The notes beneath the pieces were generated by a model. It had not been told where the DNA came from. It did no database searches and saw nothing but the letters and a program-made list of their open reading frames with translations. A stretch of DNA of 60,482 nucleotides from Candidatus Staskawiczbacteria bacterium (lineage in GTDB: Bacteria > Patescibacteriota > Minisyncoccia > Minisyncoccales > Staskawiczbacteraceae). The first letter of the stretch is position 1; every line of letters begins with the position of its first letter. The stretch lies in contig JAPLZF010000016.1 in assembly GCA_026395175.1 (NCBI GenBank), positions 1 to 60,482 of the forward strand. The letters are read 5' to 3'. Both the position numbers and the translations under genes were made by a program. Below, piece by piece: positions 1-60,482 of this stretch.

Positions 1-32
1 TGTATAAACTTGAACAAGTATTTTGTTTTTTT

Positions 33-1196
33 TTATTTTTCATGTTTAAATGGGGACATTAATTCTAATTGTTTTACTATCTTAGTTAAAACTTTTAACA
101 AATAATTTATTTCTTTTTCTGTTGTAAACCTTCCCAAAGAAATTCGCAAACTGCCATGAGCTTCTTGTGGCTTTAATCCAATTGCCAAAAGCACATAGCT
201 TGGCTCCAGTTTTATAGATGAACAGGCCGACCCTGTAGAACAGGCAATTCCGTGCATATCAAGCTGGATAACCAATGATTCCCCTTCTATATAAGGGAAG
301 GAAACATTAACATTGTTTGGTAGTCTTAATTTTTTATCTCCGTTTAATTTGGCGCCTTCTATTTTTAAAATTCCTTTAATTAATTTATCACGCAATTTTG
401 AAAGTCTTTTTGCTTCTGTTTTCATTTCTTTTTGGCAAAGTTCGACAGCTTTTGCAAAGCCAACAATTGCCGGAATATTTACTGTAGAACTCCGCAAACC
501 ATTTTCCTGCCCACCGCCATGCAATAACGGCACAAGTTTTATGCCCTCTCTTATATACAATAAACCCGCGCCCTTAGGCCCATAAATTTTGTGCGAAGAC
601 GCAGTCAGCAAATCAATATTCATTTTTTTTACATCAATTGGAATTTTTCCAAATGATTGAGAAGCGTCAGTGTGAAAATATACTTTCTTTCCACGGCAAA
701 TTTTTCCAATTTCAGCTATTTTTTGTATTGTGCCAATTTCATTTGAAGCGTGCATAATAGAAACCAAAATGGTATCGGGCCTAATTTCCCTCTCAACATC
801 CTTTGGATTTACCATGCCATATTTATCCACCGGAAGTTTTGTTATTTTGCATCCTCGAGAAAGCCATTTAGTTGTTTCCATTATGCAGGGGTGTTCAATT
901 GAGGAAATTATAATGTGTCTTGCACGGCTGCCTTTTGGCATATTAAAAACTATTCCCTTTATTGCAAGGTTATTGCTTTCTGTTGCAGAACTGGTAAAAA
1001 TAATTTCATTTGGCTTGGCATTTATCAAATCAGCCAAAGTTTGCCTTGACTGATCCAAAGCAAATTTTGCCTCTTGCCCAAAAGAATGCAAAGACATTGT
1101 ATTGCCGAATTTTTCAGACAAATACGGCTCCATAGCCTTTGCCACTCTTTTGTCAACCGGAGTTGTAGCTGCGTAATCTAAATAAACTTTTTCCAT
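33..1196 (-). CDS. nifS: cysteine desulfurase (class V aminotransferase, NifS/IscS family)
   Basis: 387-aa ORF. PLP-lysine context SSHKIYGPKGAG and catalytic Cys loop STGSACSS. Lies directly downstream of an Rrf2-type regulator. Confidence 0.9.
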   Translation of the reverse strand: MEKVYLDYAATTPVDKRVAKAMEPYLSEKFGNTMSLHSFGQEAKFALDQSRQTLADLINAKPNEIIFTSSATESNNLAIKGIVFNMPKGSRARHIIISSIEHPCIMETTKWLSRGCKITKLPVDKYGMVNPKDVEREIRPDTILVSIMHASNEIGTIQKIAEIGKICRGKKVYFHTDASQSFGKIPIDVKKMNIDLLTASSHKIYGPKGAGLLYIREGIKLVPLLHGGGQENGLRSSTVNIPAIVGFAKAVELCQKEMKTEAKRLSKLRDKLIKGILKIEGAKLNGDKKLRLPNNVNVSFPYIEGESLVIQLDMHGIACSTGSACSSIKLEPSYVLLAIGLKPQEAHGSLRISLGRFTTEKEINYLLKVLTKIVKQLELMSPFKHEK

Positions 1197-1204
1197 GTAT
1201 AAAA

Positions 1205-1585
1205 TTATTTTATCAAATCGCTTAATTTAACTTGCTCTAAAGTTTTATTCAAAGATTTTTCCAATTTTGCCCAAACATCTTTTGCCAAGCATTTGGTTTT
1301 TCTTTGGCAACAAACGCAGTCTACGGTTTTTTTATTGCCTTCCAAAGCAGAAATGATGTCGTTAACTGAAATTTTGTTTGAAGCTTTTGTCAAAACATAA
1401 CCGCCATTTGCGCCATGTTTTGCCTTTACTAATTTAGCGCTTTCTAATTTTGCAAAAATTTTAGCTAAAAATTCATACGGTATAACTTCTATATTTGAGA
1501 TTTCCCGTATCGAAATTGTTTTTTTATTTTTAGTTAGGCAAACCATTGCCATAAGGCCGTACTCTGCCCTTTTTGAAATCTTCAT
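1205..1585 (-). CDS. Rrf2 family transcriptional regulator (IscR-like)
   Basis: N-terminus MKISKRAEYGLMAMVCL is typical of Rrf2 winged-helix proteins, with a C-terminal Cys cluster CVCCQRKTKC. ATG at 1585 preferred over the TTG at 1600 given by the ORF track. Confidence 0.85.
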   Translation of the reverse strand: MKISKRAEYGLMAMVCLTKNKKTISIREISNIEVIPYEFLAKIFAKLESAKLVKAKHGANGGYVLTKASNKISVNDIISALEGNKKTVDCVCCQRKTKCLAKDVWAKLEKSLNKTLEQVKLSDLIK

Positions 1586-1613
1586 ATTATTTATTATCAA
1601 TTATTTATTATCC

Positions 1614-1642
1614 GCATATCCGACCAATTTAGTCGGATATGC
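1614..1642. promoter_or_regulatory. 29-bp inverted repeat resembling an IscR type-1 operator
   Basis: GCATATCCGAC-CAATTTA-GTCGGATATGC lies 29 nt upstream of the Rrf2 gene. The core ATATCCGACCAATTTAGTCGGATAT matches most positions of the recalled consensus ATASYYGACTRWWWYAGTCRRSTAT. Confidence 0.55.
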
Positions 1643-1745
1643 TTTTTTTCAGCTTATCAAAATTAGTATAGAATGTCAATATTTATGCAAAAAAAAATGC
1701 CTGATGTCGTCACCAGGCCTGGCGGGTTGAGCGAAGTGGTCTTCA

Positions 1746-1922
1746 CTATTCCAACATCGCGGTTGTTCCCGCGATTCCATCGTCTAACCCATGAGAGTAA
1801 TAAGCTTCTGCGACTTCTTCAAGCGCCGCACATATCGCAGTAAACAACTCGGGATAATAACCCGCTAGCTGAAGCTCCACCTCTTTCTTCTTTTGATCCA
1901 AGAACCCCGTATTCATAGCCAT
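1746..1922 (-). CDS. orphan small protein (58 aa), GC-rich islet 1, paralog of 1964..2173
   Basis: Read by hand because it is below the ORF-track cutoff: MAMNTGFLDQKKKEVELQLAGYYPELFTAICAALEEVAEAYYSHGLDDGIAGTTAMLE. Has an AGGAA-type RBS. Shares the motif E-x-V-A-x-x-Y-Y-x-x-G-L-x-x-G-x-x-G with the upstream ORF. Confidence 0.6.
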   Translation of the reverse strand: MAMNTGFLDQKKKEVELQLAGYYPELFTAICAALEEVAEAYYSHGLDDGIAGTTAMLE

Positions 1923-1963
1923 GATCTTTTTCCTTTCTATTCTTGTTTCAAGGTTTTGCTCGT

Positions 1964-2173
1964 TTATCCTTGCGAGCTTTTCTTAAAACGTTCGACTAGA
2001 CCCGTCATTCCGGCGGTCAACCCTTGTTCATAGTAGGATGTCGCAACACTCTCCATCATGTCATCAATTGCTTGTTGTTGGACTGGGGATAGAGAATGAC
2101 CCTCTAACGCCATAGCCAACAATGATTTGTGAGTCTCTAATGAGTCTCTGTTGATCTCTAGCTTGTTCGCCAT
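1964..2173 (-). CDS. orphan small protein (69 aa from the ATG at 2173), GC-rich islet 1
   Basis: GGAGA lies 7 nt upstream of the ATG at 2173 (the ORF-track start is 2194). Paralogous C-terminal motif ESVATSYYEQGLTAGMTG. Confidence 0.6.
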   Translation of the reverse strand: MANKLEINRDSLETHKSLLAMALEGHSLSPVQQQAIDDMMESVATSYYEQGLTAGMTGLVERFKKSSQG

Positions 2174-2205
2174 TGCACTATCTCCTATACCCATATTGGG
2201 TTGTT

Positions 2206-2230
2206 AAAAAGCAGTAATTTAAATTACTGC
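2206..2230 (-). terminator. rho-independent terminator after the DUF475 gene
   Basis: Perfect 20-nt palindrome GCAGTAATTTAAATTACTGC, flanked by an A-run and a T-run. Confidence 0.7.
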
Positions 2231-2232
2231 TT

Positions 2233-3168
2233 TTATTTGCTTTTGTCAATAGTTTTTGCCAGTTTTAATTCTCGCAGAGACAGGCCCATAAATATTACTA
2301 ATAATAAAACTGTGTTTAGGGGAGCCAGCCAAAATGGAAAATCTTTCCCAAAGGCTTCCAAAACCATAATTCCGCCCAAAATCCCAATAGAATACATAGC
2401 TCCGTTTTTTAAATATGCAAATTTTGCAATTACATCTGTTCCGCGAATTGTGAATTCTCTAACAATATAAGCCCCAAGGCCGTTTCCTAAAAATATTAAA
2501 GGAATAGAAATTGTAAAAGCAAATGCGCCGACAACTCCGTCAATTGAAAAAGTTGCGTCTAAAATTTCCAAATATAAAATTTTACTCCAGGCTGACACAT
2601 TACTGCTCAATAATTGTTTTTCTTTTTCTTCTGCATTCTTTTTAAAACCGTCTGTAATAAAAAATGCCATAGAACCAATGGCTGCCGACAAAGCTAAAAT
2701 TGGATTCACTTTTACCGAAAAATAAATTACGCCTACAAAAAATAAGGAAGCTACAGCATAAAACCAAACAGATTGCTTGTGTATAAATTTTTCCGCCAAA
2801 AAAGCATATTTTTTCTCTTCCATAAAAAGCCAGCTTAAAGCCACTAAAAACAAATAAACCCCGCCCGCCAGAAGCAAAAGTGGCTGCGACTTTTCAACAT
2901 AGGCATTAATTTCCGGGGTTGGATGAAAAACAAAACCTATCACCTGCAAAAAAGAAAATGCCGGGTTTGCCAGCCAAACAATCAAAAACGGCAAAACTCC
3001 GCGAACCGCGAACACTGCGATAAAAAGTCCCCAAGTTAAAAAAAACTTTTTATATTTTTGAGGGAGAGTTTTTAAAACATGGGCGTTGATAATTGCATTA
3101 TCCGCGCTGGAAATTATCTCAAAAAGCGCTAGTCCGAATATAATTACAATAATTTCTATGATATTCAT
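2233..3168 (-). CDS. TerC/DUF475-family integral membrane protein
   Basis: 311-aa polytopic ORF. N-terminal EIISSADNAIINA motif is typical of the TerC superfamily. Confidence 0.6.
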   Translation of the reverse strand: MNIIEIIVIIFGLALFEIISSADNAIINAHVLKTLPQKYKKFFLTWGLFIAVFAVRGVLPFLIVWLANPAFSFLQVIGFVFHPTPEINAYVEKSQPLLLLAGGVYLFLVALSWLFMEEKKYAFLAEKFIHKQSVWFYAVASLFFVGVIYFSVKVNPILALSAAIGSMAFFITDGFKKNAEEKEKQLLSSNVSAWSKILYLEILDATFSIDGVVGAFAFTISIPLIFLGNGLGAYIVREFTIRGTDVIAKFAYLKNGAMYSIGILGGIMVLEAFGKDFPFWLAPLNTVLLLVIFMGLSLRELKLAKTIDKSK

Positions 3169-3632
3169 AATATTTTGATATTATAATCAAGTATTTTATC
3201 GCCTTCGCCGAAAAGAAAATCTGCTTCCAGCTTCTTGCCCTGCAAAACATGTGGCAGCCAATGCGTGTCATCCGGCCACATCTCTTCATAAGGTATTTGG
3301 TCAAAAGTAAACCAGGCCGGCATCATTTCTTCAGATTCTGCCGGCTCGCCCAGCCAATCTTTTGCCACAAACAAGGACACATCCTGGTTGCCGTGCTGTT
3401 TTTCTTCATCTGCAAACCTAAAATGAAACAAGCCGACTTTCTCCGGATTTTTTACCTCAACTCCAATTTCTTCCTTTGTTTCCCTTATTGCAGTATCTAA
3501 AATATTTTTATCAATTTGCGCATCAAATTTACCGCCAGTTCCATTCCATCTGCCTGCTCCAAAACCGCGCTTCTTCATTGCCAAAAGAATCTTGTCATTC
3601 TTAATCAACAAACACAGAGTTGTTTGTTTCAT
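3165..3632 (-). CDS. NUDIX hydrolase (MutT-like)
   Basis: Nudix box GGKFDAQIDKNILDTAIRETKEEIGVE. Internal ATG at 3632 (MKQTTLCLL) chosen because the longer ORF overlaps the upstream gene. Confidence 0.85.
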   Translation of the reverse strand: MKQTTLCLLIKNDKILLAMKKRGFGAGRWNGTGGKFDAQIDKNILDTAIRETKEEIGVEVKNPEKVGLFHFRFADEEKQHGNQDVSLFVAKDWLGEPAESEEMMPAWFTFDQIPYEEMWPDDTHWLPHVLQGKKLEADFLFGEGDKILDYNIKIL

Positions 3633-3636
3633 GCGC

Positions 3637-3873
3637 TTACTGCTTCTTTTTTTTGCTGAAAAAGAAAATATATATAATTTCCAATATCCCCAATGTATTA
3701 ACAACCAATAGCACAATAAACCATGGCTTGCTTCCATTCCTTGCGGCCTTCCACAAAGCAATCCCTTTCCAAATAGCCGTCCACAATACTAAGATCAGAA
3801 TTAGCGCGGTAAAACCGGCGGCTAAAGACTGAAAACCCATCACGTTTATAAATTGTTGATAATTTCCGTACAT
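3637..3873 (-). CDS. small two-TM membrane protein (DUF5652-like, CPR-typical)
   Basis: 78 aa. WKGIALWKAARNGSKPWFIVLLVVNTLGILEIIY motif, recalled from small Patescibacteria proteins. Confidence 0.55.
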   Translation of the reverse strand: MYGNYQQFINVMGFQSLAAGFTALILILVLWTAIWKGIALWKAARNGSKPWFIVLLVVNTLGILEIIYIFFFSKKKKQ

Positions 3874-3877
3874 AATT

Positions 3878-4339
3878 TTATTTTTTAATATTTTTAATAA
3901 TTTCGTATCCTGCGACCCCGAAGGATACGGCTACGTTTAACGATTCTTTTTTGCCTTGCATGGGCAAAAAAATTATTTTGTCTGATTTTTGTAATATTTT
4001 TTTAGAAATTCCTTTTACTTCATTGCCCAATATCAGCGCCAAAGGAAATTTTGGCCTAAACTTTTCATAAGAAATTGCCTTCTTGTCCTGCTCTAATGAT
4101 ATTATACTTATTTTATCTCTTTTTAACCTGTCAATCAACCTGCCCGCCTGCTTACAATATTCAAAAGGAATTGCTTCTTCAGCGCCCAGTGCGGTTTTAG
4201 AAATCTTGTGATGAGGAGGTTTGCCGGTAATCCCGCACAAAAATATTTTTGAAACCCCCAGCGCGTCTGCTGTGCGGAAAATTGAGCCGACATTTTCCAA
4301 GCTTCTTATATTGTCGCAAATTACATAAAACTCTTTCAT
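3878..4339 (-). CDS. SpoU/TrmH family RNA 2'-O-methyltransferase
   Basis: 153 aa. NVGSIFRTADALGV and C-terminal LNVAVSFGV motifs of the SPOUT fold. Confidence 0.8.
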   Translation of the reverse strand: MKEFYVICDNIRSLENVGSIFRTADALGVSKIFLCGITGKPPHHKISKTALGAEEAIPFEYCKQAGRLIDRLKRDKISIISLEQDKKAISYEKFRPKFPLALILGNEVKGISKKILQKSDKIIFLPMQGKKESLNVAVSFGVAGYEIIKNIKK

Positions 4340-4406
4340 TTTTAAATTCTATCTCAAAACCATAAAAAAACAACCCAAAAGGGCTGTTTTAGCGAGCCAA
4401 ATAAAT

Positions 4407-4988
4407 TTATTCTGAAAATCTTTTTTCCACTTCCTCCCAATTCACAATATTCCACCAATTTTCTACAAATTTTGCTCTGTCATTTTTGTAATCCAAATAA
4501 TATGCGTGTTCCCAAACATCCAGGCACAACAAAATTTTCCGTTCGGGGTAAAAGTTAACATTATGTTTTTCAACTTGTATTATTGACATCGCTCCGGTCA
4601 AAATTGCCCAGCCTGACCCCTCAACCGATTTTGCTGTTTCAGAAAATTCTGTTTTAAATCTTTCAAAACTTCCAAACTCTTTATTTATTGCCTCTAAAAT
4701 TTTTCCTGCCGGCTTATTTTTCCCAGAGCTAGCTGGCGCCATAATTTTCCAAAATATTTCATGCAAAATATGGCCCCCAATCGCAAAAGATAATCCCTTA
4801 AGTACTGATTTTTGATCTAACTCTGTGTTTCCATTCCTTGCATCTTGAATTTTATCTATTAAAGTATTTGCTGCATTAACATAAGCTGCATGGTGCTTGT
4901 CATGATGCAAAGTCAAAACCTCTTCAGACATATATGGCTCTAAAGCGTTGTAGTCGTATGGCAATTTTGGTAAATTAAATTTTTCCAT
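4407..4988 (-). CDS. sodA: Fe/Mn superoxide dismutase
   Basis: LPKLPYDYNALEPYMS, HHDKHHAAYV and DVWEHAYYLDYKNDR signatures. Confidence 0.95.
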   Translation of the reverse strand: MEKFNLPKLPYDYNALEPYMSEEVLTLHHDKHHAAYVNAANTLIDKIQDARNGNTELDQKSVLKGLSFAIGGHILHEIFWKIMAPASSGKNKPAGKILEAINKEFGSFERFKTEFSETAKSVEGSGWAILTGAMSIIQVEKHNVNFYPERKILLCLDVWEHAYYLDYKNDRAKFVENWWNIVNWEEVEKRFSE

Positions 4989-5000
4989 AAGATATTTATT

Positions 5001-5288
5001 TTAGCAGCAAGAGTCTGCTTTAAATTCTTTTCTCTCGCCGTATTCTTGTTGTTTTCCTTTGTGCCACTGCTGAACCGGCCTTATGTAGCCCACAACTCTT
5101 GAATAAACTTCGCAGGGCTGAAAATTTGTAAGCGCTTTGTTCTTTTCAAAACATTCATTGCACTTAAAAATATTTATTTTGTCATCCCCTTTTTCATATT
5201 CAAGATATACTCCGTTCCCTATTAATTCTCCGTTAATTTCAATATTTTTGCCACAGTCGTGGCAAACACTATTATTTTCTGTTTCCAT
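5001..5288 (-). CDS. stand-alone zinc-ribbon protein with an NrdD C-terminal (glycyl-radical loop) like motif
   Basis: 95 aa. CHDCG ... CNEC followed by EVYSRVVGYIRPVQQWHKGKQQEYGERKEF, which resembles the class III RNR C-terminus (RVxGY ... W-x-x-GK-x-x-E). Confidence 0.55.
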   Translation of the reverse strand: METENNSVCHDCGKNIEINGELIGNGVYLEYEKGDDKINIFKCNECFEKNKALTNFQPCEVYSRVVGYIRPVQQWHKGKQQEYGERKEFKADSCC

Positions 5289-5363
5289 ATGATTTATTTT
5301 TTAATTATATTCTACTGCTATTATAACCGATACGTTTGAAAAAACAAATTAGATCTTTTTTTA

Positions 5364-6527
5364 TTATATTTCTCCTTTTTTGATTCTTTGGCGAATTTCT
5401 TCCACAAATGTATTGAAATAAAAAAGATTATGAAAGGTTAAAAGCTTCATTCCTGTTATTTCATTTGCTTTTAAAAGATGGCACATATAATCTTTTTTGT
5501 AATTCAAGCAGACATTGCAGACGCAATTTTTATCCAACGGTTCGCGTTTTTTTAAAAATTTTGTCTGCTTCAAATTTAATTTTCCCTCACTGGTAAAGGC
5601 AATTCCGCGCCTGGCATAATGAGTTGGAACCGTGCAATCAAAAGTATCAACACCGGACTTTATTATTAACTCCATGTCTTCCAAATACCCCACTCCCAAA
5701 AGATGCCTTGGCTTTTTTTCCGGCAATTCATCAACAACCCATTCAACCATCTGGCTCATTGTTATTTTGTCGTTTCCAAATTCTCCGCCAATTCCAAATC
5801 CGTCAAAATCTAATCCACCAATAAATTTTGCGCTTTCTAATCTTAAATCTTTAAATCTTGAACCCTGCACAATTCCGTACAAGGCTTGTTTTGATTTTTT
5901 TGTTTTCAGGCAAATTTTTGCCCATTTATGAGTTTTTTCCAAAGATTTTTTAACATAATCTAAGTCTGCCAAGGGCGGTGTACACTCGTCAAAAGCAAAA
6001 ATTATGTCGGCTCCCAATTTTTCCTGAATTTTTATTGACTCTTTTGGCCCAATAAAAAGTTCGTCACCATTTATTGGCGAACGAAAAATTACGCCATCAT
6101 TATTTATTTTTATTTTCTGTGGCTGCATACCTACGACGACTTCTGAAAAGCGAGGTAATAAATTTTTGTCTTTAGTTTGATTACCGAGTGATAATTTGCT
6201 ACCTAATCCAAAATCTCTGCCAAAGCCCAGCGAAAAAACCTGATAACCTCCGGAGTCTGTCATTAAAGGCTTTTTCCAATTCATAAAATTATGAAGTTTG
6301 CCGGCTTTTTCTACAATTTTTTCGCCGGGTTTCAAATGCAAATGAAAAGTGTTGGAAATTAAAATCTGCGACTTTGTTTCTTGGACTTCTTTGCTTTCCA
6401 AAGTTTTTACAACAGCCTGTGTTGCAACCGGAACCAAACACGGAGTCTCAACAACTCCGTGCTCTGTTTCTAAAAATCCCAATCTTGCCCGACTTAATTT
6501 TGATTTTTTTAATATCTTGAAATTCAT
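5364..6527 (-). CDS. tgt: tRNA-guanine transglycosylase (queuine tRNA-ribosyltransferase)
   Basis: 387 aa. TDSGGYQVFSL and C-terminal zinc motif CxCxxC...H. Confidence 0.9.
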   Translation of the reverse strand: MNFKILKKSKLSRARLGFLETEHGVVETPCLVPVATQAVVKTLESKEVQETKSQILISNTFHLHLKPGEKIVEKAGKLHNFMNWKKPLMTDSGGYQVFSLGFGRDFGLGSKLSLGNQTKDKNLLPRFSEVVVGMQPQKIKINNDGVIFRSPINGDELFIGPKESIKIQEKLGADIIFAFDECTPPLADLDYVKKSLEKTHKWAKICLKTKKSKQALYGIVQGSRFKDLRLESAKFIGGLDFDGFGIGGEFGNDKITMSQMVEWVVDELPEKKPRHLLGVGYLEDMELIIKSGVDTFDCTVPTHYARRGIAFTSEGKLNLKQTKFLKKREPLDKNCVCNVCLNYKKDYMCHLLKANEITGMKLLTFHNLFYFNTFVEEIRQRIKKGEI

Positions 6528-6545
6528 TTTTACTTAGTTTGTTGA

Positions 6546-6563
6546 GGTTATCACGTGATAACC
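6546..6563. promoter_or_regulatory. perfect 18-bp palindrome GGTTATCACGTGATAACC (copy 1)
   Basis: Lies 18 nt upstream of the tgt ATG and just downstream of the HTH gene. An identical copy is at 7238. Confidence 0.6.
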
Positions 6564-6589
6564 GTAAGCAACTCGGCCGGTTGAGTTGT

Positions 6590-6775
6590 TCAGTGCCGGA
6601 CAATTAATAAATGCCTTACATCTGCTTTTTTGATAACAAAATTCGGACCAACCTTTATGGCTTTTATTGCTCCTCTATTAATTCTTTTCAGCACAGCCAC
6701 TCTGCTTATTTTCAAAATTTTAGCCAACTGACTGGTCGATAAAAACTCGCTTTTTCCTATAATAATTTCTTTCAT
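6590..6775 (-). CDS. excisionase/MerR-type helix-turn-helix DNA-binding protein
   Basis: 61 aa. LSTSQLAKILKISRVAVLKRINRGAIKAIKVGPNFVI is typical of the HTH_17 family. Confidence 0.75.
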   Translation of the reverse strand: MKEIIIGKSEFLSTSQLAKILKISRVAVLKRINRGAIKAIKVGPNFVIKKADVRHLLIVRH

Positions 6776-6781
6776 ACGCGG

Positions 6782-7213
6782 TCAAATTTTAAGGATATTT
6801 ATACTTTTAACGCTAATCCACGCAGACATCGCTCCAAAACCTTTTTTACTGATATTGAAACAATCAATTTTTTCGGGATTTTTTAGAAAAACCAGCAGAC
6901 AATAATTTTTGTCCTTAAACATTTCGTGATATTTGCCGATTTCATCTTTGCTTATGCCATCTTTCGCTCCATATTTATTAAGAATTTCCAAAACCCTGTT
7001 TGAAGTCAAGCCTGAAAACTGCAAAATATCAAAAACTTCAGCCTTTACGCTCACGGGTTCTCCTGAATTTTTGAAATAAACAATGTCGCCTTTTTGAATT
7101 TTGTCCCAAGGAGAATATTTATTTTTGTACCATCGAGATTCAATCACCTTTTCTCCACTCAAAATCTTTGGCAACAACCCCCAGGATTTTCTCATTATTG
7201 CTAAATGTTCCAT
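6782..7213 (-). CDS. ASCH (PUA-like) domain protein
   Basis: 143 aa. N-terminal LPKILSGEKVIESRWYKN ... GDIVYFK pattern of ASCH domains. Confidence 0.6.
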   Translation of the reverse strand: MEHLAIMRKSWGLLPKILSGEKVIESRWYKNKYSPWDKIQKGDIVYFKNSGEPVSVKAEVFDILQFSGLTSNRVLEILNKYGAKDGISKDEIGKYHEMFKDKNYCLLVFLKNPEKIDCFNISKKGFGAMSAWISVKSINILKI

Positions 7214-7237
7214 AAAAATTACAACACTTAATTTTCA

Positions 7238-7255
7238 GGTTATCACGTGATAACC
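7238..7255. promoter_or_regulatory. perfect 18-bp palindrome GGTTATCACGTGATAACC (copy 2)
   Basis: Lies 25 nt upstream of the ASCH start codon. Confidence 0.6.
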
Positions 7256-7299
7256 AACGCGAATATTAAATTTATTAAATTATGGTTGTAGAATTTACT

Positions 7300-7746
7300 T
7301 TATTTTATTTTTATTGGCAAGGAGAATGTTTTGTCTCTTGCCGGGTCACCACTGGGATTTTCATTATGGAAAACAAGCGTTCCTGATTGTGATATATCTG
7401 ATTGGAAATTTAAAGTAGTTTCAAAATTTATAACAGACTGCATCCAGTCAGTAGTCGCAATCAAAATTGCAATACCTAATTGGTTTCCATTGTTATCTAA
7501 TAATTTTACAGTGCCAACTTGCCCTTCAAAACCGCCCCAGCCATTTCCGTTGACTACGCCCGTAATTTTTAATGGCGAAGAAATTTCTTCGTTTAATTTT
7601 GGCGCAATTATTTGTATGCCCTCTGTCTCTGTGACAGCCGGCGGATTTTGCTGAGAACTTTTTTTAGCAGGCACAAATATTAAAATTCCAATTAAAATAA
7701 CCATTATTAGGCCTAAAATTGCCAATAGCCAAGTTCCTTTTTGCAT
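7300..7746 (-). CDS. membrane-anchored Gmad2 immunoglobulin-like domain protein
   Basis: N-terminal TM helix, then ISSPLKITGVVNGNGWGGFEGQVGTVKLLDNNGNQL ... TDWM pattern. Confidence 0.6.
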   Translation of the reverse strand: MQKGTWLLAILGLIMVILIGILIFVPAKKSSQQNPPAVTETEGIQIIAPKLNEEISSPLKITGVVNGNGWGGFEGQVGTVKLLDNNGNQLGIAILIATTDWMQSVINFETTLNFQSDISQSGTLVFHNENPSGDPARDKTFSLPIKIK

Positions 7747-7809
7747 ATTATTTTATTTTGTTTAATTATATTTATTTTATGTTACTCTTTAAAAGACAAA
7801 ATAAAAAGC

Positions 7810-7838
7810 TTGACACGACTTAACAAAGAGAGTATAAT
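7810..7838 (+). promoter_or_regulatory. consensus sigma-70 promoter TTGACA-N17-TATAAT
   Basis: Exact hexamers at 7810-7815 and 7833-7838. A 9-bp hairpin (TAAAACGAC...GTCGTTTTA, 7861-7890) lies in the leader. Confidence 0.75.
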
Positions 7839-7914
7839 AAAAATAAGCTAATAAGTCGATTAAAACGACTTTGAAGCAAAGGTCGTTTTAATAGTCAAAA
7901 AACAAAACAAAAAA

Positions 7915-8094
7915 ATGTTCGACAGAAACAACAACAGCGGAGGTTTTGTCAGAAGAGAACCGGTTAAAGGAAACTGGAAATGCTCCGAGTGCGGAGTAGA
8001 AATTACAGAGCTTCCTTTTGAACCAGCTCCAGACAGGCCAATCTATTGCAGAGAATGCTGGCAAAAGAAAAGACCTCCAAGATTCAGCAGATAA
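7915..8094 (+). CDS. small CxxC...CxxC zinc-ribbon protein (59 aa)
   Basis: Hand-translated: MFDRNNNSGGFVRREPVKGNWKCSECGVEITELPFEPAPDRPIYCRECWQKKRPPRFSR. Resembles the CxxC-x17-CxxC family common in CPR. Confidence 0.7.
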   Translation: MFDRNNNSGGFVRREPVKGNWKCSECGVEITELPFEPAPDRPIYCRECWQKKRPPRFSR

Positions 8095-8110
8095 TTTTTG
8101 CTAATCAAAA

Positions 8111-8141
8111 AACAGCCCCGCTAAGCAGGGTTGTTTTTTTT
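8111..8141. terminator. bidirectional rho-independent terminator
   Basis: AACAGCCC / GGGTTGTT stem followed by a T-run. Sits between convergent genes. Confidence 0.65.
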
Positions 8142-8144
8142 GCT

Positions 8145-9320
8145 TTAATTGATTATTTTGCCGTTCATGTAAATATCCATATCTTTTTCTTTGAGCGCCT
8201 TGAAAAAATCTTCTTTCGGGACAACAGCTTCCGGCGCAAAAGAGCCCCAAGCTTTTATTTTGCCTTTAATAACCATTTGAGCAATTATTGATGCCGGAAT
8301 ACCAGTATCGATGTTGCATCCTGCGTCTTCCCAACCCGGCAAAGTGTCAACAATACACTCCATATATATTTTTTTTATTTTATTATCTTTCTTTCCTATC
8401 GCTTCAACCCAAAGAACTTCTTTTTCTCTGTAGTCTTCGGGCACTTCTGCTTCTCTCAATATCTCTGTTAGGACCTCTAAAGGAATAATTTCGGATCCAT
8501 TAATCTTAAATTTTTCTTTCGACGCCAACCCCAATTTTATAAAACTATTAATCGTAGAAAAGGAATGCGTCGGAAACCCGCCGTAAAATTTAATATTTTT
8601 TAATCCTTTGTCTTTGTAATAAAGATAAAAAGTGTAGGGCTCAGGATGCCTTACCAAAAAAATCTTGTTCCTGCCTACTTCCTGATATCTTTTGCCTTTT
8701 ATGGTGTCATAAGGTATCTTCTTAATCCATTTGCCATTTTTCATCATTGTGGCTGGCACAGTAAATTCTTCTACAATGCTTGGAATAGAAAAAGGCACCA
8801 CAAATTCTTTTATATTTGAATTCCATGCAAAACCTGCTTCTACTGTATGCACAGAATCTAAAAGCCCAACCGCATAATCTAACATTACATTATTTATGCC
8901 AGGGGTGGAGCCACAACCGGTTATAGCAATAAGTTTTTGTTTTCTAAAATCAGAGTCCATCGCCAACTGATCTTTTGTCATTGGTATATCAGAACATAAA
9001 TCAATAACATGAACCTTATTTCTTAAACAAGCTTTATAAACATTTAAATTCCAATCGGCTTCTGCGCAATTAACAACTAAGTAAGGTTTTACTTTCTTTA
9101 TTAAAGTAACTGCTTCTTTTATATTTCTTAAATCTGCAAGCTCGTAATCAAGGTTGGGAAATTTTTCTTGCAGTGTATCAATGTGTTGTTGATAGAAATC
9201 AGAAACAAAAATTTTATATCCTTTTTCAAGCAAATCTTTGATAACTATTCTTCCCTGCATGCCTCCTGCTCCGAAAATTAAAAAATCATATTTATTTTTT
9301 TTATTACTTTTTTTCGCCAT
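8145..9320 (-). CDS. saccharopine dehydrogenase-family NAD(P)-binding oxidoreductase
   Basis: Rossmann motif FLIFGAGGMQGR. About 390 aa with two-domain SDH-like architecture. ATG at 9320 preferred. Confidence 0.65.
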   Translation of the reverse strand: MAKKSNKKNKYDFLIFGAGGMQGRIVIKDLLEKGYKIFVSDFYQQHIDTLQEKFPNLDYELADLRNIKEAVTLIKKVKPYLVVNCAEADWNLNVYKACLRNKVHVIDLCSDIPMTKDQLAMDSDFRKQKLIAITGCGSTPGINNVMLDYAVGLLDSVHTVEAGFAWNSNIKEFVVPFSIPSIVEEFTVPATMMKNGKWIKKIPYDTIKGKRYQEVGRNKIFLVRHPEPYTFYLYYKDKGLKNIKFYGGFPTHSFSTINSFIKLGLASKEKFKINGSEIIPLEVLTEILREAEVPEDYREKEVLWVEAIGKKDNKIKKIYMECIVDTLPGWEDAGCNIDTGIPASIIAQMVIKGKIKAWGSFAPEAVVPKEDFFKALKEKDMDIYMNGKIIN

Positions 9321-9428
9321 AGTGGTTAACAAATTATTATAATAATTTATAATATAATTATTGAAAAATTATTGCAATAGAAAAATCCCATATTCTAGGA
9401 TTTTTTAAAATAATATTTATCTTATAAT

Positions 9429-9899
9429 TTAATTTACTTTTATTTCATCACCTAATTTTAAATTAATTTCTTTGCTCATGCCGGCGTTAATTTCTAAAAC
9501 ATACCTTGCCTTTGCCGGTGGATAAATTGACGTGCAAATTAAACTTTTGCAGGGCTGAACATTTTTAGCAATAAAAACAACCTTATCATTGCTGTCAATC
9601 CAAATTATATCTAAGGGAATTAAAGTATTTTTCATCCAAAAGGGATAAAACCCTTCTTTATCAAAAATAAAAAACATCCCTTTGTCTTTATCTAATTCTT
9701 TTCTGTTCATTAGGCCCGCTTCCCTTCCGGCCTCTGTTTTTGCCAGCTCAACCTGAAAGCAATTTTTCTTAATGCAGACAGAGCCCGATAAGCTTTCTTG
9801 AATGTTTGGAGCTTTCAAAGTTCCGGCAAAATAAAAAAACAGGCAAATTAAAATAACAATTGCAAATACTAACAACAGTATTTCTAAAATGAAATTCAT
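9429..9899 (-). CDS. DUF192 domain protein (signal-anchored)
   Basis: GMFFIFDKEGFYPFWMKNTLIPLDIIWID motif. Confidence 0.6.
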   Translation of the reverse strand: MNFILEILLLVFAIVILICLFFYFAGTLKAPNIQESLSGSVCIKKNCFQVELAKTEAGREAGLMNRKELDKDKGMFFIFDKEGFYPFWMKNTLIPLDIIWIDSNDKVVFIAKNVQPCKSLICTSIYPPAKARYVLEINAGMSKEINLKLGDEIKVN

Positions 9900-10369
9900 T
9901 TTGTATTTTTTCTTTTCTTGCTTTTATATTCCAGCAAAATAATTGAGATTATAAAAAGATCAAAAAGAGTCAAAAATAAAAGCAAAACAGAATGGGTATG
10001 GAAATATCTGAAAACCTGGTAAACCATAAAAGCGCTAAACCCAGCTGAGGCCCAAGGATAAAACCAAATCTTATTTTTAAACAGCGCTATTGCCAAAAAT
10101 ATGTTAACCAGGCCGTGGAAAATCAAATAAACTATTGCAAAGGCGTGAACGCCGGTAAAAAAATTAATAATATAATTGGCAAAAAAATCATTCGGGTCGT
10201 CTGAAATTTCCTGCTGGGTCAAAGCAATAATAAAATTGTTCATAGCTAACCGGCCTGAGATTGCAAAAACAATTCCTGCCAAAACTTCAAAAACGCCAAA
10301 AAAAGATTTTATTAAAATCCCAATTTCGAAGGTTTTGTCTATCAATTTTCTATTAAAAACATTTTTCAT
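9896..10369 (-). CDS. DUF2127-like four-TM membrane protein
   Basis: 157 aa. FEIGILIKSFFGVFEVLAGIVF pattern. Overlaps its neighbours by 4 nt (operon). Confidence 0.5.
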   Translation of the reverse strand: MKNVFNRKLIDKTFEIGILIKSFFGVFEVLAGIVFAISGRLAMNNFIIALTQQEISDDPNDFFANYIINFFTGVHAFAIVYLIFHGLVNIFLAIALFKNKIWFYPWASAGFSAFMVYQVFRYFHTHSVLLLFLTLFDLFIISIILLEYKSKKRKNTK

Positions 10370-10974
10370 GTCTTGCCGTTAATAACTATCAACGCATGAA
10401 AGTCTTGGTATAATCTAAAATTTTTTTTTAAATTATCTTCAAACAATTTTTGCAAAAAATGATAATCTGTTTTGGCTGATAAATTATGCTCTTTAACCAG
10501 CCTTCTGGTGTATTCGTCAACAACGAAAACTGGCTTGTCCAATGCATAAAGTAAAATGCTGTCTGCTGTTTCGGGACCTACACCTTTCAGCTTTAATAAT
10601 TTTTCCTTTAATTCTTTTGCGCCCTCTTTTTTCATCCTTTCCAGACCGCCATAATTTTCAATGATAAATTTTGCCAAATTAAGCAGGTATCGCGCTTTAG
10701 TTTCATAAAATCCCGACGGCTTAATCAAAGATGCTAATTTTTCCGACCTTAATCTGGAAATATCTTTTAGTGAATTTATTTTTGCCCTTTTTAAATTATT
10801 TACGGCTAATTCCACGTTTTTCCAATTTGTCCTCTGCGTCAGAATCGCGCCGATTATAACTTCTCCCATTTCTTTTTCAATTTTCGGCCTTTTGCACCAA
10901 AGTTTCCATTGCCCTTGCGGTTTCCCATGCTTTTCTTTTAATTCTTTATATAATTTTTCTATCGCTTCATTCAT
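10366..10974 (-). CDS. endonuclease III-related HhH-GPD DNA glycosylase
   Basis: ILTQRTNWKNV and HhH LKLKGVGPETADSILLYA motifs. Confidence 0.8.
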   Translation of the reverse strand: MNEAIEKLYKELKEKHGKPQGQWKLWCKRPKIEKEMGEVIIGAILTQRTNWKNVELAVNNLKRAKINSLKDISRLRSEKLASLIKPSGFYETKARYLLNLAKFIIENYGGLERMKKEGAKELKEKLLKLKGVGPETADSILLYALDKPVFVVDEYTRRLVKEHNLSAKTDYHFLQKLFEDNLKKNFRLYQDFHALIVINGKT

Positions 10975-11143
10975 TTTGTGTAGAACTTATGCCCCACAAC
11001 CCAGAGGCCGCCACTACGCTCTCTAAAGAAATTTTCTTGACAGAATAATAATAAAACAAAAATGCCAAAAATAAAATAATTATTATGGCTATAGCGGTTA
11101 TAATGATTGTTGATATAGAATATTTTTTTGGTTTTTCATCCAT
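10967..11143 (-). CDS. possible small single-TM protein (58 aa)
   Basis: Hand-translated MDEKPKKYSISTIIITAIAIIIILFLAFLFYYYSVKK... Its stop overlaps the next ATG (ATGAATGA coupling). Confidence 0.35.
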   Translation of the reverse strand: MDEKPKKYSISTIIITAIAIIIILFLAFLFYYYSVKKISLESVVAASGLWGISSTQNE

Positions 11144-11174
11144 ATATTCATTTTACCTCTATAAAAATATTCTG

Positions 11175-11200
11175 TCAAAAAACCGCCATTAATTGGCGGT
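11175..11200 (-). terminator. rho-independent terminator
   Basis: ACCGCCA-TTAAT-TGGCGGT stem, followed by a T-run on the minus strand. Confidence 0.65.
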
Positions 11201-11392
11201 TTCAAGAAATTCTTATTTTTTTCTTTTGTTAAGCTTAGTTCTGTTTCTTCTTTTGACTTTCCTGCCTAACCTTTTTTTGTTTGCCCAAGATGGCATGTGA
11301 TTTTCGAGCGAAACGAGGAAATCATCCTGAACTTTAGATGGATATATCGTTATTCATTATCTAAAGTGAAGGATACTCCTTTTTTCATTCTT

Positions 11393-11656
11393 TTATTTAT
11401 TATCCCCGACCTTTTTATTAATTAATTCTATTTTCTTTTCCCTTCGCCACCCTTTTATTTCCGCCTCTCTCATTCTAGTGTCTTTCAAATTATCAAAAAT
11501 TTCTGAATATTTTAATTTAACTGGTCTTCGTATTTTTGTATAATGCGCGCCACACTTTGATTCGTTGTGCTGTTTGATTCGTTTCGATAAATCATTAGTG
11601 CAACCAATATAAAATGATTCGTCTGCGCATTCGAGGATATAAATAAAGTATTGCAT
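11393..11656 (-). CDS. GIY-YIG nuclease family protein (YhbQ-like)
   Basis: MQYFIYILECADESFYIGCTNDLSKRIKQHN. ATG at 11656 preferred; the longer ORF runs through a GC-rich hairpin element. Confidence 0.85.
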   Translation of the reverse strand: MQYFIYILECADESFYIGCTNDLSKRIKQHNESKCGAHYTKIRRPVKLKYSEIFDNLKDTRMREAEIKGWRREKKIELINKKVGDNK

Positions 11657-11663
11657 TTTTGTC

Positions 11664-11693
11664 GACCCTTCGTCGTTGCGACTCCTCAGGGTC
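11664..11693. repeat. GC-rich hairpin element (variant), GACCCT...AGGGTC termini
   Basis: GACCCTTCGTCGTTGCGACTCCTCAGGGTC lies immediately upstream of the GIY-YIG start. Shares the CCCTTCG ... CTCAGGG ends with the other copies. Confidence 0.6.
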
Positions 11694-11730
11694 ATTTTTT
11701 CCTATATATATTTAAATGAGAAAAAATGAG

Positions 11731-11801
11731 CTGCGGGGCTAGGACTCGAACCTAGATAAACGCCTTCAGAGGGCGCGATCCTACCATTAGATGACCCCGC
11801 A
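11731..11801 (-). tRNA. tRNA-Gln (anticodon CTG)
   Basis: Hand-folded cloverleaf. U1-A72 acceptor TGCGGGG/CCCCGCA, anticodon loop CTCTGAA, T-loop TTCGAGT. CCA not encoded. Confidence 0.85.
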
Positions 11802-11820
11802 AAAATTTATAATTTTATTT

Positions 11821-12735
11821 TTATATTTCTAAATGTTTTTTTACGACAATTAAAGCAGAAATTACCCCGACTCCAATTCCAAAGCCTAACTGGATTAAAA
11901 CAAAAATCCACCAATTAGTCAAGAAAAATCCAAACAAGCTGAATCCCGGCAAAATTACTTCCACTTTAGATGACAGAATCAAGGCAAAAATTCCGGAAAG
12001 CAAAAAACAAATTACAAATGAAATAATTCCGTAAATTACTCCTTGAATTATGAAAGGTCCGCGGATAAACTGGTTTGATGCGCCCACTGTTTTCATGGTG
12101 TTTATTTCTTCTTTTGAATTTTCGATGGCAAGTTTTATGGTGTTGAAAACAACCAATATGGCAACAAGAATTAAAATAATTCCCAATATTATCCCAAAAA
12201 TAGTTATGTTGGAAGTGATAGAATAGATTTCTTCAATGGTGTCTTTTTTCTGAGAATAGTCCACTTTATCAATCAGCTTGCTGAAATCAGATGTCTGCAA
12301 AATATTTGCAACTTGGGCATATTGGGCAGGGTCACTGTTGGTTGTGATATTTAAAGACGGCAGAAATGGATTATTCCCTACCTCCTGCAAAGCCTGACCC
12401 AAAACCGCGTCATCTTTATGTTTTGCGCTGAAAGTTGCAAGAGCTTGGTCTTTTGAAACATACTCGACATTTTTTATGTTCGGCGACATTTTTATAATTT
12501 CATCTTTCACATTTAAAATATCCTGCTCTTGCGTGCCATCAACAAAATAAGCTGTAATATCAATTTTGTTTTGGATTTGGGCAGTTAAATAGCCGGCAAT
12601 TCCCTGAAAAAAGAAAAGCCCTGTCACAAGCATAATTGTAATTGTCAAAACAAAAATTGTTGCAATTGATATTCCTTTATTTCTGTTAAAATCATTAATT
12701 GCAAAACCTATAATTCTTTTTGTGTTATTTTTCAT
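11821..12735 (-). CDS. ftsX: cell division permease-like protein FtsX
   Basis: 304 aa. N-terminal TM, periplasmic domain, three C-terminal TM helices. Lies downstream of ftsE. Confidence 0.85.
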   Translation of the reverse strand: MKNNTKRIIGFAINDFNRNKGISIATIFVLTITIMLVTGLFFFQGIAGYLTAQIQNKIDITAYFVDGTQEQDILNVKDEIIKMSPNIKNVEYVSKDQALATFSAKHKDDAVLGQALQEVGNNPFLPSLNITTNSDPAQYAQVANILQTSDFSKLIDKVDYSQKKDTIEEIYSITSNITIFGIILGIILILVAILVVFNTIKLAIENSKEEINTMKTVGASNQFIRGPFIIQGVIYGIISFVICFLLSGIFALILSSKVEVILPGFSLFGFFLTNWWIFVLIQLGFGIGVGVISALIVVKKHLEI

Positions 12736-12744
12736 AATAAAAAT

Positions 12745-13425
12745 TTAAATAATGAATTTGCCCGCTTGTTCGTCGCGGATTATTTTTCCGTTTTCTAAAG
12801 TAACAACCCTTTTTCCCAGCTTATTTATTATTTCCCTGTCGTGCGTTGCCAAAATAATTGTTTTGCCTGCCTTATTTATTTTCTGCAGAAGAGAAATAAC
12901 TTCATAAGTATTATATGGGTCCAAATTTCCTGTAGGCTCGTCTGCAATAATAATTTCCGGGTTGTTTACCAAAGCCCGAGCAATTGCCAATCTTTGCTTC
13001 TCTCCTCCGGAAAGCTGGTCTGGAAAATTATTTATTTTTCCTCCAAGCCCGATAATTTCCAAAACTTTAGGAACTTCCCTGTCTATTTCCTCATTTTCTT
13101 TTCCCTCAACCTGCATAATATAAGCCACGTTTTCATAAACAGTTTTTTTGGGCAACAATTTATAATCCTGGTAAATGCATCCTATTTTTCTTCTAATTTC
13201 CTGAATTTTTGCTGGGTCGGCTGTATTCAAATTTTCTCCCTTAAAATAAATTTCTCCGGAGGTCGGCGCCTCAAGCCCCAAAATTAAGCGTGTTAAGGTT
13301 GTTTTGCCGACTCCTGATTTTCCAACAACAGAAACAAACTCTCCTTCTTTTATTTCAAAAGAGATGTCCTGCAAGACAACCGTGCTTTGTGAATAAATTT
13401 TTGTTACGTTATTAAATTTTATCAT
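12745..13425 (-). CDS. ftsE: cell division ATP-binding protein FtsE
   Basis: Walker [10 protein letters not shown], signature LSGGEKQR, Walker B IIIADEPT. Confidence 0.9.
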
Positions 13426-13426
13426 G

Positions 13427-13618
13427 CTACTTTCTTAACATTGATTTTACCCTTTTTATATCAATATCTTTCTTAAATATTATGAAATTACGACCCATCT
13501 TGCGTCCCCTTATTGAGCCATTACCTAATCTGTAAAAAACCGAAATTCTGCTGACGCCCAAAATTTTTGCTAGCTCGTTTGTAGTATAAAAATCTTTTTT
13601 TACCAATTCGTTTCCCAT
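13427..13618 (-). CDS. excisionase/MerR-type HTH DNA-binding protein
   Basis: 63 aa. FYTTNELAKILGVSRISVFYRLGNGSIRGRKMGRNFII. Paralog of 6590..6775. Its stop lies 1 nt before the ftsE ATG. Confidence 0.75.
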   Translation of the reverse strand: MGNELVKKDFYTTNELAKILGVSRISVFYRLGNGSIRGRKMGRNFIIFKKDIDIKRVKSMLRK

Positions 13619-13640
13619 AATTTTATCTCTTATGTTTTAT

Positions 13641-13656
13641 CTTAACATATGTTAAG
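13641..13656. promoter_or_regulatory. palindrome CTTAACATATGTTAAG (copy 1)
   Basis: Perfect 16-bp palindrome, 22 nt upstream of the HTH-ftsEX start. Confidence 0.6.
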
Positions 13657-13681
13657 ATGACCCGCAAACTACTTATTATAT

Positions 13682-15379
13682 TTAATATACTTCTTGTTGA
13701 TAACATTGTTCACAATAGACTATCTCTGCTCTGTCCGGCGCATAAGATGTTTCAATTTCTTTATTACATTTTGCACATTTTCGCAAAAATATTTTAATTG
13801 GATTTAACTGTTTTATGCGAGACCTGTCTCGGCAGAGAGGACATTTTCGTGGAATTGGAAGATTCATTCTGCGATAAAAGTCAAACTCCATTTTTATTAG
13901 CTTATAATTTTTGCCGCACTCGTCGCACTTTAATATGCCAAGAAGAATTTCATCTGCAACGTCTTTAATATCATCTGCAATGGAAACTGTTGCCGGCTCG
14001 TATTCCCGTTCGTCAGAATCTCTCCAAGCAAAACCTTTCTTAATAACCTCCTCTTTTGAAATTGGAAAAAATTCATAGGCGCTTGTTTCGTTATATGCCC
14101 ACGGAGAAAACTCGGCTGGGAAATATTCTCCATAACGATATTCATTTTTTCTTAAATCAACATAGGGCACTTCCATCATCTGCTTTTTAATTTGTCCTAC
14201 CAATTCCTGATATTCTTCTTTTGTGTATTGCTTGTTTAAAATGCAATATTCTGAATTTCTAAGTCCAACACATCCAAAAAGGTTTCCCGATCCATGACAC
14301 CCAAAACCATATTCTAAATCGTGCGCGCCATAATTCCAAAAACTAAATTTTATGTTGCGAACGGTAAGGCCAACCCATGTTGACTCGTATATTAATTCAG
14401 CGGTATCCCCAAATATTGTGTAGTCATAAGCATCTTTTGTCGGGCCTGACTTTAAGAGCTGGCTGTACCTGACGTCTTCTGAGTTTCCCGCCATATAAGA
14501 ATTGTGCACGTTCTTTGAATTAAAAATGTAATCTCCGACTACGTTTACATTTTTACGTCCGTGAAATTGTTTGCGAGGTTGCGTAAGAAAAAACTTTTCT
14601 GATTCTTCTTTAAAAGCGTTCTTGCTTTTTAACGACCCAAAATTTAATTCCTTAACTTTTTCTGCATATTCTTCTTTTGTGTATTGCTTGTTTAAAATGC
14701 AGTGCTGTTGATTTCGTAAATTAATACAGCCTATGCAATTTGAACAACCGACAAGGTCTCTTGAAAACCAGATGTCGTGCGAGTCTTCGCAGTCTTGTGA
14801 CCAAAATGCGCGATAACATTTATTTGTATTTACAGCCTGGTAGCAAAGCTCGCTGTCATTTGTGAAAGCAACGTCAAAACAATCCTTATCCCTGTTTATG
14901 GTGTTTGTATAAGCACAGTTTTCGCTATAATCACTCCTAAAACAAAGGTAGCAGTTCTTCAAGTCGGATGCCGCATTGCAATAGGGGCTATCAATCATAG
15001 TTGAATGCGCAGTATATAAAGTTGGATGAGGCACCTCGCGAAAAAGTTCAAGCCATTGTTCAAAAAACGATTTTTTGAAATCGTATTCTTTGCCAAATGA
15101 TTTTGGGTTGAATTCGTCAGACCACCATTTTTCCTGAGAATAAATTTTATGCAAAGTATCTGGAGGATAAAATGTTATCCCCTCTTCTCCAGAATCAAAT
15201 TTTCGGCGATATAATATTCTATTGCTCGTCCACACAAAACGCCGCATCATCCGGCAATCTGCACAAAATGTTGGAGAGGGCACTTTCATTTTTTCGTAAA
15301 ACGAAAAATCATCCGGCTCAATTACGAAATCCTTTTTACAATTTTGACATTGTTTTGTTTCTGTATCCATGGCAATCAT
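13682..15379 (-). CDS. large Cys-rich multi-zinc-ribbon protein, function unknown (paralog A)
   Basis: 565 aa. N-terminal CQNC-x24-CADC and C-terminal CDEC/CPLC/CAKC/CEQC ribbons. Internal duplicated module ending C-I-L-N-K-Q-Y-T-K-E-E-Y. Alternative ATG at 15370. Confidence 0.8.
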   Translation of the reverse strand: MIAMDTETKQCQNCKKDFVIEPDDFSFYEKMKVPSPTFCADCRMMRRFVWTSNRILYRRKFDSGEEGITFYPPDTLHKIYSQEKWWSDEFNPKSFGKEYDFKKSFFEQWLELFREVPHPTLYTAHSTMIDSPYCNAASDLKNCYLCFRSDYSENCAYTNTINRDKDCFDVAFTNDSELCYQAVNTNKCYRAFWSQDCEDSHDIWFSRDLVGCSNCIGCINLRNQQHCILNKQYTKEEYAEKVKELNFGSLKSKNAFKEESEKFFLTQPRKQFHGRKNVNVVGDYIFNSKNVHNSYMAGNSEDVRYSQLLKSGPTKDAYDYTIFGDTAELIYESTWVGLTVRNIKFSFWNYGAHDLEYGFGCHGSGNLFGCVGLRNSEYCILNKQYTKEEYQELVGQIKKQMMEVPYVDLRKNEYRYGEYFPAEFSPWAYNETSAYEFFPISKEEVIKKGFAWRDSDEREYEPATVSIADDIKDVADEILLGILKCDECGKNYKLIKMEFDFYRRMNLPIPRKCPLCRDRSRIKQLNPIKIFLRKCAKCNKEIETSYAPDRAEIVYCEQCYQQEVY

Positions 15380-15387
15380 ATTTTATC

Positions 15388-15407
15388 CCTGCCTACCGGC
15401 AGGCAGG
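15388..15407. repeat. GC-rich hairpin CCTGCC-TACC-GGCAGG(CAGG)
   Basis: Lies between the palindrome and the GATAAAAT-ATG sequence of paralog A. The two other palindrome copies lack it. Confidence 0.65.
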
Positions 15408-15421
15408 TTAACATATGTTAA
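15408..15421. promoter_or_regulatory. palindrome TTAACATATGTTAA (copy 2)
   Basis: 14-bp perfect core upstream of paralog A. Confidence 0.6.
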
Positions 15422-15449
15422 GATGACCCGCAAACTGCCTATTATATAT

Positions 15450-17243
15450 TTAGTATACTTCTTGTTGATAACACTTTTCGCAATAAATTATTTCTGGCCT
15501 ATCTGGCGCATAAGAAGTTTCAAATTCGTTTAAACATTTTCCTTCTCCATGTAAATGATTAGTAGTATTTTGATAATCACCATTCTCTGATTTTTGACCC
15601 GCACATTGGCATTTTCTGTGCCAAAGTTTTAGAGGTGGCCTTGGAGCAATCCTTTCGTAATGCCTGCAATTTGAACAAAGATGAGGCAATGGAATTTTAA
15701 GAGCTCTATAAAATGTTAACTCTTGAGGAGTAATTTTAAACGCGCCCGGACAAGTGTGCGCACAAAGCTTATTGTGCTCGCAAGCAATCACCTCTTTTAA
15801 AATGTCGTCTGAAACTTCGTCAATTATCTCAGGTAAATCTTTGGCCTGAATTGTTGGAGAGTATTTATTATCAGTTGACTCCCGCCAATCTAATCTTTTC
15901 TTTTCTGCCTGTTCTTGAGTAAGGGGCTGGAGTTCTTGAGCCACTGATTCATTGCGAGCAAAAGGAGAAATTTCTGCCGGAAAATATTCACCATATCTAT
16001 ATTCAATGCCGTTCTTGTCTATATAGGGCTTGTTATCCATATGCTCAATAACTTTTGGCACCAGGGCTTCGTATTCTTCTTTTGAATATTGCTTGTTAAA
16101 AATGCAATACTGCTTGTTGCGCATACTGACACAACCAAATAAATATGAACAATTATGGCAGTTATATGAATATTGTAAATGGTGGCAATTAAATATCATG
16201 CGAGAATACATTGCATCGTTGCCAGGGTAGACCGTTGAAATTTCCAAGCATTTAGAAGCGCCCAGGCCGGAATGATCACAATCATAAAAATCAGCAACAT
16301 TTGAATATACCAGCCACACATATTTTGCATCTTGCGCTCCGCCAAAAACATCGAAAGCTTGTTTGCAATTTTTGCAGTTCTCAAGGTTATTTCCAGTTGA
16401 ATTAATACAAGAAATCATGCGAGCAAATCTTCTGGGAAAATTTAAAGAAAATTTTTCAAAATCTTTTTTTATTTTTTCTCTATTTTGATAAGAATCAAAA
16501 CGATATTCCTTTATATTTTCTTCATATTCAGTTTTTGTGTACTGCTGGTTAAAAATGCAATAAGATTTATTGCGCAAGTTTACACAACCAAAACAATTTA
16601 AACAATTTCTGCAATTAAAAAGAAAAGCGCCGTCCATGCATCCTTCGCAGTAGCGTGAATAAAACAAGCGCGAACAAGAAATGCTGTCTGAACATTCATA
16701 ACAACCCTCACTTTTTGAAACCCAATAACAATCGGCAAGATTATGATTATTAAAAATAAAAGCACTATAGATAGAATCTTCATTAAAATCTCCTCCCACC
16801 ACCATATAGCAATCTTTATTTCCTTCAGTTATGTTGCAGTAATCGCTTCTTACAGGATTGATATTGAAAAGTCCTATATCTGGCACTTTCCTCCACAATT
16901 CTTTGAGTTGTTCGAAAAATGATTTTGAATAATCAATGTCTTGCCCAAAAGTAGCAGCATCCCAGGTGTCGCCCCACCAGCTGGCATGGTCATACACAAC
17001 CTGGTCACTTTCCGATGAAAATACAGATAAAATCATCTCTCCTTCTTTTCCAGGAGCATTATTTTTGCGCCTATAAAGTGATCTTTCATTACGAAATGTC
17101 ATGCGGCGGATCAATCTGCACTCGGGGCAAAATGTTGGAGCAGGAACCTTCATTTTTTCGTAAAACGCAAAATCATCGGGCTCGATTACGAAATCCTTTT
17201 TGCAATTTTGACATGTTTTTGTTTCTGTATTCATAACACTCAT
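15450..17243 (-). CDS. large Cys-rich multi-zinc-ribbon protein, function unknown (paralog B)
   Basis: 597 aa. Same architecture and motifs as 13682..15379 (MNTETKTCQNCKKDFVIEPDDFAFYEKMKVPAPTFCPECR ... YCIFNKQYSKEEY ... CEKCYQQEVY). Confidence 0.8.
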   Translation of the reverse strand: MSVMNTETKTCQNCKKDFVIEPDDFAFYEKMKVPAPTFCPECRLIRRMTFRNERSLYRRKNNAPGKEGEMILSVFSSESDQVVYDHASWWGDTWDAATFGQDIDYSKSFFEQLKELWRKVPDIGLFNINPVRSDYCNITEGNKDCYMVVGGDFNEDSIYSAFIFNNHNLADCYWVSKSEGCYECSDSISCSRLFYSRYCEGCMDGAFLFNCRNCLNCFGCVNLRNKSYCIFNQQYTKTEYEENIKEYRFDSYQNREKIKKDFEKFSLNFPRRFARMISCINSTGNNLENCKNCKQAFDVFGGAQDAKYVWLVYSNVADFYDCDHSGLGASKCLEISTVYPGNDAMYSRMIFNCHHLQYSYNCHNCSYLFGCVSMRNKQYCIFNKQYSKEEYEALVPKVIEHMDNKPYIDKNGIEYRYGEYFPAEISPFARNESVAQELQPLTQEQAEKKRLDWRESTDNKYSPTIQAKDLPEIIDEVSDDILKEVIACEHNKLCAHTCPGAFKITPQELTFYRALKIPLPHLCSNCRHYERIAPRPPLKLWHRKCQCAGQKSENGDYQNTTNHLHGEGKCLNEFETSYAPDRPEIIYCEKCYQQEVY

Positions 17244-17250
17244 ACTTTAT

Positions 17251-17266
17251 CTTAACATATGTTAAG
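17251..17266. promoter_or_regulatory. palindrome CTTAACATATGTTAAG (copy 3)
   Basis: Overlaps the prfB stop codon and lies 7 nt upstream of the paralog B ATG at 17243. Confidence 0.6.
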
Positions 17267-27353: not shown

Positions 27354-27685
27354 ACAAGTTTTATATGTATTTTTCTTAATTCCTTATTAATTTCAGCATA
27401 ATTTGGAATTGCTTTCGCTACCAGCGCCCAAAACTTTTTTGAATGGTTTAATTGCCCCAAATGGCACAGCTCGTGCACAATCAAATAATCTGCCAGATAT
27501 GGCTTTAAATAAATAATTTTATAGTTGAAATTTAAATTTTTCTTTGACGAACAGCTCCCCCACCTTGTACTGGTATTTTTTATTGCAACCCGATTTATCT
27601 CAAACTTATAAAATTTATTAAAATAACTTAGTCTGTTTTCAACGAAAATTCTCGCAGTTTCCCTATTTGTTTTGCTGAATCTCAT
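27350..27685 (-). CDS. DUF45/YgjP-like metal-dependent hydrolase (short form)
   Basis: WGSCSSKKNLNFNYK and HExxH-containing LIVHELCHL. Confidence 0.7.
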   Translation of the reverse strand: MRFSKTNRETARIFVENRLSYFNKFYKFEINRVAIKNTSTRWGSCSSKKNLNFNYKIIYLKPYLADYLIVHELCHLGQLNHSKKFWALVAKAIPNYAEINKELRKIHIKLV

Positions 27686-28076
27686 TTAATTTTTTCAATA
27701 TTTCGCTTAGTTGGTTGGTTTCAATGTGAGCAATGGCTTTTTGCAATTCTTCAATCTCCTCTTTTGCCTCAACGTTTGTCTTAAAATCTTCTGCTGCCTG
27801 AAACCGGTCCCTGTCGTTTTGCCTGTTTTGCGACATCATAATAATTGGAGCCGAATAAGCTGCCTGAGTAGAAAACAAAAGATTCAGCAAAATAAACGGA
27901 TATGGGTCCCAGCGGTAAACGTAAGCTATAATATTAAAAGCCACCCAAACAGCCACAATAATTGTCTGGACAATTATAAACGCCCAAGAACCCATTCCTT
28001 TTGCCAGCCCGTCGGCAACCTTCTGCCCCGCCGACAAATGCGACACGTGTTTTTCATGCCAAGTTTTATTTTCCAT
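27663..28076 (-). CDS. DUF1003 membrane protein
   Basis: WDPYPFILLNLLFSTQAAYSAPIIMMSQNRQ motif. Confidence 0.8.
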   Translation of the reverse strand: MENKTWHEKHVSHLSAGQKVADGLAKGMGSWAFIIVQTIIVAVWVAFNIIAYVYRWDPYPFILLNLLFSTQAAYSAPIIMMSQNRQNDRDRFQAAEDFKTNVEAKEEIEELQKAIAHIETNQLSEILKKLNEIQQNK

Positions 28077-28210
28077 AATTTTTTAATTAATTATATTATT
28101 TTATTTTACCACAAAAAACACAAAACAGCTTGAACTCTTGAAAGTTTCAAAAAGATTTAGTAACATTAAAAAACATTCCGATGTAGCTCAATGGTAGAGC
28201 AACTCCCTGT

Positions 28211-28722
28211 GAGAGTTCTTTAAAACGTCATATAATAAATATATGACAGAAAAAAGAAAGTATGCTGATCGACGAGAAGAATTAATTAAAGCCGTCGCGA
28301 AACGAAGGCGAAAAATTAAACTTCTCTCGATACAATATAAAGGAGGTAAATGCCAAATTTGCGGGTATAACAAATATCCCGGAGCGTTAGACCTTCATCA
28401 TATTGATGGCAAACAAAAATCTTTTGGCATTGGCGATAAAGGATACACAAGGTCTTGGGAAATAACCAGGAAAGAATTAGACAAGTGTATTCTTGTTTGC
28501 GCAAATTGCCATAGAGAAATTGAAGCCGGCATTACGCAGCTTCCAAAGGAAACTTTGGGATGAATAATCTCGGGATAACGGTGAAACCCTGAAATGGGCA
28601 ATACCGTGGGAACCTCGCTTTGCGAGGAGCGCCGTAGAGACTAGATACCGAGGTGCCTAAACTTTAAGATAAAAGCATGGCAATGATATAGTCCACCCCC
28701 AATGGTAACATAGGGATAAGTG
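28211..28722 (+). mobile_element. group I intron (IC3-like) carrying an HNH ORF
   Basis: The 5' exon ends in U and the intron ends in G. GTAGAGACTAGA (28634-28645) pairs via GACTA with TAGTC (28689-28693), like the J8/7-P7 of tRNA group I introns. Confidence 0.7.
28243..28563 (+). CDS. HNH homing endonuclease (intron-encoded)
   Basis: 106 aa. CQICG ... LDLHHIDG ... LVCANCHREIE. Confidence 0.85.
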   Translation: MTEKRKYADRREELIKAVAKRRRKIKLLSIQYKGGKCQICGYNKYPGALDLHHIDGKQKSFGIGDKGYTRSWEITRKELDKCILVCANCHREIEAGITQLPKETLG

Positions 28723-28765
28723 TAAGGAGTGGGTTCCAGGTTCGAGTCCTGGCATCGGAGCAAAT

Positions 28766-28791
28766 AAAAATCCCCTTCCGGGGATTTTTTT
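28766..28791. terminator. bidirectional terminator
   Basis: TCCCC-TTCC-GGGGA stem, flanked by an A-run and a T-run. Confidence 0.7.
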
Positions 28792-28820
28792 GTACAGTTT
28801 TATTAAGTTTAATTTTGATA

Positions 28821-29291
28821 TTATTCTTGAACCAAAATTGTTGCTACGTTTTGAGAACCATTACAATCGACTAAGAGTGTTTTTGATTTCAGGTAGACAT
28901 CGGGAAGAACAACAATTTTAAATCCCCAGGGTTTTATTGTAAAAGTTGTGCCAACTTTAACGGTACGAGTTTGTGGCGACCGGTTATCAATCATAATTCC
29001 GGTATTATCCTTATATGTTACAGTGTTCGGATGCGCTTGACATACTGTGTCAAGTTGAATTTTTCTGTCTGCATATTTTACTAAAGCATTGGCATAAGAA
29101 ATTGGCGCAGCTCCGGCGCCGACATCTTGCGCGCTAATGTCTTGGACTGATTCAGGTTGTGTTGTTGATGAATTATTTGTTGTTATTTGGTTTGCTGTTT
29201 GTTTATTTGAAAAAATAAAGAACAGAACGATTGCAATAATAACAATAGCAACTAATATCAAAACCCACATTTGAATTTTATTTTTTTCCAT
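28821..29291 (-). CDS. hypothetical signal-anchored protein
   Basis: 156 aa. N-terminal TM, Thr/Gln-rich linker, beta-rich C-terminal domain. Confidence 0.55.
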   Translation of the reverse strand: MEKNKIQMWVLILVAIVIIAIVLFFIFSNKQTANQITTNNSSTTQPESVQDISAQDVGAGAAPISYANALVKYADRKIQLDTVCQAHPNTVTYKDNTGIMIDNRSPQTRTVKVGTTFTIKPWGFKIVVLPDVYLKSKTLLVDCNGSQNVATILVQE

Positions 29292-29396
29292 AAGTTTATA
29301 TTTTTAATTATATAATTATCTATTTTAAAACTAATAAGTCCGACCTTTGTATCTTACTAACATTAATAAGTTAATTATACTCTTTTGCTGAAACAT

Positions 29397-29425
29397 TTGA
29401 CAAGCGCAAAATAAAATAGTATGCT
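29397..29425 (+). promoter_or_regulatory. promoter TTGACA-N17-TATGCT
   Basis: Followed by a 10-bp GC hairpin (29454-29478) in the leader. Confidence 0.6.
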
Positions 29426-29511
29426 ATTATTATAGCAGTTTGTCAAACACAGACTGGCGCGAGGTGGTCTCGCGCTGGCTGTTAAAAGTAAAATAGAAAG
29501 GGAACCAGAAG

Positions 29512-29922
29512 ATGGGAGAACGCTACGTTTCATTTAAGAAATGGCAAAAAGATATGATGGGACAACGTCGTGAACAAACGCTGACCGCGATCAAGTCTCT
29601 CGTGAGGGTAATATTCCTCGATGAGGACTTGACCGAACACCGCATCGGACAGCAGTTGGTCGAAATTGCCCGGGCAATCACGGAATTCGGCGTAACCGAC
29701 GAAATGATCGCCCAGGCAATCAGCGAAGCCAAGCAGGAAGTCGGATTTCAACCTGATGAAGACGGGGACGAAATTTCCGAGAGCTTCGGAAAAATCTTGC
29801 CTTTCATCACATCTTCGCGTCACAAGACCGACGGAGCGCCCGAGCTGAGAGCTTTGCGTTCCAAACACGCCTCCCACATTGCAGGAGGTCACGCGCTGGC
29901 GAGGAAAATCGCCGAACAATAA
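29512..29922 (+). CDS. orphan acidic protein (136 aa), GC-rich islet 3
   Basis: Long ORF in a GC-rich segment, with an AAGGGA RBS-like motif upstream. No family recognised. Confidence 0.55.
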   Translation: MGERYVSFKKWQKDMMGQRREQTLTAIKSLVRVIFLDEDLTEHRIGQQLVEIARAITEFGVTDEMIAQAISEAKQEVGFQPDEDGDEISESFGKILPFITSSRHKTDGAPELRALRSKHASHIAGGHALARKIAEQ

Positions 29923-29924
29923 GT

Positions 29925-30057
29925 TTTTCTTTCACAATGACATAACCTGCGGCCACCCCTCCGCAGTTATGTGACAGCCTCATGGCTGTCGGTTCCCACC
30001 ACATGGAGGGTCCTTTATTGGTAGTCCCCAAGCTACCTGGACCCTCCTCTTTTTTTT
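29925..30057 (+). terminator. about 130 nt of GC-rich multi-hairpin 3' region, ending in a strong terminator
   Basis: Hairpins ACATAACCTGCGG/CCGCAGTTATGT, GACAGCC-TCAT-GGCTGTC and GGAGGGTCC...GGACCCTCC, followed by a T-run. Confidence 0.6.
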
Positions 30058-30166
30058 ACATAAAATTTAATTTATTTATTTTTTTATTTGACAAAAAAAT
30101 AATTAAGAATAATATAAAATAAAGTAAAGCGAACATCTGTTCGTTCACAACATAAGGAGAAATGCC

Positions 30167-30346
30167 ATGGGGCATAACGGAAAAGGCAAGCCGAAAAAAC
30201 CTTTCAAGAAACGTCTTGACCATTCTCTTGAAAGGTTTGCCCGCTGGTGGTATTCCGGGAATCGTCCCGTAAATCCCAGGACTGGACTAAAACAAGTCTC
30301 AGCCATATACGACCCCAAAAAAAACAAACCAAACACCAAAATTTAA
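30167..30346 (+). CDS. orphan basic small protein (59 aa), GC-rich islet 4
   Basis: Hand-translated MGHNGKGKPKKPFKKRLDHSLERFARWWYSGNRPVNPRTGLKQVSAIYDPKKNKPNTKI. AAGGAG lies 7 nt upstream of the ATG. Confidence 0.5.
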   Translation: MGHNGKGKPKKPFKKRLDHSLERFARWWYSGNRPVNPRTGLKQVSAIYDPKKNKPNTKI

Positions 30347-30383
30347 GGCCAAGGGGAGCTGGCCAACGCTCCCCATCCAATTA

Positions 30384-30405
30384 CGAGCTAACGGCTCGAT
30401 TTTTT
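30384..30405 (+). terminator. rho-independent terminator
   Basis: CGAGC-TAACG-GCTCG stem plus T-run, preceded by a GGGGAGC/GCTCCCC hairpin. Confidence 0.6.
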
Positions 30406-30413
30406 GTTTTGGC

Positions 30414-30442
30414 TTGCATTCCTAAAAATATCATGCTACAAT
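30414..30442 (+). promoter_or_regulatory. promoter TTGCAT-N17-TACAAT
   Basis: Gives a leader of about 125 nt for the RRM gene. Confidence 0.55.
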
Positions 30443-30570
30443 AATATTGTAAGTTTCTATTGTATTTCTTTCTTAGGTTTTTACTTTTAGTAAGCTGTGA
30501 GAAGAAAAAGATAGCAGACTCTCTTATGAGTCGTAGGTCGGCTTACTTATTATTAACCAAGAAAAATATT

Positions 30571-30897
30571 ATGGCAAAAAAATTATACGTAGGTGGATTA
30601 AATTATTCCACAACCGATGCAACTTTAAAAGCAGCTTTCCAAGCAGCTGGAACAGTTGAATCAGCTACAATCATTATCGACAAAATGACAAACCGATCAA
30701 AAGGTTTTGGATTTGTTGAAATGTCTACTGATGAAGAAGCTCAAAAAGCTATTGAAATGTTTGATGGCAAAGAACTTGACGGAAGAACTGTCAAAGTAAA
30801 CGAAGCCAAACCAATGGAACCAAGAGCACCAAGAACCGGCGGATACAACCACGGTGGAAATGACAGAGGAGGATTTGGTGGAGGTAACAGATGGTAA
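30571..30897 (+). CDS. RRM-type RNA-binding protein with a Gly-rich tail
   Basis: RNP2 LYVGGL, RNP1 KGFGFVEM, C-terminal GGYNHGGNDRGGFGGGNRW. ATG at 30571. Confidence 0.9.
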   Translation: MAKKLYVGGLNYSTTDATLKAAFQAAGTVESATIIIDKMTNRSKGFGFVEMSTDEEAQKAIEMFDGKELDGRTVKVNEAKPMEPRAPRTGGYNHGGNDRGGFGGGNRW

Positions 30898-30996
30898 ACA
30901 AAACATAGTTTATTAAAAAATCCCCGTAACAGGGGGTTTTTTTTGTTTGACATAGGGGAAATTTTAGTGTATAATTAGTTTTTAATAGATAAAAAT

Positions 30997-32847
30997 ATGC
31001 AAAACATACGAAACATAGCTATTATTGCTCACGTTGACCATGGAAAAACCACCTTAGTGGATGCGCTTTTACGGCAGTCAAAAACAGAAATGAAAAAGGA
31101 AGTTGCCGCTCAAGATATGATTTTAGACAGCAATGAATTGGAAAGAGAAAGAGGAATTACAATTTTCTCAAAAAACGCGTCTGTTTTATACAACCCTTCG
31201 ACAGGCTCAGGGCCTGCGGTTAAAATAAATATTATAGACACTCCGGGCCACGCAGATTTTGGCGGTGAAGTTGAAAGAGTTTTAAATATGGCAGATGGTT
31301 GCTTGCTTTTAATCGACGCAAAAGAGGGGCCAATGCCCCAAACAAGATTTGTTTTGAAAAAAGCTTTAGAAATGGGCCACAAAATTATTGTGGTTGTAAA
31401 CAAAATTGATAAGTCTGGCGCCAGGCCCGAATTTGCCTTGGAAGCTACACTTGAATTATTTTTGGAATTGGGAGCCGGAGACCACAGTTTGGACTTTCCT
31501 GTAATTTACGCTTCTGGCCGAGATGGAAAAGCGGGGCTTGAAGCAGACTTGTCAAAAATGGAAAACATAATTCCGGTTTTTGACGCAATTATAAAACACA
31601 TTCCCTCTCCCATTGCCGACGCAACAAAACCTTTGCAAATGCTTGTAACTTCAATTGCTCCAGACGACTTTAAAGGAAGAATTGCAATTGGAAGAATTCA
31701 TAACGGAATTTTAAAGGCAAACCAAGAAATTGTTCACATAAACAGAGAAGGCATAAAAACAAAAGCAAAACTGACTTCTTTGATGACCTTTGACGGGTTG
31801 GGAAGAACCGAGGCTTTGGAAGTGAAAGCCGGAGACATTGTGGCAATTGCCGGAATTGAAGACGTAACAATTGGAGAAACAATTGCAGATGCAGAAAATC
31901 CTGAAGCCTTGCCTTTGATTAACATTGAAGAGCCAACAGTTAAAATGACTTTTTTGGTTAACGACTCGCCTTTTGGCGGAAAAGAAGGAGAATTTTCAAC
32001 AACAAGACAAATTAGGCAAAGATTATTTAAAGAACTGGAAACCGATGTTTCTTTGAAGGTTGAAGAAACAGATAAAAATACTTGGATTGTTTCCGGCAGA
32101 GGAGAATTGCACTTGGCAATTTTAATTGAAAGAATGAGGCGAGAGGGCTATGAATTCCAAGTTTCAAGACCGCAAGTAATTTTGCGCGAAATAAACGGAA
32201 AAACAATGACTCCATACGACAAAATATTTATTGAAGTTCCAGAACAATATCAGGGCGTTGTTATGCAAAAAATGGGAACAAGAAAAGGCGAACTAAAAGA
32301 AATGAGCAGCGTAAACGGAATTGCATTTTTAGAATTTATAATTCCAACAAGAGGATTGTTTGGATACAAAAATGAATTTTTGACAGACACAAAAGGCCTT
32401 GGAATAATCAATACAATTTTCTTTGAATATATGGAGGACCCCGGAAACTGGAAAGAAAGAGACAATGGCTCTTTGGTTGCCACAGAATCTGGCGAAACAA
32501 GGCTTTATGGTTTAAAAAATGTTCAAGACCGAGGCACATTATTTTTTGGGCCGGCAGAAACAGTTTATGAAGGGCAAGTTGTTGGACAAAACTCAAGACC
32601 AAATGATATAAGAGTAAATGTTTGCAAAGAAAAACAGCTTTCAAACATGAGGGCAAAAGGAGAAAAAAACAGAGAACACTTTAATGTTCCAAAAACAATG
32701 GGGCTGGAAGACGCTTTAGAATATATTGGCGACGACGAATATGTGGAAATTACTCCAAAAAATATCCGCATAAGAAAAATACATTTAAAAGAAGTTGACG
32801 CCAAAAGAGCCGACCGCGCCGCCGATGGCGTAAAATTCGACTATTAA
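30997..32847 (+). CDS. typA: translational GTPase TypA/BipA
   Basis: 616 aa. AHVDHGKTT, DTPGH, NKID. EF-G-like domains without domain IV. Confidence 0.95.
   Translation: MQNIRNIAIIAHVDHGKTTLVDALLRQSKTEMKKEVAAQDMILDSNELERERGITIFSKNASVLYNPSTGSGPAVKINIIDTPGHADFGGEVERVLNMADGCLLLIDAKEGPMPQTRFVLKKALEMGHKIIVVVNKIDKSGARPEFALEATLELFLELGAGDHSLDFPVIYASGRDGKAGLEADLSKMENIIPVFDAIIKHIPSPIADATKPLQMLVTSIAPDDFKGRIAIGRIHNGILKANQEIVHINREGIKTKAKLTSLMTFDGLGRTEALEVKAGDIVAIAGIEDVTIGETIADAENPEALPLINIEEPTVKMTFLVNDSPFGGKEGEFSTTRQIRQRLFKELETDVSLKVEETDKNTWIVSGRGELHLAILIERMRREGYEFQVSRPQVILREINGKTMTPYDKIFIEVPEQYQGVVMQKMGTRKGELKEMSSVNGIAFLEFIIPTRGLFGYKNEFLTDTKGLGIINTIFFEYMEDPGNWKERDNGSLVATESGETRLYGLKNVQDRGTLFFGPAETVYEGQVVGQNSRPNDIRVNVCKEKQLSNMRAKGEKNREHFNVPKTMGLEDALEYIGDDEYVEITPKNIRIRKIHLKEVDAKRADRAADGVKFDY
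31191..31219 (+). repeat. GC-rich element copy inside typA (encodes NPSTGSGPA)
   Basis: CAACCCTTCGACAGGCTCAGGGCCTGCGG. Adds about 7 residues just before the INIIDTPGH G3 region. Confidence 0.7.
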
Positions 32848-32888
32848 ATCTACCTTGCAATTTTGCTTGAATTGTGGTATCATAAATT

Positions 32889-33152
32889 ATGTTACTAATA
32901 AGCAAAGAAAAATTTTTAGAGGAACACAACAAATTGTCTCCCTCAAATTTACAGGCAACTTTGACTTTGCTGGACAGATTTCGAGAAGAAAAAAAACCGC
33001 TTATGAAAGACAGCGACTGGTGTTTAGACAAATATAGAATTCCATTCATTTCATGGCTAACCGCAATGCAAAAAGACCCAAATAAAAAAGAAAAATTATC
33101 CAAAAAAAAAGAAATATACAGAAACTACCCCGAAACCCACTACGAAGGTTAA
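32889..33152 (+). CDS. hypothetical protein
   Basis: 87-aa ORF with a hairpin terminator downstream. No family recognised. Confidence 0.4.
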   Translation: MLLISKEKFLEEHNKLSPSNLQATLTLLDRFREEKKPLMKDSDWCLDKYRIPFISWLTAMQKDPNKKEKLSKKKEIYRNYPETHYEG

Positions 33153-33225
33153 AAAGTGTTAAGTCTGACTTAGCACTTTTTTATTTTACATTAATTTTAT
33201 AAATGGTAGAATAAAATATTAGATT

Positions 33226-33528
33226 ATGATAATTCTGAATATAGTGAATTTTTTAATAGCAGGTTTTTTGGGTTATCTTGTCGGCAGGTTTTCAGACAAT
33301 TATGTTAATATTTGGATTGGCGACCCAAAATGGATTCCCCACCATTGGATAACCGGACTACTAATAGCAATAATTGGAATTTTCTTTTTTCAAAACAATC
33401 TGCAAATATGGATATTTTCTTTTGGAGCAGGAGTTTTTGTCAGCGACTTAAAAGATTTTCTAAATTTAAAATTTTTTGCGTCAGACGGAAAAACCAAAGA
33501 AAACAGAAAATTCTGGCACATTGATTGA
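33226..33528 (+). CDS. hypothetical membrane protein
   Basis: 100 aa, three hydrophobic segments. Confidence 0.5.
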   Translation: MIILNIVNFLIAGFLGYLVGRFSDNYVNIWIGDPKWIPHHWITGLLIAIIGIFFFQNNLQIWIFSFGAGVFVSDLKDFLNLKFFASDGKTKENRKFWHID

Positions 33529-33550
33529 ATAAAATTAAAACAAAAAAATA

Positions 33551-33877
33551 ATGAAAACTATTTTAAAAGACGAAGAATTCGAGAAAGAAATCAATTCCAC
33601 AGGCAAATTTGTTTTGGTTGATTTTTTTGCAACTTGGTGTGGACCGTGCCAGGTTTTGGGCCCAATTTTAGAAAAATTATCTGAAAGTTTTGAAGGAAAA
33701 ATTGTTTTTGCCAAAGCTGATGTTGATAACGTTCCTAAAACCGCGCAAAAATTTAGCGTTGAAAAAATCCCGACAGTTATTTTATTTAAAGAAGGAAAAG
33801 TAGTCAGCGGTTTTGTGGGATTAATGCCTGAAAATTCCATAAAAGAGTGGCTGGAAAATATATTAACTAAAAATTAA
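33551..33877 (+). CDS. trxA: thioredoxin
   Basis: WCGPC active site, 108 aa. Confidence 0.95.
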   Translation: MKTILKDEEFEKEINSTGKFVLVDFFATWCGPCQVLGPILEKLSESFEGKIVFAKADVDNVPKTAQKFSVEKIPTVILFKEGKVVSGFVGLMPENSIKEWLENILTKN

Positions 33878-33881
33878 AAAA

Positions 33882-34154
33882 ATGGAAAACCAAGAAATAA
33901 TTGAAAAATTAAAAAAAGAATTTTCAGAGTATGCAAAAAGCCAAGGGTTTCATTTGAATCCCGATGAAAAAGTTGTTGAAAGAATAATAAACGGGCTTTT
34001 AATGAACAAGGAAAAACATGGCCAAATTTATTGCCCGTGCAGAAGAATCACAGGCAACAAGGAAGAAGATTCGCAAAAAATCTGCCCTTGTTTTTGGCAC
34101 AAAGATGAAATTGCAAAAGACGGGCATTGCTCTTGCAACTTATACGTAAAATAA
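33882..34154 (+). CDS. ferredoxin-thioredoxin reductase catalytic-subunit-like protein
   Basis: CPC ... CPC ... HCSC cysteine pattern (YCPCRR, ICPCFWH, GHCSCNLY). Confidence 0.7.
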   Translation: MENQEIIEKLKKEFSEYAKSQGFHLNPDEKVVERIINGLLMNKEKHGQIYCPCRRITGNKEEDSQKICPCFWHKDEIAKDGHCSCNLYVK

Positions 34155-34158
34155 ATAA

Positions 34159-35130
34159 ATGATTGTAGATGATATAAAAATAAACGTTACAGCCGGACAT
34201 GGCGGAAAAGGCATGGTAACTTTCAGCAGAATAAAATTTGCCAAGGGTCCCACCGGCGGAAATGGCGGAAACGGAGGAAACGTTTTTTGCCAAGGAGTTG
34301 CAGATTTGGGAGCCTTATGAAAATTTCGCTTTAAAAAAGATTACCAAGCTCCAGACGGAGAAAATGGAAAATCCGGGCTTCATGACGGCAGACATGCGGA
34401 AGATTTTATATTGCATGTTCCGGTTGGGACAGTCTGCCATAATTTAACAACCGGAAAAGATGTTGAAATTACAAAAATGGGCCAGCGTGAATTAATTGCC
34501 AAAGGAGGAAAGGGCGGAAAGGGAAATTGGTATTTTAGGTCTGGAACAAACATTAGTCCAAGGCAAAGCCAGCCAGGCATGCCCGGAGAATACTTTGAAT
34601 TACAGCTTGAATTAAAAATGATTGCCGACGTAGGGTTTATCGGCCTGCCCAATGTTGGAAAATCCAGCTTACTCAACGAACTGACAAAAGCCAATGCAAA
34701 AGTTGCCAATTACCAATTTACAACTTTAGAGCCAAATTTGGGCGCATATTACGACTTAATTTTAGCCGACATTCCTGGACTAATAGAAGGAGCATCAACC
34801 GGCAAAGGACTTGGCGTTAAATTTTTACGCCACATAGAACGCACAAAGGTTTTGTTCCATTTTGTGACAGCCGACTCCCCCGACCCAGTTAAAGATTACA
34901 AAACCGTGAGAACAGAATTAGAATCCTATGGAGATTTAATTTTAAATAAACCAGAATATGTTTTTATAAGTAAAATAGACACTGTTGACGAAAAAACTAT
35001 TTCAAAAATTAAAAAGGACTTCAAAAAAATTAAAAAAGAAATTATACCAATTTCAATAATTAACCCAAAAAGCATAGACGAGGTCAAAAAAATACTCAAC
35101 AGCCTGATAAAACAAAAAAGTGTGATATAA
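34159..35130 (+). CDS. obg: GTPase Obg/CgtA, interrupted by an in-frame TGA at 34318..34320
   Basis: The N-terminal Gly-rich Obg fold (GGKGMVTFSRIKFAKGPTGGNGGNGGNV) is in the same frame as the G-domain ORF (GLPNVGKSS, DIPGLIEGA). There is a single TGA after GVADLGAL. Confidence 0.85.
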
Positions 35131-35137
35131 TAATAAT

Positions 35138-35449
35138 ATGGACTCAACATCGCTTATAGCAATAATTATTGCTATCATTGTTATCTATCTTTTTATAAAA
35201 TTTGTTGTAAGCCCTGTTCTTAGGATTATATTTGGTGTTATAATTTTTTTGATTCTGATTTATCTTTTGCAACGATTTTTTGGGCTTAATCTTGACGAAA
35301 TATTTGCCCATTTTGGAATATCTTTAAATTCAAGCAAATGGGGTCCAAGTCTTAATTGGCTTTTAAGTCCGGTAAATTATTGCACAGACCAAATAATATC
35401 ATTTTTTAATTTTATCTGGAAAAATGTTCCTAAATCTTCAAAATTTTAA
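35138..35449 (+). CDS. hypothetical membrane protein
   Basis: 103 aa, two N-terminal TM helices. Confidence 0.45.
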   Translation: MDSTSLIAIIIAIIVIYLFIKFVVSPVLRIIFGVIIFLILIYLLQRFFGLNLDEIFAHFGISLNSSKWGPSLNWLLSPVNYCTDQIISFFNFIWKNVPKSSKF

Positions 35450-35608
35450 TAGCTTAAAAATTAAACAACTATGACAGGAAATATATTTTTATCAGTAATT
35501 AATTTTATAGAATACCCAACTTGGCACTTGGTTGTGCTTTATGTGATTTTGCTTTTGCTTATTGCTTACTCAATGATAAAATCATGGGGGTTTTAAAAAA
35601 TATAACTG

Positions 35609-36463
35609 ATGGAACTGCAAGAAAAAATTGACTTAATAAAAAATAATACAGCTGTAGCAATGCTGGCGCCCACTTTTGCCATTGATTTTAAATATCCAAA
35701 CATTATTGGAATGCTGCGGCACCTTGGATTTAAAGAAGTTACAGAATTAACTTTTGGAGCCAGAATGGTCAATTGGGCTTATGCAAATTATATCAAAGAG
35801 AATCCCGGGCAGAAATATTTTATCGCTTCTCCCTGCCCAACTGTCGTAGCTTCAGTCCAACATCAATACCCGGAATTAGTGCAATATTTAATGCCGATTG
35901 TTTCTCCGATGGAGGCCATGGCAAAAGTCCACAAAAAATTCAATCCCGGCTGCAAAGTTGTTTTTATTTCTCCCTGCTGGGCGAAAGAAAATGTTGAAGC
36001 GCCAAAATATAAGGAAATCGACGCTGTAATAACCTTGCAAGATTTAAAACAAATTTTCGAGCAGGAAAATATCAAAGAAGAAGATTTCACGGAAGATTAT
36101 TATTTTGATTCTTTTATAAGAGAGTATACAAAAATATATCCGGTATCGGGAGGTTTGGCATCAACTTCTCACATACAAAAACTGTTCAAAGAAGGAGAAA
36201 TTTTAATTACAGACGGCGTAGAAAATAATAAAAAAGCATTCGAAGATATGAAGGCAGGCACCAGCCAATATCGATTTTTTGATTTGCTAAACTGCGACGG
36301 CGGATGCATTGGCGGACCGGCCATAAACAGGCAAGATTTAGCAATAGAAAAAAGAAAAGAAATAATTTTTGAATATACTCACCGCTCATCTGAAGCAACT
36401 ATGGGCGAACACGAAGGAAAAGTTAAAGACGCAAAAGACATAAACTTAAGCACAAATTTTTAA
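35609..36463 (+). CDS. [FeFe]-hydrogenase H-domain-like protein (Fe_hyd_lg_C only)
   Basis: ASPCPTV, ISPCWAKENVE and LLNCDGGCIGGP correspond to H-cluster motifs L1-L3. No ferredoxin-like N-terminal domains. Confidence 0.65.
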   Translation: MELQEKIDLIKNNTAVAMLAPTFAIDFKYPNIIGMLRHLGFKEVTELTFGARMVNWAYANYIKENPGQKYFIASPCPTVVASVQHQYPELVQYLMPIVSPMEAMAKVHKKFNPGCKVVFISPCWAKENVEAPKYKEIDAVITLQDLKQIFEQENIKEEDFTEDYYFDSFIREYTKIYPVSGGLASTSHIQKLFKEGEILITDGVENNKKAFEDMKAGTSQYRFFDLLNCDGGCIGGPAINRQDLAIEKRKEIIFEYTHRSSEATMGEHEGKVKDAKDINLSTNF

Positions 36464-36472
36464 AATTAATTG

Positions 36473-36502
36473 TTCTAATTTCTAATTTCTAATTATTCTA
36501 AT
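36473..36502. repeat. heptanucleotide tandem repeat (TTCTAAT x3, TA, x1)
   Basis: Read directly. The reverse complement gives TAGAAAT units like those inside uvrC. Followed by the inverted repeat ATGTCTAATT/AATTAGACAT. Confidence 0.8.
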
Positions 36503-36597
36503 CAAATATTAATGTCTAATTTCTAAAATTAGACATTAGTCATTGGCATTTGCTTAGACCAATTAGTATAATTAGGTTAATTAGACATTTAAAATAG

Positions 36598-36978
36598 ATG
36601 TTAACAAATTATTTAGCAGAAATTTGGGGGATCTCAATTGTGGTTGTCGCCCTTGCTCTTCTTTTAAAAGAAAGCTATTTAAAGCGTCTTTTTGCTTCTA
36701 TGCAAAACGAAGACAATTTATTTTTTTGGGGCTTTGTCACTTTTATAATAGGTATTGCCATGGTTTTAGCTCACAATATTTGGGTTAAAGATTGGCAGGT
36801 CATTATAACAATTTTTGGCTGGGCATCTTTATTAAAAGGCCTATACATATTATTTTTGCCAAAACTTACTATATTTTGGATAAAAAAATTAGAAAACTCC
36901 CCATTCATCCCGTTCGCATTATTCATAGCAATCTTTATCGGTCTCGTAATTACTTACTTCGGCTTCACCGCAGTATAA
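36598..36978 (+). CDS. hypothetical four-TM membrane protein
   Basis: 126 aa. TTGGCA-N18-TATAAT lies upstream. Confidence 0.55.
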   Translation: MLTNYLAEIWGISIVVVALALLLKESYLKRLFASMQNEDNLFFWGFVTFIIGIAMVLAHNIWVKDWQVIITIFGWASLLKGLYILFLPKLTIFWIKKLENSPFIPFALFIAIFIGLVITYFGFTAV

Positions 36979-36990
36979 TCTAAAACAAAA

Positions 36991-37019
36991 AACCGCCCTG
37001 AGCTTGTCGAAGGACGGTT
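36991..37019. terminator. bidirectional terminator built from a GC-rich element copy
   Basis: AACCGCCCTGAGCTTGTCGAAGGACGGTT, flanked by an A-run and a T-run. The core is the reverse complement of CCTTCGACAAGCTCAGGG. Confidence 0.65.
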
Positions 37020-37035
37020 TTTTTGTTTTATATTT

Positions 37036-38244
37036 TTAATAGTAGTCTCTGACTTTTTTGAGTTCTTTGTGCTTTCGCAGTTTTTCCAATGCCTTTGCCT
37101 GAATTTGACGAATTCTTTCGCGAGTTACTCCAAACTCCTCCCCTGTTTCTTCCAAAGTGTGCATTACGCCGTCGTCCAAGCCAAATCTCATTCCCAAAAT
37201 TTTCAATTCTCTTGGAGTTAATTCTGAGGAAATTTCTTTCAATCTTTCTTTCAAAAGTTTTCTGGCAGCCTCTGTGTTTGGCGCAATTGTTTTGTCGTCT
37301 TTTATAAATTCCGCCAAAACAGAATCTTGCTTGTCTTTGTCCTCGCCAACCGGAGTTTCCAAAGAAACTGCTTTTTGGGCAATTTTTCTTATATGATGCA
37401 CCTTTTCAACTTCCAAGCCCATTTCAGCTGCAATTTCTTCTGCCAACGGTTCTCTGCCCAATTCCTGCAAAAGATTTTTTCTTACCTTTGTGTACTTTGA
37501 AATTGTTTCAATCATATGCACCGGAATTCTGATTGTTCTTGCCTGGTCAGCCAGAGCCCTTGTAATTGACTGCCTTATCCACCAAGTTGCATAAGTTGAA
37601 AACTTATATCCTTTTCTCCAGTCAAATTTTTTAACTGCTTTAAATAAACCCAAATTTCCCTCTTGAATTAAATCTAACAAAGTTAGGTTCGGAGACCTGC
37701 CGACATATTTTTTTGCAATAGAAACAACCAATCTTAAGTTTGCCAAGGCCAATCTGTTTTTGGCATCCTCGTCTCCTGCCTCAATTCTTTTTGCCAATTC
37801 CTTTTCTTCTTTTGCCGACAAAAAGCTTGATTTTCCAATTTCTTTTAAATACATTTGTATTGGGTCAATTTTTCCAATTAAAGCCTTTTTGCCTTTCTTT
37901 TCTTTCTTTTGTTTTGTTTCCAAAAATTCCTGCATTTCTTTTATGGCCACGCCTCTTTCCTTAAAATCATCATAAATTTTTTCCAACCCCTCTATGTTTC
38001 TTTCTATATTAGGAAAAGCATATAAAATCTCCGATGTTGTAACAAAACCCCTTTCCTCTCCTTTTTTTATAAGAGCTTCCAATTGTTCAGGGTCAATAAC
38101 AGACTTCCTGGCTACTCTTTGAATTTTTACTTTCTTAGTTTTTTTCTTGACAATTTTCTTCTTTACAACCTTTTTGGCTTTCTTCTGCTTTTTTACTTTC
38201 TTAACTTTCTTTGTTTTTTTAATTTTTTTCTTTGTTTTTGGCAT
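37036..38244 (-). CDS. rpoD: RNA polymerase sigma factor RpoD
   Basis: Regions 1.2-4 are recognisable ([28 protein letters not shown]). Lys-rich N-terminus. Confidence 0.95.
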
Positions 38245-38248
38245 AAAA

Positions 38249-40006
38249 TTAATTTATTAAATTAAAATCTTTTATTAAATTATTTACTTTTTCAAAATCT
38301 CCGGCAAGTTCGGCTTTTTTAATTTCTGATGAAATTGATGTGCGTTTTTCTCTTGTATTCATATCTTTCAAATGGTCCAGGCAAAGCTGAATTTCATCCA
38401 ATCCGTCATTGTCATATTCTACTTCAGCCATTAAAGACAACGTATCAAACAAATCTTTATATTCATCATTTTTAATATCCGCGAAGATTGCTTCCGAGTC
38501 ATTTCCCCTTTTCAAGGCGCTGTTTTTAATATTTTCTATTAAACTTTTTGTCCTGTCGCAAAAAAGGCAATTATGACAATCTTCAATTAAATTTAAATTT
38601 CCAGGGTTTTTCAAAACTAGCGAAATAATTTTATCTTCTAAAAGTTTTTTTCTCCCTACTGCCGACAAATCTTTCAATTCGGCTATCCCATTGTTTAGAA
38701 GAACATTGGAATAAGTAGAATCATCTTTTGTGGTTTTCAATTCTTCCAAAATTGCTTCCTGGCTCACTCCTAATTTTTCTGCCAATTTTTGCACCCAATG
38801 CGATTGTTCAATTTTATTTTGCAATCGTTTTATTGCCGGCAATATAATTTTCCCAATTTCTTTTTTGTCTTTTGGATTATTCTTGTCAAACTTTGCAAAT
38901 GTAGAATCAAAATAAAAATCCATTATTGTTCTTGCGTTTGCCATGGAATTCTGCCAATTTTGCGGGTTTTCCAGAATAATTTCAGCAGGGTCTTTGGCGC
39001 CAGAATATACATCAATAATTTTAATATTAAAACCCTGAGATTCTGCCAAGCTAATTCCTCTTTTTGTCGCGGTATCTCCGGCCAAATCCATATCAAAAGA
39101 TAAAAGCAAATTGTCTGTATATCTTTTTAAAAGTGTCAGGTGTCTTGGCGTCAAAGCTGTGCCAGAAACGGCAACTGTATTTTCAAATCCTGCCTGATGG
39201 CACATTATGGCGTCGGTGTAGCCTTCGGTTAAAACGCACTGATTATTTTTTCTGGTGGCCAGCTTGGCATAATTTATTCCGTATAAAACATTACTTTTGT
39301 CGTACAGCATTGTTTGGGGCGTATTTATATATTTTGCTGTTTCTTTTTTGTCGGCATCCTTAAAAACTCTTGCTCCAAATCCAATCACTTGTGAATTCAA
39401 ATCAAAAATTGGAAAAATAATTCTGCCACGGAATCTGTCATACGGATTGTTCCCCTTGTCTGAATGCACTGCCAAACCGGCTTTTACAATTTCTTCTCTG
39501 TTGTATCCTCTACCCACCAAAAAGTCAGACAAGCCCTGCCAAGTATCCGGCGAATATCCAAGACGCCATTTTGCAATGCTTCCTTCTGTAATTCCCCTAT
39601 TTAATAAATATTCTTTGGCGTCTTTTCCGTAGGCACTATTTCCCAATTGTTTTTCAAAAAATGAACAGGCAAGGTCGCAAATTTCATACAGCTTTTTTCT
39701 TTCACTTACAACTTGCGGGTTTTCCCTTTTTAGCTCAACGCCGGCTTTGCTTGCCAAAAGCCTCAAAGCATCTCCAAATTCCACTCCTTCAATTTCCTTT
39801 ATAAATTCAAAAATATCTCCGCCTTTTCCACAGCCAAAGCATTTCCACATTTGTCTTGAAGGCGAAACAAAAAATGACGGCCCTTTTTCATTATGAAAAG
39901 GGCACAGCCCGCGGTAATTAATCCCGGTTTTTGAAAGTTTTACATAACTTCCAACAACGTCCAGCACATTCAGCTTGTTTTTTATCTCGTCAATTTGAGA
40001 GTCCAT
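38249..40006 (-). CDS. dnaG: DNA primase
   Basis: Zinc finger [11 protein letters not shown] ... CFGCG, plus TOPRIM EGYTDA. Confidence 0.95.
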
Positions 40007-40012
40007 TGTGCT

Positions 40013-40339
40013 TTATATTATTGCATCTGCGCTCAATAAATGCAAATGCAGATGGTCTACAAGCTGGCCTCCTTCCCTGCCAACATTTACAACCAATTTA
40101 TAGCCTTCCAAATTATTATCTTTTGCTATTTTTTGCGCCGCCAGAAACATCTCTCCAACTAACTCTTTATCAATTTCCTCCAAATGCTTTACCGACTCAA
40201 TATGTTTTTTGGGAACAATTAAAATATGCACCCTTGCCTTAGGGTTGATGTCATTAAACGCAACAAGTCTTTCATTTTCAAAAACTTTGCTTGCCGGAAT
40301 CTCGCCATTTATAATTTTGCAAAAAATACAATCTTCCAT
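40013..40339 (-). CDS. HIT family hydrolase
   Basis: Histidine triad HLHLHLL. Confidence 0.9.
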   Translation of the reverse strand: MEDCIFCKIINGEIPASKVFENERLVAFNDINPKARVHILIVPKKHIESVKHLEEIDKELVGEMFLAAQKIAKDNNLEGYKLVVNVGREGGQLVDHLHLHLLSADAII

Positions 40340-40340
40340 T

Positions 40341-41099
40341 TTAATTTATTTTGTAAGTTAAGTTAATTGTGACATCAATTTCTTGCTGGCCAGGCTGTAC
40401 AGTTGGAACAGGAGCAGAATCCATAACTCCAGCTCCCATTGCTTTTGCCGAACTGTACATAACAGGAGAGGAGTTATAACTATTTTCAAATATATTGATA
40501 ATTTTTCCAAGCCCTATGCCAGATTCTTTGGCAAGATTTTCTGCATTGGCTTTTGCCTGCGCAATTGCTTTTGCCCTTGCCTGCTCTTTAAATTGCTCTG
40601 GGTTATCAATTGTAAATTGCAGGTCGCCCACCAAATTTGCGCCAACAGATGTTGCTTTTGCCAAAATGTCGCCAACTTTTGTAAAATCTCTTATTTTAAC
40701 CTGCACATCTTGTTCTAATGTATAACCTTGAAAAATTCTGCCTGCGTTTTGAGTGTAGTTATAATTTGGCGTCAAACTATAATTTGTTGTTTGGATATCT
40801 TTTTCATCAACTCCAAGTTTTTTAACGGCATCAATAACTGCATTCATTTTATCTGTACCACTTTTTGTAACGTCGGCAACTGTTACCGCCTGTGCCGTAA
40901 CTCCCAGGCTAATTAAAGCCACATCGGGCTTTGCATAAACTTTTCCTTCACCAGAAACCGTAATCTGATTTTGATTTTGCAAATCGGCTGATTTATTCTG
41001 CAAAACAATTTGACCAACAAAAAATACTAAAATGCCAACCACTAAAATCGCGGCGAGCATAAAACTTTTATCTAAAATTTTTTTTATTTGTTCATCCAT
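40341..41099 (-). CDS. SIMPL (DUF541) domain protein
   Basis: 252 aa. N-terminal TM, and a pattern typical of 26-kDa periplasmic immunogenic protein homologs. Confidence 0.7.
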   Translation of the reverse strand: MDEQIKKILDKSFMLAAILVVGILVFFVGQIVLQNKSADLQNQNQITVSGEGKVYAKPDVALISLGVTAQAVTVADVTKSGTDKMNAVIDAVKKLGVDEKDIQTTNYSLTPNYNYTQNAGRIFQGYTLEQDVQVKIRDFTKVGDILAKATSVGANLVGDLQFTIDNPEQFKEQARAKAIAQAKANAENLAKESGIGLGKIINIFENSYNSSPVMYSSAKAMGAGVMDSAPVPTVQPGQQEIDVTINLTYKIN

Positions 41100-41134
41100 A
41101 TTTTTTATTTTTTATTAATAATATTATTTTTAAG

Positions 41135-41218
41135 CGGAGGAGGTGGGACTCGAACCCACGGGTCCCTTTCGAGACACGCCTTTCCAGGGCGTTGCAATAG
41201 CCACTATGCGACTCCTCC
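41135..41218 (-). tRNA. tRNA-Ser (anticodon GGA)
   Basis: Class II fold. Acceptor GGAGGAG/CTCCTCC, anticodon loop CTGGAAA, long variable arm, T-loop TTCGAGT. Confidence 0.9.
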
Positions 41219-41225
41219 AAAAATT

Positions 41226-42131
41226 TTAAATTTCCATGCCTCGTAATGCTTTTATGCGGTCTTCTATTGGAGGATGGGTGTCAAATAATTTTGAAAACCA
41301 ATGGGCTCTTTGCTTGCCTTTGTATGGTGAGTCAATAAATAAAGAACTTGTTGCGTCATTTGTAATTCGCATTGGAGTCTGGTCTGCAGAAATTTTTTCT
41401 AAAGCTTTGGCCAAGCCTTCGGGATATCTTGTCAGCAAAGCTCCGTCTGCATCTGCTAAAAATTCTCTTTTTCTTGAAATTGCCAACTGCACCAAAGTTG
41501 CTGCAATTGGAGCCAAAATTGCCGCCACAATTCCAAGCACCATCAAAATTGCTCCAGCATTTCCATTGTCATCGTTAGATCTTCTTCCCCCTCCAAAAAA
41601 ACTAATTCTCATAAACATATTTGCCAATATTGCAATTACTCCGGCCAAAACCGCAACAATTGTGGACAACAGCATATCTTTGTTTCCAATGTGCGACAAT
41701 TCATGTGCCAAAACTCCCTGCAATTCTGTTTTATCTAGCCGGTTTAGAAGCCCTTGTGTTACACAAACAACTGCATGATTTTTATCACGCCCGGTTGCAA
41801 AAGCATTTGGCTGAAGCTCTGGAATAATATAAATTTTTGGCAAAGGCAAACCGGCTGTTATGCATAAATTTTCAACAACGTGGTAAAGCTCCGGATTTTT
41901 GTCGTGTTCAATTGGCACGGCTTTGTACATTCCCAAAACAATTTTGTCAGACCACCAATAGCTTCCAACACTCATAAAAACACTCAAAAAAACCGCAAAA
42001 TATAAAATTACGCTGCTATTTAATCCATAAGAAAACAGCCAGCCCAAAGCTATAATAAAGACCAAAAACCCAGTTAATAAAAACCAGGTTTTTCTTGTGT
42101 TTGAATCTGCTTGCGTATAAATGCTCGCCAT
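41226..42131 (-). CDS. htpX: zinc metalloprotease HtpX (M48)
   Basis: HELSHI motif and four TM segments. Confidence 0.9.
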   Translation of the reverse strand: MASIYTQADSNTRKTWFLLTGFLVFIIALGWLFSYGLNSSVILYFAVFLSVFMSVGSYWWSDKIVLGMYKAVPIEHDKNPELYHVVENLCITAGLPLPKIYIIPELQPNAFATGRDKNHAVVCVTQGLLNRLDKTELQGVLAHELSHIGNKDMLLSTIVAVLAGVIAILANMFMRISFFGGGRRSNDDNGNAGAILMVLGIVAAILAPIAATLVQLAISRKREFLADADGALLTRYPEGLAKALEKISADQTPMRITNDATSSLFIDSPYKGKQRAHWFSKLFDTHPPIEDRIKALRGMEI

Positions 42132-42134
42132 AAA

Positions 42135-42692
42135 TTAAAACTTTACTGATGCTGGTTGTTTTTCCGTTTCGTTGGCTGTCTGGAATAATTCCATTTCCTT
42201 AAAACCAAATGAGCCTGCAATTAAATTTGCCGGAAAACTTTCAATTTTAATGTTAAGGTCTCGAACGTTTGTGTTGTAAAACCTGCGGGCTGCCTGAATT
42301 TTGTCTTCTGTGTCTGTAAGCTCTCTCTGTAATTCCAAAAAATTTGTTGATGCTTTTAAGTCGGGGTAATTCTCGGCTACAGCAAACAAACTTTTCAAGG
42401 TGCCAGATAACGCGTTTTCGGCCTCTGCTTTGTCCTTAAGCCCTGTAGCGCCCATGGCAGCGGTTCGGGCTTCTGTAACCTTTTCAAACAGCTGGCTTTC
42501 GTGGGCGGCATAACCTTTCACAGTTTCCACTAAATTTGGAATCAAGTCATATCTTCTTTTCAACTGCACATCAATATCTGCAAAAGCTTCTTTTGCCCTA
42601 TTTTTTAATACTACCAAACCATTAAAAACCATTATTATCCATAAGATAATAACAACTACAATTGCCAACACTATCCATAAAATTGTTACCAT
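42135..42692 (-). CDS. lemA: LemA family protein
   Basis: DVQLKRRYDLIPNLVETVKGYAAHE motif. Confidence 0.9.
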   Translation of the reverse strand: MVTILWIVLAIVVVIILWIIMVFNGLVVLKNRAKEAFADIDVQLKRRYDLIPNLVETVKGYAAHESQLFEKVTEARTAAMGATGLKDKAEAENALSGTLKSLFAVAENYPDLKASTNFLELQRELTDTEDKIQAARRFYNTNVRDLNIKIESFPANLIAGSFGFKEMELFQTANETEKQPASVKF

Positions 42693-42697
42693 AATTT

Positions 42698-43243
42698 TTA
42701 TTTGGGCAAATTTTCAATCATATCATTTAAAAAATGATACTGAATTAAAAACTTGTAATTAAATAATTTTATTAAAGTTAAAAAATCTTCAAGTTCTGAG
42801 CGAAATGCCTCAGGCCCCGAGAAAACCTCCCATAATTGTACTACGAGATTTTTGGCATAATGGTTTAGAATTTCATAATCGGATTTATTTTTTAAATAAT
42901 TTATTATCTGCTTGAATTCTCCCCTGTCTAACCAAATGCCATTGCACATTTTGCAAAAATCAACCTTGGTTTTTGAGCCGTCATATTTGACTTCAATTAA
43001 GCCTGCCCTGTCAACAGGACAATGCTTATCTCCTCTGGAAACGTGAAACTTTGATTTGTCGCGCCACAAGTCAACATCAACCCAATTCAAATCTTTATCT
43101 TTGTCATCTTTTGCCTGGCGCAATTCGTCATTATCAAACCAAATGCCCAAACATTTTGGACAGTAATCAACTTCCACATTATGAAACAAAATTTTTTCTA
43201 ATTGTTCGTTATCATTTGGACAATTCATACCTATATAATACAT
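42698..43243 (-). CDS. TFIIB-type zinc-ribbon (zf-TFIIB) domain protein
   Basis: Two copies of CPxC ... GIWFD/GIWLD. Confidence 0.7.
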   Translation of the reverse strand: MYYIGMNCPNDNEQLEKILFHNVEVDYCPKCLGIWFDNDELRQAKDDKDKDLNWVDVDLWRDKSKFHVSRGDKHCPVDRAGLIEVKYDGSKTKVDFCKMCNGIWLDRGEFKQIINYLKNKSDYEILNHYAKNLVVQLWEVFSGPEAFRSELEDFLTLIKLFNYKFLIQYHFLNDMIENLPK

Positions 43244-43262
43244 AAAAACCCAAATTTATGCA

Positions 43263-43286
43263 ATAAAAGAGGAGTCCGAAGACTCC
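43263..43286 (-). terminator. terminator of islet 5 (UUCG-capped)
   Basis: Minus-strand GGAGTC-TTCG-GACTCC followed by a T-rich tract. Confidence 0.7.
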
Positions 43287-43310
43287 ATGTGGAAAACTCG
43301 CGTACGAGTT

Positions 43311-43703
43311 CTATTTTTGTCGCGTAAAGCAGAACTGGTCCAACAAATTCCTGGCAACCAAGGCTATTTCGGTTTGTTCGCCATTGCCATCCTTGTCGTC
43401 AGATGCCGTGTTCAGAAATTCTTCCAGTTCAACCAGCAACTCTGCTGGAATTTCGATTGGCATGAGCGGACCCTGTCGGTCAGAAATGCGGAGCGGTCCT
43501 ATTGGCCTTGGCACAGACTCGCCAACAAGTATGACTTGCTGGGTTTCCTCGTTTATCATACAAATCAGCTGATGAGGCGTGCCATTAGCGCCATTACAAA
43601 CTCTCACCGGCGGACTTATGTCATGCCACCCTGGGCACGTCGAACTTGGATAAACCTTCCCGTTTTTCCCCAGAGCAGCCATTATCTCCTGGATAGTAGC
43701 CAT
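43311..43703 (-). CDS. orphan protein (130 aa), GC-rich islet 5
   Basis: GGAGAGGAG lies 7-15 nt upstream of the ATG at 43703 (MATIQEIMAALGKNG...). No family recognised. Confidence 0.6.
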   Translation of the reverse strand: MATIQEIMAALGKNGKVYPSSTCPGWHDISPPVRVCNGANGTPHQLICMINEETQQVILVGESVPRPIGPLRISDRQGPLMPIEIPAELLVELEEFLNTASDDKDGNGEQTEIALVARNLLDQFCFTRQK

Positions 43704-43801
43704 TGCTATGTTCTCCTCTCCCTTGTAAAAGGGCGTTGTATTTCCCAAAAACTCCGATACTAAAACATTACAACGAATCAAAATTTTTTACAATAGAAAA
43801 C

Positions 43802-43834
43802 AAAAATGTAGGACTTCCGATGTCCTACATTTTT
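43802..43834. terminator. bidirectional terminator downstream of groEL
   Basis: ATGTAGGAC-TTCCGAT-GTCCTACAT stem, flanked by an A-run and a T-run. Confidence 0.75.
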
Positions 43835-43861
43835 ACTGCTTGCTACAAACTACTCTCTAAT

Positions 43862-45496
<1,635 letters not shown>

Positions 45497-45519
45497 TTAT
45501 GAATGAAATGAATAAAATC

Positions 45520-45543
45520 ATCCTGAGCCCGAAGGCGAAGGAT
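45520..45543. repeat. GC-rich hairpin element in the groES-groEL spacer
   Basis: ATCCTGAGCCCGAAGGCGAAGGAT (ATCCT/AGGAT stem). Confidence 0.6.
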
Positions 45544-45547
45544 ATTC

Positions 45548-45838
45548 CTATTCTATCACTGCAAGTATATCCGACTCGCTTGCGATTAAATATTCTTTGC
45601 CATCAAATTTTATTTCGCTTGGGCCATATTTTTGAAACAAAACTTTGTCCCCTGGTTTTACAGACATCATAACTATTTTCCCGTCATCTGTTTTCTTGCC
45701 GGGCCCCACAGCAATAATTAATCCTTCCTCCGACCGCTCTTTTGAAGCTGTGTCCGGCAAAAATATGCCGGTTTTTGTCTTTTCTTCCTCTTTTACAGGC
45801 TCAATTAAAATATGGTCTCCTAAAGGTTTTATTGTCAT
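45548..45838 (-). CDS. groS: co-chaperonin GroES
   Basis: 96 aa. IKPLGDHILIEP N-terminus. Confidence 0.95.
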   Translation of the reverse strand: MTIKPLGDHILIEPVKEEEKTKTGIFLPDTASKERSEEGLIIAVGPGKKTDDGKIVMMSVKPGDKVLFQKYGPSEIKFDGKEYLIASESDILAVIE

Positions 45839-45944
45839 GTTTTTATTTAATTAATAATTTTCGATATAATACAATTTAATCGATTAAGAAACAATTGTCA
45901 ATAATGCAAACAAAAACCGCCTGATGAGGGCGATTTTTTAAAAA

Positions 45945-46157
45945 TTACATTGCGAATAATTCCCGCAATTCTTTAACTTCCATCTCAAGTTTCTCTATTC
46001 TCTTTTTGTGATCAGTGATAATTAATTTTTCTATCTTATATAATCTGTTTTCAACCATATCAAAACGTTTATTCACTTCATCTTTCTTAGAAGTTTCTTC
46101 AAATCCTTTCTGCACCATTATTGCCAAATCATTGATTGTGATATTTTTCTTTACCAT
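45945..46157 (-). CDS. hypothetical coiled-coil protein
   Basis: 70-aa ORF with a heptad-like charged sequence. Confidence 0.45.
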   Translation of the reverse strand: MVKKNITINDLAIMVQKGFEETSKKDEVNKRFDMVENRLYKIEKLIITDHKKRIEKLEMEVKELRELFAM

Positions 46158-46193
46158 AATTTATTATAATTCTTTCAAAAATCCGTGTCAAAT

Positions 46194-49046
46194 TTACTTT
46201 AAATATTGGCCTGTGTAGGATTTTTTGACTTTGGAAACGTCTGCCGGAGTTCCTTCAGCAACAATTTGGCCTCCGCCATCGCCTCCTTCCGGGCCCAAGT
46301 CAATTAGCCAGTCGGCGTTTTTAATTAAATCGATGTTGTGCTCAATCACAAGCACTGTGTTTTTCTTTTCAACTAATCCGCCCAAAACAGAAATCAATTT
46401 TTTGATGTCGTCAAAGTGCAAGCCTGTTGTTGGTTCGTCCAAAATATACAAAGTTCTGCCGGTTCCTTTTCTGGAAAGCTCGGTTGCCAATTTTACCCTT
46501 TGCGCTTCTCCGCCGGACAAAGATGTTGCCGATTGCCCAAGTTCAACATAAGAAAGCCCAACTTCTTTTAAAGTTTTCATTTTTTCATAAAGCCCGGGAA
46601 TATTTTTGAAAAATTCCATTGCCTCTTCAACTGTCATATCCAAAACTTCGGCAATGTTTTTGTCTTTATAGGTAACTTCCAAAACTTCTTTGTTGTATCT
46701 TTTGCCATGGCATTCTTCGCACTCAACATAAATGTCCGGCAAAAAATACATTTCAACTTTTTTCTGCCCCTGACCTTCGCAGGCCTCGCACCTTCCGCCT
46801 TTTACGTTAAAAGAAAATCTGCCGGCTGAATATCCGCGCACGCGAGCTTCTTTTGTTTTGACAAAAATATCTCTAATGTGAGTAAATGCGCCGGTGTATG
46901 TTGCCGGGTTTGACCGCGGAGTCCTGCCAATTGGCGACTGGTCAACCAAAACAACTTTATTTATGTTATCAATTCCTAAAATTTCTTTGTGCTTGCCCGG
47001 TTCGTCTTTTGCTCGGTAAAACTTTTTCAGCAAATACTTTGCCAAAATGTCATTCACCAAAGATGATTTCCCAGAGCCCGAAACTCCGGTTACGCAGACA
47101 AATTTTTCCAAAGGGATTTTGACATCAATATTTTTTAAATTGTGTTCCTCCGCTCCAATAATAGTCAAATTTTGAAATTTGGATTTTAGATTTGTTTTGG
47201 ATTTTAAAATCTGAATTTTAGATTTTTTACCTTCTATCTCAACTCTCTTCCGACCGGCTAGATAGTCTCCCGTTAATGTATGGCTTTTGAGAAGCTCTTT
47301 ATATGTACCTTGAAAAACAACTTTTCCTCCGTGCTTTCCGGCTCCCGGCCCAATTTCAACAAGCCAGTCGGCCGACTGCATTGTTTGCGGGTCGTGTTCA
47401 ACCACAACAACCGTGTTGCCAAGCTCTTTTAATTTTATTAAAGTATCAATTAATTTGTGCTGGTCTCGGGCGTGCAATCCAATTGACGGCTCATCTAAAA
47501 TATATAAAACTCCAGATAATTTTGAACCAATTTGTGTTGCCAATCTTATTCTTTGCTCTTCTCCGCCGGCAAGTGTTCCGGCTTTTCTGGACAAAGTTAA
47601 ATATGCCAATCCAACATCGGTTAAAAATTGTGTCCTGTCAATTATTTCTTTTAAAATTCCTGCGCTGACTTTTGTTTTTTCAAGCCCGGAAAAAAATTTT
47701 TCAGCTTTGTCAACCGGCATATCAACAATTTTATCAATTGACTGGTCAGCCACCGTAACTGCCAAAACTTCCGGCTTTAATCTTTTGCCGTGGCATTTTG
47801 GGCAAATTTTTATCACCATATATTGCTCAATTTCTACCCTTGTCCAATCAGAATCTGTTTCGTGATATCTGCGTTCTAAATTAGCTACAACTCCTTCAAA
47901 ATCGCCGTCGCCATATAAAATTACATCAATGGCTTTTTTGGGAAGTTCGCCGACTTCTTCATCTAAAGAAAATTTATATTTTTCTGCCAGGCCGGAAATT
48001 ATAGAATAATAATAACCTTGCCTGCCAACTTTATGGGAAGCCCGCGACCACGGCCAAATGGCACCCTCTGCCAAAGTTAATCTTTTATTTGGAATTACCA
48101 ATTCAGGGTCAACTTCTAATTTTTCGCCAAGGCCAGTACATTCTGGGCAGGCGCCATAAGGATTGTTAAAAGAAAATAACCTTGGTTCTAATTCTGGCAA
48201 AGAAATTCCGCAATCTTCGCAGGCAAAATGCTCTGAAAAAACAAAATCAGAATAGTTTTGTTTTTTCAGAGCATTTTGCCCTGAGGGGGTACCCTTTGGG
48301 TCCCGAAGGGCTTCTTTGATATTTGCACTTACAATTACAATTCCTTTGCCAAGTCTTAATGCAGTTTCCAAAGAATCAACCAGTCTTGATCTGTCCAAAT
48401 CTTTGTCCAAAACCAGTCTGTCAACAACAACTTCAATGTCGTGTTTTTTTTGTTTGTCCAAAGGCTTGTCCAAAGATTCTTCAACCTGGTAAATATTTCC
48501 GTCAATTCTGACTCTCACAAACCCACCCCTGTTAATTTCTTCCAAAACTCCGTGATGTTCACCCTTCTTGCTTCTTAAAACCGGACCCAAAATTGTAATT
48601 TCTGTTTTCTTTGGCAGTTTTAAAACTTGATCAACAATTTGGTCAACTGTTTGTTTTGAAATTAATTTTCCGCAATTTGGGCAATGAGGCTTTCCAATAC
48701 GGGCGTAAAGTAACCTTAAATAATCATATATTTCAGTTATAGTGCCAACAGTAGACCTTGGATTGTGAGTTGATTTTCTTTGGTCAATTGAAATTGCAGG
48801 GCTTATTCCTTCTATCTTATCTACGTCTGGTTTGTCCATTACACCCAAAAATTGCCTGGCATAAGCTGACAAACTTTCCACATATCTTCTCTGCCCTTCT
48901 GCATACAAAGTATCAAAAGCCAAAGATGATTTTCCAGAACCAGACAAGCCAGTTATCACAACCAACTTATTTTTTGGAATGTCCAAATCAATATTTTTCA
49001 GATTATGCACGCGAGCTCCGCGTATTTTTATAAAATCATTTTGCAT
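46194..49046 (-). CDS. uvrA: excinuclease ABC subunit UvrA
   Basis: 950 aa. Two ABC modules ([18 protein letters not shown]) and zinc modules. Confidence 0.97.
48277..48311 (-). repeat. GC-rich element copy inside uvrA (encodes [12 protein letters not shown])
   Basis: Plus-strand sequence TGCCCTGAGGGGGTACCCTTTGGGTCCCGAAGGGC, with GCCCT/AGGGC termini. Confidence 0.6.
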
Positions 49047-49148
49047 AGTTGCATAGCTAAATATGAGTGGTTCATTATATAACTTTATTTTTACGAGTTC
49101 AAGGGTGCCTATTGAAAAAAGGCGTAATTTAGTCTTAAATAGATAAAA

Positions 49149-50441
49149 ATGGACAAGTTTAAATTTATAGCAAAATCAGAACTCAGCGAACTGCCGAAGA
49201 CATCGGGGGTGTATTCGTTTTACGAAAAAAATAAAGTTATTTATATAGGAAAGGCAATAAATATACAAAATCGAGTAAAAAATCATTTTAACCAGCCAAG
49301 CTACCGAGACAATCTTTTTATGGACAAGGTTGATAAAATTGGCTATTTAGAAACCAATTCAGAAATTGAAGCGTTAATTTTGGAAGCTAATTTAATAAAA
49401 AAATACCAGCCAAAATTTAATGTTGTCTGGCGGGACGATAAAAATTATTTTTATGTGGCAATTGCCAAAAATGACCAAAAAATTCCATATATTTTTATTA
49501 CCCACCAACCAAAAAATTCGAAATTAGAAATTCGAAATTCGAAATTTAGTTATGTTGGTCCTTTTGTTGAAGGCACAGCCTTAAAAAAAACTTTGCGATT
49601 TTTACGAAGAGTATTCCCCTATTACATAACAACCCTTCGACGTGGCTCAGGGCAGGCAATCCATCCAAAAACAAAATGCACTTATTGCCATCTGGGATTA
49701 TGCCCGGGCCCAAATCCAGACTTGAAAGATTACAAAAATAATATTAAAAAACTAATTTTAATTCTTAAAGGAAAACGAAGCGCTGTTTTGAATTCCTTAA
49801 AAAGGGAAATGAAAGATTTATCTGCCGAGAACAGGTTTGAAGAAGCCGGAAAAATTAGAGATAGAATTTCTAATTTGCAACAAGTAATGTCCCACACTAA
49901 CGTGATTAACAGCGAAAAAGTCGGTGGGACGTCGGACGTCCCACCGACTTTAAATAAGATTTTGGGAGTGGATAAAGAGATTCACAGAATAGAATGTTAT
50001 GATGTTTCAAATATACAAGGGAAACAAGCTACCGGTTCTATGGTGGTTTTTGTGGATGGCAAGGCAGATAAAAATCAATACAGAAAATTTAAAATTAAAA
50101 TGAAAAATGAGCCAAACGACATTGCAATGTTAAAAGAAACTTTGCAAAGAAGATTTACGCACCCGGAATGGAAATATCCTGAGGTCATTTTAATTGACGG
50201 AGGCAAGGCGCAACTGAATGTTGGAATAAAAGTCAGAGAACAATTCCATAGAATTGTTCCTTTAATTATTTCTGTTGCAAAAGGCAGACAGGAATTATTC
50301 ATAGAAAACAGAAAAAAAGCAATCCCCTTAAAATCCCTGCCACAGGAAGTTTACAATTTAATAAAAAATTTAGATGACGAAGCTCATAGGTTTGCCATTG
50401 CCTACCATAAAAAATTGCGCAAAAAATCATTATTGCAATAA
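49149..50441 (+). CDS. uvrC: excinuclease ABC subunit UvrC, short form without the C-terminal (HhH)2 domain
   Basis: GIY-YIG ([17 protein letters not shown]), UVR motif ([15 protein letters not shown]) and an endonuclease domain ending [15 protein letters not shown]. 430 aa. Confidence 0.9.
49518..49545 (+). repeat. four tandem heptamers (TCGAAAT/TAGAAAT) inside uvrC
   Basis: TCGAAAT TAGAAAT TCGAAAT TCGAAAT, encoding [10 protein letters not shown]. Confidence 0.8.
49631..49657 (+). repeat. GC-rich element copy inside uvrC (encodes TLRRGSGQA)
   Basis: AACCCTTCGACGTGGCTCAGGGCAGGC. Confidence 0.7.
49920..49948. repeat. 29-nt GC-rich perfect palindrome inside uvrC (encodes [10 protein letters not shown])
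   Basis: GTCGGTGGGACGTC-G-GACGTCCCACCGAC, two 14-nt arms. Confidence 0.8.
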
Positions 50442-50481
50442 TTGTTGCATTTTGAATAAAAATATGATATGATTATAACTA

Positions 50482-50874
50482 ATGAAGAGGCTACTCTCTC
50501 AAATTGCAGCTGCCATATTAGGATTATGGCTGGCGATATTGTTTGTGCCTTCAGTTATAATTAGGGCATATCCAACATCAAACTTTTTTGGTTTTCCTTT
50601 AACAACTCAATGGGAAATCATTTTGGTTTTAGGAATTGCTTTGGGCTTGCTGAATTATTTTCTGCGCCCGCTTTTAAAGGCATTATTTCTGCCTTTAGAA
50701 ATAATTACTCTTGGACTTTTTACAATAGTAATAGATATGGGCTTAATATGGCTTTTAGACAAAATGTTTGATGAATTTTATGTTCCCTTTTTATTGCCTC
50801 TTTTATATACAACCCTAATTATTTGGGGATTAAACTTAATTGGAATTTTTTTAACTAAAAATAAATACAAATAA
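50482..50874 (+). CDS. YvlD/holin-4_2-like four-TM membrane protein
   Basis: LLNYFLRPLLKALFLPLEIITLGLFTIVID matches the recalled PLL..LTLP...LTLGLF..VIN motif. Confidence 0.55.
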   Translation: MKRLLSQIAAAILGLWLAILFVPSVIIRAYPTSNFFGFPLTTQWEIILVLGIALGLLNYFLRPLLKALFLPLEIITLGLFTIVIDMGLIWLLDKMFDEFYVPFLLPLLYTTLIIWGLNLIGIFLTKNKYK

Positions 50875-50875
50875 A

Positions 50876-51094
50876 ATGAATACAATATTATTTTATTCTC
50901 AAATTGCAGTATCTATAATTTTAATTGTGCTTATTGCCATACAGCAACGAGGCACTGCGCTGGGCGCCGGATTTGGAGGCGGAGGCGAAGTCTATTCTAC
51001 AAAGCGCGGAGCGCAGAAAAAAATATACTACGCCACAATTGCAGTTGTAACCATTTTCCTTGTTTTGGGCGTATTAAATCTATTGATACCATAA
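50876..51094 (+). CDS. secG: preprotein translocase subunit SecG
   Basis: 72 aa, two TM helices. QQRGTALGAGFGGGGE loop. Confidence 0.75.
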   Translation: MNTILFYSQIAVSIILIVLIAIQQRGTALGAGFGGGGEVYSTKRGAQKKIYYATIAVVTIFLVLGVLNLLIP

Positions 51095-51097
51095 AAA

Positions 51098-53095
51098 ATG
51101 GCAAAGTTTCCTAAGTTTTCTCAGTGGAAACAACTTTTCAAAATATTGAAAGGAACTGAAAGGAAATTTTTTTTAGTTCTAGTTGTTTTAGCGTTAGCAT
51201 CTGCAACATACCTTGCGATTGATTTTTATATAAGCAACACAAAAGAAGTTTCTGCCTACGGCGGAACATACGCAGAAGGAGTTGTCGGACAGCCAAGATT
51301 CATAAATTCTATTTACGGGGAAACAAACGATGTTGACAGGACTTTAATTGACTTGGTTTATTCCGGTTTGATGACTTATGACAAAGACGGAAAAATTATT
51401 AATGACTTGGTGAAAAGCTACCAAATTTCAGACAATGGCAAAACTTACACTTTTCAATTAAAGGACAATCTTTATTGGCAAGATGGAATACCTTTGACAG
51501 CCGACGATGTTATTTATACCATAAAAACAATCCAAAATTCGGATTACAAAAGCCCTTTAAGGGCAAATTGGATTGATGTGGACGCAGAAAAAATTTCCGG
51601 CAGTTCATTCGCTTTGTCCCTCGGCTCGCCTTACAATTCTTTTCTGGAAAATTGCGCTATAAAAATAATTCCCCAGCATATTTGGAAAAATGTTTTGCCG
51701 GAAAATTTTGCCCTTTCTTCTTATAATTTGCAGCCGGTAGGCTCTGGGCCCTATGCGCTTTCCAATATACAGGAAGCCAATAACAGCTTCATAAAAAGCC
51801 TGACACTGACGGCAAACCATAAATATTACGGAAAACTGCCTTATATATCTGAAATTTATTTCCAATTTTTCAACAATAAAAACGACTTGATAAGCGCGGC
51901 AAACCAAAAAACAATCGACGGATTTTCCATTTCAAACTTAGATGACAATGAAGCTTTGGCAGAAAAAGAAGTGCGGCAAGGATGGACGAAAAATGAAAAA
52001 TTCAGCGTTTATTCTTTTTCTCTCCCAAGATATTTTGCCGTATTTTTCAATATGCAGGACGGCAAACTTCTGTCTGACAGCAATATAACAAAAGCTCTTA
52101 ACTATTCTGTTAATAAAGCCAAACTTTCGCAAAAAATAAGCGAAGCTTACAAAGAAAAAATTTCCATTGTTGATTCTCCCATCCTGCCTGATTATTTTAA
52201 CTATTCAGCTCCGGTTGCAAGCTATAATTTCAATTTAGACACAGCCAACAAGCTTTTGGACAAGTCAGGATATAAAGATAACGGCCAAGGGCAGAGAGTA
52301 AAAGCAAATAATAAAAAACCTGCGTTCCAGTTCAAAAGCTATCTGAAAATAGGCTCTGCCGGAAACGAAGTCATAGAACTTCAGGGATGCCTGACCAGAT
52401 TAGATGACAGCTTTAAAACTCTTTTGCAGGGGGAAGCAAATGGAAAATTTGGCAAAGGAACTGGAGATGCAGTGACTGTATTCCAGCAAAAATATCTGCC
52501 TGACGTTCCAGCCACGGGCGAAGTTGGTTCGGGCACGCGGAAAGAATTGAATTCATTGTGTTTTTCCAACCAAAATAATTCCTTGCCTTTAAAATTTGAT
52601 TTGATTACTGTAAATCAGCCCCAATTGGTTGCCACAGCCAATCTTCTAAAAGATTACTGGCAAAAAGTTGGAGTAACCGTGCAGGTAAAAGCTGTAGAAC
52701 TTTCAGATTTGAAAGACATCATCAAAAACAGGGATTATGACGCTCTGCTTTACGGACAAGCTCTTGGAAGTTTGCCGGATTTATACCCATTTTGGCATTC
52801 AACTCAAATAAACGACCCAGGATTGAATCTTTCAGAATACCAAAATAAAAAAGCAGACCAATTATTAAAAGATGCCAGAGAAACTTCAGATGACCAAGTA
52901 AAAGCTCAAAATTATGAAAAATTGCAAGATATAATACTTGCAGACGCCCCTGCCCTATTTTTGTATAATCCTGATTATTTATATTGGGTTTCTGAAGGAA
53001 TAAAAGGAATTGACACGACAAAAATAGTTGACCCGGCAAAAAGATTTGAAAACATAGTGAATTGGTATATCAACACAAAAAGAGTGTGGAAATAA
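51098..53095 (+). CDS. family-5 ABC substrate-binding protein (peptide/nickel type) with an inserted peptidoglycan-binding domain
   Basis: SBP_bac_5-like N- and C-terminal lobes. Insert LKIGSAGNEVIELQGCL ... FGKGTGDAVTVFQQKYL ... TGEVGSGTRKEL resembles PG_binding_1. Confidence 0.75.
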   Translation: MAKFPKFSQWKQLFKILKGTERKFFLVLVVLALASATYLAIDFYISNTKEVSAYGGTYAEGVVGQPRFINSIYGETNDVDRTLIDLVYSGLMTYDKDGKIINDLVKSYQISDNGKTYTFQLKDNLYWQDGIPLTADDVIYTIKTIQNSDYKSPLRANWIDVDAEKISGSSFALSLGSPYNSFLENCAIKIIPQHIWKNVLPENFALSSYNLQPVGSGPYALSNIQEANNSFIKSLTLTANHKYYGKLPYISEIYFQFFNNKNDLISAANQKTIDGFSISNLDDNEALAEKEVRQGWTKNEKFSVYSFSLPRYFAVFFNMQDGKLLSDSNITKALNYSVNKAKLSQKISEAYKEKISIVDSPILPDYFNYSAPVASYNFNLDTANKLLDKSGYKDNGQGQRVKANNKKPAFQFKSYLKIGSAGNEVIELQGCLTRLDDSFKTLLQGEANGKFGKGTGDAVTVFQQKYLPDVPATGEVGSGTRKELNSLCFSNQNNSLPLKFDLITVNQPQLVATANLLKDYWQKVGVTVQVKAVELSDLKDIIKNRDYDALLYGQALGSLPDLYPFWHSTQINDPGLNLSEYQNKKADQLLKDARETSDDQVKAQNYEKLQDIILADAPALFLYNPDYLYWVSEGIKGIDTTKIVDPAKRFENIVNWYINTKRVWK

Positions 53096-53096
53096 T

Positions 53097-53444
53097 ATGA
53101 AGGTAAAAAAATACATAGAAAACAAACCTTGGGGCAGATATGAACGGTATTGCCTAAATCAAAAATGCACTGTAAAAATACTTTTCTTAAAACCTAACAC
53201 AGAGCTTAGTCTTCAATATCATAAAAACAGAAATGAATTTTGGAAAGTGGCTAAAGGCACAGGCAAGGTAATAATCAACAAAAAAATAGTGAACGCAAAA
53301 GAAGGAGATGAGTTTTTGGTGGTCAGAAAAACACTTCATACAATTAAAGCCGGAAAAAATGGTATAAATGTTTTAGAAATTTCTTTTGGAAATTTCAGCG
53401 AAAAAGATATTATAAGAATAAAAGATAAATATAAAAGAAAATAA
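53097..53444 (+). CDS. cupin domain protein (type II phosphomannose isomerase C-terminal-like)
   Basis: KPWGRYERY ... LSLQYHKNRNEFWKV motif. Confidence 0.7.
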   Translation: MKVKKYIENKPWGRYERYCLNQKCTVKILFLKPNTELSLQYHKNRNEFWKVAKGTGKVIINKKIVNAKEGDEFLVVRKTLHTIKAGKNGINVLEISFGNFSEKDIIRIKDKYKRK

Positions 53445-53451
53445 AAATAAT

Positions 53452-54084
53452 ATGGAAACAGAAAATATCGATTTATCAAAATTAACCCCAGATGTGCGCC
53501 ACTTAAATGATATGCGTGAAACTTTGTACGACCAAGATTTTGCAAAAAATACTCCCGACACAGATTTGTATTTAATGTACAGAAAAGTAAAAAACGAAAA
53601 TAATTTAAATTATAATATTACAATAACCTTGGCAAAAATGCTTGGTGATGAATTTAATAAAACCAAAGGCCACGTACATATTGGAAACTTTGGCGAAATT
53701 TATACGGTTTTGGAGGGCCAGGCAATTTTTCTGATGCAGAAAGGCGATGCAGAAAAAATTGAGGATGTTTATGCGGTTGAGGCAAAAGCAGGAGAGTCGG
53801 CAATAATTCCCGGCGGCTACGGACACATCACAATAAATCCGTCTGAAACACAAAATTTAAAAACCGAAGACTGGTCTTCGGAAAACTGCAAAAGCGATTA
53901 TTCCCTTTTTGTTGAAAAACAGGGAGGTTGCTATTACTATATTAAAAGTCCCTCGTCGCCTGCGGGCTCCTCGGGATCTGCGAGTTGGATTAAAAACGAA
54001 AATTACAAATCAGTTCCAGAACTGCGTTTTGAAAAGCCATTAAAATCAGCGCCGGAAGATTTAAGCTTTCTCAAAAACGGATAA
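53452..54084 (+). CDS. cupin-type glucose-6-phosphate isomerase
   Basis: TKGHVHIGNFGEIYTVLEG ... IPGGYGHITIN resembles archaeal-type cPGI. Confidence 0.7.
   Translation: METENIDLSKLTPDVRHLNDMRETLYDQDFAKNTPDTDLYLMYRKVKNENNLNYNITITLAKMLGDEFNKTKGHVHIGNFGEIYTVLEGQAIFLMQKGDAEKIEDVYAVEAKAGESAIIPGGYGHITINPSETQNLKTEDWSSENCKSDYSLFVEKQGGCYYYIKSPSSPAGSSGSASWIKNENYKSVPELRFEKPLKSAPEDLSFLKNG
53948..53984 (+). repeat. GC-rich insert inside the cupin PGI (encodes SPSSPAGSSGSAS)
   Basis: GTCCCTCGTCGCCTGCGGGCTCCTCGGGATCTGCGAG, in an otherwise AT-rich gene. Confidence 0.55.
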
Positions 54085-54090
54085 ATTCTC

Positions 54091-54173
54091 GCGGGTATGG
54101 CGGAACAGCAGACGCGCTGGCTTCAGGAGCCAGTGGGAGAAATCCTGTGGAGGTGCAAATCCTCCTACCCGCA
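54091..54173 (+). tRNA. tRNA-Leu (anticodon CAG)
   Basis: Class II fold. Acceptor GCGGGTA/TACCCGC, anticodon loop TTCAGGA, long variable arm, discriminator A. Confidence 0.9.
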
Positions 54174-54196
54174 CAATTGAAATTAACTAAATATTT

Positions 54197-55909
54197 ATGA
54201 TAAACACAAAACCAAATAAAATTAACGTACCTCAAAAGGCAAATAACCTACGGATTATTCCTCTGGGAGGATGCGAAGAAGTCGGCAGAAACATGACTGT
54301 TTTTGAGTATGGGCAGGATATTGTAATTCTTGACATGGGCATGCAGTTTCCTGAAGAAGATATGCCCGGAATAGATTACGTAATTCCAAATGTTGAATAT
54401 TTGAAAGGCAAAGAAAAAAATATTCGGGGAGTAATATTTTCCCATGGGCACCTAGACCACATTGGAGCAGCTCCAATTCTTTTACAAAAACTGCAAAACC
54501 CGCAAATTATCGGAAGACCTTTAACTTTAGAAATGGTAAAGCACCGAGTTGAAGATTTGTATCACGGCGCTTCCAAAAAATTGAAAACAATTTATGTAAA
54601 AGATATCAATGAAAAAATTAGTTTGGGAGCTTTCACATTGAAATTTTTCGCAATTGACCACAGCGTTATGGACGCAATGGGAGTTATTTTAGAAACTCCG
54701 GCAGCAACAGTTATACATCCTGGCGACTGGACAATTGAAAGGCATCCTGTTAGCGGAAAAGCAATCAATTATTCCCATTTATCTAATTTGAAGAGGCCGA
54801 CCATTTTAATGCTTGAATCTCTAGGAGCCACAAACTCTGAAGAACCGGTAACTGAAGAAACAATGTTGAATAATCTGTATATGCTGATTAACAAGGCTCC
54901 CGGCAGGACAATTATTACAACCTTTTCTTCACAAATTGAAAGAATAAGGCAAATATTAGAGTTTGCTGCAAAAAACAATAAAAAAGTTGCGCTGGACGGC
55001 TTTTCAATGAAGTTAAACATAGAATTGGCAACAAAATTAGGATATATTAAAATTCCAAAGGGAGTAATAATTCCAACAGACAAAGCTCATACTTTTCCAG
55101 ACAACAAAGTTATTATAATTTGCACCGGAGGGCAAGGCGAAGAAATGTCGGCTCTTTCAAGAATTGTTGCAGGAAACCATAGATTTGTAAAAATAAAAAA
55201 AGACGACACTGTTATTTTTTCATCTTCGGTTGTTCCTGGAAATGAAAGAACTGTCCAAAGATTGAAAGACAATCTTTACCGGCTGTCCGACAATGTTTAC
55301 CACTCAGATATTATTGATGTTCACATTTCCGGACACAGCAACATTGAAGGCATAAAACAAATGCTAAAAGAAATCAGACCGGACTATTTTATTCCGGTTT
55401 ATGCCAACCATTATTTTTTGAAAGAAGCGTCTAAAATTGCGCAAGGAATTGGATTTAGAAAAGATAAAATTTTTGTGCCCGACAACGGCTCTATTATAAA
55501 ATTTTCGCAAAATCACGAGCCTGAAGTATTAAAAGAAAAAGCTCCAACAAGTTATGTTTTTGTTGACGGGCTTGGAGTTGGAGATGTTGGAGAAATTGTT
55601 TTGCGTGACCGCCAAATGTTGGCAGAAGACGGAATGTTTGTTATTGTAACAGTAATAGACAAGCGCACTGGCCAAGTCAAAGGCAGCCCGGACATTATTT
55701 CGCGCGGGTTTGTTTATTTAAGAGAATCAAAAGATTTGCTTTCGCAAACACGCAAAAAAGTAATTGAGATTGTAGATAAGTCCGCCGGCCATGGCGGCCC
55801 AGTAAACTGGACTTATGTAAAAGACGAAATCCGCAACAAAGTCGGTGATTTCTTAAACTCAAAAACCTCCCGCCGCCCAATGATTCTTCCAGTAGTAATC
55901 GAAGTTTAG
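54197..55909 (+). CDS. rnj: ribonuclease J
   Basis: 570 aa. Metallo-beta-lactamase HGHLDHIGA, beta-CASP and C-terminal domain. Confidence 0.9.
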   Translation: MINTKPNKINVPQKANNLRIIPLGGCEEVGRNMTVFEYGQDIVILDMGMQFPEEDMPGIDYVIPNVEYLKGKEKNIRGVIFSHGHLDHIGAAPILLQKLQNPQIIGRPLTLEMVKHRVEDLYHGASKKLKTIYVKDINEKISLGAFTLKFFAIDHSVMDAMGVILETPAATVIHPGDWTIERHPVSGKAINYSHLSNLKRPTILMLESLGATNSEEPVTEETMLNNLYMLINKAPGRTIITTFSSQIERIRQILEFAAKNNKKVALDGFSMKLNIELATKLGYIKIPKGVIIPTDKAHTFPDNKVIIICTGGQGEEMSALSRIVAGNHRFVKIKKDDTVIFSSSVVPGNERTVQRLKDNLYRLSDNVYHSDIIDVHISGHSNIEGIKQMLKEIRPDYFIPVYANHYFLKEASKIAQGIGFRKDKIFVPDNGSIIKFSQNHEPEVLKEKAPTSYVFVDGLGVGDVGEIVLRDRQMLAEDGMFVIVTVIDKRTGQVKGSPDIISRGFVYLRESKDLLSQTRKKVIEIVDKSAGHGGPVNWTYVKDEIRNKVGDFLNSKTSRRPMILPVVIEV

Positions 55910-55957
55910 GCAACTTGCCCCGTTAATTAAAATATCTTGCTCGCGTGACACTTTCAG

Positions 55958-55986
55958 TTGCCTTCCAATTTATATTAGAGTATAGT
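55958..55986 (+). promoter_or_regulatory. promoter TTGCCT-N17-TATAGT, 11 nt before the ATG
   Basis: The hexamers are positioned so that the transcript would have almost no leader. Confidence 0.5.
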
Positions 55987-55997
55987 AAATAAATAAT

Positions 55998-60482: not shown

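Follow-up and report, generated by a model that had tools for sequence, protein, structure and literature searches.

We analysed a 60,482-nucleotide stretch of DNA from a Candidatus Staskawiczbacteria bacterium (contig JAPLZF010000016.1; hereafter the window), in which a G+C-rich islet at 1690–2200 (islet 1) fills the space between the end of a DUF475 gene and the −35 box of the rrf2 promoter. The genes around it are nifS, rrf2, DUF475, a nudix gene, a putative RNA methyltransferase gene and sodA (names assigned partly by eye). The islet carries two minus-strand genes, A and B, which encode proteins of 69 and 58 amino acids. An earlier note on this DNA had already picked out both reading frames, and all of the elements that it listed for the islet were found in place. 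Read in the direction of transcription, the order is promoter, leader, Shine–Dalgarno (SD) sequence, A, a second SD sequence, B and terminator, a unit of around 550 nt that we refer to as the cassette. Its parts and borders are as follows.

2244–2249, minus strand: cassette −35 hexamer TTGACA, read from the sequence, inside the last DUF475 codons (…ACT ATT GAC AAA AGC AAA TAA)
2221–2226, minus strand: predicted cassette −10 hexamer TAATTT, 17 nt after the −35
2207–2234, no strand assigned: DUF475 terminator, a perfect palindrome of 28 bp with a T-run behind it, overlapping the cassette −10
2182–2186, minus strand: SD sequence AGGAG of gene A, 8 nt upstream of the ATG at 2173
1964–2173, minus strand: gene A, 69 amino acids, pI 5.1, predicted helical hairpin (from the reading frame, alignment and AlphaFold2)
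1931–1935, minus strand: SD sequence AAGGA of gene B, from the SD scan
1746–1922, minus strand: gene B, 58 amino acids, pI 4.3, paralogue of A (from the reading frame, alignment and AlphaFold2)
1690–1718, minus strand: cassette intrinsic terminator GCCTGGTG-ACGA-CATCAGGC, then a T-run, with an 8-bp G+C stem at 1718–1699
1651–1679, minus strand: resident rrf2 promoter TTGACA-17-TAAGCT, on the host side of the junction downstream
1614–1642, no strand assigned: Rrf2/IscR-type operator palindrome, a host element outside the cassette

Judged from its sequence, the cassette has a promoter and a terminator of its own, and it is presumably expressed; metatranscriptome contigs from lake samples, among which the DNA depth of the organism reaches about 150×, gave no usable coverage of it. 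Its −10 hexamer has the T-A-x-x-x-T pattern and 17-nt spacing of the conserved rrf2 promoters of related genomes; a consensus scanner was silent on this element because it demands four of six matches in the −10. The hexamer lies within the palindrome that terminates DUF475, in its upstream arm, and a transcript begun about 7 nt past the hexamer would be expected to escape that terminator for want of the 5′ arm. At the other end, the G+C hairpin and U-run that had been noticed after the two reading frames correspond to the intrinsic terminator, and the two terminator hairpins are the only inverted repeats at the cassette ends. Gene callers start A at an ATG at 2194 (76 amino acids), but we prefer the 69-residue form because it has AGGAG 8 nt upstream and an MA..N N terminus that matches those of B and of P0004, a homologue from another organism.

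A and B are protein-coding paralogues. They share the motif E-x-V-A-x-x-Y-Y-x-x-G-L-x-x-G-x-x-G, as had been seen by eye, and although BLASTP reported no alignment between them, their BLOSUM62 local alignment scored 58, against 22.8 ± 4.5 for shuffles of B, none of which (0 of 5,000) reached that value. Thirteen of their 17 identical residues are encoded by different codons. Nucleotide identity at the first, second and third codon positions was 0.53, 0.53 and 0.33 for A and B, 0.55, 0.70 and 0.39 for A and P0004, and 0.54, 0.61 and 0.32 for B and P0004; in all three genes, positions 1 and 2 are conserved and third positions are saturated, and the saturation between A and B indicates that their duplication is old. 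The same data bear on the alternative of a structured RNA gene in which both reading frames are spurious. In AT-rich CPR genomes, a patch of high G+C content is often an RNA gene, and the whole unit folds better than its shuffles (z = −3.95). This excess is due to the hairpins of the two terminators: the mRNA body by itself (1740–2195) folds no better than dinucleotide shuffles (z = −0.6). With a coding-type codon-position pattern in three of three family members and no Rfam match in the islet at gathering or E-value thresholds, the RNA explanation is largely refuted, and the earlier judgement that selection acts on a protein rather than an RNA holds.

The family to which A and B belong is very small. 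When 1.84 billion representative proteins were searched with a profile built from A and B, the only family members recovered were A, B and P0004 (60 amino acids; E = 1.4 × 10−5), and two further matches were repeat proteins that aligned over a short stretch only. One of these invited a comparison with TPR repeats, which are 34-residue helix–turn–helix units that match TPR profiles. Only an 18-residue stretch (V-A-x-x-Y-Y-x-x-G) matched a repeat in P0003 read as TPR-like, and A and B have neither such units nor a Pfam TPR match, so membership was rejected. Searches of Pfam, PHROGs, PADLOC and NCBIfam with A, B and P0004 gave nothing below E = 0.1, and a sequence profile search of the PDB gave no match for the family. 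Word-index protein searches, run with A alone and with the profile of all three sequences, yielded no members beyond those already known. No family member was detected when JGI metagenome contigs and IMG/VR were scanned by pattern and by tblastn, or in tblastn searches of INPHARED phages with A and B or of PLSDB plasmids with P0004, and six-frame profile searches of related loci, the window and a viral contig considered below (L090) yielded nothing beyond A, B and P0004. By these sequence comparisons, the three proteins form a new small-protein family without known relatives, a finding whose immediate value is descriptive.

The composition of the islet is foreign to the window. At 45.8% G+C, compared with 36.2% for the whole window and 29–34% for the immediate flanks, it lies at the 98.6th percentile of 511-bp windows, 1.4% of which are as high; the contrast of about half against one third proposed earlier was therefore right in direction and somewhat overstated in size. 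GC3 was 0.49 for A and 0.51 for B, compared with 0.33 ± 0.06 in the 53 long open reading frames of the window, and the shift peaks at third codon positions, so it cannot be put down to amino-acid composition. Codon choice was similarly deviant: under the host table, the synonymous codon score of A and B together was −0.199, compared with +0.186 ± 0.072 for 125-codon host blocks (z = −5.3), and none of 5,000 such blocks was as atypical. Composition and codon usage measured against the host, a check that the earlier note had proposed, thus set the islet clearly apart. Although saturated at synonymous sites, both paralogues have a GC3 of around 0.5 in a host with a GC3 of 0.33, indicating that the duplication predates import; most likely, it occurred in the donor pool and the pair entered together.

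Translation signals distinguish the cassette as well. Both genes are SD-led (AGGAG for A and AAGGA for B), whereas 45 of the 53 long open reading frames have AT-rich leaders without an SD-like word of at least 4 nt within 20 nt of the start. The contrast between an SD-led islet and SD-less housekeeping genes that had been drawn from inspection is thus real, at least within the window. SD-led translation in an SD-less genome offers a simple way to recognize the imported genes of such lineages from sequence, and the cassette poses the testable question of how strongly an SD-led message is translated in an SD-poor host.

We compared the site across Candidatus Staskawiczbacteria genomes obtained by scanning GTDB species representatives with the DUF475 protein (75–85% identity). 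The order nudix–DUF475–[gap]–rrf2–nifS is kept in most of these loci (L009–L019), but the content of the gap varies. In the window, the stop codon of DUF475 and the rrf2 ATG at 1585 are 647 nt apart; in L009, L011, L017 and L019 the gap is empty and spans 58–105 nt. Elsewhere it holds an 87-amino-acid reading frame in a G+C-rich patch (L010), a 128-amino-acid reading frame with AAGGAGGAGG and a TTGACA promoter of its own (L015), a gene for an 83-amino-acid membrane protein (L018) or 2.2 kb with two larger genes (L013), and the gap genes of these four loci are unrelated to A and B. L012 has no recognizable rrf2 and has a 159-amino-acid Cys-rich reading frame between DUF475 and nifS, and in L014 and L016 neither rrf2 nor nifS adjoins DUF475. 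None of the relatives with rrf2 beside DUF475 had a homologue of A or B in the gap, and a six-frame profile search of 80 related loci found none. The host elements downstream are stable: the rrf2 promoter (TTGACA-17-TAAnnT) is conserved in the window and in L010, L011, L015, L017, L018 and L019, and the operator core CCGAC-N7-GTCGG, between the −10 and the rrf2 start, is conserved in the window and most relatives that keep rrf2. Because the gap is either empty or filled with differing genes, we consider it an insertion hot spot for variable cargo, and the empty sites in relatives set the borders of the cassette to within a few bases.

These comparisons bear on the proposal that islet 1 belongs to a set of recently acquired single-gene modules. 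Acquisition is upheld by the empty or unrelated gaps of the relatives together with GC3, codon usage and SD sites, but the module has two genes rather than one, and ‘recent’ applies only in the sense of after the split from relatives whose DUF475 proteins are about 75–85% identical. The test by presence or absence in relatives gave absence at the syntenic site, and homologues at that position across the clade were not found.

No integrase, transposase or recombinase gene and no clear target-site duplication was apparent at islet 1, and no prophage was evident within the 60-kb window. The sole flanking repeat is an imperfect 11-nt match that includes TTGACA and may be nothing but two promoters. 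Islets 2–5 of the window were compared with islet 1 for composition and SD sites, and islet 5 also for architecture. A search for boundary repeats common to the islets returned only a 14-nt identity between islets 1 and 5, which was judged to be due to chance. Logan contigs had no SNPs over positions 100–2676, the islet included. Reading this stretch as a transferred block was rejected, as identity between the strains extends to other regions, with differences confined to local divergent patches, and the absence of SNPs is uninformative about islet 1; no read or contig joint bypassing the islet was seen.

The only homologue beyond the window, P0004, lies in a different organism (L007/L008) and in a context unrelated to that of the window, beside an LtaS-type gene. 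Native genes there are likewise AT-rich and SD-less, as in the LtaS-type gene itself (37% G+C; leader …AAAAATAATG). P0004 and the reading frame that follows it, a 123-amino-acid ORFan, make up a patch of 46% G+C that has SD sites; the patch comes after a terminator and what appears by eye to be the end of a tRNA gene and has a TTGACA promoter of its own. The ORFan has a GC3 of 0.59 and the SD sequence AAGGAG, and the GC3 of P0004 is only mildly raised (0.41, compared with 0.37–0.42 in its neighbours). The sole further homologue of the 123-residue partner was P0007 (76% identity), which lies behind a related promoter on a 1.3-kb contig (L089) whose G+C content is about 46% and whose genes are small and share one strand; metagenome and viral scans for the partner family gave no match.

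IscX proteins are small, acidic and helical. A and B share these features and lie directly upstream of the rrf2–nifS(–nifU) operon, and they could on that basis be Fe–S cluster accessory proteins analogous to IscX that serve the adjacent operon. However, a strong terminator and the separate, conserved rrf2 promoter and operator stand between them and the operon, and four relatives that have this operon have nothing in the gap. IscX is defined by matches to its profile (PF04384) and by co-occurrence with isc genes, and A and B show neither: they have no Pfam or NCBIfam match, the IscX profile remained unmatched in Pfam even at E ≤ 10, and P0004 has an LtaS-type gene rather than isc genes beside it. 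A role in Fe–S assembly is therefore very improbable.

Homology extends from the genes to the promoter. The promoter and leader of A (2249 to 2185; 65 nt comprising TTGACA, the 17-nt spacer, TAATTT and the leader) aligned with the region upstream of P0004 with a score of 45, compared with 18.9 ± 3.4 for shuffles (z ≈ 7.7), none of 2,000 of which reached 45. Among 49 TTGACA segments in the window, the A promoter was the best match to the P0004 upstream region, and the runner-up scored 30. Scanning IMG/VR with a consensus pattern of the two promoters returned one match, on a 62.8-kb viral contig (IMGVR_UViG_3300033233_000038; L090), whose promoter is identical to that upstream of P0004 at 28 of 30 positions (z = 9.6) and is also similar to that of the window (z = 5.7). 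Inspection by eye of 11 kb of this contig suggested ParB-like, DUF932-looking, cell-wall hydrolase-like (3D-domain-like) and GroES-like (C-terminal half) proteins, and its genes are SD-led (AAAGGAG, AGGGAGG and GGAGGAGG). The module TTGACAAAAG...GTAAWTT thus precedes unrelated genes in four contexts: the window, where it occurs as a single copy, the P0004 locus, the contig that carries P0007 and the viral contig. Generic features that such promoters share (a T-run, TTGACAAAA and an A-rich spacer) inflate these scores, as seen for islet 4 against the P0007 contig (z = 4.9), so we placed weight on the within-window controls and on the 28/30 identity. As no family member was found in phage, plasmid or IMG/VR contigs, the phage link stands on the roughly 30-nt promoter and the context of the partner gene.

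An account without transfer would hold that A and B are native, lineage-specific and fast-evolving, that selection on expression level or mRNA stability maintains their G+C content and SD sites, and that the relatives have lost or replaced them. The absence of mobility genes is compatible with this view, as is the occurrence of other G+C-rich, SD-led units in the window and around P0004, which could represent a regular gene class. It fits poorly with the lack of homologues in the gap of relatives that keep rrf2 beside DUF475 and in the related loci searched in six frames, with the unrelated context of the only homologue and with a promoter that is common to a phage-like contig. The mRNA body moreover has no excess structure, and the paralogues have held their GC3 despite saturation. 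We consider a native origin unlikely.

AlphaFold2 models, built from the three-sequence alignment and of moderate confidence, gave A helices at 9–23 and 30–67 (pLDDT 73), and B helices at 5–19 and 24–44 followed by a low-confidence Gly-rich tail (pLDDT 69). The conserved L-x-G marks the turn of the predicted hairpins. The best Foldseek matches to the A model (E = 1.4 in the PDB and 0.47 in BFVD) were non-significant and to generic helical hairpins. The most conserved stretch (E41…G58 in A) falls largely past the reach of helix 1 along helix 2, and its A, Y, G, L, G and G residues, at i/i+3/i+4 spacing, make up a small-residue packing face. The position of this face mostly beyond intramolecular packing suggests an intermolecular interface, either a dimer (A–B, A–A or B–B) or a site for partner binding. 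On the models, A and B probably act as homo- or heterodimers; that they are small dimeric binders or inhibitors of the kind carried by mobile elements is a suggestion we make with low confidence.

Tandem small paralogues with a conserved N terminus, an L-x-G near residue 24 and GxxxG-type motifs could also be a two-peptide bacteriocin or a pair of RiPP precursors. Class IIb bacteriocins and other double-glycine peptides have a GG leader, a cationic or hydrophobic peptide and transporter or immunity genes as neighbours, none of which applies to A and B. All three family members are acidic (pI 4.6 for P0004, within the range of 4.3–5.1 set by B and A), and the hydrophobicity of the pair is not strong (GRAVY −0.40 and 0.02). 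The conserved glycine is preceded by E, A or T instead of forming a double-glycine pattern, no NCBIfam or Pfam leader matched, and no transporter, immunity or modification-enzyme domain was present among the called neighbours in either context. We accordingly give the bacteriocin or RiPP explanation very little credence.

We favour, as the probable though far from certain explanation, that islet 1 is a horizontally acquired, moron-like two-gene unit from a G+C-richer, SD-using and phage-shared gene pool, encoding an acidic, dimeric hairpin binder or inhibitor. The source of the cassette would be a gene pool common to phage-like elements. From there, the old paralogues A and B would have been imported together as one self-contained transcription unit, which would have landed in the variable site between the end of DUF475 and the −35 of the rrf2–nifS promoter. 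The two hairpins might then dimerize, or clamp a partner protein, through the E-V-A-x-x-Y-Y-x-x-G-L-x-x-G-x-x-G face and serve as a small accessory binder or inhibitor. How CPR bacteria, with their tiny genomes, gain genes is little charted; the cassette would represent a complete foreign expression unit in such a genome.

A bolder version, which we regard as quite unlikely, treats such units as ‘chromosomal morons’, cassettes of promoter, SD sites and terminator that shuttle between CPR phages and CPR genomes, with A and B engaged in phage–host or symbiont–host conflict. Entry would occur where a terminator meets a promoter and would need no dedicated recombinase, perhaps relying on DNA uptake and on microhomology at the −35 box; the SD sites would provide a translation channel apart from the SD-less genes of the host; and A and B, as a new family of dimeric acidic hairpins, might, for example, inhibit a defence or phage protein.

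Among known systems, integron cassettes are normally promoterless and have attC at the 3′ end and an integrase nearby, whereas islet 1 has a promoter. Horizontally acquired islets and ORFans share with the cassette an atypical composition and codon usage, a patchy distribution and a lack of detectable homologues, but the cassette is unusually small, a complete expression unit, and SD-led in an SD-less host. Putative mobile promoters, reportedly described by Matus-Garcia et al. in 2012, are homologous promoters upstream of unrelated genes, and the module found in four contexts resembles them in this respect; it differs in that it accompanies at least one homologous gene (A and P0004) and, with its single window copy, is far below a genome-wide repeat family. 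A further parallel is with the phage morons of Hendrix and colleagues, which, by the criteria summarized in PMC2920897, are one or more genes that separate a pair of genes lying side by side in relatives, with their own promoter and factor-independent terminator and a deviant G+C content. The cassette, too, interrupts genes that are neighbours in relatives, where the spacing is 58–105 nt rather than 647 nt. By sequence it has its own promoter, homologous to those of the P0004 locus and the viral contig, and a terminator with a T-run, and its G+C content and GC3 depart from those of the window. It differs in lying between chromosomal housekeeping genes (DUF475 and rrf2–nifS) and not between phage genes, its phage link being an indirect one, through the promoter shared with a viral contig. 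Further likenesses are the insertion hot spot with differing cargo and the related unit in another genomic context.

In Candidatus Staskawiczbacteria, the junction between the DUF475 gene and rrf2 is an insertion hot spot. Among the related loci around the DUF475 gene (L009–L019), most of which carry the rrf2-nifS operon beside it, four genomes have no cargo downstream of DUF475, and other junctions hold unrelated cargo (example regions L015:6934-7500, L010:6937-7480 and L013:6907-9180). The cargo includes the following:

An 87-aa ORF
A 128-aa ORF that is preceded by a strong SD and has a TTGACA promoter of its own
An 83-aa membrane protein
A two-gene block of 2.2 kb

On the far side of the junction (window 1614-1679), a palindromic operator, CCGAC-N7-GTCGG, comes after the rrf2 promoter, TTGACA-17-TAAnnT, and this promoter-operator pair is kept in most relatives that retain rrf2 (corresponding regions of L010, L011, L015, L017, L018 and L019). 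This conservation supports an earlier note that had described an IscR-type operator here. Strains of other lake samples are identical to the window sequence over 100-2676 and 3387-5000 and differ by around 20% in two short patches, one at the 3′ end of nifS (window 25-99) and one within the 5′ half of DUF475 (2677 to about 3300); this patchy divergence looks like a local recombination mosaic.

A palindrome and a hairpin lie at the edge of or within the window's own cassette, which carries the small minus-strand genes A (69 aa, 1964-2173) and B (58 aa, 1746-1922). The DUF475 terminator is a perfect 28-bp palindrome (window 2207-2234) whose upstream arm contains the −10 element of the cassette promoter. 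Because the homologous regions of L007, which encodes the sole outside homologue of A and B (P0004, 60 aa), and of L090, part of a viral contig whose promoter is identical to that of L007 at 28 of 30 positions, are not palindromic, the palindromic form may postdate the insertion. The hairpin, of 6 bp and G+C, lies at window 1958-1977; its loop contains A's stop codon, and the coding strand shows no U-run there. A role in processing the mRNA or in coupling A to B is possible.

The architecture of islet 1 is matched by that of islet 5 (window 43263-43830, minus strand), in which a longer 156-aa frame has a GC3 of about 0.50. Past the groEL terminator, its elements in minus-strand order are:

An AT-rich stretch that resembles a promoter
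GGAGAGGAG
An ATG at 43703
An ORFan of 130 aa
A UUCG-capped terminator

The genome encoding P0004 also has a second G+C-rich gene (L007:3134-3697, minus strand; 187 aa, 52% G+C, GC3 0.56), whose leader is purine-rich and for which no Pfam match is recorded. Thus L007 repeats the pattern seen in the window, in which GC-rich islets with SD sites stand out from an AT-rich genome poor in such sites.

The promoter region of L089, a contig with a homologue of P0004's partner gene, is resembled by those of islet 4 (window 30060-30170; z = 4.9) and L013:6969-7015 (z = 4.3), likenesses that may stem from a generic combination of T-run, TTGACAAAA and A-rich spacer instead of common descent. On the minus strand of L090:3060-3210, a terminator-like hairpin (AAGCTCTG...CAGAGCTT plus T-run) lies around 60 nt past the shared promoter, and the next gene encodes a 164-aa protein whose C-terminal half looks GroES-like. 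This arrangement could represent either a short RNA or attenuation.

A search of representative proteins with the A/B profile returned P0003 (1,271 aa), a putatively TPR-like protein whose repeated unit matches V-A-x-A-Y-Y-x-x-G from the A/B motif; the resemblance spans only around 18 residues, and we judged homology not shown. Elsewhere in the window, 59178-59296 (minus strand) is a full-length match to the Rfam LOOT RNA (RF03000), with 84 bits where the gathering score is 46.

Follow-up and report, generated by a model that had tools for sequence, protein, structure and literature searches.

Small DNA-binding proteins of the MerR/Xis type

The RacA N-domain (5i44), BldC (6ama, 6amk) and CbpM are DNA-binding-domain-only proteins of about 60 aa. 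They share a fold in the order beta-alpha-alpha-beta-beta(wing)-alpha. RacA binds as a dimer to a 14-bp palindrome, and BldC sites are head-to-tail direct repeats. The same DNA-binding fold is found in NmlR (5d8c) and SoxR (2zhg), together with a long coiled coil and an effector domain. MerR promoters carry their palindrome in the -35/-10 spacer, which is typically 19-20 nt long. Pukovnik Xis (4j2n) and RdfS (8dgl), excisionases or recombination directionality factors of the HTH_17 family (TIGR01764), resemble the protein considered here in structure.

This 63-aa protein, HTH1, is encoded by an uncultured ultra-small (Patescibacteria) bacterium with a Staskawiczbacteria-like genome. The window, that is, the whole stretch of DNA analysed, is 60,482 nt long and has the following features.

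5364..6527, minus strand: tgt, reading from 6527 to 5364
6546..6563, unstranded: GGTTATCACGTGATAACC, second copy, between the HTH2 stop (26 nt away) and the tgt ATG (18 nt away)
6590..6775, minus strand: HTH2, 61 aa, HTH1 paralog (46% identity) whose recognition helix differs (SRVAVLKRINRG)
7238..7255, unstranded: GGTTATCACGTGATAACC, upstream copy, 24 nt before the 143-aa ASCH-like gene preceding HTH2
11821..12735, minus strand: ftsX, with FtsX and FtsX_ECD domains (Pfam)
12745..13425, minus strand: ftsE (ABC ATPase), starting 1 nt past the HTH1 stop
13427..13618, minus strand: HTH1, 63 aa, HTH_17 / MerR-Xis-like winged helix, proposed operator-binding dimer
13639..13658, unstranded: putative operator copy 1, a perfect palindrome of 20 bp, ATCTTAACATATGTTAAGAT; the HTH1 ATG follows 20 nt further on
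13675..13703, minus strand: sigma-70-like promoter TTATCA-17-TATAAT, a consensus match only
13682..15379, minus strand: paralog A, 565 aa, 27 Cys, member of a Paceibacteria Cys-rich zinc-ribbon family
15388..15407, minus strand: GC-rich hairpin insertion CCTGCCTGCCGGTAGGCAGG, 20 nt, from a three-module alignment
15405..15424, unstranded: putative operator copy 2, 14-bp core TTAACATATGTTAA at 15408-15421, outer right arm disrupted by the insertion
15441..15468, minus strand: sigma-70-like promoter TCAACA-16-TATAAT, a consensus match, at the end of paralog B
15450..17243, minus strand: paralog B, 597 aa, 37 Cys, member of the same family
17249..17268, unstranded: putative operator copy 3, perfect 20-bp palindrome ATCTTAACATATGTTAAGAT, overlapping the prfB stop TAA (17264..17262)
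17262..18291, minus strand: prfB (RF2), upstream backbone gene, with CTT TGA C at 18228 as its +1 frameshift site

Organization of the locus

The two adjacent ORFs of 565 and 597 aa described in the first-pass annotation are indeed present, at lengths for which the word "giant" is not apt. They share the minus strand with prfB, HTH1, ftsE and ftsX. FtsE matches ABC_tran (E 3.1e-38) and FtsX matches both FtsX (6.9e-12) and FtsX_ECD (1.4e-11) in Pfam. The pair has the FtsEX layout, with an ABC ATPase first and then a permease that has four TM segments and the FtsX extracellular domain.

HTH1 scores 21.4 bits against HTH_17 (PF12728) and 23.0 bits against TIGR01764, under the respective cut-offs of 27 (gathering) and 28.8, and has no sequence-level match to any PDB chain. 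PF12728 is matched at E<=0.01 by 22/22 aligned homologs (best E 1.1e-7), and homologs are labelled "excisionase family DNA-binding protein" by JGI and NCBI. The AF2 model of HTH1 (pLDDT 81.7) shows the order beta-alpha-alpha-beta-beta-alpha. Its top Foldseek matches are RacA-DNA, NmlR-DNA, Pukovnik Xis, BldC-DNA and RdfS (TM 0.54-0.62, probabilities 0.9-1.0), that is, a MerR/Xis-type winged-helix fold. HTH1 is not a full MerR regulator: only one short helix (54-62) follows the wing, and the long coiled coil and effector domain of NmlR and SoxR are absent. Nor does it have the setting of a functional excisionase: no integrase is found beside either HTH gene in the window, and there is no mobile-element context. 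Unlike Xis and RdfS, it stands in a housekeeping backbone (prfB, ftsEX), surrounded by prfB, the two Cys-rich genes, ftsE, ftsX and one tRNA, and its sites are palindromes at promoters. The ASCH-like gene gives a weak Phage_integr_3 match (E 0.005, below the cut-off), which is not credible. The HTH1-type family appears to be restricted to Patescibacteria metagenomes.

Palindromes and recognition helices

The three palindromes reported earlier all exist, with coordinates that were off by one at two sites: TTAACATATGTTAA has three exact matches, at 13642, 15408 and 17252, in the 60,482 nt searched. No further match is found over this length at up to one mismatch. The sole addition at up to two mismatches (59533, 2 mismatches) is at chance level, shuffles averaging 0.79. 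Copies 1 and 3 are perfect 20-mers. From the 14-mer to the ATG there are 8 nt at B, 23 nt at HTH1 and 28 nt at A, in agreement with the earlier proposal of a palindrome before each of these three starts. In copy 3, read on the minus strand, the right arm TGTTAAGAT is followed by AAAGT and by the ATG of paralog B; the succession of TAAGAT, 5 nt and ATG had been correctly described. The placement of an operator over the prfB stop recurs in loci L092 and L099. Upstream of paralog A, CCTGCCTGCCGGTAGGCAGG separates TTAA from GATAAAATATG, and the region folds as RNA at -17.7 kcal/mol. The similarity of about 70 nt noted downstream of A and B is real, copy 2 differing by this 20-nt insertion. The sites exist, are non-random and are confined to gene fronts beside HTH genes.

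A metagenome scan with an HTH profile yielded 80 loci, with 41 distinct small HTH genes. These HTH_17 genes are flanked by a palindrome of 18-24 bp, (TCA)GGTTnnCnnnnGnnAACC(TGA), located 4-29 nt before the ATG (mode 9) in 29 of the 41, just past the stop in 26 and on both sides in 21; under the definition used, 7/41 have no site. In all 21 two-sided loci, upstream and downstream arms are identical. Such operators on both sides of the regulator's own gene distinguish HTH1-type proteins from the RacA/BldC group, and their sites are perfect inverted repeats whereas those of BldC are direct repeats.

Among 43 distinct HTH proteins, the inner variable bases of the palindrome co-vary with residues of the recognition helix. 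Thus, SRISVFYRLG goes with TCTTAAC (7/7), SRISVFKRV with GGTTAAC (10/11), SK[IV]SVLKRIW with GGTTACC, SRV[SA]VLKR with GGTTATC and S[RK]QSVLKR with GGTTGTC (9/9). In a permutation test, 0 of 10,000 shuffles gave an association as strong, although shared ancestry is a partial confounder, since protein and sites are inherited together in related loci. Among homologs, an inverted repeat stands at the gene's own promoter and tracks the recognition helix. The idea that the 63-aa HTH would be the palindrome binder is strongly backed by this protein-DNA covariation. A second operator type, GGTTATCACGTGATAACC, present twice in the window 6-7 kb away, would work likewise with HTH2, before the operon of the ASCH-like gene and HTH2 and before tgt. 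Considering the flanking sites, the helix covariation and this second pair, the palindromes are best regarded as operators of small MerR/Xis-like winged-helix dimers.

Promoters and a putative local regulon

Judging from consensus matches, the palindromes would overlap or abut sigma-70-type or leaderless promoters. TTATCA-17-TATAAT has its -35 within the final codons of paralog A, and operator copy 1 begins 17 nt past its -10. TCAACA-16-TATAAT precedes both operator copy 2 and paralog A, in a sequence conserved with the copy-1 flank. Sigma-70 consensus matches are not enriched in the region (24 vs 23.9 in shuffles). Small-HTH loci have a TATAAT-like box 2-17 nt before the palindrome. The 241-aa HTH_17 relatives show a perfect TTGACA, and their palindrome fills the spacer of TTGACA-N17/18-TAAnnT and forms the -10. 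This is reminiscent of MerR promoters, with the difference that the spacer is 17-18 nt instead of 19-20 nt. The window operators depart further from MerR promoters, being downstream of the -10 or forming it.

In Paceibacteria loci, TATAAT-like hexamers show a sharp peak ending 6 nt before the ATG (112/904 genes), so that a leaderless signature of this kind is common there. The leaderless mRNA formerly suggested for paralog B is therefore plausible, but its spacer is 5 nt whereas the dominant value is 6 nt. A module including the ATG, ATCTTAACATATGTTAAGATAAArTATG, recurs before different genes in several genomes. A and B have a 3-residue N-terminal extension beginning at this ATG, and their real start could be a second ATG, 9 nt downstream.

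The palindrome is probably the operator of HTH1, a DNA-binding-domain-only MerR/Xis-like HTH_17 protein that would control a small local regulon. HTH1 would bind it as a dimer, and the three operators would bring paralogs A and B together with the HTH-ftsE-ftsX operon in this regulon; because an operator precedes the latter, HTH1 would be autoregulated. Bound HTH1 would obstruct RNA polymerase at each site. For A and HTH1, the operator would lie about 10-30 nt downstream of the start point predicted from the TATAAT promoter. For B, the right arm of the operator would itself constitute an extended -10, giving a leaderless or near-leaderless mRNA. Given this placement, repression, relieved under some condition, would be the likeliest action; HTH1 may instead activate, as MerR proteins do.

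Alternative roles of the palindromes

It may also be envisaged that the palindromes are cassette boundaries or recombination sites, with the Xis-like HTH as a directionality or architectural factor. Site-specific or palindrome-mediated recombination would then have placed genes preceded by a palindrome, such as B and A, between prfB and HTH-ftsEX. In close relatives, the backbone prfB-[op-X]n-op-HTH-ftsEX is indeed conserved and X varies: B and A in the window, genes of 132 aa (L092) and 84 aa (L099), and other members of the Cys-rich family in L088, L089 and L094. Each inserted gene has its own promoter-operator-ATG module, the HTH unit is found between unrelated housekeeping genes in different genomes, and the HTH fold resembles that of excisionases. 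However, no integrase, transposase or other recombinase is found beside the units in the window and the inspected loci, excisionases normally act on direct repeats rather than on perfect palindromes, and ordinary rearrangement with duplication of a regulatory module could explain the variable content equally well. This mechanism, which would be compatible with an operator role, seems rather unlikely.

A still less probable view is that the palindromes act between genes at the RNA level, their 3' or 5' hairpins serving in termination, processing or stabilisation, the adjacency of the HTH being incidental. They lie -6 to +41 nt past stop codons, 8-bp hairpins can form (-7 to -9 kcal/mol, z -2.4 to -4.8) and variant palindromes stay symmetric through changes in both arms. 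Against this, the stems are weak and rich in A and T, Rfam gives no matching family and the sites occur almost exclusively beside HTH genes, the arrays of Cys-rich genes checked that have no HTH gene (L001-L003, L005, L008) being devoid of palindrome. Intrinsic terminators can be set aside, as none of the copies is followed by a U-tract or called by the terminator scan. Furthermore, a pure RNA hairpin does not predict that the inner bases co-vary with helix residues, and in the 241-aa class the palindrome is inside the -35/-10 spacer and therefore untranscribed.

Finally, that the three copies are functionless, passive leftovers from intergenic DNA duplicated locally is scarcely credible: it would account for the near-identity downstream of A and B, but the same 18-20-mer precedes other genes in L007, L088, L089, L092-L094 and L099, where the surroundings have diverged, and among the flanks of copies 1, 2 and 3 the third has only the palindrome and GATAAA-ATG in common.

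The linkage of HTH to ftsEX put forward earlier holds only in close relatives, HTH-ftsE adjacency being restricted to HTH orthologs at least 77% identical (8 loci); elsewhere, operators of this kind are found before unrelated housekeeping genes.

The Cys-rich zinc-ribbon family

Paralogs A and B share 40% identity from end to end. The N-terminal CQNC-x24-CxxC ribbon with the FYEKMKVPxPTFC motif is present as announced, and the internal duplication was rightly recognized (A 105-250 vs 255-400, hhalign probability 99.8%, E 4.7e-28). Homology also links the N-terminal ribbon to the penultimate one (hhalign probability 98.7%, E 1.9e-16). In paralog A, a treble-clef zinc ribbon is followed by the duplicated Cys-rich unit of about 145 aa, a linker domain, a zinc ribbon and a CxxC-x17-CxxC ribbon; the four-Cys patterns are invariant in 72 homologs. 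The terminal ribbons of A weakly match zf_Tbcl (PF13451), zf_Tbcl_2 (PF23477) and the CxxC-x17-CxxC domain TIGR04272, models that span fewer than 90 of about 570 residues. Neither of the first two is matched at the Pfam gathering score, A scoring 16 bits for a cut-off of 24 and 23 bits for 27, and B having no match. A stand-alone 59-aa protein of the window (7915-8094) matches PF23477 at 3.7e-13. The duplicated Cys-rich core and the 400-480 domain have no match in Pfam, NCBIfam, PDB or BFVD, and no structural match to the family was found in PDB or BFVD; these searches uphold the view that no characterised family is involved. The family is unnamed, Paceibacteria-specific and very large, with no fewer than 2238 clusters at 50% identity; its members are cytoplasmic, with three conserved four-Cys zinc-ribbon modules and the duplicated Cys-rich core.

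A and B are not, as initially supposed, products of recent duplication or gene conversion. Each has its own orthologs, at ~55-86% identity, in many Paceibacteria lineages, so that the split is ancient. Their close likeness is confined to the 5' non-coding promoter-operator(-ATG) module and to conserved C-terminal codons.

In relatives, the usual setting of the family is an array of 2-9 genes with VirD4/TraG-like ATPase genes on its flanks. Of the 53 T4CP-like genes in family loci, 48 are at most two genes away from a family member, and 13 arrays are bracketed by such genes. The 60-kb window contains no T4CP-like gene, hence no such bracketed array. The connection first drawn between the Cys-rich proteins and ftsEX is only partly true: the order Cys-rich gene-HTH-ftsE is found in 3 of the 8 HTH-ftsE loci, but the family normally lies beside VirD4-like ATPases. 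In Patescibacteria, 5,713 VirD4-like T4CPs have been counted in 2,918 genomes, just 148 of them near virB4 (PMC12102498); that study mentions no Cys-rich or zinc-ribbon neighbour family. The T4CP-like genes near the Cys-rich genes resemble these orphan VirD4-type T4CPs. Our best guess is that the members of this family would be zinc-dependent binding or scaffold proteins partnering orphan VirD4/TraG-like ATPases.

Organization of the region and its repeated palindrome

The genes under study lie on the minus strand and are transcribed in the order FtsB/DivIC-like gene, two tRNAs, prfB, paralog B, paralog A, HTH1, ftsE, ftsX and tRNA, paralogs A and B being the Cys-rich zinc-ribbon proteins and HTH1 the MerR/Xis-like protein that heads the ftsEX operon:

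19070..18657, minus strand: FtsB/DivIC-like gene
18291..17262, minus strand: prfB (Pfam RF2), with a CTT TGA C +1 frameshift site at 18228
17243..15450, minus strand: paralog B, 597 aa
15379..13682, minus strand: paralog A, 565 aa, weak treble-clef zinc-finger matches (Pfam)
13618..13427, minus strand: HTH1, 63 aa, weak HTH_17 match only (Pfam)
13425..12745, minus strand: ftsE, ABC_tran (Pfam)
12735..11821, minus strand: ftsX, FtsX and FtsX_ECD (Pfam)

Since prfB carries this classical programmed frameshift site, the organism reads UGA as stop. Elsewhere in the window, a LOOT RNA (Rfam RF03000, 84 bits) occupies 59178-59296 (minus strand), with a 362-aa gene (58085..59173) on one side and a 199-aa gene on the other.

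The first-pass annotation placed one palindrome in front of HTH1, paralog A and paralog B (copies 1, 2 and 3, respectively). This was confirmed, TTAACATATGTTAA being found exactly at 13642, 15408 and 17252 of the 60-kb window. The sole further match at up to two mismatches is a 2-mismatch site at 59533 (shuffle mean, 0.79). The palindrome is absent from 1.4 Mb of loci carrying the Cys-rich family, except for L007, L019 and L023, which rules out a general genomic repeat. Two other long perfect palindromes of the window, AAAAGCAGTAATTTAAATTACTGCTTTT (28 nt, 2207-2234) and ATAGCAATAATTATTGCTAT (20 nt, 35156-35175), are unrelated in sequence to these sites.

Copies 1 and 3 are perfect 20-mers, ATCTTAACATATGTTAAGAT, the latter overlapping the stop codon of prfB. 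Alignment of the three regions indicates that copy 2 is the same module split by a 20-nt GC-rich hairpin, CCTGCCTGCCGGTAGGCAGG (15407..15388), inserted between TTAA and GATAAAATATG upstream of paralog A. The insertion breaks the outer right arm and shifts the ATG of A 20 nt away; without it, this ATG, like that of B, would stand 5 nt past TAAGAT. The module ATCTTAACATATGTTAAGATAAArTATG, ATG included, is repeated ahead of HTH genes in L088 and L092 and ahead of a methyltransferase gene in L007. Starting at the module ATG, A and B have three extra N-terminal residues, and their first CxxC is at residue 11, versus residue 8 in 120 of about 220 homologs. A stretch conserved between the TATAAT box and the operator, AGTTTGCGGGTCAT (13659-13672 and 15425-15438, downstream of A and B, respectively), resembles GTTTGTAGGTCA of L094 and is left unexplained by the operator model.

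A probable specificity code linking HTH proteins to palindromes

HTH1 is modelled by AlphaFold2 as a winged helix (pLDDT 81.7), the nearest structures being the RacA-DNA complex, NmlR-DNA, Pukovnik Xis, BldC-DNA and RdfS; HTH_17 matches all 22 aligned members of its family. At L007, the locus of the closest B ortholog (78%), TTAACATATGTTAA occurs twice, together with a symmetric variant, GGTTATCACGTGATAACC. The variant is also present twice in the window (6546-6563 and 7238-7255), where it flanks an ASCH-like gene and HTH2, a paralog of HTH1:

7213..6782, minus strand: ASCH-like gene, upstream of HTH2
6775..6590, minus strand: HTH2, 46% identical to HTH1
6527..5364, minus strand: tgt, with the 6546-6563 copy of GGTTATCACGTGATAACC 18 nt upstream

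HTH2 and GGTTATCACGTGATAACC are a putative second regulator-operator pair of the window. In Staskawiczbacteria RIFOXYD1_FULL_32_13 (L019), AGGTTGTCATATGACAACCT precedes an HTH1 homolog, a near-copy follows it, and a family gene comes next.

An HTH-profile scan of metagenomes gave 80 loci, from which 41 distinct small HTH genes (51-71 aa) were assessed. A palindrome of the form (TCA)GGTTnnCnnnnGnnAACC(TGA) lies 4-29 nt ahead of the ATG (mode 9) in 29 of the 41 and at -6 to +41 nt past the stop in 26; it is found on both sides in 21 genes, with the same arm in 21/21. Throughout these loci, the variable bases of the palindrome follow the sequence of the recognition helix.

Recognition helices and half-sites of the small HTH genes (counts where available)
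SRISVFYRLG, half-site TCTTAAC, 7/7
SRISVFKRV, half-site GGTTAAC, 10/11
SK[IV]SVLKRIW, half-site GGTTACC
SRV[SA]VLKR, half-site GGTTATC
S[RK]QSVLKR, half-site GGTTGTC, 9/9

In a permutation test, whose statistic is inflated by shared ancestry, the association was matched by none of 10,000 shuffles. Even so, to switch from one type to another, both half-sites of both copies must change in concert, as would be enforced by a common dimeric reader. The proposal that the HTH protein reads the palindrome is thus well supported by comparative evidence, and the palindrome may be regarded as a well-supported candidate operator of HTH1. No description of the HTH-palindrome pair was found in the literature. 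The regulator appears to be of a familiar kind, in a new version specific to the CPR and endowed with a readable specificity code.

A 242-aa HTH_17/MerR-type protein and a DUF4325 protein of about 100 aa are encoded within family arrays (L007 882-1905, L019 8943-9952, and L062); direct repeats GTATAG(A/G)TTTA, instead of a palindrome, lie upstream of these genes.

Extent of the proposed regulon and the link to ftsEX

The idea that the Cys-rich family is tied to HTH-ftsEX by a conserved linkage does not hold as a general rule, the ftsEX link being confined to one narrow lineage. An HTH gene directly followed by ftsE was seen only with HTH orthologs at least 77% identical (L088, L089, L090, L093-L096, L099), and the order family gene-HTH-ftsE in L088, L089 and L094. 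In L092 and L099, the operator overlaps the prfB stop as in the window, yet a different gene comes next. Hence, the backbone would be prfB-[operator-X]n-operator-HTH-ftsEX, where X is variable. In no fewer than 12 loci, a family gene comes immediately after a more distant small HTH gene. The family genes beside HTH genes are other paralogs (39-48% identical), which rules them out as A or B orthologs.

When every site is considered, the operator is followed by an HTH gene 43 times, by a family gene 16 times and by another kind of gene 54 times. The last group includes tgt in the window and the L007 methyltransferase gene (Pfam matches), as well as genes that we take, from their N-terminal sequences, to be YraN-like (about 7), GatB, LepA and LOG-family. 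The system therefore looks like a local regulator with different targets from genome to genome, among which the Cys-rich family is clearly over-represented.

The variability of X between prfB and HTH-ftsEX, the portable promoter-operator-ATG module and the Xis-like fold of the HTH protein may also evoke cassette boundaries or recombination sites. Such a role could coexist with operator function; however, no recombinase is encoded nearby, and we consider it unlikely.

Predicted promoters and probable direction of regulation

In 241-aa HTH_17 relatives, a perfect TTGACA is located 4-5 nt upstream of the palindrome. The promoter of this class reads TTGACA-N17/18-TAAnnT with TGn in front, so that the palindrome occupies the spacer, its right arm forming an extended -10. 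Extension of this arrangement to all operator types is not claimed: it fits TGnTAAGAT and TGnTAACCT but fails for the CGACAACC and GGTTAACC centres. In small HTH genes, the palindrome usually has a TATAAT-like box 2-17 nt upstream. Copies 1 and 2 of the window are preceded by TTATCA-17-TATAAT (13703..13675) and TCAACA-16-TATAAT (15468..15441), respectively, as consensus matches only, in a region showing no excess of sigma-70-type consensus matches over shuffles. The -35 boxes of these two promoter-like matches lie within the conserved final codons (CYQQEVY*) of A and B, which accounts for most of the 70 or so near-identical nucleotides noted earlier downstream of both genes.

No promoter was predicted upstream of copy 3, the right arm of which, TGTTAAGAT, stands 5 nt from the ATG of B, an arrangement from which a leaderless mRNA had been proposed. 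Of the 904 genes of the window and L001-L087, 112 have a TATAAT-like hexamer whose end lies exactly 6 nt ahead of the ATG, versus 10-30 genes at other spacings; in 34 of the 112, the hexamer is an exact TATAAT. Upstream regions of the window contain few Shine-Dalgarno-like sequences. These data suggest that leaderless mRNAs may be widespread in Paceibacteria; the 5-nt spacer of paralog B is one short of the 6-nt mode. At any of these operator positions, a bound dimer would hinder RNA polymerase. Repression is therefore the favoured direction of regulation, as inferred from operator placement.

It is improbable that the palindromes act as RNA hairpins instead. The stems reach -7 to -9 kcal/mol, no U-tract follows them and no Rfam match was obtained; moreover, the palindrome of the 241-aa class is not transcribed through, and an RNA model does not predict covariation with a protein helix. 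That the three copies are a functionless duplication remnant is hardly credible, given the 18-20-mer conserved in other genomes.

A large family of Cys-rich proteins

The motif description of paralogs A and B was correct, and their internal duplication is real (residues 105-250 vs 255-400, hhalign probability 99.8%, E 4.7e-28). Homology also links the N-terminal and penultimate ribbons (E 1.9e-16). Among the residues invariant in 72 homologs are C215, in the first core repeat, and three complete CxxC...CxxC sets (C11/14/39/42, C485/488/513/516 and C535/538/556/559). A stand-alone 59-aa CxxC-x17-CxxC protein of the window (7915-8094, plus strand; zf_Tbcl_2, E 3.7e-13) is homologous to the last ribbon of the family.

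The recent tandem duplication suggested by the first-pass annotation is contradicted: A and B are 40% identical end to end, whereas each has its own orthologs at about 55-86%, so the split is ancient. At 90% clustering, at least 7,274 (A) and 7,985 (B) homolog clusters are found, all unnamed or "hypothetical" and all from Paceibacteria-type Patescibacteria (Staskawicz-, Nomura-, Lipton-, Jorgensen-, Giovannoni- and Sungii-bacteria). When 1.84 billion representatives were searched with a family profile, at least 2,238 clusters were obtained at E<=1e-30. The best 150 of 5227 representative matches to the same profile measure 444-612 aa, almost all being full-length (545-612 aa), and none of these 150 offers a domain fusion as a functional clue. 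Single-linkage orthogroups were unstable between 48% and 55% identity and no orthogroup count is given.

AlphaFold2 models A with good overall confidence (pLDDT 83.5, pTM 0.86); the scores of the two Cys-rich repeats are 60-75. Foldseek gave no hit in the PDB at E<1, and its matches in BFVD were limited to short zinc ribbons; when PDB sequences were searched with a profile, LIM-type double zinc fingers over the final ~55 residues were the sole result. A known fold beyond zinc-ribbon or LIM-type fingers was thus not retained. No description of the family was found in the literature, and the view that it is uncharacterised stands. By these searches and the model, the family is very large and appears structurally novel.

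Family arrays and VirD4-like ATPases

Relatives harbour arrays of family genes: one contig has at least 12 of them within about 22 kb, and a 20-kb locus contains as many as 9 complete ORFs. In the 1.4 Mb of family loci, 255 family genes were counted. The neighbour seen most often is a membrane-anchored ATPase bearing TrwB_AAD_bind, DUF87/HerA, T4SS-DNA_transf and TraG-D_C domains; for 48 of the 53 ATPase genes in these loci, a family gene is no more than two genes away. In thirteen arrays, such coupling-protein-type ATPases (T4CP) stand at both ends on the same strand, in the order T4CP-(x)-FAMn-(x)-T4CP (FAM, family gene), often with CutA1. Bracketed arrays contain 2-9 genes (for example L007, L008, L016, L028, L030, L037, L047, L062, L066, L069 and L077). 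The bracketing VirD4/TraG/HerA-like ATPases fall into two size classes, of about 490 and 690 aa, and DUF5674 is sometimes present. The window has no T4CP-like ATPase; its two family genes stand apart, between prfB and HTH-ftsEX. Often beside family genes, a PaaX_M-like 172-aa gene is divergent from dnaK, with the palindrome ATTTTGCGGTCGCAAAAT between them (L084 20794; L028, L033, L039, L040, L047).

In a 2025 survey of 2,918 Patescibacteria genomes, 5,713 VirD4-like coupling proteins were listed, just 148 of them close to virB4; the Cys-rich neighbour family is not mentioned there (PMC12102498). The array organisation beside orphan VirD4-like ATPases is the most interesting lead of this analysis. 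Speculatively, it may be imagined that the family and the bracketing ATPases form an undescribed Paceibacteria-wide system, in which up to at least nine conserved zinc-ribbon paralogs per array, of a fold unseen in the PDB, would be clients, adaptors or cargo of the ATPases, one possibility being macromolecule export to, or import from, the host of these episymbionts. The HTH-palindrome modules would then be local repressors and portable promoter-operator-ATG cassettes wiring single paralogs, and cell-division genes such as ftsEX, into the same control.

Implications

To our knowledge, almost nothing is known of gene regulation in the Candidate Phyla Radiation (CPR). The locus offers a compact, directly testable regulator-operator system, and the natural specificity series, with at least five helix/half-site pairs, may be used for understanding CPR transcription and also as orthogonal parts. 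In one lineage, it would tie ftsEX, a cell-division and cell-wall remodelling module, to HTH control. The Cys-rich family, for its part, fills from several genes to more than 20 kb in genomes below 1 Mb and keeps 55-60% identity across candidate phyla with no structural relative. In the family loci, it is the main neighbour of orphan VirD4-like ATPases, thousands of which have already been noted in Patescibacteria, and this neighbourhood makes the function of both families experimentally approachable.

Follow-up and report, generated by a model that had tools for sequence, protein, structure and literature searches.

A tRNA-Asn(GUU) gene of a patescibacterium, split by a group I intron with a predicted HNH endonuclease gene in its P1 loop

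In a stretch of 60,482 nucleotides from a Candidatus Staskawiczbacteria bacterium (contig JAPLZF010000016.1; hereafter the window), positions 28177-28760 hold one tRNA gene in two halves, 512 nt apart. Very probably, this is a tRNA-Asn(GUU) gene with a group I intron of 512 nt, in which an HNH gene occupies the loop of the P1 helix; the intron would splice itself out, the HNH protein would be made from a leaderless mRNA and the element would spread by homing. Elements of this kind are already on record, as group I introns in tRNA-Asn and as mobile introns with an HNH gene, and they are common in the CPR/Patescibacteria. The novelty that an earlier note on this DNA saw in the host tRNA and in the reading frame is an outdated premise: the Asn.4Ug class figures in a preprint of 2020, and a tRNA-fMet intron with an ORF was reported as early as 2001. 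Default ARAGORN and the Rfam tRNA model call no tRNA at the locus, while intron-aware ARAGORN mislabels it as Thr. As a result, genomes that carry the element seem to be without tRNA-Asn. The GTDB species-representative set has HNH relatives at 349 places, and 2189 protein clusters are homologous, so that inferences about completeness and codon usage are affected for many Patescibacteria genomes. If the split gene is the sole tRNA-Asn gene of the cell, all asparagine decoding hangs on a ribozyme whose P1 closes over a 325-nt coding insert. Finally, free-standing and intron-borne copies of a single family, at a single tRNA gene, make up a large comparative data set that bears on an old question, the joining of homing endonuclease genes and introns.

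The split gene and its ribozyme

Both exons are intact and together they form a canonical cloverleaf (Table 1). The 5' half reads TCCGATG TA GCTC AATGGTA GAGC A ACTCC CTGT, and the 3' half, TAA GGAGT GGGTT CCAGG TTCGAGT CCTGG CATCGGA G, supplies the 3' strand of the anticodon stem, the variable loop, the T arm and the 3' strand of the acceptor, with no encoded CCA. The first nucleotide of the intron is G and its last is the omega-G at 28722. The distance of 512 nt between the halves, given in the earlier note, is indeed that of the sequence, and the intron-aware tRNA search that the note had recommended, done with ARAGORN, returns a single split tRNA that spans exactly 28177-28760. Upstream, TTGAAA-17-TAACAT is a weak candidate for the promoter of the pre-tRNA. 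Directly 3' of the gene comes a terminator-like hairpin. It is not among the calls of a consensus terminator scan; the sRNA families STnc370, STnc130 and SpF41 give sub-threshold Rfam matches in which their 3' hairpin and U-run are aligned at 28766..28791.

Table 1. Features of the split tRNA-Asn gene, with positions in the window
Feature	Position	Strand	Remarks
Promoter-like site TTGAAA-17-TAACAT	28138..28166	+	consensus scan, 9/12 matches
tRNA-Asn 5' exon	28177..28210	+	acceptor 5' strand, D arm, anticodon stem 5' strand, loop nt 32-35 (CUGU)
P1 5' strand	28207..28211	+	exon CUGU and intron G1, with U28210 as the U of the wobble at the 5' splice site
Group I intron	28211..28722	+	512 nt, between anticodon nt U35 and U36
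Hairpin GUCAUAUA-AUAAA-UAUAUGAC	28227..28247	+	HNH start codon paired with the transcribed -10 box
TATAAT -10 box in the intron	28231..28236	+	6 nt 5' of the HNH ATG
HNH endonuclease ORF (predicted)	28243..28563	+	106 aa, ATG to TGA, in the P1 loop; ORF list
P1 3' strand, internal guide sequence CGCAG	28535..28539	+	G28536 pairs with U28210 (U.G wobble)
P2 hairpin UCCAAAG-GAAA-CUUUGGG	28542..28559	+	all pairs form in the window
Ribozyme core	28568..28715	+	RNAalifold consensus; Rfam match over the same span
P3	28568-73 / 28648-53	+	
P4	28578-83 / 28602-07	+	
P5	28587-88 / 28597-98	+	
P6	28608-09 / 28632-33	+	
P6a	28613-18 / 28622-27	+	
P7	28637, 28639-43 / 28689-94	+	
P8	28654-57 / 28679-82	+	
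P8a	28662-65 / 28672-75	+	
P9	28699-704 / 28709-14	+	GUAA loop
tRNA-Asn 3' exon	28723..28760	+	loop nt 36-38 (UAA) to discriminator G73
Terminator-like hairpin AAAAAUCCCC-UUCC-GGGGAUUUUU, then U's	28766..28791	+	read from the sequence

A convincing P1, with its U-G wobble, had escaped the earlier note, which spoke of a possibly unusual 5' architecture. The helix exists: CUGU|G at the 5' splice site pairs with CGCAG, and the U.G wobble falls at the splice site itself. Because the guide strand lies 325 nt 3' of its partner, within the last codons of the ORF, the P1 loop contains the ORF, and the supposed oddity comes down to this insertion. In all relatives GCAG stands directly 5' of P2, and every related intron has GCAGC followed by the P2 hairpin, at a distance of 310-354 nt from the intron start where there is an ORF and of 6-10 nt where there is none. 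The four exon pairs of P1 are unable to covary, since CUGU is fixed by the tRNA. The pair that flanks the wobble, between the first intron nucleotide and the nucleotide 5' of GCAG, is formed in 71 of 73 loci (G-C 58, A-U 11, G.U 2, unpaired 2). In the set with window-like cores (type A) its forms are G-C 27, A-U 25 and C-G 9, and the C-G version is seen in ORF-less introns. Other guides were considered and set aside. ACAG at 28247-28250, within the first 60 nt of the intron, would give U-A and not U.G; a pairing between exon AACUC and intron GAGUU is not conserved in the relative L001, and GCAG at 28536-28539 was preferred. A weak P10 is possible between UAA of the 3' exon and UUA one nucleotide 5' of the guide. 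Of the three partner nucleotides, the first is A in 78% of loci, the second U in 47% and the third U in 95%, but they also fall in the codons of a conserved Ile-Thr. With strands 325 nt apart and only 5 bp, P1 may need help to fold.

The remainder of the fold is backed by covariation. P2 has compensatory changes at 6 of its 6 consensus pairs (alignment A1). From 63 related cores RNAalifold recovers P2, P3, P4, P5, P6, P6a, P8, P8a and P9, with compensatory changes at 30 of 40 predicted pairs; these cores were picked with an 18-mer that covers P7, which is for this reason invariant in the set and adds no covariation. Once P7 is included, 94.2% of the P2-P9 cells are paired, against 75.5% after shuffling and 33-45% when partners are slid, and none of 500 shuffles reaches the observed pairing. 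The window itself forms 43 of the 46 consensus pairs; two of the three that it misses come from a register shift in the alignment and the third is an A.A mismatch in P9. GACTA (28639-28643) and TAGTC (28689-28693) pair at a distance of 50 nt, as the earlier note had seen. It had, however, assigned GTAGAGACTAGA to J8/7-P7, when this segment is really J6/7 with the 5' strand of P7; the J6/7-P7 of the window is near-identical to that of Azoarcus. The core is devoid of P5abc and of P7.1/7.2, and by eye its J6/7-P7 and J8/7-P7' resemble those of the Azoarcus row in the Williams 2020 seed alignment, a likeness to the IC3 introns. Taken as a whole, the insert is an intron with a complete predicted group I fold: P1, the core helices P3-P9 with the P7 pseudoknot, and an omega-G, G28722, that precedes UAA.

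The Rfam search proposed at the outset as a check gives a mixed answer. Intron_gpI (RF00028) matches 28511-28715 with 42.6 bits and an E-value of 1.9e-9 (search of 751 nt), which is significant, but the gathering score is 50 and a gathering-threshold search of the window lists nothing. Sister introns at the same tRNA site exceed that score in 15 of 20 cases (51.7-95.2 bits), and the five below it comprise four window-like cores of type A (L001, L002, L004 and L031) and L030.

The HNH gene, its expression and its relatives

The earlier note also reported a 106-aa HNH ORF starting 33 nt into the intron, and the ORF list, where it begins at intron nucleotide 33, and a match to PHROG 2255 'HNH endonuclease' (E 3.8e-30) agree with this. 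Its last nine codons overlap the 3' strand of P1 and P2, and its stop codon lies in J2/3. Pfam HNH (PF01844) gives 18.6 bits and E 0.0021, under the cut-off of 21.4; the NCBIfam profiles do not match the protein; a PDB sequence search yields only weak matches, to En domains of group II intron proteins (E 0.014-0.2); and the AlphaFold2 model built on a 31-sequence alignment, with a mean pLDDT of 49, is too poor to use. The catalytic and zinc-binding motif of HNH enzymes, CxxC...HH...CANCH, is present, with C37-x2-C40, H52-H53 and C86-A-N88-C89-H90 invariant or nearly so in sets of 31 and 78 homologues, among which the basic N-terminal segment Y-x-D-R...AVAKRRRK is invariant as well.

The gene seems to have a promoter of its own within the intron. 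A promoter scan finds GTGAGA-16-TATAAT with 10/12 matches, and in 58 of 78 loci the ATG is preceded, at a distance of 6-9 nt, by the end of a TATAAT-like hexamer (at least 5/6), other offsets accounting for at most four loci each; a TGn extension accompanies the hexamer in 37 of the 58. Such a position would imply a leaderless or near-leaderless HNH mRNA. The hairpin that joins the transcribed -10 box to the start codon has a minimum free energy of -7.6 kcal/mol (z -5.3) in the window, and the AUG is predicted to be base-paired in 57 of the 69 relatives that lie in an intron (mean z -2.5).

These features suggest the following course of events. The pre-tRNA, transcribed from upstream, would splice itself in two guanosine-dependent transesterifications, with a 5' cut after the U.G wobble at U28210 and a 3' cut after G28722, leaving the loop CUGUUAA in a 72-nt product that would read ...CUGUUAAGG.... 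The HNH gene would be transcribed separately from its -10 box. In the read-through pre-tRNA, by contrast, the -10 sequence would pair with the AUG and translation would be blocked, thus keeping ribosomes off P1 and P2 of the RNA bound for splicing. The enzyme would nick or cut intronless tRNA-Asn genes near the anticodon-loop region, and repair after the cut would copy the intron in, that is, homing would take place.

The genomic surroundings of the HNH family support its link to tRNA-Asn. Among 80 GTDB loci retrieved with the HNH protein, 76 have a split tRNA around the ORF or just downstream according to ARAGORN. The gene is free-standing directly upstream of tRNA-Asn in nine of the 80, eight of these tRNA genes having an ORF-less intron and one (L072) being intronless; elsewhere the ORF lies within the intron, three loci being cut by a contig end or a deletion. 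The element is also present in complete CPR genomes, such as CP011213.1 (locus L047). In phages, an intronless tRNA-Asn is the nearest tRNA to the HNH homologue in 53 of 80 loci. It is this position, in or beside tRNA-Asn, that points to a homing endonuclease. In the quartet L049/L051 versus L050/L061 the free-standing gene retains a degenerate guide-plus-P2 tail and so seems, in this case at least, to have left the intron. We found no description in the literature of this HNH family free-standing beside tRNA-Asn in phages and CPR.

A broader picture can be drawn, tentatively, and it may well need revision. One HNH family would be a homing endonuclease specific for the tRNA-Asn gene, caught in every stage from free-standing gene to composite intron and moved repeatedly between stages, with at least three different ribozyme cores behind one conserved promoter-ORF-guide-P2 module, and with a -10 box and anti-AUG strand that limit translation to leaderless transcripts and protect splicing. 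The stages would be three: a copy next to a tRNA-Asn that has no intron, a copy next to one whose intron is ORF-less, and a copy inside the P1 loop of such an intron. They would be spread over hundreds of uncultured phage and CPR genomes, and the splicing so protected would be that of a possibly essential single-copy tRNA.

Homing is not the only function to consider. The protein may no longer, or not only, serve this purpose and be of benefit to the host or to the intron, for example as a maturase-like aid in the folding of P1 or the ribozyme, or by attacking the tRNA-Asn genes of competitors or phages. The HNH sequence is much more strongly conserved than one would expect of a purely selfish homing gene, which leaves room for such a role. 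Its dN/dS, estimated at 0.03-0.11 (about 0.07), indicates strong purifying selection. Amino-acid identity stays at or above about 59% across several phyla, in bins that span Paceibacteria, Saccharimonadia, Microgenomates, Berkelbacteria, Peregrinibacteria, Omnitrophota and Elusimicrobia, an uncommon degree of conservation for a gene that should decay after fixation. The invariant basic N-terminal segment fits too, and free-standing copies persist by an intron-bearing tRNA-Asn, where there is no local gain from homing. We nevertheless regard a role of this kind as unlikely. Frequent transfer between lineages would alone sustain selection on a homing gene; all catalytic and zinc-binding residues are invariant, suggesting that nuclease activity is being kept; and in phage arrays the family adjoins intronless tRNA-Asn genes, the classical setting of free-standing homing enzymes. 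HNH maturases are not known.

Integrity and identity of the tRNA gene

A very improbable alternative to a functional intron is that of a dead tRNA-Asn gene, with an insert that no longer splices, in a cell served by some other, intact tRNA-Asn. Decay does occur in this group, one relative (L071) having lost P9 and the region of the 3' anticodon stem, and the Rfam score of the window, under the gathering score, would go with it. Yet the exons and the cloverleaf show no damage, the consensus pairs of the ribozyme form with the three exceptions given above, and the P1 guide, the omega-G and P7 are intact. Moreover, helices are kept by compensatory changes in many lineages, which requires selection for folding. 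A tRNA search found no intact tRNA-Asn elsewhere in the 60-kb window, where the split gene is the sole asparagine tRNA gene seen, and the window together with 120 related metagenome contigs gave 74 tRNAs, none of them an intact tRNA-Asn. In the same vein, Lui et al. (2021; PMC8172020), in a remark on tRNA content, state that complete CPR genomes reach a full tRNA set only when intron-containing tRNAs are counted.

That the host is tRNA-Asn(GUU), with the junction CUGU|UAA in the anticodon loop and an HNH-bearing group I intron, was the reading of the earlier note, and it is supported. The claim that only one junction restores a canonical loop was wrong: four registers yield a loop of 7 nt, as Thr UGU, Thr GGU, Asn GUU and His GUG. 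A 5' exon ending in U and an intron ending in G are true of CUGU|UAA, at 28210|28723, but they are also found in the Thr UGU register, at 28208|28721. An intron between nt 35 and 36 of an Asn(GUU) tRNA follows instead from P1, from the invariant omega-G before UAA, from an intronless homologue and from U1-A72/G73. Every related locus listed has the exon/intron/exon pattern CTGT|...G|TAA, and the nucleotides that a Thr or His reading needs differ among loci (TGT, CGT, AGT). The intronless homologue, L072, with near-identical exons, reads CTGTTAA (CTGTTAAGGAT). The ends of the split gene are U1-A72 and G73. Among phage tRNA-Asn genes 42 of 60 start with U1, and the commonest class (26/60) ends in A72-G73; the intact tRNA-Thr genes on related contigs all begin with G1 (25/25). 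A tRNA-Thr(UGU) with the intron two nucleotides further 5', in a loop CU|UGUAA, is scarcely credible: it does fit U at -1, G at omega and a 7-nt loop, the Thr(tgt) label that ARAGORN gives to the window and to many relatives, and a very similar core labelled Pgr210.Thr.2Ug in the Williams 2020 seed alignment, but its -1 U would face the A of GCAG with no wobble, relatives would have a changing anticodon or an A at omega, the ends of the gene are those of tRNA-Asn and the anticodon of L072 is GTT. The ARAGORN call was dropped after this comparison with relatives. A contig on which the split gene stands together with an intact tRNA-Thr(UGU) would exclude the Thr reading directly; the 120 metagenome loci include no such case. 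With tRNA-Asn(GUU) as host, an intron after the fourth loop nucleotide, U at -1 and G at omega, the element shows the features of the Asn.4Ug class.

Comparison with known systems

The earlier note described bacterial tRNA group I introns as restricted to Leu, fMet, Ile and Arg tRNAs and as ORF-less. Neither statement survives. Williams 2020 (bioRxiv 10.1101/2020.01.27.920355) gives 21 settings for these introns, and the row Pam37.Asn.4Ug of its seed alignment attests the Asn.4Ug class; the tRNA-fMet intron has an endonuclease (Bonocora & Shub 2001, cited in PMC3984707). On tRNA-Asn introns in CPR the literature search brought up only this preprint and the one-line remark of Lui et al. 2021. 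The window intron shares with the class its host tRNA, its site at loop position 4, U -1 and G omega, and with the Pam37.Asn.4Ug row the same 3' end (...GAUAGUCCACC-P9-AUAAGUG). Pam37.Asn.4Ug is ORF-less, however, unlike the window intron, and it has a different kind of central core, with inserts like P7.1/P7.2, as in a second set of relatives (type B); the core of the window is closer to the rows Mba143.Tyr.4Ug and Pgr210.Thr.2Ug. The HNH gene and its location in P1 are not described in that preprint.

The tRNA-fMet group I intron of Synechocystis PCC 6803 encodes I-Ssp6803I (Bonocora & Shub 2001, cited in PMC3984707; Zhao et al. 2008, cited in PMC3943268). It differs from the present one in its host tRNA, its site and its cyanobacterial background, as against tRNA-Asn in Patescibacteria, and its enzyme, which has been assayed, is of the PD-(D/E)XK family, whereas that of the window, known from its sequence, is of the HNH type. 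The IC3 introns of Azoarcus tRNA-Ile and cyanobacterial tRNA-Leu have the same layout, a P1 with a short guide, P2 and a compact P3-P9 core, and in the Azoarcus row Aol6.Ile2.5Ug both J6/7-P7 (GUAGAGACUAGA) and J8/7-P7' (AUAGUCC) are near-identical to those of the window; these introns are, by contrast, ORF-less, about 200-250 nt long, and placed in other tRNAs and at other loop positions.

In collaborative homing, a free-standing endonuclease and an ORF-less intron share one site, as with T4 mobE/I-TevIII (PMC2790892) and cyanophage psbA F-CphI (PMC6083498), and such arrangements have been proposed as precursors of composite mobile introns (reviewed in PMC3984707). The eight GTDB loci with an HNH gene beside a tRNA-Asn with an ORF-less intron are similar, as are L072 and the 53 phage loci where the tRNA gene is intronless. 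Here, however, the arrangement is known from comparison; it occurs in CPR bacteria and in phages that are uncultured, and it has a tRNA gene as target instead of a protein-coding one.

Phage enzymes provide further parallels, not all of the same family, SegB of T4 being a GIY-YIG enzyme. As with the homing endonucleases of phage tRNA clusters (T4 SegB; PMC13096335), the window HNH protein has homologues in phage tRNA arrays, and it has in common with I-HmuI, I-TevIII and I-PfoP3I (PMC3428280) the HNH motif, a small size and a location in an intron loop. Phage introns known as of 2014 were all in protein-coding genes, despite the many tRNA genes of phages (PMC3984707), whereas the intron of the window lies in a tRNA gene.

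The host tRNA and its splice junction

As read in the earlier note, the two halves of the tRNA gene are separated by 512 nt. In the window the split gene escapes both ARAGORN in its default mode and Rfam's tRNA model; an intron-aware ARAGORN search of the locus returns one split tRNA over exactly 28177-28760, labelled Thr. The junction had been thought unique, but four registers restore a 7-nt loop, and in two of these a U precedes the 5' splice site and the intron ends in G: CU/UGUAA (Thr, UGU) and CUGU/UAA (Asn, GUU; slashes mark splice sites). To choose between them, 80 loci from GTDB species representatives, fetched through the HNH protein, are informative; a split tRNA is called at the HNH gene in 76. 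The exon-intron-exon pattern CTGT/...G/TAA occurs in every locus listed among these relatives, the bases needed for a Thr or His reading vary (TGT, CGT, AGT, or A at the would-be omega position), and the intronless gene of locus L072, whose exons are nearly identical, reads CTGTTAAGGAT. The body of the window's gene carries U1-A72 and G73: in phage tRNA-Asn genes U1 is present in 42/60 and an A72-G73 ending is the commonest class (26/60), while each of the 25 intact tRNA-Thr genes found on related contigs from metagenomes has G1. Because of the junction pattern, L072 and this contrast with tRNA-Thr, the host is tRNA-Asn(GUU), with the intron between U35 and U36, which bears out the earlier note; on the same features the Thr(UGU) label is rejected. 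The 3' CCA is missing from the gene, where CAA follows G73 (28760-28763); many relatives do encode GAGCCA.

Features of the element, and one further RNA, in the window
Feature	Position	Strand	Description
tRNA 5' half	28177-28210	+	Acceptor TCCGATG, D arm GCTC/GAGC, anticodon stem strand ACTCC, CTGT
-10 box/AUG hairpin	28227-28247	+	z -5.3
TATAAT -10 box	28231-28236	+	From hexamer count; also marked by promoter scan
HNH ORF	28243-28563	+	106 aa, ATG to TGA, from ORF listing
P1 3' strand (guide), CGCAG	28535-28539	+	P2 comes next
P2	28542-28559	+	Directly after guide region
tRNA 3' half	28723-28760	+	TAA, GGAGT, 5-nt variable loop, T arm CCAGG/CCTGG, acceptor CATCGGA, discriminator G
LOOT RNA (Rfam RF03000)	59178-59296	-	Full-length match, 84.2 bits, E 1.9e-14; unrelated to intron

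Ribozyme core, P1 and guide

The Rfam check on the proposed group I intron gives a divided answer: there is no Intron_gpI match in the window at the gathering score, but a local search finds a significant one at 28511-28715 (42.6 bits against a gathering score of 50, E 1.9e-9). Of 20 sister introns inserted at this site, fifteen reach 51.7-95.2 bits, and those that fail the gathering score have the window's compact core (type A), with the exception of L030. Further type-A cores were gathered by an 18-mer spanning J6/7-P7-J7/3, and 63 distinct type-A sequences were aligned from the guide to omega-G, the last intron nucleotide. RNAalifold recovers P2, P3, P4, P5, P6, P6a, P8, P8a and P9 from this alignment, with compensatory changes in 30 of the 40 consensus pairs. 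Once P7 is included, 94.2% of cells pair, as compared with 75.5% in shuffles (0/500 attain the observed value) and 33-45% when the partners are slid; the covariation score is 0.544 vs 0.195. The window's intron forms 43 of 46 consensus pairs, the remaining three being a one-column register shift in P6a (two pairs) and an A.A mismatch in P9. The local match, the compensatory pairs and the pairs formed in the window thus uphold the group I assignment, and the motifs quoted in its favour are indeed found (GACTA at 28639-43, TAGTC at 28689-93).

A convincing P1 with a guide and a U.G wobble had not been identified in the earlier note, yet it exists. Introns of ORF-less relatives begin N-(3 to 10 nt)-N'GCAGC and continue with the P2 hairpin, and because of this layout P1 is read as CUGU-N paired with N'-GCAG, the U.G wobble falling at the last exon nucleotide. 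The flanking pair covaries: 71 of the 73 loci pair intron +1 with the nucleotide immediately 5' of GCAG (G-C 58, A-U 11, G.U 2), and the same pair in the type-A set is G-C in 27, A-U in 25 and C-G in 9. Relatives that bear an ORF have the same GCAGC and P2 displaced to 310-354 nt into the intron; the layout therefore identifies the HNH ORF as an insertion in the loop of P1. Guide and P2 encode the final HNH codons (G-I-T-Q-L-P-K-E-T-L-G), with the stop codon in J2/3, and the QLP tail is absent from free-standing HNH copies.

Behind this single HNH/P1/P2 module, and before the same P7'-P9 end, the GTDB loci (L001-L080, guide to omega-G) have at least three kinds of ribozyme core: the window's compact type A, one with inserts between P7 and P3', and a GGGCUAAUUCGGGG type. 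Such variety at one site suggests modular exchange between introns. On related metagenome contigs (L081-L200) the type-A core, with the identical 18-mer CCGTAGAGACTAGATACC, also splits tRNA-Asp(GUC), as in L083, L097 and L110, and tRNA-Tyr(GUA), as in L139 and L142; these introns are all ORF-less, sit likewise after CUGU and have the guide GCAG. All hosts of the type-A core have GUN anticodons, consistent with spread to sites matching the 4-nt guide.

The HNH gene, its relatives and a proposed mechanism

The 106-aa HNH ORF announced earlier is present in the intron, and its product matches PHROG 2255 'HNH endonuclease' (E 3.8e-30); Pfam HNH gives 18.6 bits, under its cut-off of 21.4, and the CxxC...HH...CANCH residues are invariant among homologues. 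These form 2189 clusters at 90% identity, whose source names, among the matches listed, are mostly Patescibacteria lineages. Pairwise dN/dS of the gene is 0.03-0.11, a strong purifying selection that may leave room for a maturase-like or other retained role. A TATAAT-like hexamer (at least 5/6) ends 6-9 nt before the HNH ATG in 58 of 78 loci, any other offset occurring at most 4 times, and carries a TGn extension in 37 of the 58. In 57 of 69 intron-borne copies this box, as RNA, forms a local hairpin with the AUG (mean z -2.5), and, the box being complementary to the start-codon region, the hairpin would exist only in transcripts begun upstream of it. We infer that the HNH mRNA is leaderless or nearly so, made from an internal promoter, and that the AUG is masked in read-through pre-tRNA.

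Because the relatives were collected by patterns taken from the window's own protein and core, frequencies here describe these samples rather than nature. The GTDB loci span many Patescibacteria lineages and a few Omnitrophota and Elusimicrobia bins, and most, like the window, have the ORF in P1. In eight (L031, L050, L055, L059, L061, L066, L067, L079) the HNH gene, at about 1501-1810, immediately precedes a tRNA-Asn (5' exon from about 1830-2090) with an ORF-less intron of 174-397 nt; in L072 it precedes the intronless tRNA-Asn (L072:1816-1888). A quartet with identical exons has the ORF in P1 (L049, L051) or upstream (L050, L061); the promoter-ORF block is common to all, the free-standing gene retains a degenerate guide-plus-P2 tail, and the HNH proteins of L050 and L051 are 86% identical. 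IMG/VR phage contigs, many of them 100-450 kb long, hold 274 HNH relatives (46-70% identity), located in tRNA gene arrays. Of 80 phage loci (L201-L280), 53 have tRNA-Asn(GTT) without an intron as the nearest tRNA, although tRNA-Asn accounts for just 60 of the 457 tRNAs in the 80. The HNH match is usually at 1501-1770, tRNA-Asn often starts ~18 nt past the HNH stop, and two tRNA-Asn calls flank the HNH gene in L205, L213, L224 and L234.

Sequence comparison establishes the parts of the element and their conservation; its workings are proposed. Guanosine-initiated self-splicing would yield tRNA-Asn with the loop CUGUUAA, the HNH gene would be expressed separately and leaderless, and its product would cut intronless tRNA-Asn genes, repair then copying the intron in.

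Precedents and surroundings

Bacterial tRNA introns had been supposed restricted to Leu, fMet, Ile and Arg, which is contradicted by the rise from 4 classical settings to 21 (Williams, bioRxiv 10.1101/2020.01.27.920355), and supposed all ORF-less, which fails with an endonuclease-bearing tRNA-fMet intron on record since 2001, as cited in PMC3984707. The 'collaborative homing' model has a free-standing endonuclease and an ORF-less intron share one site (PMC3984707). The seed alignment of Williams (2020) includes Pam37.Asn.4Ug, like the window's intron in tRNA, site and 3' end, and Tyr.4Ug and Asp.4Ug rows with a CUGU/GCAG P1; gene content is covered by a remark only, that long introns may hold genes. 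Group I introns also occur in some tRNAs of complete CPR genomes (Lui et al., 2021; PMC8172020). Our literature search returned no account of an HNH gene in P1 of a tRNA-Asn intron, nor of free-standing HNH relatives beside tRNA-Asn. Row Pgr210.Thr.2Ug of gpI.sto (supplement, 10.1101/2020.01.27.920355) shares its core type with the window, and its P1, given as cuguc/GGCAG, puts the U.G wobble after the fourth loop nucleotide; judged from the seed row alone, this intron, labelled Thr site 2, may instead lie at site 4 of a tRNA-Asn, the label perhaps reflecting the same ambiguity that lies behind the ARAGORN label in the window.

Three genes at 26739-28076 in the window, by eye encoding LUD-domain, YgjP-like and DUF1003-like proteins, have 68-78% protein identity to genes at L001:2111-3094, which adjoin the tRNA-Asn of a Candidatus Staskawiczbacteria bin; this similarity places the window near Paceibacteria. 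In L001 they flank the tRNA from the opposite side, which means that the two genomes differ in how these neighbours and the tRNA-intron unit are arranged. In L079 (1790-2100) the free-standing HNH gene is separated from tRNA-Asn by a 13-nt duplicate of the tRNA's 5' end (TCCGGGGTAGCTC), by a short hairpin and by an 82-aa GIY-YIG ORF (Pfam 58 bits). The stop codon of this ORF, which represents a second family of nucleases at that tRNA gene, overlaps the 5' end of the tRNA. In a Berkelbacteria bin (L071:756-1345) the 5' exon, ORF, guide and core to P7' are followed at once by the T arm, with neither P9 nor the 3' anticodon stem; the copy has decayed or was misassembled. Finally, 3' of the intronless tRNA-Asn of L072 (1889-1986), CTGTTAAGGATAAGGTCGTAGG, which spans the anticodon loop to the T stem, is repeated; unrelated sequence and a further GGTTCGAATCCTACC come next. 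This looks like a partial tRNA duplication, for example an integration scar.

Follow-up and report, generated by a model that had tools for sequence, protein, structure and literature searches.

What is the short, GC-rich motif that recurs within housekeeping genes of this Patescibacteria contig, and how did it come to be translated there in frame? In the window, by which we mean the whole 60,482-nucleotide stretch of DNA that was analysed, we found nine copies of the family, six of which contain the generic core CCTTCG-N(1-25)-CTCAGG and three of which are degenerate. The six generic cores compare with an expectation of 0.02 and with none in 100 shuffles of the window, and a strict 22-23-mer of the family was observed twice against an expectation of 0.00. 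The presence of a repeat family in the window, which had been noticed in a preliminary description of the sequence, is confirmed, and all the copies listed there are present, 1-4 bases from where they had been placed. The nine copies are GC-rich and 21-45 nt in length. Six lie within ORFs (typA, uvrC, atpD, uvrA and two in atpA) and three are non-coding (the leader of a GIY-YIG gene, the groES-groEL spacer and an intergenic terminator). As had been proposed, the reading frame is kept: all six coding copies are in frame and in the sense orientation, and their 3' halves share one common reading frame that gives G/S/P-S-G/V, with S-G-Q following from the 3'-half reading in three of them (uvrC, atpA copy 1 and uvrA). 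The second atpA copy deviates in its 3' half, which reads G-S-V. Orientation tracks the sense of the gene and not the chromosome strand, and eight of the nine copies are in sense relative to the local transcript. We interpret the motif as a non-autonomous DNA repeat of very small size that exists as a family of copies, with a short form of ~21-27 nt and long forms of 30-50 nt. The bases bordering its two conserved arms, CCTTCG and CTCAGG, would pair in an outer stem that covaries, a fixed internal loop would come from the TC/TC bases, and the interior would be free to hold either 5 nt or a nested hairpin.

The coding copies extend their hosts at defined positions. The typA copy (31192-31219, + strand; AACCCTTCGACAGGCTCAGGGCCTGCGG) is read as N-P-S-T-G-S-G-P-A and lengthens the tip of the G-domain beta2-beta3 hairpin by seven residues, as judged from the gap in BipA structures. 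An AF2 model places the insert, residues 66-74, in the loop between strands 61-65 and 75-81, which in the modelled fold is a surface loop. The uvrC copy (49631-49657, + strand), read as T-L-R-R-G-S-G-Q-A, adds seven to eight residues in the linker preceding the Cys cluster, and the reading frame of its 5' half is not the one used in the typA copy. Within atpA, copy 1 (24562-24588, - strand), read as H-S-A-S-S-G-Q-A, lies in a hairpin of the N-terminal beta-barrel and adds nine residues relative to PDB homologues and six relative to the closest relative. Copy 2 (24118-24147, - strand), read as S-T-S-A-G-S-V-P-P in the loop after INQ, adds eight residues relative to PDB homologues and has a compensated outer stem (CAC/GTG). 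This second atpA copy was missing from the preliminary list. The long variant in uvrA (48274-48314, - strand) has a 14-residue reading, and in it the family arms enclose a nested hairpin, GGGACCC...GGGTACCC; it sits in a segment of ~21 residues that is missing from UvrA structures, and it folds at -18.3 kcal/mol (z -2.6). The short coding copies fold no better than shuffles, with z-scores from -1.7 to +1.4. For inserts in hosts other than typA we infer surface exposure, as the alignment gaps fall between conserved blocks.

The extra residues had been taken for insertions, and solved structures bear this out: E. coli and other BipA, F1-alpha, F1-beta and UvrA structures show gaps exactly at the elements, of 7-9 residues in general and ~21 in uvrA. 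Relatives with and without the insert, a comparison called for in the preliminary description, were found for three hosts. The insert is absent from 95 of 120 TypA relatives, from 103 of 113 UvrC relatives, in which the linker has 11 residues, and from the atpA gene of L124, which is 78% identical and carries neither atpA copy. When filled and empty sites of typA, uvrC and atpA were compared, one or two native codons were often replaced by the element, and no flank was duplicated, which indicates no target-site duplication; native sites showed no consistent microhomology with the motif. We also considered whether the copies resemble one another only as Ser/Gly-rich coding sequence. This objection failed, because the observed codon strings are improbable given the peptide and the codon usage of the genome (1e-5 to 1e-7 per copy), the uvrC copy is read in another frame and three copies are non-coding. 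Rare codons in the coding copies, a 5' half that is translated in two frames, and the intergenic copies indicate that the similarity is at the nucleotide level. On the strength of these sequence comparisons, the coding copies are real, lineage-specific insertions, and their interpretation as members of an inserted repeat family is supported.

The copies are also stable among public sequencing runs. Runs X2, X3 and X5 gave identical contigs for the typA copy, the uvrC copy and the GIY-YIG cassette were each fixed in four runs, and the typA, uvrC, both atpA and GIY-YIG-leader copies showed no differences in independent runs (3-4 each). Within the population, the typA, uvrC and atpA copies were fixed in 3-4 runs and showed neither insertion nor excision polymorphism. 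Run X2 contains a 90%-identical atpA relative with the canonical ACCCTTCGACAAGCTCAGGGC at the copy 1 site, where the window has a variant. The atpD copy (21118-21144, - strand) reads N-P-S-T-G-S-V-S-A and then TAG in the window. This allele is defective, with the TAG stop, a 30-nt deletion and seven substitutions; it was not found on the contigs of any of the eight public runs, and contigs of the three deepest runs break at the atpD region (21062-21200). Runs X1 and X5 hold an allele that is intact and retains the element (...VLDK-ANPSTGSGSA-KKF...), and the relatives L121, L122 and L124 have no atpD copy. The atpD example described earlier is a damaged allele. A native, GEPID-like GQPFD, obtained as a +1-frame reading of the atpD element, was considered and set aside in view of the intact allele.

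Outside genes, the copy at 36987-37024 (- strand) has A-run and T-run flanks and lies between two convergent genes, a 126-aa ORF and rpoD, the latter identified as a sigma-70 gene. It combines a GC-rich hairpin with a U-run, and folds of -16.0 kcal/mol (z -4.5) and -11.8 kcal/mol (z -2.4) are predicted for its two strands. In agreement with the earlier proposal that a family copy forms the core of an intergenic terminator, this copy looks like a bidirectional intrinsic terminator, as predicted from sequence and folds. The groES-groEL spacer copy (45517-45545, - strand; ATCCTTCG-CCTTCGG-GCTCAGGAT) has an ATCC/GGAT outer stem, lies between genes encoding Cpn10 and Cpn60 and, like the terminator copy, folds well. 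At such intergenic sites, of which these two copies are examples, the module could act as an RNA hairpin.

The family is not peculiar to this lineage. Its core, CCCTTCGAC-NN-GCTCAGGGC-RRRC, is found with hardly a letter changed in most bacterial phyla, from Cyanobacteria to Actinomycetota, and is mostly intergenic in the low-GC non-CPR genomes that were checked. Of the 132 pan-phylum matches, 129 have C at position -1 and 100 have C at position +4, neither of which had been set in the search pattern. Stem pairs covary, with examples including CCC/GGG, CAC/GTG, TCC/GGA, TTC/GAA and GACAC/GTGTC. When the short anchor TTCG...CTCA was used, outside the pattern-selected set, the excess of paired flanks was modest (18 vs 10), so the covariation argument rests on the named examples. 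Rfam 15 returned no match for ten motif-rich loci. Candidate copies on viral contigs, retrieved by a 14-mer scan, were rejected as mostly chance matches, with G at +1 in just 45 of 123. Searching the literature with the nucleotide and peptide strings of the motif gave nothing relevant, and searching by topic gave only reviews of Rickettsia palindromic elements and MITEs and work on T4 SegB; no published description of the repeat was found, in keeping with the earlier remark that the element seemed uncharacterised in this lineage. The motif is met in many bacterial annotations as the spurious peptides PFDKLRA, SLSKG and LRSGQA.

Among close relatives, the inserts recur at the same loops in a patchy manner. 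Related inserts occupy the same TypA hairpin in 25 of 120 close relatives, with variants such as NPSTGSGQA, TPSASSGTA and DPSNPSGQA, and every one of the 95 insert-less sequences has exactly the canonical length (a 17-residue hairpin). Carriers lie dispersed over the tree of TypA, with 18 parsimony changes required for 114 sequences compared with a mean of 22.9 after shuffling. UvrC shows the same pattern, with TLRRGSGQA-like inserts in seven relatives; the DNA of two UvrC carriers, L230 and L231, was compared with that of the window. Independent assemblies from other samples bear the motif at the same sites. The typA copy of the window is the exact consensus. In its 97%-identical sister L204, the typA element has diverged at 13 of 27 positions and the flanks at 2 of 66. 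The copies of the window and of L201 are identical at 25 of 27 positions, and the two sequences differ at 9 of 45 bases upstream of the copy. DNA of the DPSNPSGQA type and of the NPSTGSGQA type is ~70% identical.

We favour, with a probability of roughly 0.6, the reading that a small repeat family belonging to a pan-phylum superfamily has been copied into genes of this Patescibacteria lineage by templated copying. It builds on the observed membership of one family at the nucleotide level, the inserted state of the copies, their patchy return to the same loops in relatives, stem covariation and pan-phylum distribution. The consensus typA copy of the window next to the diverged copy of L204, and the canonical atpA form of the run X2 relative where the window has a variant, speak for renewal or maintenance of copies. 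The repeat would belong to a superfamily present in most bacterial phyla, and copies would have been written into pre-existing genes after the split from the closest sequenced relatives. The coding survivors would be the harmless copies alone, which are in frame, in sense and in surface loops, with a 3' half whose reading yields small, flexible residues. Spread and upkeep may both reflect templated copying, in which other copies serve as the source for insertion or for short-patch conversion, and the arms would thereby be held at consensus. A different history, in which each host gene received one ancient insertion that descended vertically, was later lost in most lineages or diverged, and has been immobile since with its arms kept by site-specific RNA or DNA selection, is in our judgement unlikely. 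Same-site copies do share frame, phase and tail (typA of the window and L201; uvrC of the window, L230 and L231), the two TypA insert types retain their ~70% DNA identity, and the population lacks polymorphism, all of which fit such a history. However, it needs ~18 independent changes on the tree of 114 TypA sequences, each loss must restore the canonical 17-residue hairpin, and neither the identity of the arms among unrelated sites and phyla nor the consensus copy in the window beside a decayed sister copy is explained. Exchange of insert-bearing typA, uvrC and atpA pieces between related Patescibacteria by homologous recombination, for instance following DNA uptake and without anything resembling transposition, would account for the scattered TypA carriers. 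It is also consistent with a 31-33-nt stretch of the atpA copy that contigs of other, co-sampled organisms match at 94% identity or more. Yet the typA flanks of the window match the insert-poor sister and not the carrier L201, so any exchanged tract would be confined to the element itself, and the first arrival at a site and the copies in unrelated genes are left unexplained; we regard this account as quite improbable.

The element might instead be a host signal under selection and not selfish, either an RNA hairpin that acts in termination, processing or stability, or a signal for DNA uptake or recombination. The terminator and groES-groEL spacer copies, placed where such signals act, and the prevailing sense orientation suit this explanation, as do the genome-maintenance hosts uvrA and uvrC, since neisserial uptake sequences also have genome-maintenance genes among their hosts. 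Most close relatives nevertheless manage without coding copies, and no significant fold is predicted for the short ones. Each known uptake or Chi sequence is restricted to a lineage, yet Cyanobacteria and Actinomycetota share one and the same core here, and orientation follows gene sense instead of chromosome strand, all of which makes a host signal very unlikely. Finally, the window atpD region that is unsupported in eight runs, and at which the contigs of the three deepest break, could point to artefacts of assembly or binning, and the loops might merely be fast-evolving and Ser/Gly-rich. This reading is already contradicted by the exact typA, uvrC, atpA and GIY-YIG-leader copies in 3-4 independent runs, by the motif at the same sites in assemblies from other samples and by the codon-level probabilities, and we give it almost no credence.

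A GIY-YIG nuclease gene (11393-11656, - strand; 87 aa; PF01541, E 9.4e-16) is preceded by a family hairpin (11661-11695, + strand; GACCCTTCGTCGTTGCGACTCCTCAGGGTC), which lies 8 nt upstream of the start codon and is antisense to the gene. A downstream hairpin (11321-11374, - strand), read directly from the sequence, has the arms CCTTCA...TTCAGG, with A-T in place of the inner G-C pair. A tRNA-Gln gene (11730-11801, - strand) is immediately upstream of the cassette. Homologues of the nuclease, with 70-86% identity, occur in several CPR classes and in different genomic contexts; homologous leaders with covarying stems were found in L206, L223, L227 and L229, and the order of tRNA and then cassette is repeated in L227, L228 and L229, such that the gene adjoins a tRNA 3' end in the window, in L227/L228 and in L229. 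Because a family hairpin leads this gene and those of its homologues, the small GIY-YIG nuclease is the most likely trans-acting enzyme, and we tentatively put it forward, with rather low confidence, as a candidate mobiliser of the repeat. No GIY-YIG homologue was found within 8 kb of pan-phylum copies at any of 120 loci, and no other gene family recurs beside the motif at these loci, where the largest cluster comprises 8 of 120 and no mobility gene is evident in unannotated clusters. Adjacency of solo copies to tRNA genes is weak (3 of 132 vs ~1 expected). The interiors of the two hairpin types differ (TCGCTTCCGCTC in the GIY-YIG type vs ACAAG in solo copies), and their common descent is plausible. 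To our knowledge, a link between GIY-YIG nucleases and solo hairpins of this kind has no precedent. We further speculate, with considerable doubt, that the CCTTCG...CTCAGG hairpin is the substrate of the very common ~85-aa GIY-YIG nucleases and that the two form a joint, pan-bacterial, homing-like system in which the extruded hairpin would be nicked and repaired by copying from other copies. Under such a system the arms would stay the same in all phyla, and a new loop of 7-9 codons would now and then be written into an essential gene. It would be among the smallest mobile DNAs known and a general source of loop insertions in Patescibacteria proteins, and the GIY-YIG link, if it holds, would offer a testable route into an unknown mechanism of DNA mobility.

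If the favoured reading of templated copying is correct, essential and highly conserved proteins of ultra-small bacteria, namely the ATP synthase alpha and beta subunits, BipA, UvrA and UvrC, have been repeatedly remodelled by a repeat of ~24 bases, and a sequence met as spurious peptides in annotations would gain a name and a structure. The copies have practical consequences as well, as they break metagenome assemblies (in the atpD region of the runs examined) and inflate the apparent loop variability of phylogenetic marker genes.

Several known systems share features with this family. REP/BIME elements and REPINs are mobilised by RAYT tyrosine transposases; REPs lie outside genes, differ between species and have a GTAG or GTGG head. 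The present family resembles them in its 20-40-nt, GC-rich, imperfect hairpins with a conserved mismatch, its high copy number, its occasional use as a terminator and its inverted doublets in GC-rich genomes, in which left arms such as GGTGAGCCTGTCGAACC adjoin the motif. In contrast to REPs, six of the nine window copies are translated instead of extragenic, the core is common to many phyla and no copy has a GTAG head. DNA uptake and Chi sequences are over-represented words of single lineages, unlike this core, which is found in most phyla. The SPRITE element of Streptococcus pneumoniae is a MITE that acts as a mobile terminator (PMC10969869), and the copy at 36987-37024 is similarly a member of a repeat family that is built like a rho-independent terminator. 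However, most window copies are not at gene ends, and they have neither terminal inverted repeats beyond the stem nor a target-site duplication, unlike MITEs. Phage T4 SegB is encoded by a free-standing GIY-YIG homing endonuclease gene within a tRNA cluster (PMC2330249). The cassette of the window likewise consists of a free-standing, catalytic-domain ORF beside a conserved target gene, the tRNA, and small GIY-YIG genes lie directly by tRNA genes in L227/L228 and L229, although the window protein has just 87 aa and no separate DNA-binding domain, and homing is putative.

The family also resembles the Rickettsia palindromic elements, RPE-1 to RPE-10, which are ~150 bp in length and have been reported from Rickettsia species (Ogata et al., 2000, via PMC10969869). 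The preliminary description had drawn this comparison, which stands for behaviour (in frame, translated, within housekeeping ORFs) but not for form, as the short copies are not convincingly palindromic and make no self-sufficient palindrome. As with RPEs, a dispersed repeat lies in frame in unrelated housekeeping genes of a reduced-genome bacterium, is translated as a conserved peptide, sits where the host protein can accommodate it in its fold and encodes no transposase. In contrast to RPEs, the window element is 5-7 times smaller, its core extends across most phyla, and its family recurs at the same loops in relatives.

A pattern scan of the window, which has a G+C content of 36%, for the strict form AACCCTTCGAC-N(1-2)-GGCTCAGGGC returned copies in typA (31192) and uvrC (49631), with 0.00 expected, and an additional match in atpD once two mismatches were allowed. 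The copies share an architecture in which the arms CCTTCG and CTCAGG flank an interior of variable length. The corresponding pattern CCTTCG-N(1-25)-CTCAGG occurs six times, compared with 0.02 expected (0/100 shuffles): in typA, uvrC and uvrA, in the groES-groEL spacer, at a terminator-like site between a 126-aa ORF and rpoD (36987-37024), and as the hairpin that forms the leader of a GIY-YIG gene (11661-11695). Three slightly degenerate copies lie in atpD, at atpA site 1 and at a second position in atpA (24118-24147). The last is absent from the preliminary description, whose own copies in typA, uvrC, atpD, atpA, uvrA, the GIY-YIG leader, the groES-groEL spacer and the terminator were all found by pattern scan and sequence reading.

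The similarity among copies is at the nucleotide level. Given the encoded peptides and the genome's own codon usage, the codon string of each copy has a probability between 1e-5 and 1e-7, with rare choices that include TCG, GGG, GCG, ACG, CGA and CGT. In uvrC, the 5' arm is read in another frame (T-L-R-R), and a one-base-longer interior restores the frame of the 3' arm (G-S-G-Q-A), as proposed earlier for inserts that vary by 1-2 nt and keep the frame. Three copies are untranslated. Together, these observations argue against the alternative that the copies resemble each other as Ser/Gly-rich coding sequence would. The six coding copies all run in the sense direction and share one frame of the 3' arm, which reads G/S/P-S-G (G-S-V in the second atpA copy), with Q as the next residue in uvrC, atpA copy 1 and uvrA. 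We infer that selection for small flexible residues underlies this shared orientation and frame; antisense orientation and other frames occur in other genomes of the CPR (Patescibacteria, ultra-small bacteria).

The extra residues of the window's proteins coincide exactly with the elements when compared with solved structures. TypA carries seven (...NASVLYNPSTGSGPAVKINIIDTPGH vs ...WND-------YRINIVDTPGH of E. coli BipA in a structure alignment), AtpA carries nine at site 1 and eight at site 2 relative to PDB homologues, and UvrA has a 26-residue segment in place of the roughly 5 residues of the structures, about 21 extra. Residues shared with distant orthologs would not be insertions, and those of TypA, AtpA and UvrA are absent from solved structures. 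The closest recovered relative of atpA (L124, 78% identity) has neither atpA copy. One or two native codons are partly replaced at the typA and uvrC insert sites. In an AlphaFold2 model of TypA (mean pLDDT 68; about 70-76 around the insert site), the insert (residues 66-74) is an unstructured loop that joins strand 61-65 to strand 75-81.

The 120 TypA relatives compared share 83-93% identity across their first 200 residues. In 95 of them the hairpin is canonical, with exactly 17 residues, and the other 25 have an insert at the same hairpin tip (NPSTGSGQA, TPSASSGTA, PSASSGL, DPSNPSGQA, TPAGSEQP or TTAASAKAPASQ) whose DNA is a variant of the same motif. On a maximum-likelihood tree built with the insert left out of the alignment, carriers are dispersed. 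TPAGSEQPI is found in P0003, the window's 97%-identical sister, and the other NPSTGSG-type carriers sit within a different well-supported clade, amid insert-less sequences. Insert state requires 18 parsimony changes over 114 sequences, compared with a shuffled-label mean of 22.9. This distribution may reflect either repeated site-specific gain or one gain and many exact losses, and either history would be unusual because all 95 insert-less sequences are exactly canonical in length. The window's typA copy agrees with the consensus wherever a base is specified, and the copy of the 97%-identical sister has 13 differences over 27 positions plus a codon, between flanks with 2 differences over 66 positions. 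Since neutral decay would be expected in both lineages, this pair is the strongest hint that a copy may have been renewed or maintained.

A similar pattern was observed for UvrC. Its linker has 11 residues in 103 of 113 relatives, and TLRRGSGQA-like inserts occur in the window and seven relatives at offsets one or two codons apart. Two UvrC relatives (P0150 and P0231) have a different 4-residue insert, GPRGYP or GPKGYP, in the same linker, which indicates that it accepts more than one kind of insert. A second in-frame repeat family, an array of 7-nt units (AAATTCG)n, lies in uvrC at 49509-49547; contig depth there is about 10x that of the genome, and several contigs of the same depth carry the array, which shows that this genome has several more array copies. 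At atpA site 1, the window reads CCCATTCGGCAAGCTCAGGGCAGGCC; the canonical ACCCTTCGACAAGCTCAGGGC, which encodes DPSTSSGQ, is found there in a 90%-identical relative from public sequencing run X2. In the population to which the window belongs, the copies in typA, uvrC and atpA are fixed and so do not demonstrate current mobility.

In the window, the atpD allele contains a TAG in frame directly after the element and is missing the conserved FNV-GEP-D block. Runs X1 and X5 hold a different, intact allele with 30 more bases, which reads ...LFDVCGNVLDK-ANPSTGSGSA-KKFKTFWQIHRQPP; relative to it, the window (21062-21200) has a 30-nt deletion and seven substitutions, all transversions. Contigs of the three deepest runs (X2, X3 and X4) break at 21062-21200, which suggests micro-heterogeneity or assembly error at the repeat. 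Because the window's allele is absent from the contigs of all eight public runs examined and X1 and X5 hold the intact one, the TAG is a rare or erroneous variant that is not attributable to the element itself. The intact allele carries the element as an ordinary in-frame insert, which three relatives (L121, L122 and L124) do not have. Another relative, L125, has NNPSTGG at this site in AT-rich codons (AAT CCG TCA ACT GGT GGA) that differ from the motif mainly at third positions; this sequence is a decayed copy or else a peptide that selection has retained.

Scanning one genome per species with CCTTCGAC-N(1-3)-GCTCAGGGC yielded at least 120 loci, and about 200 matches would be expected by chance for 17 specified bases in the scanned collection. 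Among the matches listed, C is conserved at -1 in 129/132 and at +4 in 100/132, the interior is AA or AG in 76/132, and tails are GAAC, AGGC or AAGC, of which AGGC is also found in the window (uvrC, atpA). This conservation outside the searched pattern indicates that nearly all matches are family members. The 80 titled records, cultured isolates included, cover Cyanobacteria, Actinomycetota, Pseudomonadota, Acidobacteriota, Chloroflexota, Verrucomicrobiota, Planctomycetota, Bacteroidota, Nitrospira, NC10, Armatimonadetes, Spirochaetales and five CPR genomes. Judged from these sequences, the family is pan-bacterial. Non-CPR genomes of low GC content carry the motif in short ORFs, i.e., between genes, and CPR genomes carry it within long ones. 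The window's groES-groEL spacer and three other loci (L128, L132 and L065) contain a sister variant, GATCCTTCG...GCTCAGGATGAC. We found no Rfam family for the motif, and a literature search found no paper containing its nucleotide or peptide strings. PFDKLRANG, SLSKG, VRPELVEG and LRSGQA in many "hypothetical proteins" are, we presume, its translations.

The long and intergenic copies fold as an outer stem around an 11-nt loop or an inner hairpin, with z-scores against shuffles from -4.5 to -1.8, the weakest being the groES-groEL spacer copy (-1.8); short coding copies showed no significant fold by this measure. The outer stem covaries: besides CCC/GGG, it is CAC/GTG in atpA copy 2, L202 and L227, TCC/GGA in groES-groEL and L132, and TTC/GAA in L130, and GACCC/GGGTC of the window corresponds to GACAC/GTGTC in L223. 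Downstream of the GIY-YIG gene, a hairpin CCTTCA...TTCAGG replaces an inner G-C pair with A-T. An A-run and a T-run border the copy at 36987-37024, and the 126-aa ORF and rpoD converge on it, which gives it the form of a putative bidirectional terminator.

The 87-aa GIY-YIG nuclease gene behind the 11661-11695 leader (Pfam E 9.4e-16) lies directly after tRNA-Gln, downstream of ftsX, and has homologues at 70-86% identity in several CPR classes. Boxes CTTCGTCGC...CTCAG and/or GCGACGAAG precede the gene in five independent contexts that we read, and are only degenerate in L216. The gene lies between dnaX and a flavodoxin gene in L206/L223, where the stem is compensated, inside a tRNA array in L227/L228, and in a window-like ftsX-tRNA-GIY-YIG order in L229; in the latter two, the boxed region begins at the tRNA 3' end. 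A run X5 contig has a short canonical copy, ACTTCGGCAAGCTCAGTG, directly after a tRNA-Gln 3' end. SegB of T4, a homing endonuclease of the GIY-YIG type, is encoded in a cluster of tRNA genes (PMC2330249). Against a general link, none of the 120 pan-phylum loci listed has a GIY-YIG homologue within 8 kb, and a tRNA lies within 300 nt of only 3 of the 132 solo copies listed. Nor does any other gene family recur next to the motif at these loci. The nuclease is our best guess for a candidate enzyme, although we consider its involvement unlikely.

Several arrangements around these genes were also observed. The order ftsX-tRNA-GIY-YIG is common to the window (11321-12735) and L229, a distant Patescibacteria contig with a 72% identical nuclease, which suggests that the cassette can be old there. 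In L227/L228 (501-1249), two GIY-YIG genes are interleaved in the tRNA array, and the first of them ends in a stop codon that overlaps the following tRNA gene at its 5' end. Immediately beyond the hairpin downstream of the window's GIY-YIG gene lies a stretch of 33 nt (11298-11330) that recurs elsewhere in the same genome, at the same depth in four runs, where it adjoins another family hairpin, CGCTTCGGCATAAATGCCTCAGCG. In L121 (457-960), a different small GIY-YIG gene, in a cassette bounded by TCCCGATA and TATCGGGA, splits atpG after codon 22, and a recoded duplicate of the 22 codons (MESLQNLKKRIKSVSNVGQITK) restores atpG behind it, a layout that is expected of intron-less homing.

We propose that a miniature non-autonomous repeat may be copied to new places without target duplication, that selection would filter copies to tolerant loops, and that copies may be kept near consensus. 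The suggested likeness to Rickettsia palindromic elements extends to behavior, as both are in-frame, translated and hosted by housekeeping genes, with no transposase (PMC10969869). However, the motif differs from those elements in size and palindrome character and is not limited to one genus. It resembles REP/REPIN sequences in size and hairpin character, but is translated, has no GTAG head and is common to several phyla. Unlike MITEs, it lacks target duplication, and its only terminal inverted repeats are those of the stem.
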